In this document: in pieces, positions 1-64,000 of the stretch
Position numbering within the stretch: position 1 is the stretch's first letter
How the letters are laid out: each line of letters opens with the position of its first letter
Notes under the pieces: model-generated
Told to the model about the DNA's origin: nothing
Seen by the model: only the letters and a program-made list of their open reading frames with translations
Database searches by the model: none
Translations under genes and position numbers: made by a program
Assembly (NCBI GenBank): GCA_041914645.1
Contig: JAYSCY010000006.1
Coordinates: 241,647 to 305,646 of the forward strand
Source: Permianibacter sp.
Lineage (GTDB): Bacteria; Pseudomonadota; Gammaproteobacteria; Enterobacterales; Permianibacteraceae
DNA length: 64,000 bases
Direction: 5' to 3'

Positions 1-452
1 AGTTTGTCATTGCGTAGCGCTTCCTGCCGGAAGGCTTGTTCGACCTGGCGGCCATCGCGGTCGGCGACTTGGCTGCGCAGGAAGTGCATGACGAAGTCGG
101 TCAGTGAATGGGCGAGCTTCTCGCGGCCTTGTGGCGTCGACAATGCGCTCTTGCTGCTGTCGAGCGCGGCAAAGGTGTCTTTTTCCAGCGTGCGGGCGCC
201 GGCCAGGGTGCGCTCCGCGAACAGGGTGAAGGCGTCCGAGATCAGTTCGTTCAGGTCACGGAAGTAGTAGGTGGTGGCGGCCAATGGAACCTGTGCCTCC
301 TGTGCCACCGCCCGGTGCCGGACGGCGCGCAGGCCGTCGCGCACGATGATGCGCAGGGCGGCTTCGAGAATGGCCTGGCGGCGGGCATGACCATCGGCCC
401 GGCGGGTCTTCCGGCCACGGTATTCCATGGTGGCGGGTACGGCTTCTGACAT
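1..452 (-). CDS. TetR/AcrR-family transcriptional regulator, partial (3' end leaves the window)
   Basis: Hand translation of the minus strand from the ATG at complement(450..452) gives MSEAVPATMEYRGRKTRRADGHARRQAILEAALRIIVRDGLRAVRHRAVAQEAQVPLAATTYYFRDLNELISDAF..., a TetR-type N-terminal HTH. The frame stays open to position 1. It is absent from the ORF track because there is no stop in the window. Confidence 0.8.
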   Translation of the reverse strand, partial: MSEAVPATMEYRGRKTRRADGHARRQAILEAALRIIVRDGLRAVRHRAVAQEAQVPLAATTYYFRDLNELISDAFTLFAERTLAGARTLEKDTFAALDSSKSALSTPQGREKLAHSLTDFVMHFLRSQVADRDGRQVEQAFRQEALRNDK

Positions 453-586
453 GGGAGGTTGTCCATTCTGCTCGGGATGCCAGAAGCATAGTCCGTGCGG
501 CGCGATCGTCCAGCGAGCGGCACCGCCGTTTCAGGATTTGGCGGTCAGAATGGCCGTTTCATAACCAATCGTTATCAAGCCCATCC

Positions 587-615
587 TTGCTGGTGCCGGG
601 AAACGCGTGTTAGTT
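587..615 (+). promoter_or_regulatory. Candidate sigma70-type promoter for the ilv leader (TTGCTG, 17 nt spacer, TTAGTT)
   Basis: The hexamers were read by eye about 40 nt upstream of the leader ATG. The match to consensus is weak. Confidence 0.25.
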
Positions 616-656
616 TCGCTGCATCTCAAGTTTACGTGCCTTGTGGAACCCCACTC

Positions 657-752
657 ATGGCTTTGCACCGCAGCAGCATTCTCGTACTCGTACTTATTAC
701 TGTAATCCTCGGATTACGGTGCGGGTCGGTCTGTGCGCGAGGTAAGCGATAA
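657..752 (+). CDS. ilvL: ilv operon leader peptide (31 aa, rich in Ile/Leu/Val)
   Basis: The peptide is MALHRSSILVLVLITVILGLRCGSVCARGKR. Residues 8-20 are 11/13 Ile/Leu/Val. It is followed about 20 nt later by a GC-rich hairpin plus T-run and lies directly upstream of ilvC-ilvGM. It forms the 3' part of track ORF 495..752. Confidence 0.7.
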   Translation: MALHRSSILVLVLITVILGLRCGSVCARGKR

Positions 753-774
753 AGCAAAAAAACCTCCGGAAAAC

Positions 775-815
775 AAACCCCCCGCACCGCAAGGTCCGGG
801 GGGTTTGTCGTTTCT
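775..815 (+). terminator. Attenuator (intrinsic terminator) of the ilv leader
   Basis: The stem AAACCCCCCG (775-784) pairs with CGGGGGGTTT (797-806) around a 12-nt loop, followed by GTCGTTTCT. Confidence 0.65.
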
Positions 816-911
816 GGCGCGCTGAAAAGCCATAACGCAGTGCCGTAGACGGACGTCCATATAGTGTTAGCATCAAGTTTACGTAAACCACGGAAAGCAG
901 GAGTACAAAAA

Positions 912-1988
912 ATGACCAAGATGTATTTTGAACAGGACGTCCAGCCGGCATTGCAGGGCAAGCGCATCACCATCATCGGCTACGGCAGCCAGGGCAAAGC
1001 CCAGGCCCAGAACCTGCGCGATTCGGGTTTTGACGTGACCATCGGCCTGCGCCCGCAAGGCAAGACCTGGATCGCCGCCCAGGCCGACGGCTTCAAGGTC
1101 AAGCCATTTGCCGACGCCACCAAGGACGCCGACGTGGTCATGATCCTGACCCCGGATCTGGTTCAGAAGGCCATCTGGGAACAAGACATTGCCCCGAACA
1201 TCAAGCCGGGCGCGATGCTGATGTTCAGTCACGGTTTCAACATCCACTACAGCCTGATCAAGCCGCCGGCCAACATCGACGTGACCATGGTCGCGCCGAA
1301 AAGCCCGGGCCGCTTGGTGCGCACCGAATACCAGAAAGGCGCCGGTGTGCCGGGCCTGGTTGCCATCCATCAGGATGCGTCCGGTAGCGCTTTTGATCGC
1401 GCGTTGGCCTATGCCCACGGCATCGGCTGCACCCGCGCCGGCGTGCTGCAAACCACCTTTGCCGAGGAAACCGAAACCGATCTGTTCGGCGAGCAAGCTG
1501 TGCTGTGCGGTGGTGCCACCGAACTGGTCGCCGCTGGCTTCGACACGTTGGTCAAAGCCGGTTACCAGCCGGAAGTGGCCTACTACGAATGCCTGCACGA
1601 ACTGAAGCTGATCGTCGATCTGCTGTACGAAGGCGGCTTCGCCCGCATGCACGATTTCGTTTCCGACACGGCCAAGTATGGCGACCTGAGCCGCGGTCCG
1701 CGCGTGGTCGATGCCGGCACCCGCGAGCGCATGGCCAAAATTCTCGACGAGATCCGCACTGGCGAATTTGCCCGCGAATGGATTGCCGAGCACGAGTCGG
1801 GCGGCAAGCGCTACCGCGCGCTGATGGAGGCCGATCTGGCCCACCCGATTGAGAAAGTCGGTGCCGAGCTGCGCGCGCACATGCGTTGGTTGCCGGGCAA
1901 TCAGAAAGCCGAGCCGGCCAATGCTACGGCAGGCGGCGGTGCACTGAGTTCGAAAGCGGTCGCCTTTCGCGAAACCGAGAAGTACTGA
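912..1988 (+). CDS. ilvC: Ketol-acid reductoisomerase
   Basis: The N-terminus is [42 protein letters not shown]... (class I KARI). AGGAG lies 9 nt upstream of the ATG at 912. The longer track ORF from 864 is rejected. Confidence 0.95.
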
Positions 1989-2028
1989 GTCAGTCAACGA
2001 CAACGGCAAGCGAAAAGGAAACTCTAAC

Positions 2029-3687
2029 GTGAACGGCGCGCAAGCATTGTGCAAAGCCCTGGAAGCCGAAGGTGTCGAAATCATCTTCGGCTACCCGGGT
2101 GGCGCCATCATGCCGGTGTACGACGCGCTGCTGGACAGCAAGCTGCAGCATATTTTGTGTCGGCACGAGCAAGGCGCGGCGTTGGCCGCGGACGGGTTTG
2201 CCCGGGCCAGTGGTCGTCTGGGTGTGTGTATGGCGACCAGTGGCCCGGGCGCCACCAATCTCATCACCGGCATCGCCAATGCCTACATGGATTCGGTGCC
2301 GATGCTGGCGATTACCGGCCAGGTGGCCAACCCGCTGATCGGCACCGATGCCTTTCAGGAAGTGGATGTGTTTGGCATGACCCTGCCAATCGTCAAGCAC
2401 TCGTTTCTGGTGCGCGACGTCAACGACTTGCCGCGCATCGTTCACGAAGCCTGTCGGATCGCCATGGGCGGTCGGCCGGGTCCGGTGTTGATCGATATTC
2501 CGAAAGATGTGCAAAACGCGATTTGTACCGCCGAACTGGCGATGCCGAAAGCAGAGAAAGCAAGCGACCTGGATCGCGCCGGCCTGCACCAGGCGCGGGC
2601 GCTGATTTCGTCTGCGCAGCGGCCTTTGCTGTATGTCGGTGGCGGCGTCGTGCTGGGCAATGCCAGCCATGCCCTGCGCGAGTTTGTCGAGGCGACGCAG
2701 ATCCCGCTGGTCAGCACACTGAAAGGACTGGGTGCGGTCTCGTTCGAGCATCCACTGAACCTCGGCATGCTGGGCATGCACGGTACCAAGGCGGCCAATT
2801 TCGCGGTCCAGCGCAGCGATTTGCTGATCGTGGTCGGCGCTCGCTTTGATGACCGCGCCACCGGCAAGCTGGCCGCGTTTGCACCGAATGCGCGAGTCGT
2901 GCATCTGGATATCGATGACGCCGAATTCGACAAACTGCGGCACGCCCAGGTCAGTTTGCGCGGCGATTTGAATCGCTTGCTGCCGGCCTTGGCCGTGCCG
3001 TCGCATTGCGGGGCCTGGCGGCAACAATGTCTGGCCGACAAGGCGGCGTTTGCCTTTCGCTACGACGCCCCGGGCACTGGCATCTATGCACCGGGCCTGT
3101 TGGCGGCACTGTCGAAACAGGCGGATGAAAACACCTATATCAGTTGCGATGTTGGTCAGCACCAGATGTGGGTCGCTCAGCACTACGGGTTTCGGGCGCC
3201 GCGTCAGCATTTGTCGAGCGGTGGTCTGGGCACCATGGGTTATGGCTTGCCGGCGGCAATCGGTGCCCAACTGGCCTGCCCGGAGGCACGGGTGATTTGT
3301 GTCAGCGGCGATGGTTCGTTCCAGATGAATCTGCAGGAGCTGGCCACCATCAACCGCTACAAGCTGCCGGTGAAAATCGTGCTGCTCGACAATCAGGCGC
3401 TCGGCATGGTCCGGCAATGGCAGCAGCTGTTCTTTGCCGGCCGTTACAGCGAAATCGATCTGTCCGACAACCCGGATTTTGTCGCGCTGGCGAAAGCGTT
3501 CGGCATTCCGGCGGTGCGCATCGACTCGCGCGCCCAGCAGGACGAAGCGATTCGCTTGCTGTTGGAAACCGAAGGCCCATTGCTGCTGCATGTGGCCATC
3601 AATCCGCAAGAAAACGTCTGGCCGCTGGTCGCGCCGGGCAAAGCTAACGATGACATGATGGAAGGAGAGGACGCATGGACAACGTGA
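2029..3687 (+). CDS. ilvG: Acetolactate synthase (AHAS) large subunit, isozyme II type
   Basis: 552 aa with a GTG start. The protein reads [34 protein letters not shown]...[15 protein letters not shown] (ThDP-binding motifs). It is followed by an ilvM-type small subunit. Confidence 0.93.
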
Positions 3688-3932
3688 TGTTTCTGACCGT
3701 TCGCAACAGTGAAGGCGCGCTGGAGCGTTTGCTGCGCGTGACCCGTCATCGTGGCTTTGCCATCGATTCGCTGCTGGTGCAGAACGGCCGTGACCCGTCG
3801 CTGTATGAAGTCACGCTGCGGTTGTCGGGCGAGCGCGAAGGCGAGAACCTGCGCAAGCAGCTGGCCAAGCTGGTCGATGTTGTCGCCGTGCAGGCGATGG
3901 CAGCGCAGCCGATGCTGCGTAACGCGGTGTGA
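3675..3932 (+). CDS. ilvM: Acetolactate synthase II small subunit
   Basis: 85 aa containing ...[18 protein letters not shown]...[10 protein letters not shown], which matches the IlvM core LERVLRVVRHRGF as I remember it. It overlaps the ilvG end. An alternative start at 3687 would give a TGATG overlap. Confidence 0.85.
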
Positions 3933-3952
3933 CGGTCTAAAAGCAGAGCGAC

Positions 3953-5635
3953 ATGACGCAAGCGGTTTTTCTCTACGACACCACGCTGCGCGATGGCGCC
4001 CAGCGGCAAGGCATCAGCTTTTCGCTGAATGACAAGCTGCGGATCACGCAATTGCTGGCCGACTTTGGCATGGACTACCTCGAAGGTGGCTGGCCAGGCT
4101 CGAATCCGAAAGATGCCGAGTATTTTCGGCAAGTGCGTGATCTGCAGTTGCCGGACACCCGCATTGCGGCCTTCGGCAGCACCCGTCGGGTAGACCGGGC
4201 TGCCAGCACAGATCCGCAGCTGCTGGCGTTGCTGGAAGCGCAGACGCCGGTGGTGACGTTGGTGGGAAAAAGTTCGCCGCTGCATGTCGAGTATATTTTG
4301 CGGACGACGCGTGAAGACAACCTCAAGGTCATCTACGACAGCGTCAAATTGATGAAGGACGAAGGCCGGGAAGTGGTGCTCGATGCCGAGCATTTCTTCG
4401 ATGGTTTTGTCGAAGACAGTGAATACGCGCTGGCCTGCCTGCAGGCCGCGAGCGAGGCCGGCGCCGACTGGCTGGTGCTGTGTGACACCAATGGCGGCAG
4501 CCTGCCGGATCGCATTGCCACCACCGTTGCGGCGGTGAGTGCTGCGGTACCGACCCCGCTTGGCGTGCATGCGCATAACGACAGCGAACTGGCGGTGGCC
4601 AACTCGCTGGCAGCCGTTGCGGCAGGTGCCCGGCAGGTGCAAGGTACCATCAACGGTATCGGCGAGCGCTGCGGCAATGCCAATCTGGTATCGATACTGG
4701 CGAATCTGACGCTGAAAACGCGCTATCGCTGCAAGGCCGCCGCCCAGTTGGCGATGCTGACCGGCCTGTCGCGGGCGGTGGCCGATATCGCCAATCTGGC
4801 GCCGGATGCCTTTGCGCCCTTTGTCGGCGTCAACGCGTTTGCCCACAAGGGCGGGCTGCATGTTGCGGCCATTGAAAAGCTGCAGGCGAGTTATGAACAC
4901 ATCGATCCGCTGCAGGTTGGCAATGGTCGTCAGGTCGTGGTGTCGGAGCTGGCCGGTCGCGGCAATGTCCGCATGCGGGCACGCGAACTGGGGCTGGAGT
5001 TGCAGGGCGAAGAACAGGCGGTTGCCGAGCAAATCAAACAGGCAGAAGCGCGTGGTCTGCAGCTCGAAACGGCCGATGGCAGCTTCGAACTGATTGTGCG
5101 CCGGCATCAGGCCGATTATCAGGCGCCTTTCGCCGTGCGTGATCTGCATGTGCACACCGCGCAACGGGAAGGGGTAAGTGAACCCAGCCTGGCCACCGCC
5201 AAGGTACGGGTTTCGGGCGCGGAAACCTTGACGGCTGCCGAAGCAACCGGTCCGGTAGCCGCCATCGATGCGGCGCTCAGAAAGGCGTTGAAGCCGTTCT
5301 ATCCGGAACTGGAAGGGGTACGCCTGACCGATTACAAGGTGCGGATTCTGGATCCGGAAGCGGCGACCGGCGCCACAACACGGGTCTGGATCGAAGCGGC
5401 CTATGGCGAGCAACGTTGGTGTACCGTGGGCTGCTCCGACAATATCATTGCAGCCAGTGCGGAAGCACTGCTCGACAGTCTGGAATTATTTGTGCTGCGG
5501 TTACGGTGTCCGCGCTTTGCCGCGCAGCACATCACTGATATATCTATCGGAAGCCTGTCCACCGATTTGAAACACGACATCAACCAAGGAAACCCACATG
5601 GCCGCACTGAACGCACCTGCGAAAATCTGGCATAA
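3953..5635 (+). CDS. cimA: (R)-citramalate synthase (LeuA/CimA family, LeuA_dimer type)
   Basis: The N-terminus MTQAVFLYDTTLRDGAQRQGISFSLNDKLRITQLLADFGMDYLEGGWPGSNPKDAEYF...AAFGSTRR is the signature of the CimA clade (Geobacter/Leptospira type) rather than classical LeuA. The 3' end overlaps ilvE by 38 nt. Confidence 0.8.
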   Translation: MTQAVFLYDTTLRDGAQRQGISFSLNDKLRITQLLADFGMDYLEGGWPGSNPKDAEYFRQVRDLQLPDTRIAAFGSTRRVDRAASTDPQLLALLEAQTPVVTLVGKSSPLHVEYILRTTREDNLKVIYDSVKLMKDEGREVVLDAEHFFDGFVEDSEYALACLQAASEAGADWLVLCDTNGGSLPDRIATTVAAVSAAVPTPLGVHAHNDSELAVANSLAAVAAGARQVQGTINGIGERCGNANLVSILANLTLKTRYRCKAAAQLAMLTGLSRAVADIANLAPDAFAPFVGVNAFAHKGGLHVAAIEKLQASYEHIDPLQVGNGRQVVVSELAGRGNVRMRARELGLELQGEEQAVAEQIKQAEARGLQLETADGSFELIVRRHQADYQAPFAVRDLHVHTAQREGVSEPSLATAKVRVSGAETLTAAEATGPVAAIDAALRKALKPFYPELEGVRLTDYKVRILDPEAATGATTRVWIEAAYGEQRWCTVGCSDNIIAASAEALLDSLELFVLRLRCPRFAAQHITDISIGSLSTDLKHDINQGNPHGRTERTCENLA

Positions 5636-6563
5636 CGGCCAGATCAAACCCTGGGCCGATGCCACTGTGCATGTGATGACCCATGCGCTGCACTACGGCT
5701 CCTCGGTATTTGAAGGCATTCGCGCCTATGACACGCCGTCGGGCACGGCGATTTTTAGGCTCGGTGATCACATTCAGCGCCTGTACGACTCGGCCAAGAT
5801 TTACCGGATGGATATCCCGTACACCCGTCATGACGTCGAATCGGCCTGCAAGGAAATTGTCCGGACCAACGGTTTGAAGTCGGCCTACCTGCGGCCGATG
5901 GCGTATGTCGGGTATGGCGGTATCGGCATTGTGCCGGATGCCGACACGCCGATTGATTTGGTGGTTGCTGCCTTCGAATGGGGGGCCTATCTGGGCGCCG
6001 GCACTCAGGAAACCGGAGTTGATGTGGGCGTGTCGAGTTGGCACCGGCTGGCGCCGAACACGATGCCGACCGGCGCGAAGGCTGGCGGCAACTATCTGTC
6101 AGGGGCTCTTATCGCCCGTGAAGCGCGCCGACACGGTTACCACGAAGGTCTGGCGCTGGATCACAACAACATGGTCTCGGAAGGGGCGGGCCAGAACGTG
6201 TTTCTGGTCAAGAACAAAACGATTTTTACACCGCCGCTGACTGCGTCGATTCTGCCGGGCATTACCCGCGACACCGTGATGGTGTTGGCGAAAGAGCTGG
6301 GTTATCAGGTGCGCGAAGAGAACATCGCCCGCGAAGCACTCTATGTGGCTGATGAAATGTTCCTGTGTGGTACCGCCTCGGAAATCGTGCCGGTTCGTAC
6401 CGTCGACGGCTTGAAAGTCGGTGCCGGCAAGCGTGGCCCGGTGACCGAAGCCATCCAGAAGAAATTTTTCGGCCTGTTCAATGGCCAGACCCCCGATGTC
6501 TGGGGTTGGCTGGATCCGGTTGAGAATCCGACCTCGGCGTTTGTGCACGCGGCTTACGCCTGA
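5598..6563 (+). CDS. ilvE: Branched-chain amino-acid aminotransferase
   Basis: 321 aa reading ...IWHNGQIKPWADATVHVMTHALHYGSSVFEGIRAY...GGNYLSGALIAREARRHGYHEGLALD... A Shine-Dalgarno sequence (SD) AAGGAA lies upstream. Confidence 0.93.
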   Translation: MAALNAPAKIWHNGQIKPWADATVHVMTHALHYGSSVFEGIRAYDTPSGTAIFRLGDHIQRLYDSAKIYRMDIPYTRHDVESACKEIVRTNGLKSAYLRPMAYVGYGGIGIVPDADTPIDLVVAAFEWGAYLGAGTQETGVDVGVSSWHRLAPNTMPTGAKAGGNYLSGALIAREARRHGYHEGLALDHNNMVSEGAGQNVFLVKNKTIFTPPLTASILPGITRDTVMVLAKELGYQVREENIAREALYVADEMFLCGTASEIVPVRTVDGLKVGAGKRGPVTEAIQKKFFGLFNGQTPDVWGWLDPVENPTSAFVHAAYA

Positions 6564-6593
6564 TGCTTTACCTGACTGAGTAGGCTTTGCAAG

Positions 6594-6680
6594 CATCACC
6601 CTCATCCAACCTTCTCCCATCAAGGGAGAAGGCTTATAGGTCCTCTCCCTTGATGGGAGAGGATTCAGGTGAGGGTGATG
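6594..6680. repeat. REP/MITE-like palindromic intergenic element, family 1
   Basis: Two inverted arms of about 39 nt: CATCACCCTCATCCAACCTTCTCCCATCAAGGGAGAAGG and CCTCTCCCTTGATGGGAGAGGATTCAGGTGAGGGTGATG. The same family occurs at 25237-25337. Confidence 0.85.
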
Positions 6681-6782
6681 CCTGATATCGCTCTGTAATA
6701 AAACTGCTGAGGCAATTGCCAATCAGGATTTCAGTGGGTGCAGCCTTGGCTGCTCCTACATGCTGTTTAACTGGATTCTTTC

Positions 6783-8630
6783 ATGCCGACCTACCGCTCC
6801 AAAACCACCTTCACCGGCCGCAACATGGCCGGCGCCCGCGCGCTCTGGCGCGCGACCGGCCTCGGTGACAACGATTTCCACAAGCCGCTGATTGCAGTGG
6901 TCAACTCGTATTCGCAGTTTGTTCCGGGTCATGTCCATCTGAAGCAGATTGGTGAGCTGGTTTCGGAAGCCGTGCGCGGCGCCGGCGGGGTGCCGCGCGA
7001 GTTCAATACCATTGCCATTGACGACGGTATCGCGATGGGCCATGGCGGCATGCTGTACAGCTTGCCGTCGCGGGAATTGATCGCCGATTCGGTTGAGTAT
7101 GTTGCCAATGGTCATTGCGTCGACGCGATGATCTGCATTTCCAATTGCGACAAGATCACGCCCGGCATGCTGCTGGCGGCGCTGAGGCTGAATATCCCGG
7201 CGGTGTTTGTCTCCGGCGGACCGATGGAAGCCGGAAAGGTTGTGCGCGGTGGCGAAACCATCAAGCTCGATCTGGTCGATGCCATGGTAATGGCGGCCGA
7301 CCCGAGTGTTTCCGACGAGCAAGTGGCCGAAACCGAACACAACGCTTGCCCCACCTGCGGCAGTTGCTCCGGCATGTTTACCGCCAATTCGATGAACTGC
7401 CTGCTGGAAGTGCTGGGTCTGGCATTGCCCGGAAATGGCACGATGCTGGCGAGCCACACCGATCGGCGCGAGTTGTTCGTGCAGGCTGGTAAAACCATCG
7501 TTGAGATCACCAAACGCTATTACGATGGTAACGAGGCGCACCTGCTGCCGCGCGCCATTGCCAATTTTGCCGCGTTTGAAAACGCCATGACGCTCGATAT
7601 CGCCATGGGCGGTTCGACCAACACCGTGCTGCATTTGCTGGCCGCCGCACATGAAGCCGGTGTGCCGTTCACGATGCGCGACATCGATCGCTTGTCGAAA
7701 AAAGTGCCGCACCTGTGCAAAGTTGCGCCGTCGACCCAGAAATATCACATCGAAGATGTGCATCGTGCCGGTGGTGTGTACGGCATTCTGGCCGAATTGA
7801 ACCGGGCCGCGTTGCTGCACAGCGACACCTACACCGTGCACAGCAGCACACTGGGCGATGCCATTGCCAAACATGACATCACCGGAAAGGTGAGTGAGGC
7901 GACGCGTGAATTCTATCGCGCCGCGCCCGGCGGTTTGCGCAGCAGTCAGGCATTCAGTCAAAGCGCACGCTGGCCGAGCTTGGATGCGGATCGCGACAAC
8001 GGCTGCATCCGCAACCAAGCGCATGCCTATTCGCAGGATGGCGGGCTTGCCGTGTTGACCGGCAATCTGGCGGTCGATGGTTGCATCGTCAAGACCGCTG
8101 GCGTCGACGAAAGCTGTCTGCGCTTCAACGGTCGTGCCCGGGTGTTCGAGTCACAAGATGACGCAGTGACCGCGATTCTTGCCGACCAGATTGTTGCCGG
8201 CGATGTCGTGGTCATTCGCTACGAAGGGCCGCGCGGCGGCCCCGGCATGCAGGAAATGCTGTACCCGACCAGTTACCTGAAGGCCAAGGGCCTTGGCAAA
8301 GCCTGCGCCCTGATCACCGATGGCCGCTTCTCTGGCGGTACCTCCGGTTTGTCGATTGGCCATGTCTCGCCGGAAGCGGCCAGCGGCGGCGCGATTGCGT
8401 TGGTGCAGGAAGGTGACCAAATCGTTATCGACATCCCGGCGCGCCGGATCGAACTGCAGGTGAGCAGCGACGAGCTGGCCCGCCGGCAAGCGGCTGAGCA
8501 GGCACGTGGCGCACTTGCCTACACCCCGGTGGCACGTCAGCGCGTGGTCTCACAGGCGCTGCGGGCCTACGCGCTGTTTGCCAGCAGTGCCGATCGCGGC
8601 GCGGTCCGGGTACTGCCGTCTGAACAGTAA
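6783..8630 (+). CDS. ilvD: Dihydroxy-acid dehydratase
   Basis: 615 aa reading [53 protein letters not shown]...CDKITPGML... Confidence 0.96.
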
Positions 8631-8791
8631 GCGTCGGATTCGCGCGGCCGGTCACATTGCCGGCCGCCATCCGGCGCAGCACTGCGTTATCATCCCGCTT
8701 CTGAAAATCGCGTTACCGGCCTGGCCGGTGACCTGTCCTTCTGGGCTGTGTGGCGGCGGCACCTTTCCGTGCATCACGGCCTGTGTGGTAG

Positions 8792-9340
8792 ATGATGCGC
8801 AAACTCGATCCCGGCAAGTTATTCCCCATTATTTTCTCGCTCGAGCGAGTACCGTCTTTTGTTCCGGATGACGCCCTCTGTGACACCTTCGCGCCGGGTC
8901 TGACCATTGTCTTCGCGGTCGAAGACGGGCTAAGCCGGACCTTCATTACCGAAGCCAATGTTCAGGCACTCGGTCTGCAACGTTATGAGCTGCTATTGAA
9001 TGCAATGAACAACCTGCGCGAGCGGCTCTCGAAAGTGGAGCGGCTGGGGCGCGGACCTACTTACTTGCTGAAAGCCAATGGCCGCGATGAAGCCTGTCTG
9101 TTGCTGCTCGATCAGTTCTGGGAGGGCATGGCGAAAGAAGTGGAAGGCGAGCTACTGGTCGCCGTGCCGGCGCAGGCTTGCCTCGTGTTCACCGACTCGA
9201 AGGCGAAATCGGGTCTGGTGATGCTGAAAGCGGCGATCAAGGCATTGGCAGGCAGCGGTGACGCCCGGCTCAGTGAACGAATCTATGTTCGTCGCAATGG
9301 CGGGTGGGAAGAATACGGCACCGCTGCAGTTGTGATTTGA
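8792..9340 (+). CDS. Hypothetical protein
   Basis: A 182-aa ORF with coding-like composition and no motif I can name. It is followed by a strong bidirectional terminator. Confidence 0.55.
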   Translation: MMRKLDPGKLFPIIFSLERVPSFVPDDALCDTFAPGLTIVFAVEDGLSRTFITEANVQALGLQRYELLLNAMNNLRERLSKVERLGRGPTYLLKANGRDEACLLLLDQFWEGMAKEVEGELLVAVPAQACLVFTDSKAKSGLVMLKAAIKALAGSGDARLSERIYVRRNGGWEEYGTAAVVI

Positions 9341-9350
9341 CGTGTGCGCC

Positions 9351-9382
9351 AAAAAAAACGCCGGTATTGCCGGCGTTTTTTT
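9351..9382. terminator. Bidirectional intrinsic terminator
   Basis: The sequence AAAAAAAACGCCGGTATTGCCGGCGTTTTTTT lies between convergent genes. Confidence 0.85.
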
Positions 9383-9393
9383 CTGGCGACCCG

Positions 9394-10476
9394 TTACGGG
9401 GAGCCGGTTACCGTTGCACTGTCGGATTCGGTCGGCCGAGTAAAACGCTCAGCCCCGTTTTCCTTCCAGGCAATTACCTGTTCGGAGTTGGCCAATACGG
9501 TAACCACATCGGCCATGACCATCGACAGTTCGGTCAGATTGACGACATCAATCAAGCGGACTTCATCTTGTTTGCCATGGTAATGCGATTGGCCGCGCCA
9601 GACCGACAATGAATGTGCCGGTATGCCGAGCCAATGAGGCGCTGCTTCGCTGCCGATGTTCTTGATGGCGGCAAAAGGGGCGTTGTCGGAGCGCAGGAAC
9701 AATTTCCAGTCCGGATAGGGGTCCGCTTCCAGCGACCAGCCCTGGCGTGCCAGCAACGGCTGCAACGTATCGAACAGGTCGGAGTGTTGCCAACCGGTCA
9801 TCCACAGATTTCGGCTGTGTTTGCCTTCGGTGACACCAACCATTTCAAAATTCAGGTTGGTGACAAAGCGACTCAGCGGCAGCAGCGGTTGTTCAACGAA
9901 GTGACGCGAACCGCGTAATCCCCACTCTTCGGCATCCCATGCCGCGAAAACAATATGCCGATTTGGCCGCTGTCCGGTACGGGCAATCTGCTGCTGCAAT
10001 TGTTTGGCAATACCGAGTAGCGTGCTGACGCCGGAGGCATTGTCGTCGGCACCGTTGAACACATGATCCGTGCTGCCGTCCACCGCGCTGCCGATATGGT
10101 CGTAGTGAGCCGACAACAAAATGTACTCGCCCTGGTCGAGCGGCTGCTTGCCCGGCAGGATCGCCAGCACATTGCGGCCGGCCAGCGATTCGCCCTTTTC
10201 GGTCGTGAACGCAAAGGTCTGAAAAAAGTCGACGCGCCCCGGCAGCGGTTGCAAACCCAACTCACGAAATTCGGTGGCCAGCCAGTTGCCCATACGAAGC
10301 TGGGCGGCTGTGCCTGTCTTGCGTCCAGCGGCCGTATCGTCGGCCAGCGTTGCAAGCCAGCGCTGTCGGAGTTGTTGCTCACTGCGCAAAATCGGCGCTT
10401 GGTCGTCGTTGCGGTCGTTGGCTCGCAACGGTGCGGCCATGACAAGCCCGGTCAGGGCGATCAAAAACAGTTTCAT
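9394..10476 (-). CDS. M28-family metallo-aminopeptidase (secreted)
   Basis: Signal peptide MKLFLIALTGLVMAAPLRAN. M28 motifs are present: LLSAHYDHIGS, NGADDNASGVSTLLG, FAAWDAEEWGLRGSRHF. AAGGAG lies 9 nt upstream of the ATG at 10476. Confidence 0.85.
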   Translation of the reverse strand: MKLFLIALTGLVMAAPLRANDRNDDQAPILRSEQQLRQRWLATLADDTAAGRKTGTAAQLRMGNWLATEFRELGLQPLPGRVDFFQTFAFTTEKGESLAGRNVLAILPGKQPLDQGEYILLSAHYDHIGSAVDGSTDHVFNGADDNASGVSTLLGIAKQLQQQIARTGQRPNRHIVFAAWDAEEWGLRGSRHFVEQPLLPLSRFVTNLNFEMVGVTEGKHSRNLWMTGWQHSDLFDTLQPLLARQGWSLEADPYPDWKLFLRSDNAPFAAIKNIGSEAAPHWLGIPAHSLSVWRGQSHYHGKQDEVRLIDVVNLTELSMVMADVVTVLANSEQVIAWKENGAERFTRPTESDSATVTGSP

Positions 10477-10618
10477 GCCGGGTCGGCTCCTTGAATTGGC
10501 GAGCAGTGCGGGTCGCTGCATTGCAGTCGGTCATTGTGGCGACGGCGGGGCCCGCCGGCGCTTTGGCGTCGGCCTGCTATGCTTTGGCGGGTATCGCGGC
10601 TCCGGATTGTACTCGCCC

Positions 10619-12673
10619 ATGACAACGCGTTGGTTATTTGCGCTTATTGGTTTGTTGCTGAATGCGTCGGTCTCGGCCTGGTCGGCCGAAGAGCTGGACG
10701 CCGATTGGCTGGCCAAAATTTCCGCCATCCGTGAGCTGACCGATGATGCAGCGGCTCAGCAGGCTACAACCGAGCTTGCGGCAACCATCCCGTCTGAGCG
10801 TTCTCCGACCCTGGAATATCACTGGTTGTCCCTGCAATTATCGATGGCAGCCAAGCGTGACAACGGCGAACACGTTACCCAGCTCACTGATGCATTGCTG
10901 GCATTCGCTGACAAGAGTGGCGTACCGGAGGCCCGTATCGAGGGAATGATTTACCGGGCCGGGCAACTGAAAGATGCAGGCAAACCGGAGGACGGGTTGA
11001 AGCTGGTCCGCGAGGCACTGGCGCTACTGGAAGGCGTTTCGGATCTCCGCTTGCAGTACCTGACCCACAATCGGGCAGCGTTGATCTATTCCGATACCGG
11101 CGACTATGAAAGCGCCCTGGTTGAACACCTGAAAGCGCTGCCGTTGGCTGAACAATCCGGCACATTGAGGCCGCCGCGTGAACTGCAAACGTTGAATAAT
11201 CTGGGCGCGCTCTACCTGAATCTGCGGCAACCGGAAAAAGCGCTGGAGTATCTGCAACGTGCACTGCCGCTGGCCGAGAAGTTCGGTGCCAAGCGGAATC
11301 TGGCCAACCTCAATGCCAATCTTGGTTATGCATGGTCGTCGCTTGAGCAACATGAACAGGCCAAACAGGCGTATCTCCGGTCACTGCAACTGGCCCGCGA
11401 GATAGGCGAGGTGCGCACGGAAACGACCGCGCTGGTTAACCTCTCGGATGATGCCTTGCGTCAAAAAGCATTTCAGGAGGCGGCTGATTATGCCCAGCAA
11501 GCGCTAGTTCTTTCACAAGGCGCCAAGCTGGTCAGCAGCGAGGCCATTGCGCGTGCCAATCTGGGCAGTGCACTCGTTGGCTTGGGCCAGTACAAACAGG
11601 GTTTGCAACAATTGCTGGCGGCCCAGCAGTCATTCCAGGCGATTGGCGATGTCGGCACGGAAGATGTCATGTTGACGGACTTCATTCTCGCTGCCGAGCG
11701 TGCCGGTGAGTTGGCGCAGGCCAACGGCCTGCTGCACCGGCAGCTTGAATTGCGCGAGCAGCTTTTTTCCGAGTCGCGGCAACGCGCTGTGACCGAACTG
11801 CAGGAACGCTTCGACGCCAGCGCGAGGCAAAAGCAGATCGAGTTGCTGGAGCGGGAAAATCAATTGCAGTCGGCCGAAATCAGCAATCGCCGCCTGTACC
11901 TTTGGGTCGTGGGATTGGTGGCATTGACGGTGGTGCTGGCGGCCGCGGTGGTCATGCTGTCCTACTGGCGGGTTCGCGATGCCAATCGCCGCCTGCAGGC
12001 CGCCAATGAGAAATTGGCCGATCAGTCGATACGGGACCCGCTGACCGGCCTGTTCAACCGGCGCTCGTTCCAGTTGGCGATGGATCGGCGCTGGACCGAG
12101 CGTGAGCGACGCAACAGTGCCGACACCTCAATCGACGCCTTCATCCTGCTCGACATCGATCATTTCAAGCGCATCAATGACAACCATGGTCATGCAGCAG
12201 GCGACACCGTGCTGGTTGAAGTGGCCAAGCGCTTGAACAGCAGCATGCGCGACAGTGACATGGTGTTGCGCTGGGGTGGTGAAGAATTCCTGCTGTATTT
12301 GCGGGGCACGACGATAGACGCCTTGTCCGGTGTTGTTGAAAGGGTACTGAACGGCCTCGGTGCTACGCCAATCCAACATGAAGGCAAGCCGTTGCCGGTA
12401 ACGGCCTCAGCGGGCTTCATTCCGCTGCCATTCAGCAATCTGCCGGAGACAGAGTTCGGTTGGGAGCGCGCGGTGCAACTTGCCGACTCAGCGTTGTACC
12501 TTGCCAAAAGTCGCGGACGTAACCGGGCCTATGGTGTGCTGGCGATCAACGGCGACAGCCACGAGCTCGCTTCGGCATTGGAGCAAAACCTCGCGCATGC
12601 CATGCGCCACCATCAGGTGAATGCCGTCGAGGTGCTGGGCCCCGGTGCCGCGCCTGCCGGTGCGGATGATTGA
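10619..12673 (+). CDS. TPR-repeat sensor diguanylate cyclase (GGDEF)
   Basis: Signal/anchor MTTRWLFALIGLLLNASVSAWS, a long TPR-like region, one transmembrane (TM) segment, then RDPLTGLFNRRSF...DIDHFKRINDNHGHAAGD...RWGGEEFLLYL. The track ORF from 10274 is trimmed to the ATG at 10619. Confidence 0.85.
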   Translation: MTTRWLFALIGLLLNASVSAWSAEELDADWLAKISAIRELTDDAAAQQATTELAATIPSERSPTLEYHWLSLQLSMAAKRDNGEHVTQLTDALLAFADKSGVPEARIEGMIYRAGQLKDAGKPEDGLKLVREALALLEGVSDLRLQYLTHNRAALIYSDTGDYESALVEHLKALPLAEQSGTLRPPRELQTLNNLGALYLNLRQPEKALEYLQRALPLAEKFGAKRNLANLNANLGYAWSSLEQHEQAKQAYLRSLQLAREIGEVRTETTALVNLSDDALRQKAFQEAADYAQQALVLSQGAKLVSSEAIARANLGSALVGLGQYKQGLQQLLAAQQSFQAIGDVGTEDVMLTDFILAAERAGELAQANGLLHRQLELREQLFSESRQRAVTELQERFDASARQKQIELLERENQLQSAEISNRRLYLWVVGLVALTVVLAAAVVMLSYWRVRDANRRLQAANEKLADQSIRDPLTGLFNRRSFQLAMDRRWTERERRNSADTSIDAFILLDIDHFKRINDNHGHAAGDTVLVEVAKRLNSSMRDSDMVLRWGGEEFLLYLRGTTIDALSGVVERVLNGLGATPIQHEGKPLPVTASAGFIPLPFSNLPETEFGWERAVQLADSALYLAKSRGRNRAYGVLAINGDSHELASALEQNLAHAMRHHQVNAVEVLGPGAAPAGADD

Positions 12674-12719
12674 ACAAAAGGCCGTTTCCTGTTTGTGATA
12701 AGCCAGTGCTCTGGCTACG

Positions 12720-13163
12720 TCATTTTTTCGGTATAACTTGAAAGCTGTCGCTGCGAGGTAGCTCCTGCAGTACCGCCACCAACGCCGGAGGCGGGGTGAT
12801 CAGTTTGCGGGCATGGAGATCCAGCCAGGCGCCGTGCGAAATCACCCGTGCTGCCAACTCGCCGCTTTCCTTGAAAAACTCGTTGCGCAGCTTGAACCGG
12901 CCGGCATCTTCACTCAGTGCCTCCATTTGCAAGCTGACCGTGACCGATTCCAACAGCCGAAACTCCTTGTAGTAATCCACCTCGTCACGGAATACCACCG
13001 GCCCGATTTTCAGCTTGCCAAACTCCGCAGCCGGAAACCCGTGCTCCTGAAAAAAGGTAAAGCGCAAGTCCGCGGCGAAATTCAGATAGGCCGTGTTGGC
13101 CATATGGGCATTGAAGTCCATATCAGCCCAGCGTGCGACAAACGAGCGTGAAAACGCAGCCAC
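12720..13163 (-). CDS. Hotdog-fold acyl-CoA thioesterase family protein
   Basis: 147 aa reading MAAFSRSFVARWADMDFNAHMANTAYLNF..., typical of 4HBT/YbgC-like thioesterases. Confidence 0.65.
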   Translation of the reverse strand: MAAFSRSFVARWADMDFNAHMANTAYLNFAADLRFTFFQEHGFPAAEFGKLKIGPVVFRDEVDYYKEFRLLESVTVSLQMEALSEDAGRFKLRNEFFKESGELAARVISHGAWLDLHARKLITPPPALVAVLQELPRSDSFQVIPKK

Positions 13164-13182
13164 GTTGGTTCCCCCCGATTGT

Positions 13183-15021
13183 TCAACGAATTCCGCTGAC
13201 CGCGGTTGCTGCCATGGTTTCGGTCACCGTGGCCGTGCCTGTTGCCGCTTCGGTCTCGACGGCATCGCGACGTGATTGGCAGTCACGGTAGCTGACACAA
13301 CAGTTACGGCCCTGCTCCTTGGCCGTGTAGAGCGCGAAGTCAGTCGCTTCGAACAACTGATCGGCTGTTTTGCCGAGCTCATCGTCCAGGCTGCCGAGCC
13401 CGATGCTGATGGTGACCGCATGACTGCCGGTATTGTCCTGTTGCACTGTGTTGCGCAGCCGTTCGGCCAGCACCATCGCCTCATCATGGCTGGCGCCAGG
13501 CAGAATCACGGCAAACTCCTCGCCACCGTATCGGCACGCCAGATAGGGTTTGCGAACGTGTTTGCGCAGTGCGTTGGCTACCCGCTTGATCGCTTCGTCA
13601 CCTTCGGCATGCCCATGCAGGTCATTGAACTGCTTGAAATGATCGATATCGATGACCAGCAATGCCAGCGGCTTACCCTGCTGGGTCGCCATGGCAATGG
13701 CGGCGGGCAGTCGGTCATCAAACAGCCGGCGATTGCCAAGCTGGGTTAGCGCATCGGTGCGACTCTGATGCTGCAATTCGTTCATTCGGCTGCTCAGCGT
13801 CAACGAAAGCAAAATCATTTCCAGCAGGGAGCCAATCTGCCAGCTGTTCTGGGTCACGAACGTGTGTGGCAGTACGCCGAAAATCTTCCACAGGTAGACA
13901 ATGGAACCGGCCAGAAACGCACCCCAGGCGATAAGGAAGTAGCGGGCCGGAATCGAGCCGGCGAGCGCGCTGACACTGCCCATGATCAGCATGAAGATCA
14001 CCGACAGCAGAATCAGCAGCGTTACCGGCACGATAAGGGTGGCATAGGGCAGTAGCGGCGCAGCAACCAGCGCCGCGAAGGCGATCCACTGCAGGCCTTG
14101 GGCGACTTTGTCCAGACGTGGTGCGTAGTCACGAGCGTGCAGAATCATCCGGGAGAATTGCAGCGCCACCAGCAACGAGGCGCTGAGCAGCACAATCAAG
14201 CCCGTGTTGCCCCAGCGTGGGCTGTTGGGCCACAGAAACTGAAATGCCAACCCATTGTGGGTCGCCATATACAGGCCAAAGCAGGCGACATAGGCGAAAT
14301 AGGCCAGAAAGGCGCGGTCCCGAACCGCGACATAGACCAGAGAGCTCCAGACCAGCAGCATGATAACGGCACCGTAATAGATGCCGTATGCCAGCTGTTC
14401 GCGGCTCAATTTGGCAACCAGATGGTCGATGCTATTCACCGACAGACTGATATCGATTGGTCCCTGCGATTGGTAGCGAAGGTAATAACTGCGTTCACTG
14501 TGGGCGGGTACCAGCAACGGAAACAGAAATTCGCGATGCAGGATCTCGCGATTGGCAAACGGCAAGCGGTCACCTGTTGCCAGCTGCTGCCAGCTGCCGT
14601 CGGCTGCCGGTTGATAGAAGTCGATGTAGTCGATCAAGGGATAACTTTGCCGCAGGACCACCTTCAGACTGTCCGCTGAGTCGTTGCGCACCCGAAACCG
14701 AGCCCACCAGGTCGATTTGGTGAAGCCGATGTTGGTGGCTTCATGACTGGCCGGGTTGAACCGCTGGCCAGCAGTCACGACCTCGTCAATGGTCATCAAT
14801 CCGCTGGGGTCTTCCAGCAACTCCAGATGGCCGGCGAGCCGATCAAGCTGCATCGGGTCAGTGATTACGATAGCCGAGGTGCTGGAGCTGAATGGGGATT
14901 CACCATCGCTGGCAGCGATTCCTGCAACGCTGAGCACGGACAACAACAGGCCGGTGAAATAACGGAAGAAGTGGCGGCTGACGTAACGCAGCTGACAAGT
15001 CGGATTCAGCATCGATAGCAT
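13183..15021 (-). CDS. 7TMR-DISM-type membrane sensor diguanylate cyclase (GGDEF)
   Basis: An N-terminal periplasmic domain (STWWARFRVRNDS...), about 7 TM helices, then TDALTQLGNRRLF...IDIDHFKQFNDLHGHAEGD...RYGGEEFAVIL. An alternative start is at 15012. Confidence 0.85.
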   Translation of the reverse strand: MLSMLNPTCQLRYVSRHFFRYFTGLLLSVLSVAGIAASDGESPFSSSTSAIVITDPMQLDRLAGHLELLEDPSGLMTIDEVVTAGQRFNPASHEATNIGFTKSTWWARFRVRNDSADSLKVVLRQSYPLIDYIDFYQPAADGSWQQLATGDRLPFANREILHREFLFPLLVPAHSERSYYLRYQSQGPIDISLSVNSIDHLVAKLSREQLAYGIYYGAVIMLLVWSSLVYVAVRDRAFLAYFAYVACFGLYMATHNGLAFQFLWPNSPRWGNTGLIVLLSASLLVALQFSRMILHARDYAPRLDKVAQGLQWIAFAALVAAPLLPYATLIVPVTLLILLSVIFMLIMGSVSALAGSIPARYFLIAWGAFLAGSIVYLWKIFGVLPHTFVTQNSWQIGSLLEMILLSLTLSSRMNELQHQSRTDALTQLGNRRLFDDRLPAAIAMATQQGKPLALLVIDIDHFKQFNDLHGHAEGDEAIKRVANALRKHVRKPYLACRYGGEEFAVILPGASHDEAMVLAERLRNTVQQDNTGSHAVTISIGLGSLDDELGKTADQLFEATDFALYTAKEQGRNCCVSYRDCQSRRDAVETEAATGTATVTETMAATAVSGIR

Positions 15022-15151
15022 TCCTGCAAGCGACTCGGCATTGGAGTCTCATTATAGGTTGGGTCTCTTGCGTGGTTGTCGTTCGGCAGGTGCCATCGTC
15101 TACCAAGCTGGTGACGGAACGCAGACCACTGCCGGCTGCCGCTGCAAACTC

Positions 15152-15196
15152 GGTCGTTGCAAACCCAGTCGTGACAAACCCGGTCGTGACAAAAAA
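15152..15196. repeat. Three tandem 15-nt direct repeats in a divergent promoter region
   Basis: The copies GGTCGTTGCAAACCC / AGTCGTGACAAACCC / GGTCGTGACAAAAAA are contiguous. They lie between the GGDEF gene (minus strand) and the di-haem gene (plus strand). Confidence 0.8.
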
Positions 15197-15378
15197 CAGA
15201 ACGCCGGGTAGTGTGCGCGCAGACCTCGCGCCCTGCAATCCACTTGCTTGCCGTGGCAGGGCAGGTGGACAGCAGGTGATGCCGTGCAGCGCTGCACAAA
15301 TGGCCATTGCCGACGACATAACAAGAAATGCCGGACGCTGGCAGTCTGTCTGGCCTGAAGGGGACAAGGAGAATGTGG

Positions 15379-17715
15379 ATGACGGGAACAGTGCTCGGAC
15401 GTGTGCAGCAATGGTGGGGACGGCTGATGGCCGTTCGACTGGGACAATTGCTCAGAGGGTTGTTGAAACTGGCTTTGGTGGTGGCTCTGATCGCAATCGC
15501 CGGGTTCGCCTGGTTTGTCTTGTGGCCGACCCATACCATTCCCGCGCTAGAGTCCGTTGATGAGTATGTCTATCTCGACCAGAACTGGGGTGATGGTCAG
15601 CAAGCCAGCGGTCGTGAACAGTATTACTACACCGGTCAGGGCGCATCCATGCCGCAAGGCGCGTCGGCCGGCGCGGTTCGATATGACTGGTTTGTGCATC
15701 TGGAGTTGCCGTTCTCGGAACAGCGCTTCGCCGACCCGGACCACATGCGCAAGTATCGCTTCATTGTCGATCCCAAGCCGAGCGCGGCCAATCCGGATCA
15801 GTTGCCAGTCGGCTTTACCCGGCATTTTGATCCGGCAATTGGTGAAGATGTGCTCGACATCACCTGTGCGGCCTGCCATACCGGCGAGATCCATTACCAG
15901 AAAGACAGCACCCGTTACGCCATCCGCATCGATGGCGGTCAGGCCATGCATGCGTTTACTGACATGACCCGCGGCAGCTTTGCGCCGGTATTGCTGGCGT
16001 CACTCATCGACACCGTGGTCAAGCCCTGGAAGTTTGACCGGTTCGCGAAGAAGGTGTTGGGCACGGGTTATCCGGCCGGTAAAGATCAGCTGAAAACAGC
16101 GGTCTTGGCCTCGATCAAGGCCATGCTTGGCAGCGGCCAGAACAATCCGCTGCGCAAACTCTATCCGGTGCACGAAGGCTTCGGTCGCACGGATGCGCTC
16201 GGCCGGATTGGCAATACCGCGTTTGGTGATCACCTGGTTGCCGCCAACTATCAAGTCGGCGATGCCCCGGTCAGCTACCCGTATCTGTGGAATATCTGGA
16301 AGTTCGACTGGGTCCAGTACAACGGCTCGGTGGCGCAACCGTTGGCCCGCAATATTGGCGAGGTGCTCGGCGTCGGTGCCATTGCACCGCTACGCAGTGA
16401 CATGAATGAACCGCTGCCGGCAGCAGAGCGGTTTCGCAGCTCGGTCAATATCGGCAATCTGCAAACCATCGAACACACGCTGCAAAAGCTGACGCCGCCG
16501 CGTTGGCCGGAAGCCATTCTGGGTGCCATCGACCCAGTAAAGGCACAGCAGGGTGAAGCACTGTTCAAACAGCATTGTCAGGGTTGCCACGGTCCGCATG
16601 TTGCCAGCGCGGCCCGCCAGCAAGCCAGCGCGCCACTGAAGCCGTCGCCGGACGTTGAGTGGCGCATCGAAGTGATCCCGCTGGAACATATCGGCACAGA
16701 TCCCACCGCCGCCAATGCGTTCCTCGAACGGCATTACGATCTGAGCCCAGCCGGTTTGAGCAATGACGAACTGCGGGCGGCGCTGCAGCCGCTGCTGATT
16801 CGGCAATTGGCCCGTGACGCCCGATTCCGGTTGACCGAGGTCATCGCTCTGCGCGGTGCAGCGCAGTTGCCACTTGGTGAGCTGCCGGCGCTGCTGGCCC
16901 AGTATCCGAATCCGGATGCCGATGCCACCGCAGTGTTGCCGAGCGAACACTTCCAGCGCATCGATGCCGCCCTGTCCACGCTGCTGCAACCGTTACCGGC
17001 CATTCCTTCGGCCAGCGACTGGCCGGCGGATCCGCTGCATTGCGATCTGGATTGTCATACCGTCAATCTGCTCTGGGATCTGCGCCAGGGCATGGCCAGC
17101 ATTGAGCAACGGATGGCGGCGATTGACGTCACCAAAATGGAAGAGGGCGCCGCGCTCAATGTGGTCGGCATTCTGATCAAAAATCGTTTCTATGCTGACT
17201 ACGGTATCGACTACCCGACCCAGCAGTGTCTGGAAGGGTTTGGTGCGCTTGACTTGCCCCAGGTGATCGCCGGTTACAAACCCCGGCCGCTGGAAGGCGT
17301 CTGGGCAACGCCGCCGTTCCTGCACAATGGCTCGGTACCGAGTCTGTATCAAATGCTGCTGCCGCCGGCCAAGCGCGACAGCAAGTTCTTTGTTGGTCGA
17401 CGCGATTTTGATCCGGTTCATGTTGGCTATGTCACAGCACCGGATGAAGACGGCGACGACGACGGCTTCTGGCTGGACACCAGCATCACTGGCAATCACA
17501 ACAGCGGCCATGCTTTCGCTGCCGATGCCACACTCTGGCAGCAACATCAGCAGGATCCGAAAGCGCATCCGCTACCGACTGGTGTAATCGGTCCGGAGTT
17601 CAGTGATGAAGAGCGTTTTGCGATCATCGAATACCTGAAAGTTCACCGTGACCTGCCGGCAACGCCCGCCGACTTTCAGCCGCCGCAATGCCAGCTCTGG
17701 GGGCAGACATGGTGA
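15379..17715 (+). CDS. Membrane-anchored periplasmic di-haem cytochrome c, CCP/MauG/RoxA-like superfamily
   Basis: Two CXXCH motifs (DITCAACHTGE and KQHCQGCHGP) and a CCP/MauG-like motif WATPPFLHNGSVPSLYQML. The N-terminal hydrophobic anchor is LLKLALVVALIAIAGFAWFVLW. AAGGAG lies 7 nt before the ATG at 15379; in-frame alternative starts are at 15328 and 15373. Confidence 0.75.
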   Translation: MTGTVLGRVQQWWGRLMAVRLGQLLRGLLKLALVVALIAIAGFAWFVLWPTHTIPALESVDEYVYLDQNWGDGQQASGREQYYYTGQGASMPQGASAGAVRYDWFVHLELPFSEQRFADPDHMRKYRFIVDPKPSAANPDQLPVGFTRHFDPAIGEDVLDITCAACHTGEIHYQKDSTRYAIRIDGGQAMHAFTDMTRGSFAPVLLASLIDTVVKPWKFDRFAKKVLGTGYPAGKDQLKTAVLASIKAMLGSGQNNPLRKLYPVHEGFGRTDALGRIGNTAFGDHLVAANYQVGDAPVSYPYLWNIWKFDWVQYNGSVAQPLARNIGEVLGVGAIAPLRSDMNEPLPAAERFRSSVNIGNLQTIEHTLQKLTPPRWPEAILGAIDPVKAQQGEALFKQHCQGCHGPHVASAARQQASAPLKPSPDVEWRIEVIPLEHIGTDPTAANAFLERHYDLSPAGLSNDELRAALQPLLIRQLARDARFRLTEVIALRGAAQLPLGELPALLAQYPNPDADATAVLPSEHFQRIDAALSTLLQPLPAIPSASDWPADPLHCDLDCHTVNLLWDLRQGMASIEQRMAAIDVTKMEEGAALNVVGILIKNRFYADYGIDYPTQQCLEGFGALDLPQVIAGYKPRPLEGVWATPPFLHNGSVPSLYQMLLPPAKRDSKFFVGRRDFDPVHVGYVTAPDEDGDDDGFWLDTSITGNHNSGHAFAADATLWQQHQQDPKAHPLPTGVIGPEFSDEERFAIIEYLKVHRDLPATPADFQPPQCQLWGQTW

Positions 17716-19835
17716 GTGCGTCGGAAGCCGGCAAGCGATCCCAATCAACGGAGCAAGGCGGTGGCAATGCGGATCCGCATTACAGTCCCCATTTCGAGAC
17801 GGTTCAGGCTGCCGAACAACAATGGCAGGCAACCCGGCGCGCTGCCGCCGGTGTTGCGGCCGATGCTCCGCTGGTTGGTCTCGGGCTGTCCGGCGGCGGC
17901 ATCCGCTCGGCGTCGTTCAACATGGGCGTGTTGCAAGCGCTGAGTCGTAGCGGTTTGTTAGGTCGCATCGATGTGCTGTCTACTGTGTCCGGCGGCGGCT
18001 ATATCGGTTCCAGCCTGAGCTGGTTGCGTGCCCAAGTGCCACTCAGTGCCAGTCCGGAGCTTGGTAGTCTGCCATTGGCCAACGGTCATGGCAGCGTGCT
18101 CGACTGGTTGCGCGCACACGGTTGCTATCTCATCAGCGGCCGTGGCTTTTCCAGCTGGTCACTGGCGTCATCGATTCTGGCCGGTACGCTGTTGAATCTG
18201 TTTGTGCTGCTGCCACTGTTCATGCTGCTGATCGGCTTGGCCAGTCAGGACTGGTTTGCCTGGAGCTGGCCGGCGACACTGCATCTGCCCGGTGCCGGCG
18301 CGGTGCCGGCGCACGACGGTTTCATGCTGCTGACCTTGCTCGGGTTTATCTGCTTCGGTTTGTTCCTGTTGAACACGCTGATTTTCGCGCTGAGTACGGC
18401 TTTGCCACCGCTGCGCCGGCTGACAGCCGAGTTCTTCTTTCGCCGTCTGCTCGGCCGCCTGCTGGCGGCCGGTTGCATCGCACTGGCACTTGGCGTGCTG
18501 CCGATCCTCACCGGTATTGAAGAAACGGCCGTCATGGTGCTGCGCGACGAAGGTTCGCGCGGAATGGCCCGTCACCTCAGCTACTTGTTGCCGATGCTGA
18601 CCGGCGTTCTGTCTCTGTGGCGGGCGCGGAAAGCCGGTGCGCAGACGGGCAGTGGGGGATCCGGATTAGCGGTCTTTGGTCTGGCGCTATTGCTCTACAG
18701 CTTTTTTACCGGGCTCTACCATCTAGTCTCCCATACCGATTTGTTGTCCAGCACCGGTTTTCAGATATGGCTGGCCGCCTCGGTGCTGTTGGCACTGGTC
18801 GCGGATGTCAATGCCGTCTCTATGCACAGCTATTACCGCGGGCAACTGGCGGAAGCGTATTTGCCTGAGATCAAAACGGCCGGTCCGTCCGTGTCCGCCA
18901 ACCCCATGCAGTTCCGGCTGGTCGATCTGAAGCCCGAATCGGGCGCACCACTGCAGCTGATCAACACCACCCTCAACACCACCAGCTCGAAACAGGAAAA
19001 ACTGCGTAGTCGCAATGGTGAAAACTTTGTGCTGTCACCACTGTATTGTGGCTCGACATCGACCGGGTATCGGCGCACCGAAAACTACCGCAACGGCAAA
19101 CTGAGCCTGTCGACGGCGTTTTCGGTTTCCGGTGCTGCCGTCGACCCCGATATGTACGCCACCAAATCCCGGCCCATCAGTTTCCTGATGAGTCTTCTTA
19201 ACATCCGTCTTGGCTTCTGGACCGCCAACCCTCGCGTTCGGCCATCGAAATTCTGGCTGCCGACCTGGTATCGGTTGATGCTGCGGGAAATGCTCGGTGT
19301 CGGGTTGTCGGAGCAGGAAGCACAAATCCATCTGGCGGATGGTGGTCACTTCGAAAACCTGGGCCTGTATGAACTGCTGCGTCGTCGCTGCCGCTACATC
19401 ATCGTCAGCGATGCCGGCGCCGATCCCGAGACTACGTTGGCCGATCTCGGTCAGGCAGTACAGCGGGCACGCGCCGATTTTGGTGCCGTGGTTGAGATCT
19501 GTGCCGATCAGTTCTTTCATGACCGAAACGAGGCACTGCATGACCACGTTCACGTGCTTGGCAAAGTGACTTATGCTGATGGCAGCATCGGTGAGGTGCT
19601 GTATCTAAAAGCCATGCTTTGCAAGCAGCTCAGCGCTGACATTTACGGCTACTGGCGCACCCATGCGGCGTTTCCGAACCAGAGCACGGCTAATCAGTTC
19701 TATGACGAACTGCAATTCGACAGCTATCGCGAGTTGGGTTTGCAACTGATGTTGGGCATCATCGGTCGGCAACCAGCGCCGAGTATCGAGCAGCTGTTCC
19801 AGCAGCAGCAACCGACGGCGACGACGGCTGCTTGA
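17709..19835 (+). CDS. Patatin-like phospholipase with an internal polytopic membrane insertion
   Basis: Catalytic motifs: GLGLSGGGIRSASFNMGVLQAL (oxyanion Gly-rich loop), STVSGGGYIGS (nucleophile elbow) and HLADGGHFENLGLYELL (Asp of the dyad). About six hydrophobic helices lie between the Ser and Asp motifs. The ATG at 17709 overlaps the upstream stop (ATGGTGA). Confidence 0.8.
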   Translation: MVSASEAGKRSQSTEQGGGNADPHYSPHFETVQAAEQQWQATRRAAAGVAADAPLVGLGLSGGGIRSASFNMGVLQALSRSGLLGRIDVLSTVSGGGYIGSSLSWLRAQVPLSASPELGSLPLANGHGSVLDWLRAHGCYLISGRGFSSWSLASSILAGTLLNLFVLLPLFMLLIGLASQDWFAWSWPATLHLPGAGAVPAHDGFMLLTLLGFICFGLFLLNTLIFALSTALPPLRRLTAEFFFRRLLGRLLAAGCIALALGVLPILTGIEETAVMVLRDEGSRGMARHLSYLLPMLTGVLSLWRARKAGAQTGSGGSGLAVFGLALLLYSFFTGLYHLVSHTDLLSSTGFQIWLAASVLLALVADVNAVSMHSYYRGQLAEAYLPEIKTAGPSVSANPMQFRLVDLKPESGAPLQLINTTLNTTSSKQEKLRSRNGENFVLSPLYCGSTSTGYRRTENYRNGKLSLSTAFSVSGAAVDPDMYATKSRPISFLMSLLNIRLGFWTANPRVRPSKFWLPTWYRLMLREMLGVGLSEQEAQIHLADGGHFENLGLYELLRRRCRYIIVSDAGADPETTLADLGQAVQRARADFGAVVEICADQFFHDRNEALHDHVHVLGKVTYADGSIGEVLYLKAMLCKQLSADIYGYWRTHAAFPNQSTANQFYDELQFDSYRELGLQLMLGIIGRQPAPSIEQLFQQQQPTATTAA

Positions 19836-19852
19836 TGGGCTAGCAAATGCCA

Positions 19853-19885
19853 AAAAGGAACCGGCGGTTGCCGGTTTCTTTTTGG
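19853..19885. terminator. Bidirectional intrinsic terminator
   Basis: The sequence AAAAAGGAACCGGCGGTTGCCGGTTTCTTTTT lies between convergent genes. Confidence 0.75.
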
Positions 19886-19892
19886 CTGCTTG

Positions 19893-20162
19893 TCAACAGT
19901 CGAGGTACTTCCAGTTGCGGACTTTCCCTTCGCTCAGCCACTCGATGGTGGTGGCCAGCCGTTTCTGCCGTGTTCCCGCCCGCTTGGCTTCATTCAGACA
20001 TTCGACATACTCCTTCTGGTTGGAGTAACTGAAACTCTCGAATGTGCTTAGCGCCTGATTGTGGTTTTTCAGCGCGGCTTGCAAATCGTCGGGAACGACC
20101 GGTTCAGTGCGTGACTTCGGTATCGTGTGCACGGGTTTGGTAATGATATCGTTCAATTTCAT
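19893..20162 (-). CDS. YdeI/OmpD-associated (YdeI_OmdA-like) small protein
   Basis: The C-terminal ...FESFSYSNQKEYVECLNEAKRAGTRQKRLATTIEWLSEGKVRNWKY is typical of the family. The start is uncertain: ATG at 20162, or the longer ORF to 20240. Confidence 0.55.
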   Translation of the reverse strand: MKLNDIITKPVHTIPKSRTEPVVPDDLQAALKNHNQALSTFESFSYSNQKEYVECLNEAKRAGTRQKRLATTIEWLSEGKVRNWKYLDC

Positions 20163-20358
20163 CGCCTGCTGGTTCAGATTGCTGATGCGCAGGTTGGACG
20201 GCAGGTCGACCGCGCTGTTAAGGCCGCGGACTTGACCCATCTCGCTCTTGTCCTGGGCGTCGCCGAATAGTTCCCCCCGCCCTCGGGGACCCGAGGCTGC
20301 AGTGTTGCTTGAATGCGGCCATTCCGTACATCAGCCACTAGGGGGGCTCCATTAGGGC

Positions 20359-20649
20359 TCAGAAAGCTGCTGTCGAAACATAAAGAAATGCAGCGAGAAC
20401 CCCGAACCACCCGAAAACCAAGACGTACTCACGAGGTGCTTGCTGCATAAAGTACCGTCGCGGGGTATCCCAAACGGCCAAATGCGGGAAGAGTAGGGGA
20501 AATAGCGGCCCTACACCTAAAAGCGTGACCTCAAACCAAGAAAGATCAGTTGCAGCGAGACCAATGGCGAGAGTTCCAGCGCAAATCAATACTGCAAGCC
20601 TATTTGACAAGGACCACTCAATTTCAGATAGGAAATCGAAGTTAGACAT
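20359..20649 (-). CDS. Small membrane protein (3 predicted TM helices), hypothetical
   Basis: The protein begins MSNFDFLSEIEWSLSNRLAVLICAGTLAIGLAATDLSWFEVTLLGVGPLFPLLFPHLAV... Its ATG overlaps the kmo stop (ATGTCTAA). The local sequence is AT-rich. Confidence 0.5.
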   Translation of the reverse strand: MSNFDFLSEIEWSLSNRLAVLICAGTLAIGLAATDLSWFEVTLLGVGPLFPLLFPHLAVWDTPRRYFMQQAPREYVLVFGWFGVLAAFLYVSTAAF

Positions 20650-22000
20650 TGAATGCCGCGAGCCTTTGTAGAATGAGATTCTCCGCCAAGGCGTAATCCA
20701 CCTGCTCCGGTTGATCAATATGGTCGCAGAGCTCGGCCAGAATCCCGTCGTTGATCCGGCCTCGGCGCAGTGCCTCGGCATAGGGTAGATGCTGGAACAT
20801 CACCATGGAATAGCGCGGGCTGAATTTTTCCGGCCAGCGCTTTTCCAGTTCAAAGCCAACGGTTTTCTTCAGCTGGAATTTCGGGTCGCGGACGGTGGCG
20901 CGCATCTCGACGTAGTTTTCCTGGGCCATCAAGGCGATCGCTTCGGCATTGGGTTTGCGCGCGGCTTCATAGGCTGCGAAAACGGCATCCCAATTGTCAT
21001 TGTGCTGCGTCAGCAGCTGGTTCAGGTCAAAGCAGTCTTCAAAGCCGCAGTTCATGCCCTGGCCATGGAACGGCACAATCGCGTGGGCGGCATCGCCAAT
21101 CAACAGTGCCTTGCCGGGTACGGTCCAGTTCGGGCAGTGCACGGTGCCGAGAAAGCCGGTCGGGTTATTGAAATAGGTGTCGGCGGCGTCCGGCATCAGT
21201 TTCAGCGCATCGGCAAAGTTCTGTTCGAAAAAAGCGGTGAAGCTGGTCTTGTCGTGCAGCGCGGCAAAACTGATCTTGCCCTGGTCGGGGGCAAACAGCG
21301 TCATGGTGAAGCTGCCGTCGTTGTTCGGCAGGCCAATCATCATGAAGTCGCCACGCGGCCAGATATGCAGGGCGTTCTTCTCAATCTGGAAACTGCCGCC
21401 CGGACCGGCGGCAATGGTTAGCTCCTTGTAGGAGTGAAACAGCTTTTCCTCGACACTGGCGACGCCATGCAATGTGTCCATGGCCTTGCGCACCAGCGAG
21501 CCGCCGCCATCAGCGCCGATCAGCAATTCGAATGATTCGTCTTGCACGCTGCCGGTGCGGTCATTCTTCAGCCGTATCCGCTGCGTATCGAAATCAATCT
21601 GTTCGATGCCGGTGTCGAACACGATTTCTACTTTACCGGTCGCTTCGGCAGCGGTCATCAGCAGCTTGTTCAGCTCGCCGCGCGAGACCGAATAAATGAC
21701 CTCGTGCGGGCGCTGGCCGTACGGCACCAGCAGGGTGTGGCCGTTTTCGTCGTGCAGCATCCGGCCGGTCATTGGAATAATGATGTCGCGCACTTGCTGC
21801 ATCAGGCCAAGTTCTTCCAGTGGCCGAATACCGCGATTGGCCAGCGCCAGATTGATCGAGCGGCCGGCGCTGATGCGGGTCGTGCGCATGTCGGGCCGCT
21901 TTTCATAGAGGGTGATGGTGTAGCCGCGCCGGGCCAGATAAATCGCCAGCAGCGAGCCAACCAGGCCGGCGCCAATCAGGGTGATATGTTGTGGTTTCAT
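20642..22000 (-). CDS. kmo: Kynurenine 3-monooxygenase (FAD-dependent)
   Basis: The N-terminus is MKPQHITLIGAGLVGSLLAIYLARRGYTITLYEKRPDMR (Rossmann GxGxxG). ...LIGDAAHAIVPFHGQGMNCGFED is also present. An alternative GTG start at 22024 would overlap the kynU stop. Confidence 0.9.
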   Translation of the reverse strand: MKPQHITLIGAGLVGSLLAIYLARRGYTITLYEKRPDMRTTRISAGRSINLALANRGIRPLEELGLMQQVRDIIIPMTGRMLHDENGHTLLVPYGQRPHEVIYSVSRGELNKLLMTAAEATGKVEIVFDTGIEQIDFDTQRIRLKNDRTGSVQDESFELLIGADGGGSLVRKAMDTLHGVASVEEKLFHSYKELTIAAGPGGSFQIEKNALHIWPRGDFMMIGLPNNDGSFTMTLFAPDQGKISFAALHDKTSFTAFFEQNFADALKLMPDAADTYFNNPTGFLGTVHCPNWTVPGKALLIGDAAHAIVPFHGQGMNCGFEDCFDLNQLLTQHNDNWDAVFAAYEAARKPNAEAIALMAQENYVEMRATVRDPKFQLKKTVGFELEKRWPEKFSPRYSMVMFQHLPYAEALRRGRINDGILAELCDHIDQPEQVDYALAENLILQRLAAFNV

Positions 22001-22020
22001 GAGCTGGGCCTTGGCTGAAT

Positions 22021-23292
22021 TCACGCTTGCACCGTCTTCTTCAGTATTTGCACAAAGCGCCAGACGTCTTCAAAGCTGTTGTACAGCGGCGCCGGCGCTG
22101 CCCGCATCACGTTGGGTTCGCGGAAATCGCAGGTCACGCCTTGCTCTTCCAGTTTGTGCTGGACCTGCTTGGCGGTCTGGCCGTGCAGTTTTACGGTCAA
22201 CGACAATTGCGCGCCGTGGCGGCGTGGTTCAAAAGGGGTCAGCACATGAATGGCATCGCCGAGTTCCTGTTCCAGCAGCCAGCGCAGATACCCGGTCAGT
22301 TCCAGTGATTTTTTCCGCAGCGGATGCATGCCACCCGCTTCCATGAAGGTGTCGAGCGAGGCCCGTACCGCCGCCAGCGACAGGATCGGCGGATTCGATA
22401 ATTGCCAAGCCTCGGCGGTCGGGATGGCATCGAACTCGGGGCCCATCTGGAAGCGAATGGCCTTGTTCTGGCCCCACCAGCCATGGAAGCGCGGCAAATC
22501 CTTGCCGAGGTGTTTTTCGTGCACAAACGCGCCGGCTACCGAGCCGGGGCCGCTGTTCAAATATTTGTAGGAACACCAGGCTGCGAAATCGACATTCCAG
22601 TCATGCAGGTTCAGCACGATATTGCCAACCGCATGCGCCAAATCAAAACCAACTGTGGCGCCGACACTGTGACCCGCTTCGGCAATCGCTGCCATGTCCA
22701 GCACTTCGCCGGTGTAGTACTGCACACCGGGCAGCAGTACCAATGCCAGCTGCCTGCCTTCACGTCTGATGAGTTCCACCAGATCTTCCTGGCGCAGGCA
22801 GTCTTCACCGGCGCGCGGCTTGGCCAGCACCAACGCTTCCTTCGGGTCGAGACCGTGGAAGCGCAGCTGCGATTCGACCGCATAGTGATCGGACGGAAAC
22901 GCATGATCTTCGATCAGGATCTTGAACCGCTCCTTGCTCGGCCGGAAGAAGCTGACCATCAGGAAATGCAGGTTGGCGGTCAGCGAGTTCATGCAGACCA
23001 CTTCTTGCGGCAGCGCGCCGACCAGCTTGGCCGAGGCATCCGTCAGGAATTCATGATAGGGCAGCCAGGAATGTTTGGCAGCGAAATGGCCTTTGACGCC
23101 GAGCTGCTGCCAGTCCTTCAACAATTCATCAACATAATCGGCGGTGCGCTTGGGTTGCAGGCCCAATGAGTTGCCACACAGGTAAATCTCATCGATGCCG
23201 TGATGACGCGGAATATGGAACTGATTGCGCATCGGGTGCAGCGGATCGGCGCCATCGAGTTTCTGGGCAAAAGCGAGATTGTTCTCAAGCAT
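22021..23292 (-). CDS. kynU: Kynureninase
   Basis: 423 aa reading ...PMRNQFHIPRHHGIDEIYLCGNSLGLQPKRT...WCSYKYLNSGPG (PLP Lys region). Confidence 0.93.
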   Translation of the reverse strand: MLENNLAFAQKLDGADPLHPMRNQFHIPRHHGIDEIYLCGNSLGLQPKRTADYVDELLKDWQQLGVKGHFAAKHSWLPYHEFLTDASAKLVGALPQEVVCMNSLTANLHFLMVSFFRPSKERFKILIEDHAFPSDHYAVESQLRFHGLDPKEALVLAKPRAGEDCLRQEDLVELIRREGRQLALVLLPGVQYYTGEVLDMAAIAEAGHSVGATVGFDLAHAVGNIVLNLHDWNVDFAAWCSYKYLNSGPGSVAGAFVHEKHLGKDLPRFHGWWGQNKAIRFQMGPEFDAIPTAEAWQLSNPPILSLAAVRASLDTFMEAGGMHPLRKKSLELTGYLRWLLEQELGDAIHVLTPFEPRRHGAQLSLTVKLHGQTAKQVQHKLEEQGVTCDFREPNVMRAAPAPLYNSFEDVWRFVQILKKTVQA

Positions 23293-24112
23293 GTTGATAC
23301 TCCACGGGAATCAGGAAGGGCCGGCTCGGTGCCGCATCGAGTTCAAAAGCGGGTAATTGCAGGTTCAGCAGGTACGGGCCATCGCGGACACTGTCCGGGA
23401 CAAATACCATTTCCGTCACAGTGCGTTGCAGCGCAACCGTTGGCGCCGGTCCATGACTGTCTTCGGTCACCTCCCAAAACAGGTGATGCGCGGTCAGGTG
23501 GCCGTTGTCATGCATCTTGTCCAGTGACGGGAAATCGACCAGCAGATGCTGGACGCCACGCAGCCGCAGATATTGCATCGCTTCGCGGGTGAAAAACGGT
23601 GGCTGGTGGCTGTCGCCATAACGGGCCGTTTGCTTGTCGCGGCCGTTCGGCAGGGTTCGCACCACCAACGCGGGCAACCAATCGCTGGCGATGTCATCGA
23701 GAGCCCGACGCAGCGTTTCCAAGGTAATGACCTGATCAGCCGGTGCCAGTACTGGCGTGTAGTGGTCGCTGCACTGATTGGCCGCAACCGGAATCACCGA
23801 AATCAGCGTCGCCGGTACCAGCAGATCACGGGCGCTATTGTTGATCGAATGCAGTTCATTGACGATATGACTGACCGATTCGGTGTGGGTGCCGTTGCAA
23901 TGCGGGTTTAGCGTCAGCTCTGGCACATTGCAGCTGCCGCCTTTTCGGGTATCGCCAATCCAACTGCCGGCCTGCATCGGTTTGGCGCTGGCCACCGCGG
24001 CGCCAAAGTGGTTCGGTTGCGGGCCGTTGAATTGCAGCGGAATCGCCAGCGAGACGGCGGCATTCAGGTGTACGGCATAGTGCTGGCCGGCCAACTGCAA
24101 ACTGAGTTTCAT
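23285..24112 (-). CDS. kynB: Cyclase-family protein, putative kynurenine (aryl)formamidase
   Basis: It sits between ACMSD and kynU, and an HCNGTHTESVSH motif resembles the HxGTHxDxPxH cyclase/KynB signature. The start is trimmed to MKLSLQL. It overlaps kynU by 8 nt. Confidence 0.6.
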   Translation of the reverse strand: MKLSLQLAGQHYAVHLNAAVSLAIPLQFNGPQPNHFGAAVASAKPMQAGSWIGDTRKGGSCNVPELTLNPHCNGTHTESVSHIVNELHSINNSARDLLVPATLISVIPVAANQCSDHYTPVLAPADQVITLETLRRALDDIASDWLPALVVRTLPNGRDKQTARYGDSHQPPFFTREAMQYLRLRGVQHLLVDFPSLDKMHDNGHLTAHHLFWEVTEDSHGPAPTVALQRTVTEMVFVPDSVRDGPYLLNLQLPAFELDAAPSRPFLIPVEYQHA

Positions 24113-24184
24113 TCCGGTTGTCCTGTATTTGCCATGGAGGCCATTGCGCAAGCCACGGAGCGGGTCATGGTGATCGTCACAGCT

Positions 24185-25198
24185 TCAGCCAAGAAAATGG
24201 GCTTTCGGCAGATTCAACCATTCGAGCGCGGTGCCATGCAGCAGCCGGGCGCGAATCGCTTCGTCAGCAAACGTTTCCCGAATCAGTTGGCCCGGGTGCA
24301 ATTCACCGAGCGGGAACGGGTAATCGGTGCCGAGTGCCAGGCGATCGGCTCCCATCAGATCAACGACGTATTTCAGTGCCAGCGGGTCGTGCACCAGCGT
24401 ATCGAGATAGATGCGTTTCAGGTAATCGCGCGGGTTGATGTTGTTATCGATTGCGCACAGGTCCGGGCGCGCCTCAAAGCCGTGCGTGATGCGACCAATG
24501 GTGTGAGGGAAACTGCCGCCGCCATGGGCAAAGGCGATGCGCAGCTTTGGCAGCCGTTCCAGCACGCCGCCAAAAATCATCGAGGTGATCGCGAGGCAGG
24601 TTTCGGCCGGCATGCCGACCAACCATTGCGCCCAGTATTGGCCGAGCCGATCTTTCCCGAACATGTCCCAGGGGTGGACAAATACACAGGCATTCAGATC
24701 CTGCGCGGCCGCGAACACATCGAACAGTGCCGGATCATTCAGATTCATGCCGTTGACGTTGGAGCCAATCTGGATGCCGGCAAAGCCGAGTTCCTTGACG
24801 CAGCGCTCCAGTTCCTGCACCGCAAGCTTGCTATCCTGCATCGGTACCGTGCCAAGCCCGACAAAGCGACGCGGGTGGTCAGCGACGACGCCGGCTATAT
24901 GATCATTCAACAAGCGGGACAAATCGAGCGCGTGCGCCGGTTTGGCCCAGTAACTGAACATCACCGGCACGGTCGACAGCACCTGAATATGGACGCCGTG
25001 TTGATCGCACTCTTGCAAGCGTACCGGCCCGTCCCAGCAGTTGCTGTCGATTTTGCGGAAGAACTTGCCATCCTGAATCATGTTGGCGCAGCCGGGGCCA
25101 CAATGCTCCAGCTGGATAAAGCCACCATAGCCATAGCGCTCTTTCAGATTCGGCCAGTCGCGCGGCAGGATATGGGTGTGGATGTCGATGGTTAGCAT
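24185..25198 (-). CDS. nbaD: 2-amino-3-carboxymuconate-6-semialdehyde decarboxylase (amidohydrolase_2)
   Basis: [32 protein letters not shown]...FVHPWDM...[10 protein letters not shown] are ACMSD hallmarks. Confidence 0.88.
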
Positions 25199-25236
25199 CG
25201 GGTTCTCGTTATCTGTTATCGGGTGTCTCGGCTGGT

Positions 25237-25337
25237 TCACCCTCATCCTGTCCTTCTCCCGTCAAGGGCGAAGGGACCCTTCGTTCGAGGTGTGTTCTCC
25301 CTCTCCCTTGAGGGGAGAGGGTTGGGATGAGGGTGAG
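25237..25337. repeat. REP/MITE-like palindromic intergenic element, family 1
   Basis: The arms TCACCCTCATCCTGTCCTTCTCCCGTCAAGGGCGAAGGG and CCCTCTCCCTTGAGGGGAGAGGGTTGGGATGAGGGTGAG are homologous to the element at 6594-6680. Confidence 0.85.
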
Positions 25338-25360
25338 CTCTCAGCGTGAACCCAGACTTA

Positions 25361-25891
25361 CTACTTCACCGCCAACTTGTTTACCGCTGGCGCCACGGTG
25401 CCGCAATGCTTGCAAGTGCGCTTTTCTTCACTGGCGAGGTAGCGCTCGAACACCGGCAGAAAATCTTTCTCGACGCTGTGCAAGGTGAAGAACTCTTCAT
25501 ACAGCTTGGCATCGCAGTTGTCGCAGAACCACATCAGGCCGTCCTGCTCATGCGGCAGCCGCTTGCGCTCCACCACCAGACCAATCGAATTGGCATAGCG
25601 CACCGGTGAATGCGGCACCTTGGCCGGCAGCAGGAAAATCTCACCGGCCTTGATCGGGTAATTGACCCGCTTGCCGTTCTGCATGGTCATCAACAGCATT
25701 TCGCCTTCGAGCTGGTAGAAAAACTCCGGGCCCTCGTCGTAGTGATAGTCCTTGCGGCCGTTCGGCCCACCGACCACCATCACGATGAACTCGTCGTTTT
25801 CGAAAACCTGTTTATTGCAAACCGGTGGTTGCAGCAAATGCCGATGCTCGGCAATCCATTGCTGAAAATTGAACGGGGGAATGATGTTCAT
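25361..25891 (-). CDS. nbaC: 3-hydroxyanthranilate 3,4-dioxygenase
   Basis: MNIIPPFNFQQWIAEHRHLLQPPVCNKQVFENDEFIVMVVGGPNGRKDYHYDEGPEFFYQLEGEM (cupin), with C-terminal CDNC...CKHC rubredoxin-like Cys pairs. GGAG SD is present. Confidence 0.92.
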   Translation of the reverse strand: MNIIPPFNFQQWIAEHRHLLQPPVCNKQVFENDEFIVMVVGGPNGRKDYHYDEGPEFFYQLEGEMLLMTMQNGKRVNYPIKAGEIFLLPAKVPHSPVRYANSIGLVVERKRLPHEQDGLMWFCDNCDAKLYEEFFTLHSVEKDFLPVFERYLASEEKRTCKHCGTVAPAVNKLAVK

Positions 25892-25904
25892 TGGGTTGCT
25901 CCGT

Positions 25905-26324
25905 TCAGTCGACTGTGGCAATGCATTTGAGCTCGATCGCGATTGGCGTCGGCAGGCTCAGGATTTCCACGGTGGTGCGGCAGGGCGGATTGCTGTGGAA
26001 GTACTCCGCCCAGAGCTTGTTGTAGGTGGCAAAGTCGCGCTTCATGTTGGTCAGGTACACCGTGACATCGACCAGATTCTCCCAGCGCGATCCGGAGGCT
26101 TCCAACACGGTGCGGACATTGTCGAACACCGAGCGGCACTGCGCCTCGATATCGCTGAACTGAATGTCGCCATCCGGGCCAAGGGTGACGCCAGGAATGT
26201 CTTTGCTGCCCTTCTTGCGTGGACCGATGCCGGACAGGAACAGCAAATTGCCCACGCGGCGGGCGTGTGGATAAGCGCCGACCGGTTCGGGTGCCTTGTC
26301 GGAATGGATGGTGCTCTGGCTCAT
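25905..26324 (-). CDS. RidA/YjgF-family deaminase, probable 2-aminomuconate deaminase
   Basis: 139 aa reading ...APEPVGAYPHARRVGNLLFLSGIGPR...TTVEILSLPTPIAIELKCIA. The call also rests on operon context with HAO and ACMSD. Confidence 0.75.
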   Translation of the reverse strand: MSQSTIHSDKAPEPVGAYPHARRVGNLLFLSGIGPRKKGSKDIPGVTLGPDGDIQFSDIEAQCRSVFDNVRTVLEASGSRWENLVDVTVYLTNMKRDFATYNKLWAEYFHSNPPCRTTVEILSLPTPIAIELKCIATVD

Positions 26325-26734
26325 CAGGGAACCTCTTTGTTCACGTCAGTTGATTACTGTTTGTCGTCTGGTTCAGGTCAGTGCCGACCCGGTACAGGGT
26401 GCGGCTGAACGGCGGCGACATCGCCGCAGCAACTTCACGGCAAGGGGAGTGCTGACAGCATAGTTGCCAGCGGGGAAGGCGCTCAGGCAGGAACGTATTT
26501 GCAGCCGGCACGGCTGGCAAAAATGGCTCCTGAGGATTTGAAGAGGTAGGCGTGCTGGCTCATCGCGCTGGCGGCCGGCGGAAACAGGCGCCCGTTATAG
26601 CGGGTGGTGATTTGTCCGGTCAAGCCGACCATGACACTTGTTGCCATCCGGGGCTCGGCCGTTGACTGGTTGGATGCCGGTTCGACCTATCATGGACTAT
26701 AGTTTGCGCAGCGATCCGCCGACACAGTTGTTCG

Positions 26735-28738
26735 ATGTCTCCCCTGATCCCCAACTACGTTATCCAGTCTGTCGGCAGTGCCTTGGTCGCGGTGCTGCTC
26801 TGGCATTACTTTCGCACCTACCGGCAACCCTACCTTCGGTTCTGGGCCATCAGCTTCACTGCATTGATGGTCGCGCTGCTTGGCACACTGGCCTCGCTCG
26901 GCCTGCGCGCACACGGGCAAGTGCCAACCGACGTCGCCATGCTGCTGATGAGCTGGCTGACCGTTGCTGCCGGCTACCTGCAGATACTGGCCTTGCTGGT
27001 TGGCGTAGGGCTGGTGCTGGACCCGCAGCGACGGCTGCCAGGTACCAACCAGTTAGTCATTGCCAGCGCGCTGGTCAGCGTGCTGCTTGTGCTGCCCTAC
27101 GCCGATGCACCGGATGGCAGCTTCATCCGGCTCACCTTGCGTTATGGCCTGCGCTACCTGCTGGCCGGGTTGGCCTTGCTGGCTGCGGCGATCCTGCTGA
27201 TGCGGCTCTGGCAGCGTTCGCAACTCGGCTTGCGGCTGGTGTCATTGTGCTTTTTCGTGTTCGGTCTCGAACTGGCGGTACTCGGCAGCCTGAATATCGC
27301 CATGAATTTCGGTGTCGGTGCCGACCTGCTCGATGCTCTGGTGCGCCTGCACGGGTTGCTGGAGCTGCTGATCTACCCGGCCATCGGCCTTGGCCTGGTC
27401 ATCTGGTTGCTGGAGCAGGAGCGGCTGCGGGCCGCCAGTGCGGTACAGGCACTGAGCCAGCTCAACCGCACCGACCCGCTGACCGGACTGGCCAATGCCG
27501 CCACCATTCCGTTGTGGTCACCTCCGGCTGGTGTCGGTCAGGAGCCCGCCGTGCTGGCAGTGCTGAGTTTTGGCATGTACCGGCAGGCCCACACGCACGG
27601 GTCGGAACTGGAACGTGATGCGGTGCTGCAGCGCATTGGCATTCAGTTGCGGACCCTGCAACCGGCGGTTCCGCTGCTGGGCCGGTTGGCTGGCGACGAA
27701 TTTGTTCTGCTCTGGCGCGCCCACCTCGATCCGCAGCTGAGTCTGATGCGTTGGTGCCAGCAGCTCGACAGCCTGATCGCCCGCACCGGCCATCCGGGCA
27801 AGCTGGCGGCGCACGCCGGCTGGGTCCGGCTGCCGGACGGAATGCCAGTCAGCGATGCCTTGCCGCAGGCTCGCGCCGCACTGGAAATCAGCTGGCAGGA
27901 CGGCGCGCCCGTTTGTCCGTTTGAGCCAGCAATGGCCGACCGCCAGCAAGCCCGCCGGCAAATCGAAAGTGAGATCCTGCAGGCACTCGAGCGGCACGAA
28001 TTTTTGCCCTATCTGCAACCAATTGTCGAAATCGCCAGCGAGCAAGTGGTCAGCTTCGAGTTGCTGGCGCGCTGGCAGCATCCGCGCCGTGGCCTGCTGC
28101 CGCCCTCGGTATTTATCGAACTGCTGCATCAATACCAGCGCATCGACGAACTCGATCTGCTCTGCGTTCGCCATGCCTGCCAATTGCTGCACGACACGCC
28201 GCAGCTTCGCGAACGGCAACAGGGGCTGTCGGTCAACCTCAGCCCGCAGACACTGCAACGCGCCGACTTGCCGGCACAAATGGCGGCGCTGCTGCGCCAG
28301 TTCCCCATCAACCCGGCGCGGCTGACGCTGGAAGTGACCGAATACGCCGCGATGGCTAGTCTGGAGGCCGGCCTTGCAACCTTGTTGGCGCTGCGCGAGC
28401 AGGGCTTCGGTGTGGCCATCGATGATTTTGGCACCGGCTATTCGTCACTGACCTACCTGACCCAGCTACCGGCAACCGTGATCAAGTTTGACCGGGCATT
28501 CATCCGCGATCTCGACCTCTCCGCCACCTCGCGCCTGATGCTGCAGACACTGGTGCCGCTCTGCCACCGGCTTGGCAAGCGCGTGGTGGCAGAAGGAGTG
28601 GAAACCCGTGCGCAATGGCAGCGTGTCCGCGAAGCCGGTTTCGATTGCGTGCAGGGCTATGCCTATGCCGCACCGCTGCCCGTCGACGCTGCGCTGCAAT
28701 TGGCGCATGTACTGCCGCTGCAACCGGCGGGTGGGTGA
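26735..28738 (+). CDS. Membrane sensor with degenerate GGDEF and an EAL domain
   Basis: About 7 N-terminal TM helices; LNRTDPLTGLAN...LAGDEFVLLW (GGDEF-like, degenerate). EAL motifs are present: EFLPYLQPIV, LEVTE, DDFGTGYSSLTYL, EGVET. Confidence 0.85.
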   Translation: MSPLIPNYVIQSVGSALVAVLLWHYFRTYRQPYLRFWAISFTALMVALLGTLASLGLRAHGQVPTDVAMLLMSWLTVAAGYLQILALLVGVGLVLDPQRRLPGTNQLVIASALVSVLLVLPYADAPDGSFIRLTLRYGLRYLLAGLALLAAAILLMRLWQRSQLGLRLVSLCFFVFGLELAVLGSLNIAMNFGVGADLLDALVRLHGLLELLIYPAIGLGLVIWLLEQERLRAASAVQALSQLNRTDPLTGLANAATIPLWSPPAGVGQEPAVLAVLSFGMYRQAHTHGSELERDAVLQRIGIQLRTLQPAVPLLGRLAGDEFVLLWRAHLDPQLSLMRWCQQLDSLIARTGHPGKLAAHAGWVRLPDGMPVSDALPQARAALEISWQDGAPVCPFEPAMADRQQARRQIESEILQALERHEFLPYLQPIVEIASEQVVSFELLARWQHPRRGLLPPSVFIELLHQYQRIDELDLLCVRHACQLLHDTPQLRERQQGLSVNLSPQTLQRADLPAQMAALLRQFPINPARLTLEVTEYAAMASLEAGLATLLALREQGFGVAIDDFGTGYSSLTYLTQLPATVIKFDRAFIRDLDLSATSRLMLQTLVPLCHRLGKRVVAEGVETRAQWQRVREAGFDCVQGYAYAAPLPVDAALQLAHVLPLQPAGG

Positions 28739-28872
28739 GTGGCGTCAGATTTTGATGCCGGTGAGTTGAGCCTTGATGTTTTTGGCTGCGACTTTGATCT
28801 GCAAAGTTTGCCCGAGTACAAAGTACAGCCACATGCGTCTGAACCCTCTACGCGGGTTCGGACCTATGAGCA

Positions 28873-29556
28873 TTACCTACAAAACTTTTCATCCATGCCA
28901 TTCTCTTTACGAGACGATTGAATATCATTCCACTTGGCACTCACTTGCGCTGCAAAAGTGGCTAAACCCTCGCTACTCACGTGCGCCTTTTCCGGCCAGC
29001 TCTCTGCAGGGATAAAAGCTACTTCAGGATATATATGTGCGAATTCAGGTAATTCTTCGATCTCGCTCTTCACTCGATCTAGCGTTTTTAGAAGCGTTTC
29101 TTGGCTGCAAAATGCATAGCCGTTTATGAATGGTCCTGATAGTTGGTGAAAGGCTCCAAAGGCGCTTGAAAGCTCAAAGGCTGCACTGCCAATGCCACCT
29201 ATCATTTTCGGATCCAAAATAGACTTGTAGAGTCGGGCGCGATATTGTGCCGAGTAAAACCAATAAACAGCTTCATCCCGGAGTCCAATGTCATATAGCC
29301 GAACTGCAGCCACGTACATGGCTTCAATCGGAAGCCTGCCGAACTCGGACTTCATTTCAACGACTGTTTTCGCGAGCGCCTCCTCATCCTTGGCGCGCAA
29401 TTTGTCGCTGAATTTCCCAACATTTACTTCTGGTCCGTCGGAGTTGTAGAACGGTGAGACATAGATTGGCATTGGCTCAGCAGATTGCGTTCTCTCCGAG
29501 GTTAGGTATAAGGGAAGCGCTACCAATAGTGCGGCAAAGAAATTTATTCTGTTCAA
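28873..29556 (-). CDS. Hypothetical exported protein (orphan, AT-rich)
   Basis: A TTG start 6 nt after AGGAG. The signal-like N-terminus is LNRINFFAALLVALPLYLTSERTQSA. No domain was recognised. Confidence 0.55.
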   Translation of the reverse strand: MNRINFFAALLVALPLYLTSERTQSAEPMPIYVSPFYNSDGPEVNVGKFSDKLRAKDEEALAKTVVEMKSEFGRLPIEAMYVAAVRLYDIGLRDEAVYWFYSAQYRARLYKSILDPKMIGGIGSAAFELSSAFGAFHQLSGPFINGYAFCSQETLLKTLDRVKSEIEELPEFAHIYPEVAFIPAESWPEKAHVSSEGLATFAAQVSAKWNDIQSSRKENGMDEKFCR

Positions 29557-29587
29557 CGCAGTCTCCTGAAGTCTGGTCGATGGCCAA

Positions 29588-31030
29588 TTAAATTTTAATG
29601 CACACATTTTTCGCCTCAGTAAAAAACCTCAGCGCCTCAACTCCACCTTCCCGCCCAACACCACTCTGCTTCACGCCACCAAACGGCGTCCGCAAGTCTC
29701 TAAGTAACCAGCAGTTCACCCAGACAATCCCGGACTCCAACGCCGCGGCCACCCGATGCGCCCGCTTCAAGTCAGTGGTCCAGACACTCGCCGCCAAGCC
29801 ATATGCGGTGCCGTTGGCGTAACCGAGCACTTCATTTTCGGAGTCGAATGGGGTGATGGTTGCGACGGGTCCGAAAATCTCTTCCTGGTTCGTGCGGCAA
29901 TCTGGCGCCAGATTTTCAAAAAGGGTTGGCGCAATAAACCAGCCGTTTTGGCAACGGCCTTCCGGTTTGATGGCATGGCCGCCGGTCAGCAGTCGACCGC
30001 CTTCCTGCTTGGCCAGCTCGATATAGCCCAGCACTTTGTCGAAATGCAGTTTGGAAACGATGGCGCCTTGCTGGTTGCCGGCGTCCATCGGGTCGCCGAC
30101 TTTCAGATTTGTGATCTTGGCGACCAGCGCATCGCGGAATTTTTCGTAGATCGGCCGCTCGACATAGATGCGCGAGCCACACAGGCAGATCTGGCCCTGG
30201 TTGCTGAACCCGGCCCGCACCACTTCATTGACGGTTTGTTCGATATCGCAGTCGGCAAAGACCAAGGTCGGATTTTTGCCGCCGAGCTCCAGTGACAATT
30301 TCTTGAACTTTGGCGCAGCAATGCTGGCGATATGCTCGCCGGTCTTGGTGCCGCCGGTAAACGAAATGGCCTTCACCTGTGGGTGCGAGACGATGGCATT
30401 GCCGCATTTACCACCAAGACCGTGGACGATATTGAGCACGCCCGGCGGCAGCCCGACTTCCCGGCAGATATTGGCCAGCAGGAAGGCCGTCATCGGCGTC
30501 ACTTCACTGGGTTTGGCGACCACGCAATTGCCAGCGGCCAGCGCCGGGGCAATTTTCCAGCTGAACAGATACAGCGGTAGATTCCACGGGCTGATGCAGC
30601 CGACAACGCCAATCGGATCACGCAGGGTGTAGTTGATGGCGACATCGGGCATGGCGTGGCTTTCGCTGGCCCATTGGGTAATGGCGTGAGCGAAGAAGCG
30701 AAAGTTGTGCGCGGCGCGCGGAATATCGACCGTGCGGGCGACGCTCACCGGCTTGCCATTGTCCATGCTCTCGGCTTCGGCCAGTGCTTCATTCCACTGT
30801 TCAATGCGATCGGCGATGGCACTGAGCAGGCGTGAACGCTCATCGAGGCTGGTGCGTTTCCAGCCGGGGAAGGCGGCGCGCGCCGCCTGCACCGCCAGCT
30901 CGACATCGCGCTCATCGGAGTCGGCGATGCGGGAATAGACTTCACCGGTGGCAGGTTCGTAGTTGTCGAGCCAGCCGTTGCTTTGCGCAGGCACCAGCTC
31001 GCCATTGATGTAATTGAGGATGTCGGTCAT
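29588..31030 (-). CDS. nbaE: NAD-dependent aldehyde dehydrogenase, probable 2-aminomuconate-6-semialdehyde dehydrogenase
   Basis: MTDILNYINGELVPAQSNGWLDNYEPATGEVYSRIADS...ELGGKNP...FSNQGQICLCGSR. The assignment to the pathway is contextual. An alternative start is at 31042. Confidence 0.8.
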   Translation of the reverse strand: MTDILNYINGELVPAQSNGWLDNYEPATGEVYSRIADSDERDVELAVQAARAAFPGWKRTSLDERSRLLSAIADRIEQWNEALAEAESMDNGKPVSVARTVDIPRAAHNFRFFAHAITQWASESHAMPDVAINYTLRDPIGVVGCISPWNLPLYLFSWKIAPALAAGNCVVAKPSEVTPMTAFLLANICREVGLPPGVLNIVHGLGGKCGNAIVSHPQVKAISFTGGTKTGEHIASIAAPKFKKLSLELGGKNPTLVFADCDIEQTVNEVVRAGFSNQGQICLCGSRIYVERPIYEKFRDALVAKITNLKVGDPMDAGNQQGAIVSKLHFDKVLGYIELAKQEGGRLLTGGHAIKPEGRCQNGWFIAPTLFENLAPDCRTNQEEIFGPVATITPFDSENEVLGYANGTAYGLAASVWTTDLKRAHRVAAALESGIVWVNCWLLRDLRTPFGGVKQSGVGREGGVEALRFFTEAKNVCIKI

Positions 31031-31091
31031 TTCGGTTCTCATGCGCCTGTCAGTTAGCGCGATTACTTTGGCAATTACGTGGGCTGAGCTT

Positions 31092-31185
31092 AACCACCCA
31101 TAACCCCTCCTTGCAAAGGCGGGGGATCGACACGCCACCGATTGGTTTCGCTCACTTCCTCGTCAAGGCGGGGCTGGGGGTGGTC
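31092..31185. repeat. REP/MITE-like palindromic intergenic element, family 2
   Basis: The arms are AACCACCCATAACCCCTCCTTGCAAAGGCGGGG and CTTCCTCGTCAAGGCGGGGCTGGGGGTGGTC. The same family occurs at 62779-62899. Confidence 0.8.
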
Positions 31186-31251
31186 GGACTCAGCTAGCGC
31201 AGTCGCTGACTATGGCGCCGCTATCCGTACAAATCCGCACACTTTTTTTAT

Positions 31252-32052
31252 TTACAGGCACAAAGTCCTGCCACCATCGACCGGTACGTTGATGCCGGTG
31301 ACATAGCTCGCCGCTGGCGACACCAGAAAACCGATCACGTTGGCCAGCTCTTCCGGTTCGGCGAAACGGCGCAGCGGGATGCTGAGTTTTTCTTCTTCTT
31401 CGACATCGGCAACCGACATGCCGCTCTTCTGCGCCTTGTTGGCAAACACCGCCTCAAGCCGACCGGTTTTGGTGGCGCCGGGCAGGACATTGTTGACGGT
31501 AATGCCAAACGGACCCAGTTCACCGGCCAAGGTTTTGGCCCAGTTGGCGACCGCACCGCGCACGGTATTGCTGACACCGAGGTTGGCAATTGGCTGTTTC
31601 ACCGAGGTGGAAATGACATTGATGATGCGGCCGTATCCGGCGGTTTTCATGCCGGGCAACAGCGCCTGCACCAACAGCTGGTTGCAGATGAGGTGCTGAT
31701 TGAACGCCGCCAGAAACTGCTCCGAAGTGGCACCATGTGCCGGGCCCGGGGCTGGGCCACCGGTGTTGTTGATCAGAATGTCGCAACGCTCGCCGCGTGC
31801 CAGGTAATCGGTAATCGCCTTCTGCACCGAGCTCGGATCACCAAAATTGGCGACCACCGTGTGATGTGCCGCTTCGCCGGGCAATTGCCGAACGACCGCA
31901 GCGAGCTTGTCGGCATCACGCGCCATCAAGGTAACGGCGGCGCCCTGTGCGGCGAGCTGCATGGCGGTGGCAAGGCCGATGCCTTGGGTGCTGCCGCAGA
32001 CCAGCGCGCGATGGCCATCAAGGCGAATGGGGAGGGAAGATGCGTTCTGCAT
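31252..32052 (-). CDS. SDR-family oxidoreductase (FabG-like)
   Basis: LVCGSTQGIGLATAMQLAAQGAAV (TGxxxGxG) plus an NNTGG motif. 266 aa. Confidence 0.85.
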   Translation of the reverse strand: MQNASSLPIRLDGHRALVCGSTQGIGLATAMQLAAQGAAVTLMARDADKLAAVVRQLPGEAAHHTVVANFGDPSSVQKAITDYLARGERCDILINNTGGPAPGPAHGATSEQFLAAFNQHLICNQLLVQALLPGMKTAGYGRIINVISTSVKQPIANLGVSNTVRGAVANWAKTLAGELGPFGITVNNVLPGATKTGRLEAVFANKAQKSGMSVADVEEEEKLSIPLRRFAEPEELANVIGFLVSPAASYVTGINVPVDGGRTLCL

Positions 32053-32164
32053 GTTCTGGTACCTTTGTAAAAGCTCGATATTACACGAAAGTGAAATACT
32101 GCCGGACAGCCTGGCCGTGCTCTGCGGTACTATACGCGCCCTTTGAAACCCATCCCGGCAGGCA

Positions 32165-33448
32165 ATGAGTACGCATCACGAACTTCGAAAAAAGCGGATG
32201 GCTGTCGGCAGCCTGAAGCCCGGCATGTTCGTCTGCGAGCTGGACCGGCCGTGGGAACAATCCCCCTTTCTTTTTCAAGGCTTCCCGCTGTTGTCGGATG
32301 ACGACATCCTGGCGGTCAAATTGCTGTGCGAATTTGTCTACATCGACGAAGCGCGCACTATCGAGATTGGGGCGCCCAGGCGCACGCTCAGCCTGGTTCC
32401 AATGGCGGGCAAGGTGGAGACCGACAGTAACCACCCGGTCCGCGTCAGTCTGGCCGAAGAAGCGGAACACGCTGGGTTTGTTCATGCCCACGGCAAGGCG
32501 GTGGTCGAAAAAGTATTTGATGACATCCTGACCGGACATGCCATTCCGGTGCAGGACTGCCGCGCGCTCATTCGCCAATGCGTCAGCAGTCTGGTGCGCA
32601 ATGAGAACGCGCTGATCTGGTTCTCCCGCTTGAAGTCCCGTGACGAATACACCGCACTGCATTGCCTCAGTGTTGCCGTGTTGGCGGCTGGCTTTGCCCG
32701 CCATCTCGGCCACAGCGAAACCGAGATGGAAGATATCGGTCTTGCCGGCTTGTTGCATGATGTCGGCAAGATTCAACTCGATCAAACCATCCTGAACAAA
32801 CCGGAACGGTTGACCGCAGAAGAATACGAGCACGTCAAACAGCACGCCGCGCTTGGCTATCAGCTGTTGTCGGAGCAAGCCGTTGGCGACTGGCCGCTGA
32901 TTGCCGCGCGCAGCCACCACGAACGGCTGGACGGTGCCGGTTATCCGCAGGGTCTGGCCGGTACCAGCATCCCCTATGTTGCCAAGCTGATTGCGGTGGT
33001 GGATTGCTACGACGCGATCACGTCAAACCGGGTCTACGATGCTGCCCGCTCCACCAGCAAGGCGTTCAAGGTGCTGATGGAAGAGAAGGGCAAGCATTTT
33101 GACGAACGGCTGGTGGAAAAATTCATCGAGTGGATCGGGGTTTACCCGGTTGGCAGTCTGGTGGAGTTGCACACCGGCGAGATCGGCATTGTGGTCGCGG
33201 TCAATCCGAAACACCGGTTGAAGCCCGAGCTGATGCTGGTGCGGGACGAGCTGCAGTTTGTCTGCGAGCCGCGCTACCTCGATTTGGCAACCGACCCGCG
33301 CGACGCCAACGGGCAACTGTATCGCATTCGGGACAGCCATCCGGATCGCGCCTTTGGTATTGACGTTCGGCAATACGAAAAGCAAGGTCTGTTCACGGCG
33401 CGCTACTTGTCGGCGACTCCTGTCGCAGTAAGCGGTGGAACTCGCTGA
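32165..33448 (+). CDS. HD-GYP domain c-di-GMP phosphodiesterase
   Basis: ...AGLLHDVGKIQLDQTILNKPERLTAEEYEHVKQHA...SHHERLDGAGYPQGL... Confidence 0.88.
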   Translation: MSTHHELRKKRMAVGSLKPGMFVCELDRPWEQSPFLFQGFPLLSDDDILAVKLLCEFVYIDEARTIEIGAPRRTLSLVPMAGKVETDSNHPVRVSLAEEAEHAGFVHAHGKAVVEKVFDDILTGHAIPVQDCRALIRQCVSSLVRNENALIWFSRLKSRDEYTALHCLSVAVLAAGFARHLGHSETEMEDIGLAGLLHDVGKIQLDQTILNKPERLTAEEYEHVKQHAALGYQLLSEQAVGDWPLIAARSHHERLDGAGYPQGLAGTSIPYVAKLIAVVDCYDAITSNRVYDAARSTSKAFKVLMEEKGKHFDERLVEKFIEWIGVYPVGSLVELHTGEIGIVVAVNPKHRLKPELMLVRDELQFVCEPRYLDLATDPRDANGQLYRIRDSHPDRAFGIDVRQYEKQGLFTARYLSATPVAVSGGTR

Positions 33449-35585
33449 TCGACATCGGTCGGTAGAAAAAATAGCCCTGCACTTCGTCGATGCCATCGGC
33501 TTCCACCAGGTCCAGCTGCGCCTGGGTCTCAACGCCCTCTGCCGTGATCTGCAATTGCAAGGCCCGACACAGCGTCACGATCGACGACAACAGCGCCCGT
33601 CCGCGCGGTGACATGTCGAGATCGGAAATGAAGCTGCGGTCAATCTTGACCCGGTCAAGCGGCAGCAGCTTCAGATAGCTCAGTGACGAATAGCCGGTGC
33701 CGAAATCATCGAGCGCAATGCTGAATCCGCTGTCGCGCAGCCGTTGCAATCGCTCGCTGGCAAAGGTGATGTCTTCGAGCAGGAACGATTCGGTAACTTC
33801 CAGCTCCAGTTTGTCGACCGGTGCATTCGACAGTCGCACCGCTTCATGCAGGACCGCCGCCAGATTTTCATCGCGCAGTTGCCGACCGGACAGATTGATG
33901 GCGAGCTTGATGTCATGGCGGTCGCGTTGCCACTGGGCCAGCAAACCGGTTGCTTCCAGCATCAGCCAATGACCGATCGGCACGATCAGCCCCAGCTCCT
34001 CGGCAAGTGGAATGAAGGTGGCGGGCGGAATGCGGCCGAGTTCCTCCGGCTCCCAGCGCAGCAGCGCTTCGGCCCCGGCGATTTTGCGCGACGGAATGGC
34101 AACCTTGGGTTGCAGTGCCAGCGTGAATTCGCCGTTGTCGACCGCTCGCCGCATCAGGTTGCTGAGCTTGACCCGGTGCAGCAGGTTCTCATTCATGTCG
34201 GGCCGGTACAGCGTGTAGCGATTACGGCCATCGCGTTTGGCGGCGTACATCGCTGCGTCAGCTTGCCGCAGCAACAGCCCCGCTTCATTGCTGTGCAGCG
34301 GGGCCAGCGTGATGCCGATGCTGATCGTGGTGGTGATCATTTCCTCGCCGAACGGGAACGGATCATTCATCACGGTGACCAGCTTCTTGGCGACATCCAG
34401 ATATTCCGTGTCGCTGGTGCTGATCAGAATCGCAAATTCGTCGCCACCCCAGCGGGCAATCACGTCGCGTTTGCGCAAGCTGTGCTGCAGGCGGTCGGCG
34501 ACTTGCATCAGCAGGGCATCACCGGCCTGGTGGCCGAGTGCGTCGTTGATTTCCTTGAAGCCATCGAGATCCAGAAACAGCACGGCCAGTTGCTCGCCAC
34601 TGGCAAGCGACTTCAACCGTTGCTCGAGTTGCTGCTGGAATTGTTGCCGGTTTGGCAACTGGGTCAGGTGATCGTAGCGGGTCAGTCGTTCGACATTTTC
34701 GGCGGCGCGCTGGCGCTCGCTGATATCGCGCAGTGACAGCACCAGCTGAGTCAGTTTGCCATCGGCATCGCGGATGGCGGAGGCTGTCACATCGAGTGGC
34801 AAGCGACTGCCGCCGGCCTGAATGCAGGTCAGCTCACCTTGCCAGCTGTGTTGGCCAAGAAAGGTCGACCAGGGAAAGTGACCGGACGAATCCAGCAACT
34901 GCTTGTCTACGGTGTGGCCGATCAGCTGCTCCAGCGGGTGGCCCAGCAACTTGGCGCAGGCAGCATTGACCTGCAGGATGCGCTGGTCCGCCGCGAGCAC
35001 CATGATGGCATCGCGGGTATTGGCAAAGGCGGCGGCGAGCAGCCGCTGATTTTCTTCAGCAGCCCGCTGGCCACTGATGTCCTTGCGGGTGCCACTGATG
35101 CGGGTAGCAACACCGGCGCTGTTGCGCTCGATGGCACGACCCCGGGTGCGGATCCAGCGCCAGCCAGTCTCGCCCTTGATGCGGTATTCGACATCATAGA
35201 CTTCGGTGTTGCCGAGCAGGTGCGAGTTCCAGACCAGCATCGCAGACGGAAAATCATCGGGATGGATACGCTCGGATACGGTTGGGAACGGGATGACCTC
35301 GACCGTTTCCTGACCATCCGGTGCTTCGAACCGGTGCAGGTGAATATCGTTGCTGGTGGCGTCCCACTCCCACATCAGTTCACCACTGCCCCACAGCGCA
35401 AGCCGCAGCCGCAATTGCACATCGGCCATGTCAGCCAGCGCCGTTTGCAGTGCCTGATTGATCGCCAGCAGTTCGCCGGCTTTGTCATTGAGCAGTTGCT
35501 CGGCCTGCTTGCGCGCCTCGCGTTCACGTTCGAGCCGGCGCTGCAGCAGCGCCAGTTCGTTGTCCGGGAGCTCGGGTGCTGTCAT
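33393..35585 (-). CDS. PAS-PAS-GGDEF-EAL c-di-GMP enzyme, coupled to the upstream H-NOX (HaCE-type)
   Basis: RWGGDEFAILI; EALLRWEP, LELEVTES, DDFGTGYSSLSYL. Its ATG overlaps the H-NOX stop (ATGA). Confidence 0.88.
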   Translation of the reverse strand: MTAPELPDNELALLQRRLEREREARKQAEQLLNDKAGELLAINQALQTALADMADVQLRLRLALWGSGELMWEWDATSNDIHLHRFEAPDGQETVEVIPFPTVSERIHPDDFPSAMLVWNSHLLGNTEVYDVEYRIKGETGWRWIRTRGRAIERNSAGVATRISGTRKDISGQRAAEENQRLLAAAFANTRDAIMVLAADQRILQVNAACAKLLGHPLEQLIGHTVDKQLLDSSGHFPWSTFLGQHSWQGELTCIQAGGSRLPLDVTASAIRDADGKLTQLVLSLRDISERQRAAENVERLTRYDHLTQLPNRQQFQQQLEQRLKSLASGEQLAVLFLDLDGFKEINDALGHQAGDALLMQVADRLQHSLRKRDVIARWGGDEFAILISTSDTEYLDVAKKLVTVMNDPFPFGEEMITTTISIGITLAPLHSNEAGLLLRQADAAMYAAKRDGRNRYTLYRPDMNENLLHRVKLSNLMRRAVDNGEFTLALQPKVAIPSRKIAGAEALLRWEPEELGRIPPATFIPLAEELGLIVPIGHWLMLEATGLLAQWQRDRHDIKLAINLSGRQLRDENLAAVLHEAVRLSNAPVDKLELEVTESFLLEDITFASERLQRLRDSGFSIALDDFGTGYSSLSYLKLLPLDRVKIDRSFISDLDMSPRGRALLSSIVTLCRALQLQITAEGVETQAQLDLVEADGIDEVQGYFFYRPMSISEFHRLLRQESPTSSAP

Positions 35586-36118
35586 GTAAACACCAGTTCG
35601 AAGGTGGTGACGGCGTAATCGCCCTGATCCGGCCGGTCGATTCGGGTCAGCCGAACCGGCTCGCTGAAATGCCGGATGCAGGCGCGGATCAAGCCCTCGG
35701 CTAGGTCGGCCAGATGGCGCACAGAGCGGTATTCCAGTGTCATCCGGTCGGGGTCACGATGGCGAATGATGAACTGGGGCAATTCGGCGGTTCGATACAG
35801 TTTGCTGACTTCGTGGTGGATGGTGCTGTCGACCGTGGCGAGCAGCGACATGCAATCCTGATGGCCTTCGAAGAAATCCGGTCGCAGCAGCAGAAAGCGG
35901 CCGAACAGGTACTCGCCAAAGTGGCGCAGCAGGTCCGCTACGGGTTGGCCGGTAAGCTGGGACAGCGTTACCACCAGCTGCACCATTTCCTGATGGGGGT
36001 AACTGCCCACGGCGGTGTAAGCACCGCCACTGGCCGGGCGTGCCTGTTTTAGCAGCTGGTCGACCAGCGCGGGAGAGTGCTGTTGCTCGACCATGTCGAG
36101 AAATTCGGTAAACACCAT
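35582..36118 (-). CDS. hnoX: H-NOX (haem NO/O2-binding) sensor protein
   Basis: MVFTEFLDMVEQQHSPALVDQLL...TIHHEVSKLY...LEYRSVRHLADLAEGLI contains the Y-x-S-x-R haem-propionate motif and a candidate proximal His. The track ORF is trimmed to the ATG at 36118. Confidence 0.8.
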   Translation of the reverse strand: MVFTEFLDMVEQQHSPALVDQLLKQARPASGGAYTAVGSYPHQEMVQLVVTLSQLTGQPVADLLRHFGEYLFGRFLLLRPDFFEGHQDCMSLLATVDSTIHHEVSKLYRTAELPQFIIRHRDPDRMTLEYRSVRHLADLAEGLIRACIRHFSEPVRLTRIDRPDQGDYAVTTFELVFT

Positions 36119-36457
36119 GCCGAGCACGGACAGGTCCCTGCGCCGGTTCAACCCAGCGTCGCCAGAAAAATCTCCCAAAGTTATAGCTGGCGACCGGTCA
36201 GCAAGCCAGCCGCCCACGCTCTGCTGCAGCGCAACGTGCACCAAAGTGCGAGATGTCCTAGGCTCAGTTCAGGTCACTTGAGCAGACGTTCACGCTGACC
36301 GCGACCGTCGTGCCTCGGCAGGGTGACATTCCGTTGCCTGTTCTCGTCGAAGCTGATCGCCTCCGGGGTCGTCCGACCCTGGCAAACCCGAGTTCCGGAC
36401 CTGACACAATACGCCAGTGTGTGGCCCGGATTTTTTGTTTGTGCGAGGAGGTCAATC

Positions 36458-37903
36458 ATGAAATCTGACGTGCAGCCATTGCCACTTCTGCAACCGGGGA
36501 GCACGCGCCGGCGCGCGGCCTTTCGGACCGCGCTGTGTTCGTTCATCGTGTCATGTTTTGTGGCGCTGCCCGCGGCTGCGGAGCTTGGTGACTACAGTGC
36601 CTGGCAAACCTTTCTGAACCTGTTTTCACCACCGAAGGCCGACAACAAAGTCACCGCTGCCCAGCGCACCGGGCCGTATCCGCTGCTGGCCAATCCGGCT
36701 GGCTTCACGGCGTTTTCGCCCGGCAACTACAACAGCTGGCAGACCGTGAAACTGGCACCGGAAACCGGCGCCGTTTGCGGCAATGGATCGACCTACAAAT
36801 TCTTTGTCAACCGGGTGCCGAACACCAGCAACACCATCATCTATCTCGAAGGCGGTGGTGCCTGCTGGGATTACGCATCCTGCACCGGTGCCAGCGGCAT
36901 TCGCGGCGCCCGCAACCCCAATGGCATTCCCGATGACTACATGAGTTTGTTGAATCCGGGCGCCAGCCTGGTGTCGCCATTCGTGTTCCGCAATCACCCG
37001 TGGACGGCGGTCAAAACCCAGAACTGGAACATGATTTATGTGCCGTATTGCACCGGCGACATCTATTCCGGTGATCGGGTCGCGGTGTACAACGATCCGG
37101 CCGGGCAAAACAGCCCGCTGGTCTGGCACCACAACGGCCTGCGCAACACCCGCGCCGTGCTCAGCTGGTTGAAAGACAATCTGCAGCGGCCGGCACAACT
37201 GCTGACCACCGGCTGCAGCGCCGGTGGTGCCGGCTCACTGACCAACTATGCCCATATCCGGCGCGACATGGCGCCAACCAAAGGCTTTCTGATTGACGAC
37301 TCCGGCCCGGTTTACAGCGCGCCAGTCGGTGGCGACTCGGCGCAGTATCCGAGCATCCCGCTGCAGACGCATATTCGCAATGTCTGGGGGCTTGATAGCG
37401 GGCCGCTGCCGTACATGCACAGCGAGCTTGGCGGATACGGGCTGAGCCTGGCCAACCTCGGCACGATCTATCCGGCGCTGTCAGCACGCTGGAGCAGCGA
37501 CCGGCTGGGTCATACCCACTTCTGGCAGGATCTGAACTACTCCTCGTATTCCTATGAGCGTTGGTACGAGGATATTTACAACGATCCGGATCAGGCCAGT
37601 CGCGAGGCCAAGATCCACGCCCGCTGGGCAACCGATACCAACCGGTTGAAGACTACGCTAAATGGCCTGAACAATTTTGGCGGCTATTTCCCGCAATACC
37701 GCGCTGTCAATGAAAGCCATTGCACCACCATCATCGAGTTCGCCAATGCCGATATTCAGGAGCAGAACCTGCAGCTCGATCAGTTCATCAACAATGTGCT
37801 GAACGGCAGCGGTACGGTGATGGATGCGTCGGAAACGAGCCCGGCAGCGGATTACGCCAAACCGTTCAATTTGCTGTACTGGACATTGGATCAGTTGTTG
37901 TAA
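36458..37903 (+). CDS. Secreted pectin-acetylesterase/Notum-like family hydrolase
   Basis: Signal peptide. Motifs IIYLEGGGACWDYASC, YVPYCTGDIYSGD and TTGCSAGGAGS (GxSxG). GAGG SD lies before the ATG at 36458. Confidence 0.7.
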   Translation: MKSDVQPLPLLQPGSTRRRAAFRTALCSFIVSCFVALPAAAELGDYSAWQTFLNLFSPPKADNKVTAAQRTGPYPLLANPAGFTAFSPGNYNSWQTVKLAPETGAVCGNGSTYKFFVNRVPNTSNTIIYLEGGGACWDYASCTGASGIRGARNPNGIPDDYMSLLNPGASLVSPFVFRNHPWTAVKTQNWNMIYVPYCTGDIYSGDRVAVYNDPAGQNSPLVWHHNGLRNTRAVLSWLKDNLQRPAQLLTTGCSAGGAGSLTNYAHIRRDMAPTKGFLIDDSGPVYSAPVGGDSAQYPSIPLQTHIRNVWGLDSGPLPYMHSELGGYGLSLANLGTIYPALSARWSSDRLGHTHFWQDLNYSSYSYERWYEDIYNDPDQASREAKIHARWATDTNRLKTTLNGLNNFGGYFPQYRAVNESHCTTIIEFANADIQEQNLQLDQFINNVLNGSGTVMDASETSPAADYAKPFNLLYWTLDQLL

Positions 37904-37921
37904 GTGCGTATCTTGAGGTAA

Positions 37922-37950
37922 CTAGAAGGGGCGCTTGGCGCCCCTTCTAG
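37922..37950 (+). terminator. Stem-loop terminator
   Basis: A perfect hairpin, CTAGAAGGGGCGC-TTG-GCGCCCCTTCTAG, followed by a weak T tract. Confidence 0.6.
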
Positions 37951-38256
37951 TTCTGCTGGTTCATATAAGTCCTGTGCCGATCAGTGCTAGTTGGTGTGGC
38001 TGGAAATGTTGAGTTGTCTCTGGCGCCCCTAAGCAGTCGGTTGAGGAAAATTAACCTGCCCCCTTTTACTCTGCAGTCAGTAAGTCAGCAATTTTTACAT
38101 GCTTGATTTTGCAACTCCTGCGCCAGGCCTGAATTGCTCGGTTTGATAAGGTCTATTATGGCTTAGCTGCCATAGGCTCGAATATTGCTTGCTCAGCGCA
38201 ACCCGATAAAAGGTTGTCGGGGTAATGCCAAATTTCATACCTATGGAGAGGTAACT

Positions 38257-39087
38257 GTGAAGAAATTTTTTGGACTGATGTTGATCGCCTTCCTATTTGC
38301 TGGCGATGCTTCTGCCGATCAGATTACGCTCGATCTAAGACTTGGCGGTAACGTTGTCAATCGGCACTTTGATGGTAGCAATCTCAGCTCGACTGTTGTG
38401 GGTCACGTTAGTGGCAGTGAAAGTCTGTTGCTATCGTTGCCGACGGGACCGCTGACTGAGGAGCATCTCAGTCATGAGTATGCCAACTGGGAACATGCCT
38501 TCTGGAGTTTCGGGTTTAGTGCGTTTGTGGACAATTCTCCTGATTCGGTAACTCAGCCATTTGCATCACTGTTGGCAGGATATTCGCCATCCGAATTTTC
38601 CACCCCGCAAGGTAGGGCCGTGCTGGCCGCTGTGAATTGGTACAAGGATTATGACTCGTTGGGTGAGTATGAGGGTGGGGTTGATGGCGGTGGTAATTAC
38701 ATTTCTTTCAATTTTACTCGTTGGGAAGTTATCGATCACAGCATGGATGATTTTGGTACATCAACGATGACAATGTATCAAACATTCGATTTCCTGATTC
38801 CTCTGGCAGACGGGCCGACATCGGGCGCCGATGTCGAGTTGCGTACTGCTGATGACGTCCGTGCGCTCTTCAGCGGACTTGATGACGAAATTGGCTACTT
38901 CTACTCTTTCGTTGGTGTTGACCATGAACGTTGTGAGCGAGGCAGTTGCTGGGGAGCGGGTTATGACTATTGGCATATTGATGGACAAATCTCCGCGTCT
39001 GCTTTGCCGCCGACGGGCGTGCCTGTGCCAGCAACTGTTGTGCTACTCGCATTGGGACTGCCGCTGCTACGGCGTCATCGTGGCTAA
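38257..39087 (+). CDS. PEP-CTERM-type sorting-signal protein (exosortase substrate candidate)
   Basis: GTG start after GGAGAG. Signal peptide KKFFGLMLIAFLFAGDASA. The C-terminal VPVPATVVLLALGLPLLRRHRG is a PEP-CTERM-like motif plus TM segment plus basic tail. The region is AT-rich. Confidence 0.7.
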   Translation: MKKFFGLMLIAFLFAGDASADQITLDLRLGGNVVNRHFDGSNLSSTVVGHVSGSESLLLSLPTGPLTEEHLSHEYANWEHAFWSFGFSAFVDNSPDSVTQPFASLLAGYSPSEFSTPQGRAVLAAVNWYKDYDSLGEYEGGVDGGGNYISFNFTRWEVIDHSMDDFGTSTMTMYQTFDFLIPLADGPTSGADVELRTADDVRALFSGLDDEIGYFYSFVGVDHERCERGSCWGAGYDYWHIDGQISASALPPTGVPVPATVVLLALGLPLLRRHRG

Positions 39088-39273
39088 AAATAAGTCTGAT
39101 TAGCGTCAAACCGAATTATGTCGTAGGGAGGGGCAAGCGCAGCGGACCCGCCAGCCAAGACGGCAACCGTCTTGGCTGCGCCGCCTTGCTTGAGCTGCCC
39201 CACGGCATAGTATCTACAACTTCAACCGTCCGCTTCTGGCCGATAGCTGCCACGACTCTGCATCAGCTTTCGC

Positions 39274-39897
39274 TCAAGGCCCATTGCCACCACCCATCGT
39301 CGCTATTCGGGCCTGCTCCAGTCGCTGGCGCAGGTATTCGTCGCGGCTCAGGCCGTCCGGGATCACGGTCATCGCCATCACTTCGCGAACGATGTCCTGT
39401 TCCTGACGTTTGTATTCGACGAATTGGGGGTCGGGGTTGGTGAGCCAGGCCTGTTCGCGCAAATCTGATTGCGCTTTGTATTGGTCGATTAGCATCTTGG
39501 CTTTGATCTTGTAATCGTCGTCGCCGCTGCTGCTGTAGCGGAGCAATGCCAGCTTCAGCACCAGCGCTTCCATCGGCACCAGTTTGCCTTCGGCTTCGTA
39601 GCGGTTGGTGCCATCGAGCAATTGCCGCATTTCGGCCTGGCGTTTTTGTTCGTCGAGTTGGTCGGCCTCGCTGAAAAAGCGGCGGCTGTGTTGCTGGAAG
39701 GCGGTGTAGGCCTCATGGGCCTGCACGATGGGCGATGTGGTGACTGTAGGGGGTGGTGCGGGCGCGGTGAGCGTGTTGGTGGTATCGGTGTCAGTTGCTG
39801 TGCTTGCGGGCGCCGGGTCGGGGGCGCGGACCATCCAGAGTGTGCTCAGCACCACAACGATAGCGCCAACGGCGTAGAGGACATTCCGTTTGGTCAT
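39274..39897 (-). CDS. Membrane-anchored hypothetical protein (faint lipase-chaperone-like character)
   Basis: The N-terminal anchor is MTKRNVLYAVGAIVVVLSTLWMV. A Pro/Thr-rich linker follows, then a helical charged C-terminal region. The Lif-like resemblance is impressionistic only. Confidence 0.5.
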   Translation of the reverse strand: MTKRNVLYAVGAIVVVLSTLWMVRAPDPAPASTATDTDTTNTLTAPAPPPTVTTSPIVQAHEAYTAFQQHSRRFFSEADQLDEQKRQAEMRQLLDGTNRYEAEGKLVPMEALVLKLALLRYSSSGDDDYKIKAKMLIDQYKAQSDLREQAWLTNPDPQFVEYKRQEQDIVREVMAMTVIPDGLSRDEYLRQRLEQARIATMGGGNGP

Positions 39898-39965
39898 GCC
39901 GGACTCCTTGTCAGGTCTTTGCTGCGGGTGACGCCAGCGCTAAACATGCGAGCACGTTACCGCGA

Positions 39966-40583
39966 TCAGCGCTTGCGCATGCCGTCAAAAAACAAATCCA
40001 TCAGCCGCTCGGCGTCTGCCGCCAGATCGAAATAGTCCGGCGCCAGCAGCCAGTTGTAGATCAGGCCATCGACATAACCGAACAGCGCCATGGTGGCCAT
40101 GCGCGGATTGATATGGGCCGGCATCAGGCCGCGCGCAATGGCTTCGGTAAAGCGCTGTTCCACGTCGGCGGCGCATTCGTTGCGCGACTCCAGGTGTCGC
40201 TGCTTCAGCGGCAGCACTTCATCCACGTATTCGCATTTCTGCAGCAGGATGGTGGCAATGGCGCGGTGATGCGGATCGAGCACGGCCTGACGCAGCACAT
40301 GCACGGCATTGATGCGGATTTGCGCCACCACATCATCCGGCGCGATCTTCATTGCCTGTTCGCGCAGGTCTTCCAGCGGCAGCCGCACCCGCTCCATCAG
40401 CGCGTCGAGCAGGTCCATCTTGTTGCGGAAATGCCAATAGAGCGCGCCACGGGTTACCCCGGCCGCCTCAGCGATCTCGTTCAGCGAGGTGTTGGTGACC
40501 CCTTTGTCGCTGAATACCTGTTCGGCCGCATCCAGCAACTGGGTGCGGGTCTCGAGCGCCTCTTCTTTGGTCCGTCTAGCCAC
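39966..40583 (-). CDS. TetR/AcrR-family repressor of the adjacent RND operon
   Basis: VARRTKEEALETRTQLLDAAEQVFSDKGVTNTSLNEIAEAAGVTRGALYWHFRNK. GTG start after GAGGTGG. It is divergent from the efflux operon. Confidence 0.85.
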   Translation of the reverse strand: MARRTKEEALETRTQLLDAAEQVFSDKGVTNTSLNEIAEAAGVTRGALYWHFRNKMDLLDALMERVRLPLEDLREQAMKIAPDDVVAQIRINAVHVLRQAVLDPHHRAIATILLQKCEYVDEVLPLKQRHLESRNECAADVEQRFTEAIARGLMPAHINPRMATMALFGYVDGLIYNWLLAPDYFDLAADAERLMDLFFDGMRKR

Positions 40584-40622
40584 CTGCCACCTCGCTGTCA
40601 GTAGCCCTGGTGGATACTGACG

Positions 40623-40650
40623 ACAGTTGTTAACTGTACACAAGTACTTG
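40623..40650. promoter_or_regulatory. Candidate TetR operator palindromes
   Basis: ACAGTT-GTT-AACTGT (40623-40637) and the perfect 10-bp palindrome CAAGTACTTG (40641-40650) lie in the divergent intergenic region. Confidence 0.35.
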
Positions 40651-40959
40651 ATTTAAGTGTGGTTCTAACCACCACGTCCTGACATTCTAACTTGTATTTT
40701 ACAAACATGCATGACTGTATGTATGATGCGAAAACTTTCGGATGACCGGTCGTCTTATAGGTGCAGACGGCCGTCAGATGGCCCTGAAGTCCCTGTCTTC
40801 TGAACTTGAAAAAGACGTTTGAGTTCAACGAAGACGCCCGGCTTCAAAACGCCTGCTGGCTTCCAAAAAGATGGTCTCGCCGCAGACAGCTGCCGAGGCA
40901 ACTGGCACCGAAACCCAAGTTTTTCACCCGATTTGTCTTAGCCGGAACGGAGTCACACC

Positions 40960-42186
40960 ATGCAATTGCCCCCTCGTTTGTTGAATCGCCTGCCGTTTGC
41001 TGTGGCAGGTCTCCCGCTGTTGATCGCGCTGGCCGCTTGCTCCGGCAATGCCCAGGAAGGCGGTGGTATGGCTTTCCCGGCCCCGGAGGTGTCGGTGGTT
41101 GCTGTCACCGGTCAGGATCTGCCGGTTGCCCGTGAATATGTCGGCCAGACCAAGGGCTCGCGGGAAGTCGAAATCCGCGCCCGGGTCGGCGGCATCATCG
41201 AGCAGCGTCTCTATGAAGAAGGCTCGGTGGTCAAAGCTGGCCAAGTGCTGTTCCAGCTCGACGCCAAACCGTTTGAAGCACAGCTGGCAGCGGCCGATGC
41301 CGAGCTGGCCCGTGCCAAAGCGCAAGCCGCGCAGGCCGAGCGCGAGTTGCAGCGGCTCAAACCGCTGGCAGCCGAAATGGCGACCAGCCGCAAGGAATTC
41401 GACGATGCCCAATCCGAGCACGATTTGGCGCAGGCAGCGGTGAAGGTGGCCGAGGCCCGACTGCGCGAAGCGCGCATCCAGCTCGGTTACACCAAAGTCA
41501 CCGCACCGATCAGCGGCGTCACGGGTCTTGCCCAGAAATTCGAAGGCGCGCTGGTGGCCGCTGGCAGCGATCAGTTGACCACGCTCACCCAGACCGATCC
41601 GATGGATGTGTATTTCTCGGTGTCGGAAAACGAGTGGCTGGCACGGCAAACCGAACTTGCCAGCGGCAGTGTGCGGGCACCGCGCGAAACCGAGCTGTCG
41701 GTGCAACTGAAACTTGCCGATGGCCGGGTGCTTGAGCGTGTTGGTCAGGTCAATTTCAACGATGCCCGTATTGACACCGAAACCGGCACCGTCGCGATGC
41801 GTGCCCGGCTGCCGAACAGCGACGGGGTATTGAAGTCGGGGCAATTTGTTCGGGTCATCGTCAACGGTGCGGTGCGGCCGAATGCGATCACCGTGCCGCA
41901 GAAAGCGGTGCTGGAAGGCCCAAACGGCAAATTTGTCTATGTGGTTGGTAAAGGTGAGGGCGGTGCCGCAGTGGCTGAGGTGCGGCCGATCGAAGTCGGT
42001 GAATGGACCGGCAGTGGTCAGCAGCGCAACTGGGTCATCCGCAAGGGCCTGCAAGACGGCGATCAGGTGATTCTCGACAACCTGGTCAAGATCCGTCCGG
42101 GTGCGCCGGTGCAAATCGCCGCGCCGGCAGCGGCCACGGCGGCCGTTGATCACGCCGTTGATCACGCCGCTGTTCCGGCCGGCTGA
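40960..42186 (+). CDS. RND efflux periplasmic adaptor (MFP, AcrA/MexA-like) lipoprotein
   Basis: Lipobox LIALAACSG. ...REVEIRARVGGIIEQRLYEEGSVVKAGQVLFQLD... and coiled-coil hairpin features are present. Confidence 0.9.
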   Translation: MQLPPRLLNRLPFAVAGLPLLIALAACSGNAQEGGGMAFPAPEVSVVAVTGQDLPVAREYVGQTKGSREVEIRARVGGIIEQRLYEEGSVVKAGQVLFQLDAKPFEAQLAAADAELARAKAQAAQAERELQRLKPLAAEMATSRKEFDDAQSEHDLAQAAVKVAEARLREARIQLGYTKVTAPISGVTGLAQKFEGALVAAGSDQLTTLTQTDPMDVYFSVSENEWLARQTELASGSVRAPRETELSVQLKLADGRVLERVGQVNFNDARIDTETGTVAMRARLPNSDGVLKSGQFVRVIVNGAVRPNAITVPQKAVLEGPNGKFVYVVGKGEGGAAVAEVRPIEVGEWTGSGQQRNWVIRKGLQDGDQVILDNLVKIRPGAPVQIAAPAAATAAVDHAVDHAAVPAG

Positions 42187-42221
42187 GCCGGACCACTTCA
42201 TACGCGTAAGGAACCCTGATT

Positions 42222-45200
42222 ATGTTTTCGCGTTTCTTTATCGACCGCCCGGTGTTTGCCACCGTGCTGTCGCTCTTTATCGTGCTCGCCGGCCTTGCCG
42301 CGATGCGGACGCTGCCGATTGCGCAGTATCCGGAAATCGCGCCGCCGGTGGTGACGGTCACTGCCGTCTATCCGGGCGCGTCGGCCGACGTGCTTGAGCA
42401 AACGGTGGCGGCGCCGCTGGAAAACCAGATCAACGGTGTCGAAGACATGCTGTATCTGAAGTCGACCTCGGCATCGAACGGCGTGGTGCAGATTGAAGTC
42501 ACCTTTGAAATCGGCGCCGATGTCGACAAGGCGGCACTGAACGTCAACAACCGGGTCAAGCAGGCCGAGGCGCGCTTGCCGCAGGAAGTGCGTCGGCAAG
42601 GCGTGACGGTGGAAAAAGGCTCATCATCGTTCCTGCAGGTGGTGGCGTTCGCGTCGCCGGACGGCAGCCTCGATGACGTCACCATTTCCAACTACGTTAC
42701 GATGAACGTGCTTGACCGCATCAAGCGCATTCCCGGCACCACCAACGTGCAGATTTTCGGTGCCAAGGATTACGCGATGCGGATCTGGGTGAAGCCGGAT
42801 CAGCTGACCAAACTGAAACTGACCACTACGGAAGTGGCGGCGGCGATTCAAGAGCAGAACGCCCAGTTCGCACCGGGCAAGGTCGGTCAGCCGCCGGTCG
42901 GCAATGGCCAGCAACTGGTCTACACCATCACCAGCAAGGGCCGGTTGGCCGATGCCGAAGAATTCAAGCAGATCATCGTGCGCGCCAATCCGGATGGGTC
43001 GCTGGTGCGCTTGAAGGACGTTGCCGATGTCGAGCTGGGTTCGAAAGATTATGAATTCCGTGGCCGGGTCAATGGCGAGACTGCGGTGCTTGTCGGCATC
43101 TTCCTGCAACCGGGCGCCAACGCGCTGGCGGTGGCCGATGAAGTCAACAGCAATATGGATCAACTGGCCGAGCGGTTCCCGGCCGGACTGACCAAGACTG
43201 TGGTGTTTGACACCACCCGTTTTGTTGAGGTGTCGATCAAGGAAGTGCTGAAGACGCTGGCCGAAGCGATGGTGCTGGTGTTCCTGGTGGTGTTCCTGTT
43301 CTTGCAGAACTGGCGGGCAACGCTGATCCCGACCATTGCGGTGCCGGTGTCACTGATCGGTGCTTTTGCCGGTCTGCATATGCTCGGCTACTCGATCAAT
43401 ACGCTGACGCTGTTCGGCATGGTGCTGGCCATTGGTATCGTCGTGGATGACGCTATCGTCGTGCTCGAAAACGTCGAGCGCATCATGCACGAGGAAAAAC
43501 TGTCGGCGTACGAAGCCGCCATCAAGGCCATGCAGGAAGTCACAGGCCCGGTTGTGGCGATCGTACTGGTGCTGACCGCCGTGTTCGTGCCGATTGCCTT
43601 CCTTGGCGGTCTGGCCGGCGAGCTCTATCGCCAGTTCGCAATCACCATTTCGATTGCCGTGATCATCTCTGGCATTGTCGCGCTGACGCTGACGCCGGCA
43701 CTGTGTGTGCTGATCTTGAAGCACGAACACAAAACGCCGAACCGGTTCTTCGATGCCTTCAACCACTGGTTCGAGCGGGTCACCCATCGCTATGGTCAGG
43801 GTGTCGCGTGGATGCTGAAGCGGGCGGTGCTTGGCGTGGTCCTGTTCGGCGGCATGGTGCTGGCAACCGGCTGGCTGTGGAAAGCGACCCCGGGTTCGCT
43901 GGTGCCGAATGAAGATCAGGGCTGGTTCATGACCGCCGTGATGTTGCCGGATGGTGCCACGCTGGATCGTACCGATGCTGTCGTGAAAGACGTGGTCGAT
44001 GCGATCAAATCGAACGACGCCAACGCCTACGCGATTGCCTTCACCGGTTTCGATTTCCTCGGTGGTGGCTACAAGAACAGCGCAGCCACCATTTTCGTGA
44101 CCCAGAAGCATTGGGATGAGCGCCCCGGCGTCAACACCGACATGCTCGTTGGCGAGGTCTACATGAAGACCGGCCACATCAAGGAAGCATTGGTGCTGGC
44201 ATTCAACCCGCCACCGATATTTGGATTGGGCGCTGCCGGTGGTTTTGAGTTGTTCATCCAGAACCGTGGTGAAGGCGGTTCCAAGAAGCTGCAGGAAGTC
44301 ACCCAGCAGTTCCTGGCCAAGGCCAACCAGGATCCGTTGCTGATGAACGTGGCGACACTCTGGCGTGCCGGCACCCCGCAGTTGTATGTCGATGTCGACC
44401 GCGAGAAAGCAAAAGCGCTCGGCGTATCGATTGACGAAGCGTTCAACACGCTGTCGGCGACGCTTGGCTCGTATTACGTCAATGACTTCAACAAATACGG
44501 CCGCACCTGGCAGGTGCTGATGTCGGCCCATCCGGATTACAAAACCCGGCCGGAAGACATCGGGGCAATCTACGTGCGTTCCGAGCGCGGCAAGATGATT
44601 CCGCTGTCGGCGTTTGCGACGGTGAAGTACACCGCCGGTCCGGACTCGCAGGATCGCTTCAACAACTTGCCGGCCGTCAAAATTTTCGGCAGTGGCAAGC
44701 CGGGCGTGTCGTCGGGTCAGGCGATCGAACGGGTTGAGCAGTTGCTGAAGGAAACACTGCCGAGCGATTTCAGCTACGACTGGAGCGGCGCGTCGTTCCA
44801 AGAGAAAAAATCGGATGGTTCGAGCGGTATTGCACTGGGTCTGGCCGCGATCATGGTGTTCCTGATCCTGGCTGCGCAGTACGAGAAGTGGTCGCTGCCG
44901 CTGTCGGTGCTGCTGGCGTTGCCGTTCGGAACGTTCGGTGCGCTGGTGGCCGTCTGGGCCCGTGGCATGACCAATGACGTCTACTTCCAGATTGGTCTGG
45001 TGACCTTGCTCGGTCTGGCCGCCAAGAACGCCATTCTGATTGTCGAGTTCGCGATGATGAAGAAGCACGAGGGCATGGGAACGGTCGAAGCGGCCATGGA
45101 AGCCGCACGGTTGCGGTTCCGGCCGATTCTGATGACTTCGCTGGCGTTCATTCTCGGCGTGCTGCCGCTGGCCTTCTCATCGGGTGCCGGTGCCGGCGCC

Positions 45201-45356
45201 CGGGTCTCGGTCGGTACCGGCGTTATGGGTGGCATGCTGGCCGCGACTTTCCTCGCGATCTTCTTTGTGCCGCTGTTCTTCAAACTGATTAGCGATTTCC
45301 GCATTCGACGCTCGCGAGTCAGTGCGGCCGTGAAACCGGAGCTTCGCCATGACTAA
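42222..45356 (+). CDS. RND multidrug efflux permease (AcrB/MexB-like, HAE1)
   Basis: 1044 aa reading MFSRFFIDRPVFATVLSLFIVLAGLAAMRTLPIAQYPEIAPP... Confidence 0.95.
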   Translation: MFSRFFIDRPVFATVLSLFIVLAGLAAMRTLPIAQYPEIAPPVVTVTAVYPGASADVLEQTVAAPLENQINGVEDMLYLKSTSASNGVVQIEVTFEIGADVDKAALNVNNRVKQAEARLPQEVRRQGVTVEKGSSSFLQVVAFASPDGSLDDVTISNYVTMNVLDRIKRIPGTTNVQIFGAKDYAMRIWVKPDQLTKLKLTTTEVAAAIQEQNAQFAPGKVGQPPVGNGQQLVYTITSKGRLADAEEFKQIIVRANPDGSLVRLKDVADVELGSKDYEFRGRVNGETAVLVGIFLQPGANALAVADEVNSNMDQLAERFPAGLTKTVVFDTTRFVEVSIKEVLKTLAEAMVLVFLVVFLFLQNWRATLIPTIAVPVSLIGAFAGLHMLGYSINTLTLFGMVLAIGIVVDDAIVVLENVERIMHEEKLSAYEAAIKAMQEVTGPVVAIVLVLTAVFVPIAFLGGLAGELYRQFAITISIAVIISGIVALTLTPALCVLILKHEHKTPNRFFDAFNHWFERVTHRYGQGVAWMLKRAVLGVVLFGGMVLATGWLWKATPGSLVPNEDQGWFMTAVMLPDGATLDRTDAVVKDVVDAIKSNDANAYAIAFTGFDFLGGGYKNSAATIFVTQKHWDERPGVNTDMLVGEVYMKTGHIKEALVLAFNPPPIFGLGAAGGFELFIQNRGEGGSKKLQEVTQQFLAKANQDPLLMNVATLWRAGTPQLYVDVDREKAKALGVSIDEAFNTLSATLGSYYVNDFNKYGRTWQVLMSAHPDYKTRPEDIGAIYVRSERGKMIPLSAFATVKYTAGPDSQDRFNNLPAVKIFGSGKPGVSSGQAIERVEQLLKETLPSDFSYDWSGASFQEKKSDGSSGIALGLAAIMVFLILAAQYEKWSLPLSVLLALPFGTFGALVAVWARGMTNDVYFQIGLVTLLGLAAKNAILIVEFAMMKKHEGMGTVEAAMEAARLRFRPILMTSLAFILGVLPLAFSSGAGAGARVSVGTGVMGGMLAATFLAIFFVPLFFKLISDFRIRRSRVSAAVKPELRHD

Positions 45357-46824
45357 ATTACATGTCAAATCGAAAGCCAGATCGAACACCATGCGGCTCG
45401 CGTTGTCGTTGCTGACCGCATCGGTGCTGACTGCCTGTGCCATTGGCCCGGATTACCAGCGCCCGGAATTGGCGCTGCCTGATCAATGGCAGCAGGCGCC
45501 TGTGGCGGCCAGCACGGAGCTCTCCCGTTGGTGGCTGAGTTTCAATGATCCGGTGCTGACCGCGCTGATTGAAGAAAGCTTTGCCAACAACAGCAATCTG
45601 AAAGTGGCTGTGGCATCAGTCGAAGCGGCCGCTGCGCAATTGCAACTGGCGCGTGCCGACTACTGGCCGACGGTTGATCTTGGCGTGGCTGGGACGCGCA
45701 CCCGCGCCAGCGAAGCCATGACGCCGACTGGCCAGCCGCTCAAGACAACCAGCTATCAGACCGGCTTGATGCTGGATTACGAGATCGATCTGTGGGGCAA
45801 GATCCGCCGTGCCAACGAAGCGGCGTTGGCCGAGCTCAACGGCAATGTCGCGGCATTTGATGCCGTGCGTGCCGCGCTGGCGGCGAATGTGGCGCAGGCC
45901 TATTTTGAACTGAAGGCGCTCGACAAACAGATTGGCCTGAGCGAACAGACCTTGCGCACCCGCACGGAAAACGTTCGATTGCAGCAGAAGCGTCTGGATA
46001 GCGGCCTCATCTCGCCGTATGACTTCGAGCAGGCACGCAGCGAAGCGGAAGCCGTGGCGGCGCAATTGCCGGTGCAGAAAATGGCGCGGGCGAAAGTGTT
46101 GACCGCGCTGGCGGTGCTGCGTGGCCAGTCGCCGAAAGAAATGGTGGCCGGCTGGAACGGTGCAGTCAGCGATCCGGCGGCAAGTTTGCCGACCGCGCCG
46201 GAGATCCCGATGGATTTGCCGTCGGCGCTGTTGTCACGCCGGCCGGATGTCCGGCAAGCCGAGGCGCGGTTGCAAGCTGCCAACGCGCGCATCGGTGTCG
46301 CCAAGGCGGATTATCTGCCGTCGCTGTCGCTGACCGGTTTCGCGGGTGGTGTGTCCGGTGCGCTCAGCAGCGTGCTGGATGCGCCGGCGCGGACTTGGGA
46401 AGCCGCGTTGGGGTTGTCACAGCCGTTGACCAGTCTGTATCGCGTCGAGGCCAATGTCGGCACTGCCGAAGCCAACGCGCAGGCGCAGGCTGCTGCCTAC
46501 GTCAACACGGTGCAAACCGCGTTCAAGGAGACACTGGACGCGCTGGTTACCCTCAGTGCGACGCGCGAAATCCAGGCCGCGCAGCAGCGTCGGGTCGACG
46601 CGCTTGGCAATGCTTATCGGGTCGCCAAACTGCGCTATGACGCCGGCCGTATCGGCTATCTGGAGCTGCTGGATGTCGAACGGCAATTGCGGCTGGTGGA
46701 GCAAACTCAGGTGCAGGCGCAACTGGAGCAGATTAACGCAACGGTGGCGCTTTACCGTGCACTGGGTGGTGGCTGGCAGGCAGCCGTCGCGGAAGCAAAC
46801 AGCAACGCCAGTGACCAGGGTTGA
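45349..46824 (+). CDS. Outer-membrane efflux lipoprotein (NodT/OprM family)
   Basis: Lipobox LLTASVLTAC followed by AIGPDYQRPE. It overlaps the RND gene end by 8 nt. Confidence 0.9.
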   Translation: MTKLHVKSKARSNTMRLALSLLTASVLTACAIGPDYQRPELALPDQWQQAPVAASTELSRWWLSFNDPVLTALIEESFANNSNLKVAVASVEAAAAQLQLARADYWPTVDLGVAGTRTRASEAMTPTGQPLKTTSYQTGLMLDYEIDLWGKIRRANEAALAELNGNVAAFDAVRAALAANVAQAYFELKALDKQIGLSEQTLRTRTENVRLQQKRLDSGLISPYDFEQARSEAEAVAAQLPVQKMARAKVLTALAVLRGQSPKEMVAGWNGAVSDPAASLPTAPEIPMDLPSALLSRRPDVRQAEARLQAANARIGVAKADYLPSLSLTGFAGGVSGALSSVLDAPARTWEAALGLSQPLTSLYRVEANVGTAEANAQAQAAAYVNTVQTAFKETLDALVTLSATREIQAAQQRRVDALGNAYRVAKLRYDAGRIGYLELLDVERQLRLVEQTQVQAQLEQINATVALYRALGGGWQAAVAEANSNASDQG

Positions 46825-46846
46825 GCCAACCGGTTGCCTGTGTGGT

Positions 46847-46883
46847 AAAAAAAACAGCGACCCTTTGGTCGCTGTTTTTTTAT
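46847..46883. terminator. Bidirectional intrinsic terminator
   Basis: AAAAAAAACAGCGACCCTTTGGTCGCTGTTTTTTT lies between the outer-membrane factor gene (plus strand) and hemL (minus strand). Confidence 0.85.
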
Positions 46884-46912
46884 GAGAAGTAATCAGCGCA
46901 TCAAGAATGCGC

Positions 46913-48196
46913 TCAGGCTTTCAGCGCCCGAAAGCAACGCTCGGCAGCAGCAACGGTGGCCGCAATATCGGCTTCGCTGTGTGCGGCTGAAACAAAACCG
47001 GCCTCAAAGGCCGACGGCGCCAGGTAAATGCCCTCGGCCAGCATCAGGTGGAAGAAACGCTTGAACGCCGGAATGTCGCAGGCAGTCGCTTCGTTGTAAC
47101 GCCAAACTGTTTTGTCAGTGAAGAAAAAGCCGAACATGCCTCCGACCGAGCGAGTGGTCAGTGCAACACCGGCAGCGTCGGCGGCTTGCTGAAATCCTGC
47201 CATCAGCTGCTCGGTGCTGGCGGTAAGTTTGGCGTGAAAGTCCGGCTTGGCAACGTGATCAAGCGTAACGAGGCCAGCGGCCATGGCGACCGGGTTGCCG
47301 GACAATGTGCCGGCCTGATACACCGGACCGAGCGGTGACAGCTTTTCCATGATTGCGCGTTTGCCGCCAAACGCACCGACCGGCATGCCGCCGCCAATCA
47401 CTTTGCCGAGCGTGGTCAGATCCGGGGTAATGCCATACATGGCCTGTACGCCACCGAGTGCAACCCGAAAGCCGGTCATCACTTCATCGAAAATCAGCAC
47501 ACTGCCGTACTCGTCGCACAGTTTGCGCAGGCCTTCAAGAAAGCCCGGCACTGGCGGCAACAGGTTCATGTTGCCGGCCACCGGCTCGACGATCACGCAG
47601 GCAATATCGCTGCCGTGTTGCTTGAACAGAGCCTGGACATTTTCCAGATTGTTGAATTCGCCGACCAGCGTGTGCTTGGTGAAATCGGCCGGCACGCCCG
47701 GTGACGACGGTTCGCCAAAAGTCAGCAGGCCCGAGCCGGCTTTCACCAGCAGCGAATCCGAGTGGCCGTGGTAGCAGCCTTCGAATTTCAGCAGTTTGTT
47801 GCGGTTGGTGTAGCCACGTGCCAGACGGATCGCGCTCATGGTGGCTTCGGTACCCGAGCTGACCATGCGGACCAGCTCGATGCTCGGCATCAGCGCCTTG
47901 ACGCGCTCGGCGAGGATGATTTCGGCCTCGGTCGGTGCACCAAACGACAAACCGTTTTTGGCGACATCACAAACAGCGTTGATCACATCTGGATGTGCAT
48001 GACCGAGAATGGCCGGGCCCCAGGAGCCGACGTAATCGATATAGCGCTTGCCGTCTTCGTCCCACAGGTACGCACCTTCACCCTTTTTGAAAAAGATCGG
48101 GGTGCCGCCTACCTGGCGGAACGCGCGCACTGGCGAATTGACGCCGCCGGGGATAGAAGCTTGGGCGCGGGTGAAGAGTTGTTCAGAACGGGACAT
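46913..48196 (-). CDS. hemL: Glutamate-1-semialdehyde 2,1-aminomutase
   Basis: [36 protein letters not shown]... Confidence 0.95.
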
Positions 48197-48309
48197 AAAG
48201 GACCTCAATTAATTCTGTTTCCGGGAGCGGGTTTTCCGCCCATTCCAGTTCGGAAGGAAAATGGGACTCCGGCGTTCGCCGGAACGCCATTGCATGATCT
48301 TGTGCTTAA

Positions 48310-49323
48310 TCAGCCTTTCCGCACATTCTTCCAGCTAATCGGTCGGCTGTATTTGTCGATCTCTTTCGACACGCCAAGAATGCTGGCAAACAGCGCCATC
48401 CGGACCAGCACGCCGTTGTCGGTCTGGCGGAAGATTGCGAGGTTGGGGTTGTCGTTCAGATCATTGTCGAGTTCATTGGCATCGGCGCGCGAGTCGCGCG
48501 GCAGCGGGTGCATGATCACGGTGCTCGGCTGACAGAATTGCGAGTAGGCGAACTGGTTGATCCGGAAGCGACCGCGATACTGGTTGGCTTCGTCCTTGCT
48601 GGTGAAGCGTTCTTCCTGAATGCGGGTTTGGTAAATGATGTCGACATTGGCGATGCCGACTGCCAGATCTTCGGTTTCGACGACGGTATGGCCGGCAGCG
48701 ATCAGCCGCTCGGTGATTTCTTCCGGCATGGCCAGCGCCTTGGGCGACACGAACACAAAGCTGATGTTGCGATACAGGCAGAGCAGTTGCGACAGCGAGT
48801 GCACCGTGCGACCGTGTTTCAGATCGCCAACCATGGCGATGCGCAGGTTGTCGATGCCACGACTCTGGCCAGCCATCTCCTGCTGCATGGTGTACAAATC
48901 AAGCAGGGCTTGCGATGGGTGCTCGTTGGCGCCGTCGCCGCCGTTGATGACCGGTACCCGCGAGGCGCTGGCAAACTCGGCAACGGAGCCCGGTTGCGGA
49001 TGCCGCATGACAATCAGATCGGAATAACCGGACAGCACCCGGGCGGTGTCGTACAGCGACTCACCTTTGGCAAGCGACGAGCTTTCGATGCCAACGGTTT
49101 CCCGCACCTCGCCACCCAGCAGGTTGAACGCGCAGCCGAATGAAACGCGGGTGCGGGTCGAGGGTTCGAAAAACAGCGAGCCGAGAATGGCGCCGTTCAG
49201 CACCGTGGTCATTTTTTCCCGGCGGGCATAGGGCCGCATGGTGTCGGCGACCTGAAACAGTGATTCGATATTGGAGCGGTCGAATTGTTGGACCGAGAGG
49301 ATGTGACTGCCGAGCACATTCAT
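48310..49323 (-). CDS. pyrB: Aspartate carbamoyltransferase catalytic chain
   Basis: Motifs FFEPSTRTRVSF, NEHPSQALLD, YQTRIQEERF and MHPLPRD. Trimmed to MNVLGSHILS (ATG at 49323). Confidence 0.8.
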   Translation of the reverse strand: MNVLGSHILSVQQFDRSNIESLFQVADTMRPYARREKMTTVLNGAILGSLFFEPSTRTRVSFGCAFNLLGGEVRETVGIESSSLAKGESLYDTARVLSGYSDLIVMRHPQPGSVAEFASASRVPVINGGDGANEHPSQALLDLYTMQQEMAGQSRGIDNLRIAMVGDLKHGRTVHSLSQLLCLYRNISFVFVSPKALAMPEEITERLIAAGHTVVETEDLAVGIANVDIIYQTRIQEERFTSKDEANQYRGRFRINQFAYSQFCQPSTVIMHPLPRDSRADANELDNDLNDNPNLAIFRQTDNGVLVRMALFASILGVSKEIDKYSRPISWKNVRKG

Positions 49324-49517
49324 GGTGCGGGTTCCGCGGTTCGGTTGTTGAAAGGCACCGGCTGGTCGCGGTGCCAATAAATGGGTGATGCACGAAGCGG
49401 GTTGGTTGTGGGCCGGCACCGCAGACGATTGCCGGTGACGTTTGCTTCGCAAACCCGGATTACGGCTGACGGCCAATCCGGTTTACGGGGAACGCTGTCC
49501 GGTTGTCTACGGCAGGA

Positions 49518-50132
49518 TTATTCGAACAGCGTCGAATACCGCCGTGCTGCCGCCTCGATATCGTCGGCGCCGAATACACCGTGGATGACGGCGAGCAGGT
49601 CGGCGCCGGCCGCCCTGAGCTGGGCGCCATTGTCCGGGGTCACGCCACCAATCGCAAGCAAGGGCAGGGCGAACCGGGTACGGGCGACGGTGAGCGTGGC
49701 CACTGGGCAGGGCGGTGCCGATGGTTTGGTCCGGGACGGAAAGAAGCGGCCAAAGGCCAGGTAGTCCGCGCCGGCGGCAGCAGCCCGTTCGGCCAGCTCC
49801 AGCGAGCCATGGCAGGTGACGCCCAGCAGCTTTCCGGGCAGGGCGGCCCGGGCGGCGGCCAGGTCGCCATCCGACTGGCCGAGATGAACGCCGTCGGCAT
49901 CCACTGCCCGCGCCAATTCGACATCATCATTGATCAGCAGGCGGGCACCGTGCTGCCGGCACAGCTGCTGCAGGGCGCTGGCGCGTGTGAACCGCTCGGT
50001 TGCCGTTGCCGGTTTGTCGCGGTATTGCACCAGTCGGGCGCCACCGCGCAGCGCCGCACTGACGGCAGCCAGCAGCCGGTCGGCCGGCAACAGTGCGGGA
50101 TCGGTAATCACATAGAGGCCGGTCAGCGACAT
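49518..50132 (-). CDS. thiE: Thiamine-phosphate synthase
   Basis: MSLTGLYVITDPALL...LVQYRDK...LLINDDVELA...DGVHLGQSD...AIGGV. The start was chosen for AAGGA spacing; an alternative start is at 50141. Confidence 0.88.
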   Translation of the reverse strand: MSLTGLYVITDPALLPADRLLAAVSAALRGGARLVQYRDKPATATERFTRASALQQLCRQHGARLLINDDVELARAVDADGVHLGQSDGDLAAARAALPGKLLGVTCHGSLELAERAAAAGADYLAFGRFFPSRTKPSAPPCPVATLTVARTRFALPLLAIGGVTPDNGAQLRAAGADLLAVIHGVFGADDIEAAARRYSTLFE

Positions 50133-50284
50133 CGACAGCATTCCTTGTAACCAGACGGTGCCATTGTCCGGACTTGCCCGGGGCGTCGCCAGCGTGACGA
50201 CGGAATTATTCAGCCGTCTTGACCGCTGATACAAAACGATACAAAGTGCGCGGGCAACAGGATATGCGCTCAGGGAGGTGTCGG

Positions 50285-50518
50285 GTGCCGGCGTCGTTGT
50301 TATTGTCTGTTGGGGCATTGCGGGCCCAGAACCGGCTGTCGGAAAGCGGTGAAGTCCGCGAATGCAGCGAATTGGAAGATCAGGTCAGTCTGGACCCCTC
50401 CGAGCGGCGCTTGTCGCCACAGCGCAGCCCGCATCCGGTGTTGCTGATGTTTGCCGGCGTGGTGTACGGCGTACCGGTGCTGGGGTTCGCCGCGCTATTG
50501 CACTGGGGCATGACCTAG
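50285..50518 (+). CDS. Possible small tail-anchored membrane protein (hypothetical)
   Basis: A GTG start 6 nt after AGGGAGG. The C-terminal hydrophobic helix is PVLLMFAGVVYGVPVLGFAALLHW. A strong terminator follows about 30 nt after the stop. There is no homology evidence. Confidence 0.3.
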   Translation: MPASLLLSVGALRAQNRLSESGEVRECSELEDQVSLDPSERRLSPQRSPHPVLLMFAGVVYGVPVLGFAALLHWGMT

Positions 50519-50548
50519 GCAAGTGCCAGCGATTCGGGAAGTCACAAG

Positions 50549-50577
50549 AAAACGGGCTCGCAGTGCGAGCCCGTTTT
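50549..50577. terminator. Bidirectional intrinsic terminator
   Basis: AAAACGGGCTCGC-AGT-GCGAGCCCGTTTT, immediately downstream of S8 protease 1 (minus strand). Confidence 0.85.
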
Positions 50578-50635
50578 GCTTGACGACGATCACGACCCCT
50601 TTTCATTCATGGGGCCTGGAGCCGCGTCAACACGC

Positions 50636-52522
50636 TCAAGGGAACGTGATTTTCCAGCTGTTGATATAGCCGGTATCCACGGCCGCGCGATCGCGCACCC
50701 GCAGGTTCCAGGTGCCGGCGCGGGCTTTGCTGCCAACATTGACCGAGAAGGTCTGGACGATGTTGTCGGCGCTGCCGCCCGTGCGATTGTGCAGGTTGTA
50801 GACCGTGCCATCCGGGTGAATGAGATCAACGATCAGATCGCCCTTGTAGGTGTGAACGATATTGACGTCGACCGATACCGTGCCGGAGCTGCCAGCACCG
50901 GTCACCGCGATCGGGCTGCTGATGCCGGTGGTGTTGTTGTCCGGAATGGCATAGTCGGTGGTGTTTTCGAAACTGCTGCCACCGCCGCCAATGTCGTAGT
51001 TGCCAACCAGCGATACGCCAGAGAAGGTCGAGTAGGCGCGCAGCATCACGTAGTACGTGCCGGTTTGTGGCGCTGCGAATGAGCAGGTTTCGTTATTGCC
51101 ATTCAAGTACGGGCGGCAGTCATAAGCGCTGGTGGTGGGGGCGCTGCCAAACCGCACGTACAGATCGGCATCACCACTACCGCCACTGATATTGAAGCTC
51201 AGATTGCTGGCGCCAGCCGGAACCGCCATGGTCCAGGTCCGGGTTGCCCCCGTGCTAAGGCCAAGGCCGGTCACCGGGACACCGTCACTGAGCGTGTCAC
51301 CACCCGGCGGCGGCGGTGGCGGCGGAGGTGGCGGCGGCGGCGTACCACCATTCAGGAACACCGTGCTCAGCAACTTGTTCGGGCCGGACGGAATGCCGGT
51401 GATTTTGTTGTTGGACGCGTTGTTGACCAACGCCGTCGTCACTGCCGACGGTGTGGCGGTCGGGTTGGCGTACAGATACAGCGCGGCTGCACCGGCGACA
51501 TGGGGTGACGCCATCGACGTTCCAGACAGCGTTGCGGTCGCGGTATTGCTGCTGATACCGGCGGACAAGATGCTCGAGCCGGGCGCAAAAATATCAACGC
51601 AAGAACCGGAGTTGGAGAAGCTCGACATGGCATCGGAGCTGGTGGTAGAGCCGGTGGTGATGGCACTCGGTGCCCGTGCCGGTGAATAACTGCAGGCGTT
51701 GCCGCTGTCGTTACCCGCCGCAACGACGGTAACAACACCGGCATTGGTCATGTTCGCGACCGCAGTATCCACGGCCGAAGACGCGCCACCGCCCAGACTC
51801 ATGTTGGCCACAGCCGGTTTGGTGTGATTGGCCGTGACCCAATCCATCCCGGCAATGACGCCGGAATTGGTGCCACTACCCGAACAGTTCAGCACGCGAA
51901 CAGCGTGCAGCGTGACGTTCTTGGCCACACCATAAGTGGTGCCGCCGACGGTACCGGCAACGTGCGTGCCGTGACCTTGGCAATCATTGGTGCCATTGCC
52001 ATCACCAATGGCGTCATAGCCAGTGCTCATCCGGCCGGTGAACTCGTTGTGCGTGGCCCGAATGCCGGTGTCGATGATGTAGGCATGAACGCCATTGCTG
52101 GCCTGATAGGTGTAACTGTTGTTGAGCGGCAGATCGGTTTGATCAATGCGATCAATGCCCCAGGTGGCCGGACTTTGGGTGGCGATGATGCGGACCTCTG
52201 CATCCGCTTCGACAAAGGCGACCGACGGGTCATCGGCCATCTTCATCGCGTTGCCATGATCCATCACCACCACCGCACCGCGCAGGGCATGTTCATATGC
52301 ACGCTCGACTGCGGCACCGTAACGGCGGTTCAACTCGCCGGCAACCACAGCAGCACTGCGTGGCGTTCCTTGCGCGGTCATCATCGCGTTGTCCTTGAAC
52401 ACGACGATGTAGCGGTTCGGAATGACATTGGGGGCATTGAGCCCGCGAATTTCTCCGGCTTGTACCGCGCACGCGAAAATCACGGCGGCGGCGACAAGCG
52501 TTGGCTTGAGCACAGTTTTCAT
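50636..52522 (-). CDS. Secreted subtilisin-like S8 serine protease (I9 propeptide, S8, poly-Pro linker, PPC domain, P/proprotein-convertase domain)
   Basis: Signal peptide [22 protein letters not shown]. Catalytic motifs [13 protein letters not shown] (Asp), [12 protein letters not shown] (His) and [17 protein letters not shown] (Ser). A 12xPro linker is present. The C-terminal ...[28 protein letters not shown]...[25 protein letters not shown] is a P-domain. Confidence 0.92.
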
Positions 52523-52822
52523 TGTGACACTCTCTCCTAGCGTAGAAATGGCGTGACGCCCATGGCGTACGCCGCCCTCCGGCTCTATCGACGGCTGGCC
52601 GAATTCCTTTGAACTGATTTGGAGTGTGAAAATCGAGCGAGCAGGCTAACGCCAGCGCGCTACAAGAACCGTGAACAGTGCGATTTCGGGACGGATGAAG
52701 GGAAGCTGAGCAAAACGAGCCGACAGCATAAGTCCTCCTGACCCAAGCGACGACCATTCATACCCGCTCACTTGCGGTAAGACATGATGGAGAATTTGTT
52801 GAACAGACAGCTGGGAAAAAAC

Positions 52823-52914
52823 TAGACCTGTGCTTGGTGGAAAGCAACGGGTTTGCGGGTAAATTTTTGTAGAGTTTTGTAGTACCTGCGCAAGGGTGCA
52901 AGTTCGCTGCAGCG
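52823..52914 (-). promoter_or_regulatory. Conserved upstream module A (shared with protease 2)
   Basis: Four exact blocks, TAGACCTG, GGAAAGCAACGGGT, TTTTGTAGAGTTTTGTAG and TTCGCTGCAGCG, occur with the same spacing (16 / 26 / 37-38 nt) as at 54969-55059. The module lies about 300 nt upstream of the ATG. Confidence 0.55.
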
Positions 52915-52924
52915 AGCCGGCAAG

Positions 52925-52956
52925 AAAAAAAGCCCGCGGCAGTAGCTGCCGCGGGC
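52925..52956 (-). terminator. Intrinsic terminator of S8 protease 2
   Basis: On the minus strand, GCCCGCGGCAG-CTA-CTGCCGCGGGC is followed by TTTTTTT. Confidence 0.85.
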
Positions 52957-53022
52957 CGTCGTGATGCCGCTAAGCGGTTGTTTTAATCGTTAGCGTACCG
53001 GCAATGCCGGCACGCTCGTCGA

Positions 53023-54597
53023 TCAATAGGCCGCTTTGACGGTGTAGGTGCCGCTGGTGCCGGTGGCGCCGCTGTAATACACCACACGGATGTAGCGAAC
53101 GAACGCCGACGTACCGGTGTTGGTGACCGTGACCGAATCGACCAGTCCGGTGCCCTTCTCGCTGCGGCCGATTTCGGTGCCTGACGAGTTGTACACGATC
53201 AGATCATAGTCAGACGTGCTGTTCGGGGTCAGCGTCGCGGTCAGCGATTTGCCGGCACCCAAGGTCAGTTTGAAATAGTCGGTATCCGAGCTGGCGGACA
53301 TCGTGCCATTCAAGGTCTGGTTGCTGGCAATCGCATTGGCGGCCGAGGTCGAGTTGTTCGGCTCGGTCTCGCTGCTGCCACTCGGCGGCGGCGGGGGCGG
53401 CGGCGGCGGCGGTGGGGTGCCACCGTTCAAGAACACCGTGCTCAGCAGCTTGTTCGGGCCGGACGGAATGCCGGTGATCTTGTTCGATGAGGCGTTGTTG
53501 ACCAGCGCAGTGGCGACTGCCGACGGCGTAGCGTTCGGGTTGGCATACAGGTACAGCGCGGCAGCGCCAGCAACGTGCGGCGACGCCATCGATGTGCCCG
53601 ACAAGGTGGCGGTAGCAGTGTTGCTGCTGATGCCAACCGAAACGATGCTCGAGCCCGGTGCGAAAATATCAACGCAGGAGCCGTAGTTCGAGAAGCTCGA
53701 CATGCCATCGGTGTTGGTGGTCGAACCGACAGTGATCGCGCTCGGTGCGCGCGCCGGTGAGTAGTTACAGGCGTTGGCGCTGTCGTTGCCCGCAGCAACA
53801 ACGGTGGTGACACCGGCGCTGACCAGGTTGGCAACCGCTGTGTCCACTGCCGACGAAGCACCACCACCGAGGCTCATGTTGGCCACGGCTGGCTTGGTGT
53901 GATTGGAACGGACCCAGTCGATACCGGCGATCACGCCAGAGTTGGTGCCGCTGCCATCGCAACCAAGCACGCGCACCGGGTGCAGCGTCACGCTCTTGGC
54001 AACACCATGGGTGGTACCACCGACGGTGCCGGCCACATGGCTGCCGTGACCCTGGCAGTCATTGGTGCCGTTGCCATCGCCCATCGCGTCATAACCATTG
54101 CCCATCCGACCGGAGAATTGGCTGTGGGTCGAACGAATGCCGGTGTCGATGATGTAGGCGTGCACGCCACTGCTGTTCTGATAGGTGTAGCTGTTGTTCA
54201 GCGGCAGGCTGGTTTGATCGATGCGATCAAGACCCCAGGTGGCCGGGCTCTGGGTGGCGTCGAGCCGAATGATGGCGTCCGCCTCAACGAAAGCGACCGA
54301 CGGGTCATTGGCCAGTTTCATGGCGTTGCCATGATCCATGACCACCACGGCACCCTTGAACGCGTGTTCAAACGAGCGCTCTACCGAAGCGCCGTAACGG
54401 CGATTCATGTCCATGGCGACCGCTGCCGCATTGCGTTGCACCCCGTTGGTCGCGACCATTGCATTGTCTTTGAACACGACGATGTAACGGTTCGGGATTA
54501 CGTTTGGTGCATTCAGGCCGCGAATTTCTGCGGCGTTGCTGGCGCATGCGCAAAAAACTGCTGCTGCGATCAGCGTTGGTTTGATGACTGTTTTCAT
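53023..54597 (-). CDS. Secreted subtilisin-like S8 serine protease paralogue (I9 propeptide, S8, poly-Pro linker, PPC domain; no P-domain)
   Basis: [22 protein letters not shown], and the same Asp/His/Ser motifs as protease 1. By eye it is near-colinear and mostly identical up to the poly-Pro linker. The C-terminal [12 protein letters not shown]...DTDYFKLTL...[10 protein letters not shown] is a pre-peptidase C-terminal domain. AGGAGA SD lies before the ATG at 54597. Confidence 0.92.
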
Positions 54598-54968
54598 TAT
54601 GTGGTGTTCTCCTGGCGTTGCATAAAAACGTGCGCGTGAGACGCACGTGTCCTCTACCCGGCGCTTTGCGAGCCGCCGAATTCGGTAAAACAAAAAGGAA
54701 TGTCCCACGCGCGGTATCGTTTGCACGTGTTCAGCCGAAGCGAATCAGGGAAGCGTCAACTCGAATTGGCTGGCGTGAGCGACGAACATCGCCATCGCCA
54801 ACAATTTGACGTGATGGATTGCAAGATGTGGTGGTGCCACAGCAGTGACACCGTAGTAGTCGACAACATGGAGCCCTCCAGCCCTGGTGACGACCCATCG
54901 AATCCACGCAGTGCGTGGTAATGCACGAAGGTGAAGCATTGTTGTTTTATTAAATGCGGCGCCAAAAA

Positions 54969-55059
54969 TAGACCTGACGTAAACGGAAAGCAACGGGTAG
55001 GGCGCCACTTTTTTGTAGAGTTTTGTAGAGCAGAAATGATCGGGAAATTCGCTGCAGCG
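54969..55059 (-). promoter_or_regulatory. Conserved upstream module B (shared with protease 1)
   Basis: It has the same four exact blocks and spacing as 52823-52914. It lies about 370 nt upstream of the ATG. Confidence 0.55.
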
Positions 55060-55277
55060 CAGCGAAAACGCTCGTGGCACTTTACTGGTGCATACGTGCC
55101 GAAACGGAGCCCCAAAAGGTCGGATCAGCAGCGTCGATTCAGGCGGGCAATTCGAACGGCTTGTTTGGGCGACTCATTCTGGTGCGTTGTCGAGGTGGGC
55201 CGTGCCGGTGCATCGAGTGATGATGGTCATGCGGCCTGCCAACCAATCCGAGGACTGGTTGGCGGGCCGCAGCGGTT

Positions 55278-56114
55278 TCATTCCTTTTCGACTTCTTCGG
55301 TTTCGGTGTCGGTTTCTGTTTCGCGCGTTTGCGCCCAGAACAACCGATTGGGCAACAGCTGGCCGGCGCCCAGCGCATGTCCTTCCTTCAACGCATTGAA
55401 GGTGTATTCCTGTGCTTCGCTGACCGCTTCAAACAAGTTCAGCCCCTGTGCCATCAAGCCGGCACACGCCGAGGCAAGCGTGCAACCGGAGCCGTGATAC
55501 ATCGCCGGCAAGCGTTCCCAGTGAAACGTTTCGGTTTCGAACTCGGCGCTGTACAGCGTGTTATGCACGACCACGGTCGGCTCATCGGCGCCGGTGATCA
55601 ACACATTCTCGCAGCCGAGATCGAGCAGCTCTTCGGCGCACTGCTCAAGTGAGTCCGCGTCTGGAAACAGCTGGCGTGCTTCGCGTGCATTTGGCGTGGC
55701 CAAGGTGGCCAATGGCAGCAACTCGCGCTTCAGGCTCCGGATAAAAATCTCGTCGGCAGTAACGGTGCCGCCGCCGGCCGCGAGAATGGGGTCCACCACC
55801 ACCGGAATGTTCGGATGGTTCTTGACGATCTCGGCAATGGTACTGACCACGGCAGGATTGGCGAGCAGGCCAATCTTGATCACGGCGACATTCAGGTCGC
55901 GCAGAATCGCCAGCGCCTGGGCCTTGATCAGATCCGGCTCAACCGGCTCGAATTCGTGGATGTTGCTGGTGTCCTGCACGGTCAACACCGTGATCACCGG
56001 CGCGCAGTGGCAGCCGAGGCTGACCAGGGTTTCGATATCAGCCGAAATGCCAGCGCCGCCGGAGGGGTCGTTACCGGAAAAACAAAGAACGACAGGGGGA
56101 AGGGGGCCGGGCAT
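55278..56114 (-). CDS. thiD: Hydroxymethylpyrimidine/phosphomethylpyrimidine kinase
   Basis: MPGPLPPVVLCFSGNDPSGGAGISADIETL...VVDPILAAGGG...GSGCTLASA. There is an unusual acidic Glu/Thr-repeat C-terminal tail. Confidence 0.9.
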   Translation of the reverse strand: MPGPLPPVVLCFSGNDPSGGAGISADIETLVSLGCHCAPVITVLTVQDTSNIHEFEPVEPDLIKAQALAILRDLNVAVIKIGLLANPAVVSTIAEIVKNHPNIPVVVDPILAAGGGTVTADEIFIRSLKRELLPLATLATPNAREARQLFPDADSLEQCAEELLDLGCENVLITGADEPTVVVHNTLYSAEFETETFHWERLPAMYHGSGCTLASACAGLMAQGLNLFEAVSEAQEYTFNALKEGHALGAGQLLPNRLFWAQTRETETDTETEEVEKE

Positions 56115-56334
56115 GACTTACGTTCCGAAAAAGAATGGACGCCGATGATAGCAGAGCGCCCGACCGGAGCAGCCGGTGCTGTGGGCCGCTTGCTCGGGTT
56201 CCCCGGCCTGCGGCACACCAGTGGCCAAAATCTGACCATGCCGATTGGCACCGCCCGCTCACCCCAAAAGCCGGGCAGGTCCGGCAGCTGCCCACTACAA
56301 TGCCGCCAACCGTCGTTTTGCTGGAGAAATCGCT

Positions 56335-56508
56335 GTGCCCTACCGCAAGTTCATGTGCCTGGTCTGTGGCTGGATTTATGAAGAAGAGAAAGGCTGGCCG
56401 GATGACGGCATCGCGCCCGGCACCCGCTGGGACGATATCCCGATGAACTGGGTCTGCCCGGACTGTGGCGCCCGCAAAGAAGACTTCGAAATGGTCGAGG
56501 TCGATTGA
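56335..56508 (+). CDS. Rubredoxin
   Basis: A GTG start 6 nt after GGAGAA. (M)[56 protein letters not shown] has two CxxCG knuckles. Confidence 0.88.
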
Positions 56509-56617
56509 TGCGCCCGCCGGCAAACCCGAACCGAGACGACATCCCGATGAACTGGGTCTGTCCGGACTGCGGCGCCCGCAAGGAAGACTTCGAAATGGTC
56601 GAGGTCGATTGATGCGC
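56431..56617 (+). repeat. Tandem duplication (83-nt copies, 104-nt period) of the rubredoxin 3' end plus the kinase start
   Basis: Copy 1 (56431-56513) and copy 2 (56535-56617) differ at 4 positions, all at third codon positions in the rubredoxin frame. Both copies end in GATTGATGCGC. Confidence 0.9.
56508..56612 (+). CDS. 34-aa half-rubredoxin mini-ORF created by the duplication (may be a relic)
   Basis: [34 protein letters not shown]. Its ATG shares the A of the rubredoxin TGA, and its own TGA shares its A with the kinase ATG. Confidence 0.35.
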
Positions 56618-57718
56618 GACGGCCAGCCGGAACCACCACTGGCGAACTGGCCGGCCTCGCTGCGGCGGGCGCTGTGGACGCTGTGGGGCGTGTTCTGGTT
56701 GCTGATGATTGCCGTCGCCGTCCAGGACAACTGGGATGACGACGCCATCCACTGGTGGCAGCCGCTGGTCTGGGAAGGCAGCTCGGCAATGATTGGCACC
56801 GGCCTGATGCTGCTGCAGCTTTGGTATGGCCGTCGCCAGCAACACCTGCTGAACCAGCCGTGGCGCTGGTTCTGGCAACACCTGAAATGGCTGCCGGTCG
56901 CTTCCACCGTGTTCATTGCGCTGGCTTACAGCCTGCGCCATCTGGTCTATGCCGCACTCGGTGCCGACTACATGCATCCGCCGCTCTGGCAGATCTGGCC
57001 GTATGAAACCATCAAGCTTGGCCTGTTCATGGGGCTCTGGGTTGGCGTGCTGTTTGGCGTGCATTCATTCCTGGCCTGGCGCGATCAGCAAACCCGCCTG
57101 CATGCGCTGCAGCAGGCGCTCACCGACGCCAAACTGCAGCAACTGAAAGCCCAGCTGCAACCGCATTTCCTGTTCAACACGCTGAACACCATTTCGTCGT
57201 TCATGCACAGCGATGTCGACCGGGCCGATCGCCTGCTGATCCGCCTCGCCGATCTGCTGCGCGCCAGCCTGACTCTCGGTGAACACAACACCGTGCCACT
57301 GCGCGATGAATTGCAGCTCGCCACGCTGTACGCCGAGATCATGAGCGAACGCTTTGGTCCGCGTGCGGTTTTGCAATGGCAGATCACCGACGACTGCCTG
57401 GACCTGCTCGTGCCAGCGCTGCTGCTGCAACCGCTGCTGGAAAACGCCTTCAAGCATGCGGTTGAACGCAGCCGCGAGCCGGTAACGATCTCGGTTATGG
57501 CAAAACGCGTCAGTGCAACGGACCGCGAGCCACTGCTGGAACTGTGTATCGAAAACAGCGTCCCGCTGCCAACAGCAAACGCACCGTCAAGCACCGGCAT
57601 CGGCCTGCGCAATTGCCGCGAGCGGCTGCAGACGCTGTATGGCGAGCGCGCCACCATGCAGGTCGAGCAAACCGCCCAGCATCACCGTGTCCGCCTGACA
57701 TTACCGGTGTTTCCATGA
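56612..57718 (+). CDS. LytS/AlgZ(FimS)-type sensor histidine kinase (His_kinase + HATPase_c)
   Basis: About 4 TM helices, then LKAQLQPHFLFNTLNTISSFMHSD...LLLQPLLENAFKHAV...GIGLRNCRERL. The track ORF from 56465 is trimmed to the ATG at 56612. Confidence 0.85.
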   Translation: MRDGQPEPPLANWPASLRRALWTLWGVFWLLMIAVAVQDNWDDDAIHWWQPLVWEGSSAMIGTGLMLLQLWYGRRQQHLLNQPWRWFWQHLKWLPVASTVFIALAYSLRHLVYAALGADYMHPPLWQIWPYETIKLGLFMGLWVGVLFGVHSFLAWRDQQTRLHALQQALTDAKLQQLKAQLQPHFLFNTLNTISSFMHSDVDRADRLLIRLADLLRASLTLGEHNTVPLRDELQLATLYAEIMSERFGPRAVLQWQITDDCLDLLVPALLLQPLLENAFKHAVERSREPVTISVMAKRVSATDREPLLELCIENSVPLPTANAPSSTGIGLRNCRERLQTLYGERATMQVEQTAQHHRVRLTLPVFP

Positions 57719-58464
57719 TCCGCGTGCTGATTGTCGATGACGAAGCGCCCGCCCGCGCCAAGCTGCAACGCTGGCTCGGCGCGCAGCCTGCGTTCACCGT
57801 GATAGGTGAAGCGGACAACGGCTTGCAAGCTGCCGAGCAGATCGCCACCTTGCAACCGGATCTGGTCTTGCTGGATATCCAGATGCCGGGGCTCAGTGGT
57901 CTGGAAGTGGCCGCCCAACTCGACAGCGACCCAGCTCCGCTGATTGTCTTCGTTACCGCGTTTGACGAACACGCGGTCAAGGCCTTCGAACTCAACGCCG
58001 TCGATTACCTGCTCAAACCCTACGACAAGGAGCGTTTGCAGCGGACGCTGAATCGGGTCGAGCAGCGACTGCAAGGCGGAGTCGCGAGCGCCGCCGTGCC
58101 AATCGCCCGCGATCTGCAGCAACAACAAGGCCCGCTGAATCGCTTGTTGGTACCGGTTGGCGAAGGCCTGCAACTGCTCGACGTCGACCGCATCCACTGG
58201 TGCGAAGCCGACGACAACTACCTGCACCTGCACACCGACAGCGCCCGCTACACCCTGCGTCGCACCCTGCAGGATCTGCTCAGCCAACTCGACAGCCGCC
58301 AGTTCGTCCGCGTGCACAAATCCGCCGCCGTCAACCTGCGTGAAATCCTGCGGCTGGAGCCGCTGTTCAAAGGCGACTACGAGATTGTGCTGCGGAGCGG
58401 CATCGCCGTCAGGATGAGCAGAAGGTATAACGAGGAGTTGTTGCGTTTGCTGGGTAAGCAGTAA
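57715..58464 (+). CDS. LytTR/AlgR-family response regulator
   Basis: MIRVLIVDDEAPARAKLQRWL...DLVLLDIQMPGLSGLEVA...DYLLKPY, and a C-terminal LytTR domain (...YLHLHTDSARYTLRRTLQDLLSQL...FVRVHKSAAVNL). It has an ATGA overlap with the kinase gene. Confidence 0.9.
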   Translation: MIRVLIVDDEAPARAKLQRWLGAQPAFTVIGEADNGLQAAEQIATLQPDLVLLDIQMPGLSGLEVAAQLDSDPAPLIVFVTAFDEHAVKAFELNAVDYLLKPYDKERLQRTLNRVEQRLQGGVASAAVPIARDLQQQQGPLNRLLVPVGEGLQLLDVDRIHWCEADDNYLHLHTDSARYTLRRTLQDLLSQLDSRQFVRVHKSAAVNLREILRLEPLFKGDYEIVLRSGIAVRMSRRYNEELLRLLGKQ

Positions 58465-58504
58465 CGCCACAATTTCAGTGTGGGTTATACGTAATGAGAA
58501 ACAG

Positions 58505-58831
58505 ATGGATAAACGATGCTCGAAATGCAATAACGAGGTAAGGACTTGGCGGCTTGGCCTCTCCAGCATTCGTTGCCCAGCATGCCAGACCATGCTTTAT
58601 CGAAATGAACACCCTTCGCAACTTTCGGGACCATCCAAGTTGTGGTTGCAGATCAAGTGCGGTCTTGTCGGCATACCGGCATTGCTTGCTTTGAAGGGGC
58701 TAGGAGCCTCCGAAGCAGTCGTTGCCATAGGGTTCATTATCTCCGTGGTGGCATTGCTAACGTACGAGTTGTTGAAATGGCGACGCAGAATCCCCCAGGA
58801 CTGGCGCTGCTGGAAAGAACGTGAACGCTAA
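58505..58831 (+). CDS. Zn-ribbon (CxxC...CxxC) protein with two TM helices, hypothetical
   Basis: MDKRCSKCNNEVRTWRLGLSSIRCPACQTMLY..., then LWLQIKCGLVGIPALLAL and AVVAIGFIISVVALLTY. It lies on an AT-rich islet. An alternative GTG start is at 58478. Confidence 0.5.
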   Translation: MDKRCSKCNNEVRTWRLGLSSIRCPACQTMLYRNEHPSQLSGPSKLWLQIKCGLVGIPALLALKGLGASEAVVAIGFIISVVALLTYELLKWRRRIPQDWRCWKERER

Positions 58832-58895
58832 CGCAGCTTTTTCTGGTGTGGCCGGCATAGTATCTACGTGGACTACTGATCTTTGAGTCTTTTTG

Positions 58896-59510
58896 ATGAA
58901 ACCAAATGACGTCAAACTTGCCAATGAAGCTCGCTTGCGATTACTCGGCGTTACGATCAACGAGGATTTGCCGACGATAGAGGACCCGTCAGAGCTAGAG
59001 CCTCGATCGGCGCGAGATGTCTCTGCCCGAGCATGCGTGCTCTCGCACCTGGTCGGCGTTGGGTATGGTCGCTCGGGCGCGGAGATGCTGAAGTTTCTGG
59101 CCGAAGCAACGCTAACGGTGGATCTAACGCCACGTGAGGAAATATTTCTTAAACAGGAGAAATTTTCCGATCACGAACGCGCGTGGGCGGCTTGGCAGTT
59201 TGCCGCTGTTCATGGCTGCGCATGGGCACTTGGTCTGGTGGAAATGAATCCCTTGGGCGAGTGTCCGGATACATTAGCTGCGCATTTTCCGCCAAGGCGA
59301 GGGGCAGTTGTTGGAGCAAAGCTTCGTGCATTCGAGCAAATCTACTCCGAGGCGGATCTTTATTATCGGCTGCACTGGGCGGCTCGGCAGGCCCGCTTGG
59401 CCGGCAACGAATTTCCTCTAAGTGAAATAGAGATTCAGCTTCGCCGTCAAAGTCTTGATTGGATTGTAGGTTTACCCTATGAATGGGACGACATGCCCAG
59501 TGATACGTAG
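58896..59510 (+). CDS. Hypothetical protein, DUF4272-like (assignment from memory)
   Basis: 204 aa reading ...ERAWAAWQFAAVHGCAWALGLVE...ADLYYRLHWAARQARL...RRQSLDWIVGLPYEWDDMPSDT. The local sequence is AT-rich. Confidence 0.5.
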   Translation: MKPNDVKLANEARLRLLGVTINEDLPTIEDPSELEPRSARDVSARACVLSHLVGVGYGRSGAEMLKFLAEATLTVDLTPREEIFLKQEKFSDHERAWAAWQFAAVHGCAWALGLVEMNPLGECPDTLAAHFPPRRGAVVGAKLRAFEQIYSEADLYYRLHWAARQARLAGNEFPLSEIEIQLRRQSLDWIVGLPYEWDDMPSDT

Positions 59511-59702
59511 AGAGAACGCGCGTAAGGTATATGAAATGGGGTGCGTCATGACGCACCATTACTTGACCAATCAAACAATCGGCAGGGCATGATCCGCCCT
59601 ACCTCCGCTTACCCCCGTTCTGTCCCGCTCACCCCAAATTGGCTGCCGATACCGGCGTTTGCCCTGAAGCTGCCTCCGTGCCCCTACCGCCTCGGAGGCT
59701 TT

Positions 59703-60878
59703 ATGCACCCCAACCCTGTTGTCCTATCCGGCGAGCGCGCTGATTTTCTCGACTGGCTGCGCGTGATCGCCATTGGTTTTCTGTTGCTGTTCCATACCGG
59801 CATGTTGTTTGTCGGTTGGGGCTGGCATATCGAGAATGCCGAGACCGCCACGGTGCTGCAAATGCCGATGGATATCGCGCACCGGCTGCGGATGCCGTTG
59901 CTGTTTGTGATTGCCGGGGCCAGCATCTGGTTTGCGCTCGGCCGGCGCAGCGTGGGCTATGTCGCGAAGGAACGGACGCTACGCTTGTTGCTACCGCTGG
60001 TCGCCGGCATGTTTCTGATCGTGCCGCCGCAAGTGTTTGTCGAGCGCATTTTCAGAGGCCAGTGGCATGGCGGCTATCTGGATTTCATCGCGGAGAAGGT
60101 GCTGCAGTTCCAGCCGTATCCGGTCGGTGATTTCAGCTGGCATCACCTGTGGTTTATTGCTTATCTCTTTGTCTACAGTCTGATGCTGTTGCCGCTATTT
60201 CAGTATCTGCGCCAGTCACAATGGCTGAATGAGCGCCGCCTCTCGCTCAAGCCTGGCAACTGGCTGTACGCACTGGGCTTGCCGCTGGGTCTCAATGAAG
60301 CGATTCTGAAGCCGCTGTTTCCGGAGTCGCACAACCTGATCAGCGACTGGTACATTTTCAATCACTACGCGCTGCTGTTTTGCTATGGCGTGCTGCTTTG
60401 CTGGCTGCCGGGCGCCTGGGAGTGGTTGATGCAAAAGCGCCGGCAGCTGTTGGTGGTGGGCATCAGTATCATCGTGTTGGTACTGACATTGGAAAGCGTC
60501 GGCATCATGCATGACGACACGGTCGGCGATGCCTTTGCTGCCAACCTGTTCACCTGGACGTGGCTGATGGTGTTCTTCGGTTACGGTAAGCGCTGGCTGT
60601 CGTTCAGCAATCGGACACTGCGTTACCTGAGTGAAGCGAGTTATCCGGTCTACATCCTGCACCAGACCGTGACGGTGGTGATTGGCTATTTCATCATCCA
60701 GCTGCCGTGGGGCTGGGGCGCGAAATACCTGTTGGTATTGGCCGGCACCGCCGCGATCAGCCTTGGCCTGTATGAACTTGTCATCAAGCGTTGGGCGGTG
60801 ACGCGGCTACTGTTCGGCTTGAAAGCCGGAACGGCTCGATCGGCTCCGGCGGCACAAACAGTCGCGGTCAGCGGTTGA
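59703..60878 (+). CDS. Acyltransferase family 3 (OpgC/OafA-like) integral membrane protein
   Basis: MHPNPVVLSGERADFLDWLRVIAIGFLLLFHTG...RMPLLFVIAGAS... About 10 TM helices. GGAGG SD lies before the ATG at 59703. Confidence 0.8.
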   Translation: MHPNPVVLSGERADFLDWLRVIAIGFLLLFHTGMLFVGWGWHIENAETATVLQMPMDIAHRLRMPLLFVIAGASIWFALGRRSVGYVAKERTLRLLLPLVAGMFLIVPPQVFVERIFRGQWHGGYLDFIAEKVLQFQPYPVGDFSWHHLWFIAYLFVYSLMLLPLFQYLRQSQWLNERRLSLKPGNWLYALGLPLGLNEAILKPLFPESHNLISDWYIFNHYALLFCYGVLLCWLPGAWEWLMQKRRQLLVVGISIIVLVLTLESVGIMHDDTVGDAFAANLFTWTWLMVFFGYGKRWLSFSNRTLRYLSEASYPVYILHQTVTVVIGYFIIQLPWGWGAKYLLVLAGTAAISLGLYELVIKRWAVTRLLFGLKAGTARSAPAAQTVAVSG

Positions 60879-60929
60879 ATTTGCGGTAATCGGGCGCATG
60901 ATCGGCAGCTGTTGCCGCCGGAGCCGGTC

Positions 60930-62732
60930 ATGCCCCCTGCTGAATTTTCGAAGAACGACATCCCAAAGGCCGAGCTCGGCCAACTGGCCAAACTGGCTGA
61001 TTTGCTCAAGCCTTACCGCAAGCAGATTGCCATTGCGCTGACGGCGCTGGTGATCGCCGCCAGCAGTTTTCTGGTGCTCGGTCAGGGCCTGAAAGCGGTG
61101 ATCGATCAGGGCCTCATCACCGGCAAACCAGCCGCACTCAATCAAGCGATGGGCTTTTTCCTGCTGGTGGTGCTGGTCCTGGCGCTGGCGACCTATGTCC
61201 GGTTCTATTTCGTCTCGTGGCTTGGCGAGCGGGTGATTGCCGATTTGCGCAAGCAGGTGTTCGAGCATCTGCTGACGTTGTCGCCGAGCTTCTACGAAAA
61301 CACCCGCACCGGCGAAGCACTGTCGCGACTGACCAACGACACCACGATGCTGGAAACGGTGATCGGCTCCAGCTTGTCGATGGCGCTGCGCAATGCGCTG
61401 ATGCTGATTGGCGGTCTGGTGATGCTGTTTTTCACCAGTGTGAAACTAACAGTATTCGTGCTGCTGGCCGTGCCGTTGGTGGTCGTGCCAATCATCGTAT
61501 TCGGCCGCAAGGTGCGAAATCTCGCCCGCGATGCCCAGGCTCGTCTGGGTGATGCCAGCGCGTTTCTTGATGAAGCGATACACGAAGTGCGTACGGTGCA
61601 GGCCTCGGTCGCCGAGCCGGTGATGCGCACGCGTTTTAGCGGCCATCTCGATGCCGTGTTCAGCACGGCCAAAGCGCGCATCCGCGCCCGCGCCGCGCTG
61701 GTGGCGATTGTCATCGTGCTGGCCTTCGGCGCCATTGGTTTCATTCTGTGGACCGGGGGTCATGATGTGATCAGCGGCCGCATCAGTCCCGGCCAGTTGT
61801 CGGCGTTCGTGTTTTACGCGGTGATTGTCGCCAGTGCGGTCGGCACCATCAGCGAAGTGTTTGGCGATCTGCAGCGCGCCGCTGGCGCCACCGAACGGCT
61901 GATGGAATTGCTGAACACGCCGACGGCGGTGCCCGTGCCGGCCAGTCCGGCGCCGCTGCCGTCACCGGCGCGCGGCGAGCTGCAATTCGATGCCGTGCGC
62001 TTTCATTACGCCAGCCGGCCAGACACGCCGGCACTCAATGAATTTTCCCTGACCGTTCGACCCGGTGAGCGCATCGCACTGGTTGGCCCGAGCGGTGCCG
62101 GCAAAACCACCGCATTCCAGTTGCTGCTGCGCTTTTATGATCCGGAAACCGGTGCGGTGCGACTCGACGGAAATGATTTGTGCACGCTCGATCCGCAAGC
62201 CTTGCGCAAACAGATTGCGCTGGTGCCACAGGAGCCGGTGATTTTTGCCGACACGGTGCGCGAGAACGTGCGATTCGCCCGGCCCGACGCCAGTGATGCC
62301 GAGGTCCGTGCGGCCCTCGATGCTGCCTATGCGCTTGATTTTGTCGAACAGATGCCGGGCGGGCTCGATGCCCAGCTCGGCGAGCGCGGCGTGCGGCTTT
62401 CTGGCGGGCAGCGCCAGCGGCTGGCAATTGCCCGCGCCTTGCTGGCCGACCGGCCGGTGCTGCTGCTCGATGAAGCGACCAGTGCGCTCGATGCCGAAAG
62501 CGAACGGAAAGTACAGCTGGCGCTCGACCGTCTGATGCAGAACCGCACCACGCTCATCATCGCGCACCGGCTGGCGACCGTGCGCCACGCCGACCGCATT
62601 GCGGTAATGGAAAATGGCCGGGTGGTGGCGCTTGGCAAGCACGACGAGCTGGTGCGTGACAACCCACTCTACGCCAATCTCGCCCGGCTGCAGTTTCTGC
62701 ACGAGCCAGCTGCTGCCGAGGCTGTGGTGTAG
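60930..62732 (+). CDS. ABC exporter, fused permease/ATPase (MsbA/ATM1-like)
   Basis: A six-TM domain, Walker A GPSGAGKTT, signature LSGGQRQRLAIARALL, and Walker B LLLDEATSALD. Confidence 0.9.
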   Translation: MPPAEFSKNDIPKAELGQLAKLADLLKPYRKQIAIALTALVIAASSFLVLGQGLKAVIDQGLITGKPAALNQAMGFFLLVVLVLALATYVRFYFVSWLGERVIADLRKQVFEHLLTLSPSFYENTRTGEALSRLTNDTTMLETVIGSSLSMALRNALMLIGGLVMLFFTSVKLTVFVLLAVPLVVVPIIVFGRKVRNLARDAQARLGDASAFLDEAIHEVRTVQASVAEPVMRTRFSGHLDAVFSTAKARIRARAALVAIVIVLAFGAIGFILWTGGHDVISGRISPGQLSAFVFYAVIVASAVGTISEVFGDLQRAAGATERLMELLNTPTAVPVPASPAPLPSPARGELQFDAVRFHYASRPDTPALNEFSLTVRPGERIALVGPSGAGKTTAFQLLLRFYDPETGAVRLDGNDLCTLDPQALRKQIALVPQEPVIFADTVRENVRFARPDASDAEVRAALDAAYALDFVEQMPGGLDAQLGERGVRLSGGQRQRLAIARALLADRPVLLLDEATSALDAESERKVQLALDRLMQNRTTLIIAHRLATVRHADRIAVMENGRVVALGKHDELVRDNPLYANLARLQFLHEPAAAEAVV

Positions 62733-62778
62733 AAACAATGTCGGGAATGATGATTCCGTTCAGGTAAGGCTTTCATGC

Positions 62779-62899
62779 TCCCCTCCTTGGCAAGGAGGGG
62801 CTGGGGGTGGTTAGGCTCCGGCTGAAATGGTCTAGCCGACAAGGAATAGCCTGATTTCCATGTCCGCAACCACCCCTAACCCCTCATTAAAAGGAGGGG
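62779..62899. repeat. Pair of inverted family-2 REP-like units
   Basis: CCCCTCCTTGGCAAGGAGGGGCTGGGGGTGGTT (62779-62812) and AACCACCCCTAACCCCTCATTAAAAGGAGGGG (62868-62899). They are related to the element at 31092-31185. Confidence 0.8.
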
Positions 62900-62958
62900 A
62901 ATTTGATATGGCAGCCGTAGAAATCTGTCGAGCCGTGCTGTGCTGGTCAGGATTGGTT

Positions 62959-64000
62959 TCAGCGCGCTGGCGACAACGCACGCAATCGTTCAGTGCGAAC
63001 CGCAGCCGGCAGAAAGCTCCAGGCGACGAATCGGCTCTGCTTCTGCCCCTGTGCCATTGTCACGGTTTTTCGGCTGTCGATACCGGCGCTGTCCAAGGCC
63101 CGATAAATTGCCGGCAGATTGGCCGACTTGGAAACCAGCGTGCTGAACCACAGCACCTGTGTTTTGAACAGCACACTCTCGGCGATCAGGGTCTGGATAA
63201 ATTGCAGTTCGCCGCCGGGGCAGGTAAGTTCGGCGGTCTGACCGCCGAAATTCAATGCGGCTGCGTTGTCGTTTGCACGCGGCTTAACGCGCTGCTGTTG
63301 CAACGGCGAATCGTTCTTTGCGGCATTGGCCGCCAATCCGCGCAATTTGCGTTCGGTGCCGGCGCGCGCGTCAGCCAACGAGGCGTGGAACGGCGGATTG
63401 CAGAGCGTCAGGGCAAACCTTTCTTCCGGCTGGATGATGCCGCGCAACATCTGTTCGCGGTGCACCTGCATCTGCAGGCTGATGTGAGTCGCTGCCTGCG
63501 GATTGCGGTGCAGGATGTGTTCGGCATTGAGTAGCGCCGGTTCATCGATGTCGGTGCCGACAAACGACCAGCCGTATTCGTGTTGACCGAGCAGCGGATA
63601 GACCAGATTGGCACCGGTGCCGATATCGAGGACACGCACCGCCTCACCGCGCGGTGGTCGACCGCCGGCGTCGGCCGCGAGCAAGTCGGCAGCGTAATGC
63701 ACATAGTCGGCCCGGCCCGGAATCGGGGGGCACAGATAACCCGGGGGCAGGTCCCAGTCACTGATGCCGTAATGGTTCTGCAACAGGGCGCGATTGAGGG
63801 CAGTCACTGCCAGCGGGTTACTGAAATCGATGGTCAGGGTCTTGTCCGGTCCGGGCACAACGAAGGCCGCAAAGGCGGGTTCCGCCGCCGCCAGCGCGGC
63901 CAGATCGTAGCGCCCGTGATGACGGTTGCGCGGGTGCAGCGCGCTCGTGGCGGTGCCGGGGCGAGCCGACGCGCCGGCAGTCTTGGCTCGGGGGGAGCGC
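62959..64000 (-). CDS. rlmF: 23S rRNA (adenine1618-N6)-methyltransferase, partial (5' end beyond the window)
   Basis: ...LHPRNRHHGRYDLAAL...IDFSNPLAVTALNRALLQNHYGISDWDLPPGYLCPPIPGRADYVHY...LDIGTGANLVYPLLG...CNPPFH. The frame stays open upstream of the track ORF start (63858) to the window edge. Confidence 0.88.
   Translation of the reverse strand, partial: RSPRAKTAGASARPGTATSALHPRNRHHGRYDLAALAAAEPAFAAFVVPGPDKTLTIDFSNPLAVTALNRALLQNHYGISDWDLPPGYLCPPIPGRADYVHYAADLLAADAGGRPPRGEAVRVLDIGTGANLVYPLLGQHEYGWSFVGTDIDEPALLNAEHILHRNPQAATHISLQMQVHREQMLRGIIQPEERFALTLCNPPFHASLADARAGTERKLRGLAANAAKNDSPLQQQRVKPRANDNAAALNFGGQTAELTCPGGELQFIQTLIAESVLFKTQVLWFSTLVSKSANLPAIYRALDSAGIDSRKTVTMAQGQKQSRFVAWSFLPAAVRTERLRALSPAR

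Follow-up and report, generated by a model that had tools for sequence, protein, structure and literature searches.

A di-haem protein, a polytopic patatin and a diguanylate cyclase in a conserved cluster: a possible, previously undescribed pathway for a lipid-derived signal

Genes and control elements of the locus

The window, by which we mean the whole 64,000-nucleotide stretch of Permianibacter sp. DNA that was analysed, carries a gene for a long di-haem c protein whose end overlaps the start of a gene for a patatin-like lipase. A diguanylate cyclase gene lies upstream on the other strand. The features are as follows.

13183..15021, reverse strand: 7TMR-DISMED2 / 7TMR-DISM_7TM / GGDEF diguanylate cyclase, 612 aa, GGEEF intact (Pfam)
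15145..15193, no strand: tandem repeat, 3.3 copies of the 15-bp unit CAAACCCGGTCGTGA (TRF score 70)
15186..15214, forward strand: promoter-like element GTGACA - 17 nt - TAGTGT, 5' of the haem gene (read from the sequence)
15379..17715, forward strand: di-haem c protein, long form, 778 aa (NF040606 match, RoxA-like)
17709..17715, forward strand: stop/start overlap ATGGTGA (ATG 17709 or GTG 17712 against TGA 17713-17715)
17709..19835 (start 17709 or 17712), forward strand: polytopic patatin/cPLA2-like acyl hydrolase, about 707 aa (motifs, fold, orthologues)
19849..19886, no strand: intrinsic terminator, bidirectional, separating the lipase gene from a convergent OmdA-family gene (hairpin and terminator scan)

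The first open reading frame (forward strand) could start at 15328, 15373 or 15379 and ends at 17715; in the database, the gene is called as P0001 (778 aa, 100% identical) and begins at 15379, with AAGGAG 8 nt before it. The overlap ATGGTGA, which a sequence-only reading of this DNA had described, was confirmed at 17709-17715, and a lipase start at GTG 17712 would give the 4-nt NTGA overlap that is common among the orthologous loci. A 357-bp intergenic region separates the haem gene from the divergent cyclase gene, and within it the last unit of the tandem repeat (15145-15193) overlaps the -35-like hexamer of the promoter-like element (15186-15214). In the closest relative (L003) the 15-bp unit is present as a single copy, and the GTGACA and TAGTGT hexamers of the predicted promoter are kept with their 17-nt spacing. 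Thus, of the iteron-bearing promoter region that had been proposed, both parts are present in the window and only the promoter-like element is conserved; the iteron interpretation was rejected because the repeat is not conserved in L003. The 5' sequence was also scanned with Rfam, and no riboswitch, such as one for c-di-GMP, was found. The strong terminator reported 3' of the pair is a perfect 17-bp hairpin (dG -29.9 kcal/mol, z = -6.6) which, because A- and T-runs flank it, should act in both directions; the gene on its far side, convergent to the lipase gene, has an OmdA Pfam match.

The di-haem protein and the lipase

The N-terminal anchor and the two haem sites attributed to a first protein of about 780 aa were all located: the TM anchor at aa 33-51 (nt 15469-15525), CAACH at aa 165-169 (nt 15865-15879) and CQGCH at aa 402-406 (nt 16576-16590). 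They are followed by the MauG-type motif PPFLHNGSVPSLYQML (aa 647-662), with PPFLHNGSVP (nt 17311-17358), and by GNHNSGH (nt 17491-17511), whose His713 is likely the distal His of haem 2. The protein also has a helical insert of about 160 aa with conserved Cys residues. Both CxxCH sites are present in 80/80 long orthologues and in 34/34 short forms, and the spacing from haem 1 to haem 2, MauG-type His and distal His is 237 / 245 / 62 aa in the window protein and 222 / 119 / 58 aa in the short paralogue found in related clusters.

The protein matches the NCBI model NF040606 with 491.8 bits (cut-off 150; E = 3e-147; model positions 4-523 of 524), and the short paralogue and a homologue from strain NGR234 score 544 and 491 bits. 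The curated name of this model is di-heme cytochrome c peroxidase, an annotation given to a family that is uncharacterised. Among RoxA-like models, the Pfam domain RoxA-like_Cyt-c was found with E = 3e-15. The RoxA, RoxB and RoxC NCBIfam equivalogs gave only 35.3, 46.9 and 43.4 bits, over just the roughly 37 aa of the MauG-type motif, and since their cut-offs are 900-1000 bits, membership in these equivalogs was ruled out. Pfam CCP_MauG (PF03150) had no match at E ≤ 0.1, so a CCP/MauG assignment by Pfam was rejected in favour of NF040606 and the RoxA-like domain; what stands of the earlier CCP/MauG/RoxA-like description is the motif and its RoxA-like part. RoxA from Xanthomonas sp. 35Y (4b2n) was the sole solved relative significant by sequence (E below 0.01), with a collinear alignment that includes haem 1, the MauG-type motif and the C-terminal helix. 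Placement of the haem protein on the RoxA-like branch is thus supported by sequence comparison.

The characterised members of this branch, which lies apart from CCP/MauG, are RoxA and the P. aeruginosa enzymes PA2077/PA2078 only; they are O2-dependent oxygenases that act on hydrophobic olefins (PMC4496055). The FadCcp proteins, the subfamily of PA2077/PA2078, resemble the window protein in being large, monomer-sized, RoxA-like periplasmic di-haem c proteins, and at the published positions the likeness extends to CxxCH sites about 235-245 aa apart, PxxHNGSVP and, about 58-62 aa further on, a distal His. The window protein has this layout (CAACH169 and CQGCH406, 237 aa apart; PPFLH651NGSVP; GNHNSGH713), as compared with PMC4496055, Table 1, in which the four-site spacing of PA2077 is 245 / 178 / 58. 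Differences were also found. The proteins described here have a TM anchor or are lipoproteins, whereas PA2077/PA2078 are soluble; the haem spacing of 237 aa contrasts with 199 aa in RoxA (PMC4496055); and RoxA is secreted and acts on polyisoprene, whereas the window locus is without a rubber-degradation context.

With canonical CCP/MauG enzymes the protein shares two c-type haems, an xHxGSVxxL-type motif and the NCBI peroxidase name; it is, however, about twice their size and lacks PF03150. Canonical CCPs have His/Met ligation, whereas the sixth ligand of haem 2 is likely His, not Met, in the window protein. These features bear on a different explanation for the locus, in which the haem protein would be a true peroxidase, acting on H2O2 or lipid hydroperoxides on the periplasmic side of the membrane and reducing them, the lipase would excise damaged inner-leaflet chains, and the cyclase would report envelope or oxidative stress. 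The curated family name and the membrane tethering of both proteins fit such repair of oxidised lipids; the missing CCP_MauG match, the likely GNxNxGH His ligand, as in RoxA/FadCcp, and the absence of any Met conserved between long and short forms argue against it, and we consider it unlikely.

The second gene encodes a lipase whose reported motifs GGGxR, (T)xSxG and DGG are indeed intact: GGGIR (aa 62-66, nt 17892-17906), TVSGG with the nucleophile Ser94 (aa 92-96, nt 17982-17996) and DGG with the catalytic Asp544 (aa 544-546, nt 19338-19346). The 59 orthologues compared (39-70% identity) all share SGGGIRSA, VSGGGY and HLxDGGxFxNLG without change; together with the invariance of the haem motifs, this suggests purifying selection, which we count in favour of our preferred reading. 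Six TM helices lie between Ser and Asp (about aa 149-368, nt 18153-18812), and hydropathy and the positive-inside rule predict that the catalytic domain faces the cytoplasm. Pfam PF01734 scored 23.7 bits, under its gathering threshold of 27.7, and covered residues 60-108 only; the TM insert splits the patatin domain. Most lipase orthologues have a precomputed PF01734 match. The patatin assignment therefore fails at the Pfam cut-off in the window protein and stands on the Ser-Asp dyad motifs and on the fold.

The AF2 models of the di-haem protein and the lipase had pLDDT values of 62 and 61, from alignments of 18 and 25 sequences. Foldseek with the low-confidence haem model returned only noise (best E = 1.3, GPCR complexes), so the proposed structural check gave fold matches for the lipase alone: its low-confidence model, with six long helices, retrieved cPLA2 (1cjy and 5iz5), PlpD, VipD, patatin, CapE and ExoU, with a probability of 1.00 to 1cjy. 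GGGxR, a GxSxG-type motif and the DGG Asp dyad are shared with the patatin/cPLA2 superfamily (cPLA2-alpha, PlpD, ExoU, VipD, CapV/CapE), and the lipase family differs from cPLA2 in having a bundle of 5-8 TM helices between Ser and Asp, at the position of the cPLA2 cap. Patatin effectors are common among defence and toxin systems, and the weak matches to CapE and ExoU raise the question of whether the lipase could be a membrane-disrupting effector (cf. CBASS, ExoU) triggered by the haem protein. We find this very improbable, given that no PADLOC-DB family matched either protein at E ≤ 0.1, that the chromosomal context of the cluster is stable across families with no conserved mobile-element or defence-island genes across loci, and that the cluster is tied to c-di-GMP signalling, not to nucleotide-sensing modules.

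The TM-split patatin architecture comprises 6253 clusters at 50% identity (E ≤ 1e-30), and a limited literature search found no study of it. A general haem partner for this architecture was rejected: the haem gene is missing beside it in remote Nitrospirae and other assemblies, including a marine gammaproteobacterial MAG, and in twelve metagenomic loci.

Conservation of the cluster and related gene contexts

The pair exists well outside this genome. The lipase gene lies directly downstream of the haem gene in 64/77 informative genome loci, with a 4-nt NTGA stop/start overlap in 46 of the 64 and a 1-nt overlap in 3, and the haem gene directly precedes the lipase gene in 26/26 close metagenomic orthologues whose upstream sequence is available. 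The pair is therefore real, intact and strongly co-conserved, and its translational coupling is conserved, as supported by these counts. In thirteen loci for which 8 kb of sequence downstream was covered, the haem gene is kept and no lipase lies next to it; at least 12 of these loci keep the cyclase. Natural no-lipase controls of this kind occur in Steroidobacter.

The cyclase is the third conserved member of the cluster, and was absent from the sequence-only reading. Its Pfam domains are 7TMR-DISMED2 (8e-39), 7TMR-DISM_7TM (2e-45) and GGDEF (3e-43). Orthologues (41-74% identity) were found in 66/83 loci, where they lie either upstream in divergent orientation or downstream on the same strand, the cyclase accompanies the cluster through four gene orders, and GG(D/E)EF is intact in 63/63 orthologues. 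A second di-haem paralogue, the lipoprotein-anchored short form, is often part of the cluster too, with two in tandem in many relatives; the window has neither this paralogue nor a mini-catalase. Across loci, the conserved gene families are these three or four only. The pair is therefore not the self-contained bicistron that had been suggested, because its divergent neighbour, the cyclase gene, and often the second di-haem paralogue are members of the conserved cluster.

The cyclase resembles other 7TMR-DISM proteins in its DISMED2 and 7TM sensor, and has a GGDEF output. P. aeruginosa examples are NicD, RetS and LadS, and DISMED2 domains are usually considered carbohydrate-binding. The literature searched contained no 7TMR-DISM protein with a di-haem or patatin partner. 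More broadly, the earlier claim that no such system has been described agrees with searches of the literature on patatins, di-haem CCPs, 7TMR-DISM proteins and oxylipins, including a 2024 octadecanoid review, in which this cluster was not found.

The persistence of the haem-cyclase link where the lipase is missing is what a sensor complex would predict, in which the haem protein would sense periplasmic O2, redox, NO or H2O2 and control cyclase and lipase through its TM anchor, the lipase being an output that remodels the membrane. The WFxxWP residues conserved in that anchor are consistent with this, as is the translational coupling, which suggests a stoichiometric complex. In a distant clade MASE7-GGDEF stands in place of the cyclase, so that it is the output type that is conserved, not the sensor domain. 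Such a complex nevertheless seems improbable to us: both haem paralogues keep the full catalytic-type RoxA-like architecture, the tandem paralogues resemble the two-step PA2078/PA2077 system (PA2077 a 10S-dioxygenase, PA2078 a 7,10-diol synthase), and the mini-catalase, P450 and SGL lactonase-like genes of the relatives look like a pathway.

Those genes come from three contexts in which the di-haem gene recurs with non-orthologous partners. On plasmid pNGR234a of Sinorhizobium fredii NGR234 the order is catalase-like, di-haem and then a non-TM patatin; on Methylobacterium plasmids a TM-split patatin is divergent from the di-haem gene, together with a P450; and a metagenomic clade has TM-patatin, SGL lactonase-like, long di-haem and mini-catalase genes with a convergent MASE7-GGDEF. 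The pairing of di-haem and patatin genes recurs independently in the Sinorhizobium plasmid, the Methylobacterium plasmids and the metagenomic clade. Small catalase-related proteins occur in two of the three (NGR234 and the metagenomic clade), where they are 37% identical to each other; the best solved relatives of the mini-catalase are MAP_2744c (5e-7) and coral allene oxide synthase, AOS (3e-3). Fatty-acid hydroperoxides are the substrates of catalase-related AOS/HPL enzymes (PMC5617202). Catalase-family genes linked in two related contexts could also serve repair, and the fact that some lineages have lost the lipase would fit an accessory role in it; against this, the linked catalases are of the small catalase-related type (390-432 aa), not standard catalases, and across loci the cluster has no conserved electron-donor gene (cytochrome or azurin). 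Separately, a general patatin partner for NF040606 was rejected, as unrelated contexts were found in Ruegeria, Geminocystis, Rhizobium WL3 and Ralstonia.

A possible route from membrane lipid to c-di-GMP

The reading that we prefer, and regard as possible rather than probable, is that lipase and haem oxygenase produce a lipid-derived signal tied to c-di-GMP. The module would sit at the inner membrane, with the RoxA/FadCcp-like enzyme tethered to the periplasmic face by its TM helix and the lipase active site facing the inner leaflet from the cytoplasm. A membrane glycerolipid would lose an unsaturated acyl chain to the lipase, and the fatty acid so freed would then reach the periplasmic leaflet. 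There the di-haem enzyme, acting as an oxygenase and not a peroxidase, would use O2 to oxygenate it, in the way known for oleate with PA2077 and PA2078. A coupling of the product, or of the activity state of the complex, to the 7TM receptor-cyclase may then provide the link to c-di-GMP. Because the predicted lipase site lies in the cytoplasm and the predicted haem domain in the periplasm, the lipase product would have to cross the bilayer. The small catalase-related proteins and the Methylobacterium P450 lend contextual support to lipid oxygenation. Also counted in favour of this reading were the RoxA-like family placement with its FadCcp-like motif spacing, the coupling of haem gene and lipase, the persistence of the cyclase, the recurrences with other partners and the P. 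aeruginosa precedent. Counted against a lipid signal were the opposite membrane sides, the lipase-less loci, the unrelated NF040606 contexts and the NCBI peroxidase name, as well as the missing paralogue and mini-catalase in the window, the poor models and the carbohydrate view of DISMED2.

OdsR, a cytoplasmic transcription factor, regulates the oxylipin-dependent quorum-sensing system of P. aeruginosa, whereas here a 7TM diguanylate cyclase is the candidate regulator. In P. aeruginosa the diol synthase is located in the periplasm, the system draws on exogenous oleate, and the oxylipins made from it favour the formation of biofilm (PMC5155153); here, a lipase is coupled to the haem gene.

A wider and more doubtful view, which we offer tentatively and by analogy, is that the cluster could give bacteria a self-contained counterpart of the lipid-mediator cascade of eukaryotes. 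It would start from endogenous unsaturated fatty acid, freed by the cPLA2-like membrane lipase: one or two di-haem dioxygenases would make the oxylipin, joined in relatives by the catalase-related enzyme. The logical parts list of cPLA2, COX/LOX and 7TM receptor is the same, including a second-messenger output, and coral AOS-LOX fusions, which are catalase-related, would have a hydroperoxide-transforming counterpart in the relatives of the cluster. The parts themselves are non-homologous or distant, except for the patatin/cPLA2 and catalase-related folds.

Most of what is known so far about bacterial oxylipin signalling comes from P. aeruginosa, with host-supplied oleate and a cytoplasmic regulator. 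If our preferred reading were true, the cluster would represent an endogenous bacterial route from membrane lipid to c-di-GMP, provide a first function for NF040606 di-haem proteins and for TM-split patatins (>6000 clusters at 50% identity), and suggest a ligand class for 7TMR-DISM receptors. Cultured hosts include Hahella ganghwensis, Marinobacterium rhizophilum, Dokdonella immobilis, Arenimonas oryziterrae and S. fredii NGR234, and these, with the Steroidobacter controls, make the hypothesis directly testable. The cluster lies mainly in Gammaproteobacteria, with variants in Alphaproteobacteria that include rhizobial symbiosis plasmids.

The haem-lipase gene pair and its products

The pair and its flanking features in the window are as follows.

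10274-12673 (+), a second diguanylate cyclase with TPR repeats, a TM segment and GGDEF, convergent with the thioesterase-like gene
12720-13163 (-), 4HBT_2/acyl-ACP-thioesterase-like gene, 147 aa, 19 nt downstream of the cyclase gene
13183-15021 (-), cyclase gene (7TMR-DISMED2, 7TM, GGDEF), divergent, upstream of the haem gene
15145-15193, tandem repeat ("iterons"), 15 bp x 3.3
15328/15373/15379 (alternative starts) to 17715 (+), haem ORF, from the ORF call
17709-19835 (+), lipase ORF, from the ORF call
19849-19886, perfect 17-bp hairpin between the lipase gene and a convergent OmdA-family gene, dG -29.9 kcal/mol, z = -6.6
20642-23292 (-), by eye, presumably an FAD-dependent kynurenine 3-monooxygenase-type gene and a kynureninase-type aminotransferase gene

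The sequence-only reading had described two overlapping ORFs with haem and patatin motifs, followed by a strong terminator, and the ORFs, the motifs and a hairpin at that place are all present in the window sequence. P0001, a 778-aa database protein identical to the haem product, begins at 15379, with AAGGAG 8 nt before, and the stop of the haem gene overlaps the lipase start in ATGGTGA. As for the iteron-bearing promoter region also proposed, the repeat exists, but the closest relative (L003) has one copy only of the 15-bp unit, and what persists there is a promoter-like element, GTGACA-17 nt-TAGTGT, common to both.

The haem protein has five Arg/Lys followed by a single strongly hydrophobic helix (aa 33-51), two haem-c sites (CAACH, aa 165-169; CQGCH, aa 402-406) and the MauG-type motif PPFLHNGSVPSLYQML at aa 647-662. 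c-type haem attachment implies a periplasmic location. Of the proposed CCP/MauG/RoxA-like affiliation, the CCP/MauG part was not borne out by Pfam, where CCP_MauG gave no match. NCBIfam NF040606 ("di-heme-cytochrome C peroxidase") matched over the whole model (491.8 bits, cut-off 150). The NCBIfam RoxA, RoxB and RoxC equivalogs scored 35-47 bits against cut-offs of 900-1000, Pfam RoxA-like_Cyt-c matched at the PPFLHNGSVP motif, and Pfam cytochrome c models matched at haem 2. Among PDB sequences, the rubber oxygenase RoxA (4b2n) was found at E = 7e-5 with a single-sequence query (nothing else below E = 0.3) and at E = 1e-7 with an 18-sequence profile (nothing else below E = 0.05), the alignment being collinear through haem 1, the MauG-type motif and the C-terminal helix. 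PA2077 (oleate 10S-dioxygenase) and PA2078 (7,10-diol synthase) of P. aeruginosa are RoxA-like and form a branch apart from CCP/MauG; PA2077 carries CAGCH130 (haem 1), CAACH375 (haem 2), PYFH553NGSVP and the distal H611 (PMC4496055). In the window protein these positions are H169 (haem 1), H406 (haem 2), the MauG-type H651 and the likely distal H713, which lies in an invariant GNxNxGH. The haem protein is thus a membrane-tethered, periplasmic member of the RoxA-like branch and, because RoxA is its best solved relative and its motifs resemble those of PA2077 (a comparison of motif positions only), its architecture matches that of the oxygenase branch.

The lipase motifs are intact (GGGIR, aa 62-66; TVSGG with Ser94; DGG, aa 544-546), and hydropathy predicts that about six TM helices separate Ser94 from Asp544. 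A low-confidence AF2 model (pLDDT 61) likewise has six long helices there, and Foldseek with this model gave human cPLA2-alpha and cPLA2-delta as best matches, then PlpD, VipD, patatin, CapE and ExoU. Pfam Patatin matched residues 60-108 only, at 23.7 bits, under the 27.7 cut-off; NCBIfam, PADLOC and PDB sequence searches returned nothing for the lipase. The lipase gene, in a frame overlapping that of the haem gene, encodes an intact, predicted polytopic patatin/cPLA2-like hydrolase. A conflict or toxin system is very unlikely, there being neither a PADLOC match nor a mobile context. The Arg/Lys counts (5 and 3 in the putative cytoplasmic loops; 0, 3 and 0 in the remaining ones) fit a predicted N-in/C-in topology. 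Because the catalytic halves must share one membrane side and there is no signal peptide, the active site is predicted to face the cytoplasm.

This TM-split patatin family comprises 16552 clusters (50% identity) at E <= 1e-3 and 6253 at E <= 1e-30. In a sample of every third of 150 listed matches, all 50 sequences showed GGGxR, a multi-helix TM stretch (3-9 predicted helices, mostly 5-7) and then DGG, with a GxSxG-type Ser about 32 aa past GGGxR in most. The family (P0241-P0390 among its members) spans many phyla, and most of its proteins are annotated no further than "hypothetical" or "patatin-like"; limited literature searches found no study of the architecture. In one marine member (among L083-L087) an OMPLA (PLA1) gene lies downstream at a distance of 2 kb.

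Conservation of the cluster in relatives

Scanning species-representative genomes with the haem-protein alignment returned 187 genomes, of which the best 80 loci were retained (Steroidobacteraceae, Lysobacterales, Hahella, Marinobacterium, Kangiellaceae and Pseudomonas zhanjiangensis) and taken together with two further loci and the window (n = 83). In 64 of the 83, the lipase is the gene that directly follows the haem gene; six of the other 19 loci end less than 1.6 kb past the haem gene, leaving an informative ratio of 64/77. Of these 64, 46 have a 4-nt overlap (ATGA, GTGA or TTGA) of haem stop and lipase start, and three an overlap of 1 nt. A reverse metagenome scan with the lipase gave 26 close orthologues (at least 59% identity) with over 150 nt of sequence upstream, and in all 26 the haem gene ends where the lipase begins, so the pair is co-conserved outside the genome in which it was noticed. 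SGGGIRSA, VSGGGY and HLxDGGxFxNLG are invariant among 59 lipase orthologues (39-70% identity) and both CxxCH motifs are kept in 80/80 long haem proteins; the lipase and haem motifs are under purifying selection.

The remaining 13 loci (L004-L006, L009-L012, L014, L015, L022, L027, L031 and L061) have no lipase in 8 kb of downstream sequence. They include cultured Steroidobacter and Peristeroidobacter species, related MAGs, one genome labelled Enterobacterales and one Lysobacterales, and at least 12 of them retain the divergent cyclase. The convergent gene that follows the haem gene in L004 is one we take, by eye, to encode a transaldolase.

The pair had been read as a self-contained bicistron, a view that missed the divergent cyclase: its orthologues (41-74% identity) recur in 66/83 loci, with GG(D/E)EF intact in all 63 examined. 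In the other 17 loci the retrieved sequence shows no cyclase, often because a contig end cuts the locus. The genetic link of the pair to a membrane diguanylate cyclase is therefore conserved. A haem-based periplasmic sensor governing cyclase and lipase is an alternative reading that we consider unlikely.

A short di-haem paralogue of some 550 aa, sharing about 31% identity with the long form and scoring 544 bits on NF040606, is present in 37/83 loci, either as the tandem neighbour of the long form or in divergent orientation to the cyclase (for example L032, 6720-8288; L067, 12451-14097 (-)). Its signal is usually of the lipoprotein/lipobox type, such as LLAGCG or LLAACG; what the long form has in addition is a TM anchor bearing the conserved WFxxWP, a helical insert of about 160 aa with conserved Cys residues, and a C-terminal extension. 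The tandem arrangement recalls the tandem PA2078/PA2077 pair of P. aeruginosa. All-against-all ORF clustering of the loci found no further gene family in more than 19 of them.

Table. Gene orders that include a detected cyclase, among the 83 loci (long and short, di-haem forms)
[long > lipase >][< short][cyclase >]: 19 loci
[< cyclase][long > lipase >] (window type): 18 loci
[< cyclase][long >]: 15 loci
[short > long > lipase > cyclase >]: 6 loci
[< cyclase][short > long > lipase >]: 5 loci
[long > lipase > cyclase >]: 3 loci

Recurrence in other lineages and a possible lipid signal

TM-split patatins that are more remote (about 32-36% identity to the one in the window; relatives from Nitrospirae, Gemmatimonadetes and a marine gammaproteobacterial MAG) lack a haem gene beside them, as do twelve metagenomic lipase loci at 37-41% identity, and other NF040606 members occur in unrelated contexts (Ruegeria, Geminocystis, Rhizobium WL3, a Ralstonia megaplasmid). 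The coupling therefore belongs to certain clades and not to either whole family.

Outside the orthologous clade, the S. fredii NGR234 symbiosis plasmid pNGR234a (L088, 405306-420994) has four genes in a row, for a 432-aa "catalase", a 232-aa hypothetical protein, a 596-aa NF040606 di-haem protein and a 693-aa patatin. This patatin differs in type, being non-TM and having GASAG as its nucleophile motif. Four other Sinorhizobium plasmids carry the di-haem gene too, the full neighbourhood having been viewed in NGR234. Just upstream of the NGR234 cluster and beside an IS21 element lies the gene of a "hypothetical protein" (273 aa) that has a RoxA-like_Cyt-c domain as well as cytochrome c matches; it resembles the C-terminal portion of another di-haem paralogue, which may be disrupted. 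On Methylobacterium plasmids a 934-aa TM-split patatin gene is divergent from a di-haem gene, with a regulator and a cytochrome P450 next in the annotated neighbourhood of strain NMS14P. A metagenomic clade (L159, L161/L171, L162, L172) also combines di-haem and TM-patatin genes; its full layout (L161/L171, 6025-13904 in L161; L172, 4839-12473) is TM-patatin, SGL/SMP-30 lactonase-like, long di-haem and a 390-aa catalase-family gene, adjoined by a convergent MASE7-GGDEF gene. The 390-aa protein has an N-terminal hydrophobic segment, is 37% identical to the NGR234 catalase, and has as best solved relatives MAP_2744c (3e4w, E = 5e-7) and a coral allene oxide synthase domain (1u5u, E = 3e-3). Enzymes of the catalase-related AOS and HPL types use fatty-acid hydroperoxides as substrates (PMC5617202).

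One functional set therefore turns up repeatedly, built from members that are not orthologous, namely another patatin type and another cyclase sensor domain. No other evidence argues more strongly for a genuine functional link, and the pattern favours a lipid-oxygenation pathway. Tentatively, lipase and di-haem enzyme may form an oxygenated lipid coupled to c-di-GMP: the lipase would free an unsaturated acyl chain, the di-haem enzyme would oxygenate it as PA2077/PA2078 do in the P. aeruginosa periplasm, and c-di-GMP synthesis would be coupled to the product or to the state of the complex. The PA2077/PA2078 oxylipins, made in the periplasm, promote biofilm in P. aeruginosa (PMC5155153). Against this mechanism, lipase active site and haem domain are predicted to lie on opposite membrane sides, thirteen genomes lack the adjacent lipase, the window has neither the short di-haem paralogue nor a mini-catalase, and the NCBI family is named a peroxidase. 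That name would suit a true peroxidase acting with the lipase in oxidised-lipid repair, which we judge unlikely. Full-text literature searches for the gene combination, and a 2024 review, yielded no description of it. Each component of the cluster is from a known superfamily, the closest functional precedent being the P. aeruginosa diol-synthase system; the cluster is noteworthy for being widespread, internally consistent and experimentally tractable.

Other neighbouring genes

The kynurenine-type genes are not conserved beside the cluster in relatives. The thioesterase-like gene, probably co-transcribed with the cyclase, has an 83%-identical orthologue in the same place in L003 only, among the loci compared; being lipid-related, it may be a lineage-specific accessory. 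On the megaplasmid of Ralstonia solanacearum OE1-1 (L094), a "cytochrome c" of about 630 aa, a weak match to the haem protein (about 28% identity) with homologues in 127 Ralstonia records, is flanked on one side by a GMC "choline dehydrogenase" of very large size and on the other by a metallophosphoesterase; a metallophosphoesterase lies near the Methylobacterium di-haem gene as well. In the window, the two GGDEF proteins (10274-12673 and 13183-15021) are encoded inside 5 kb.
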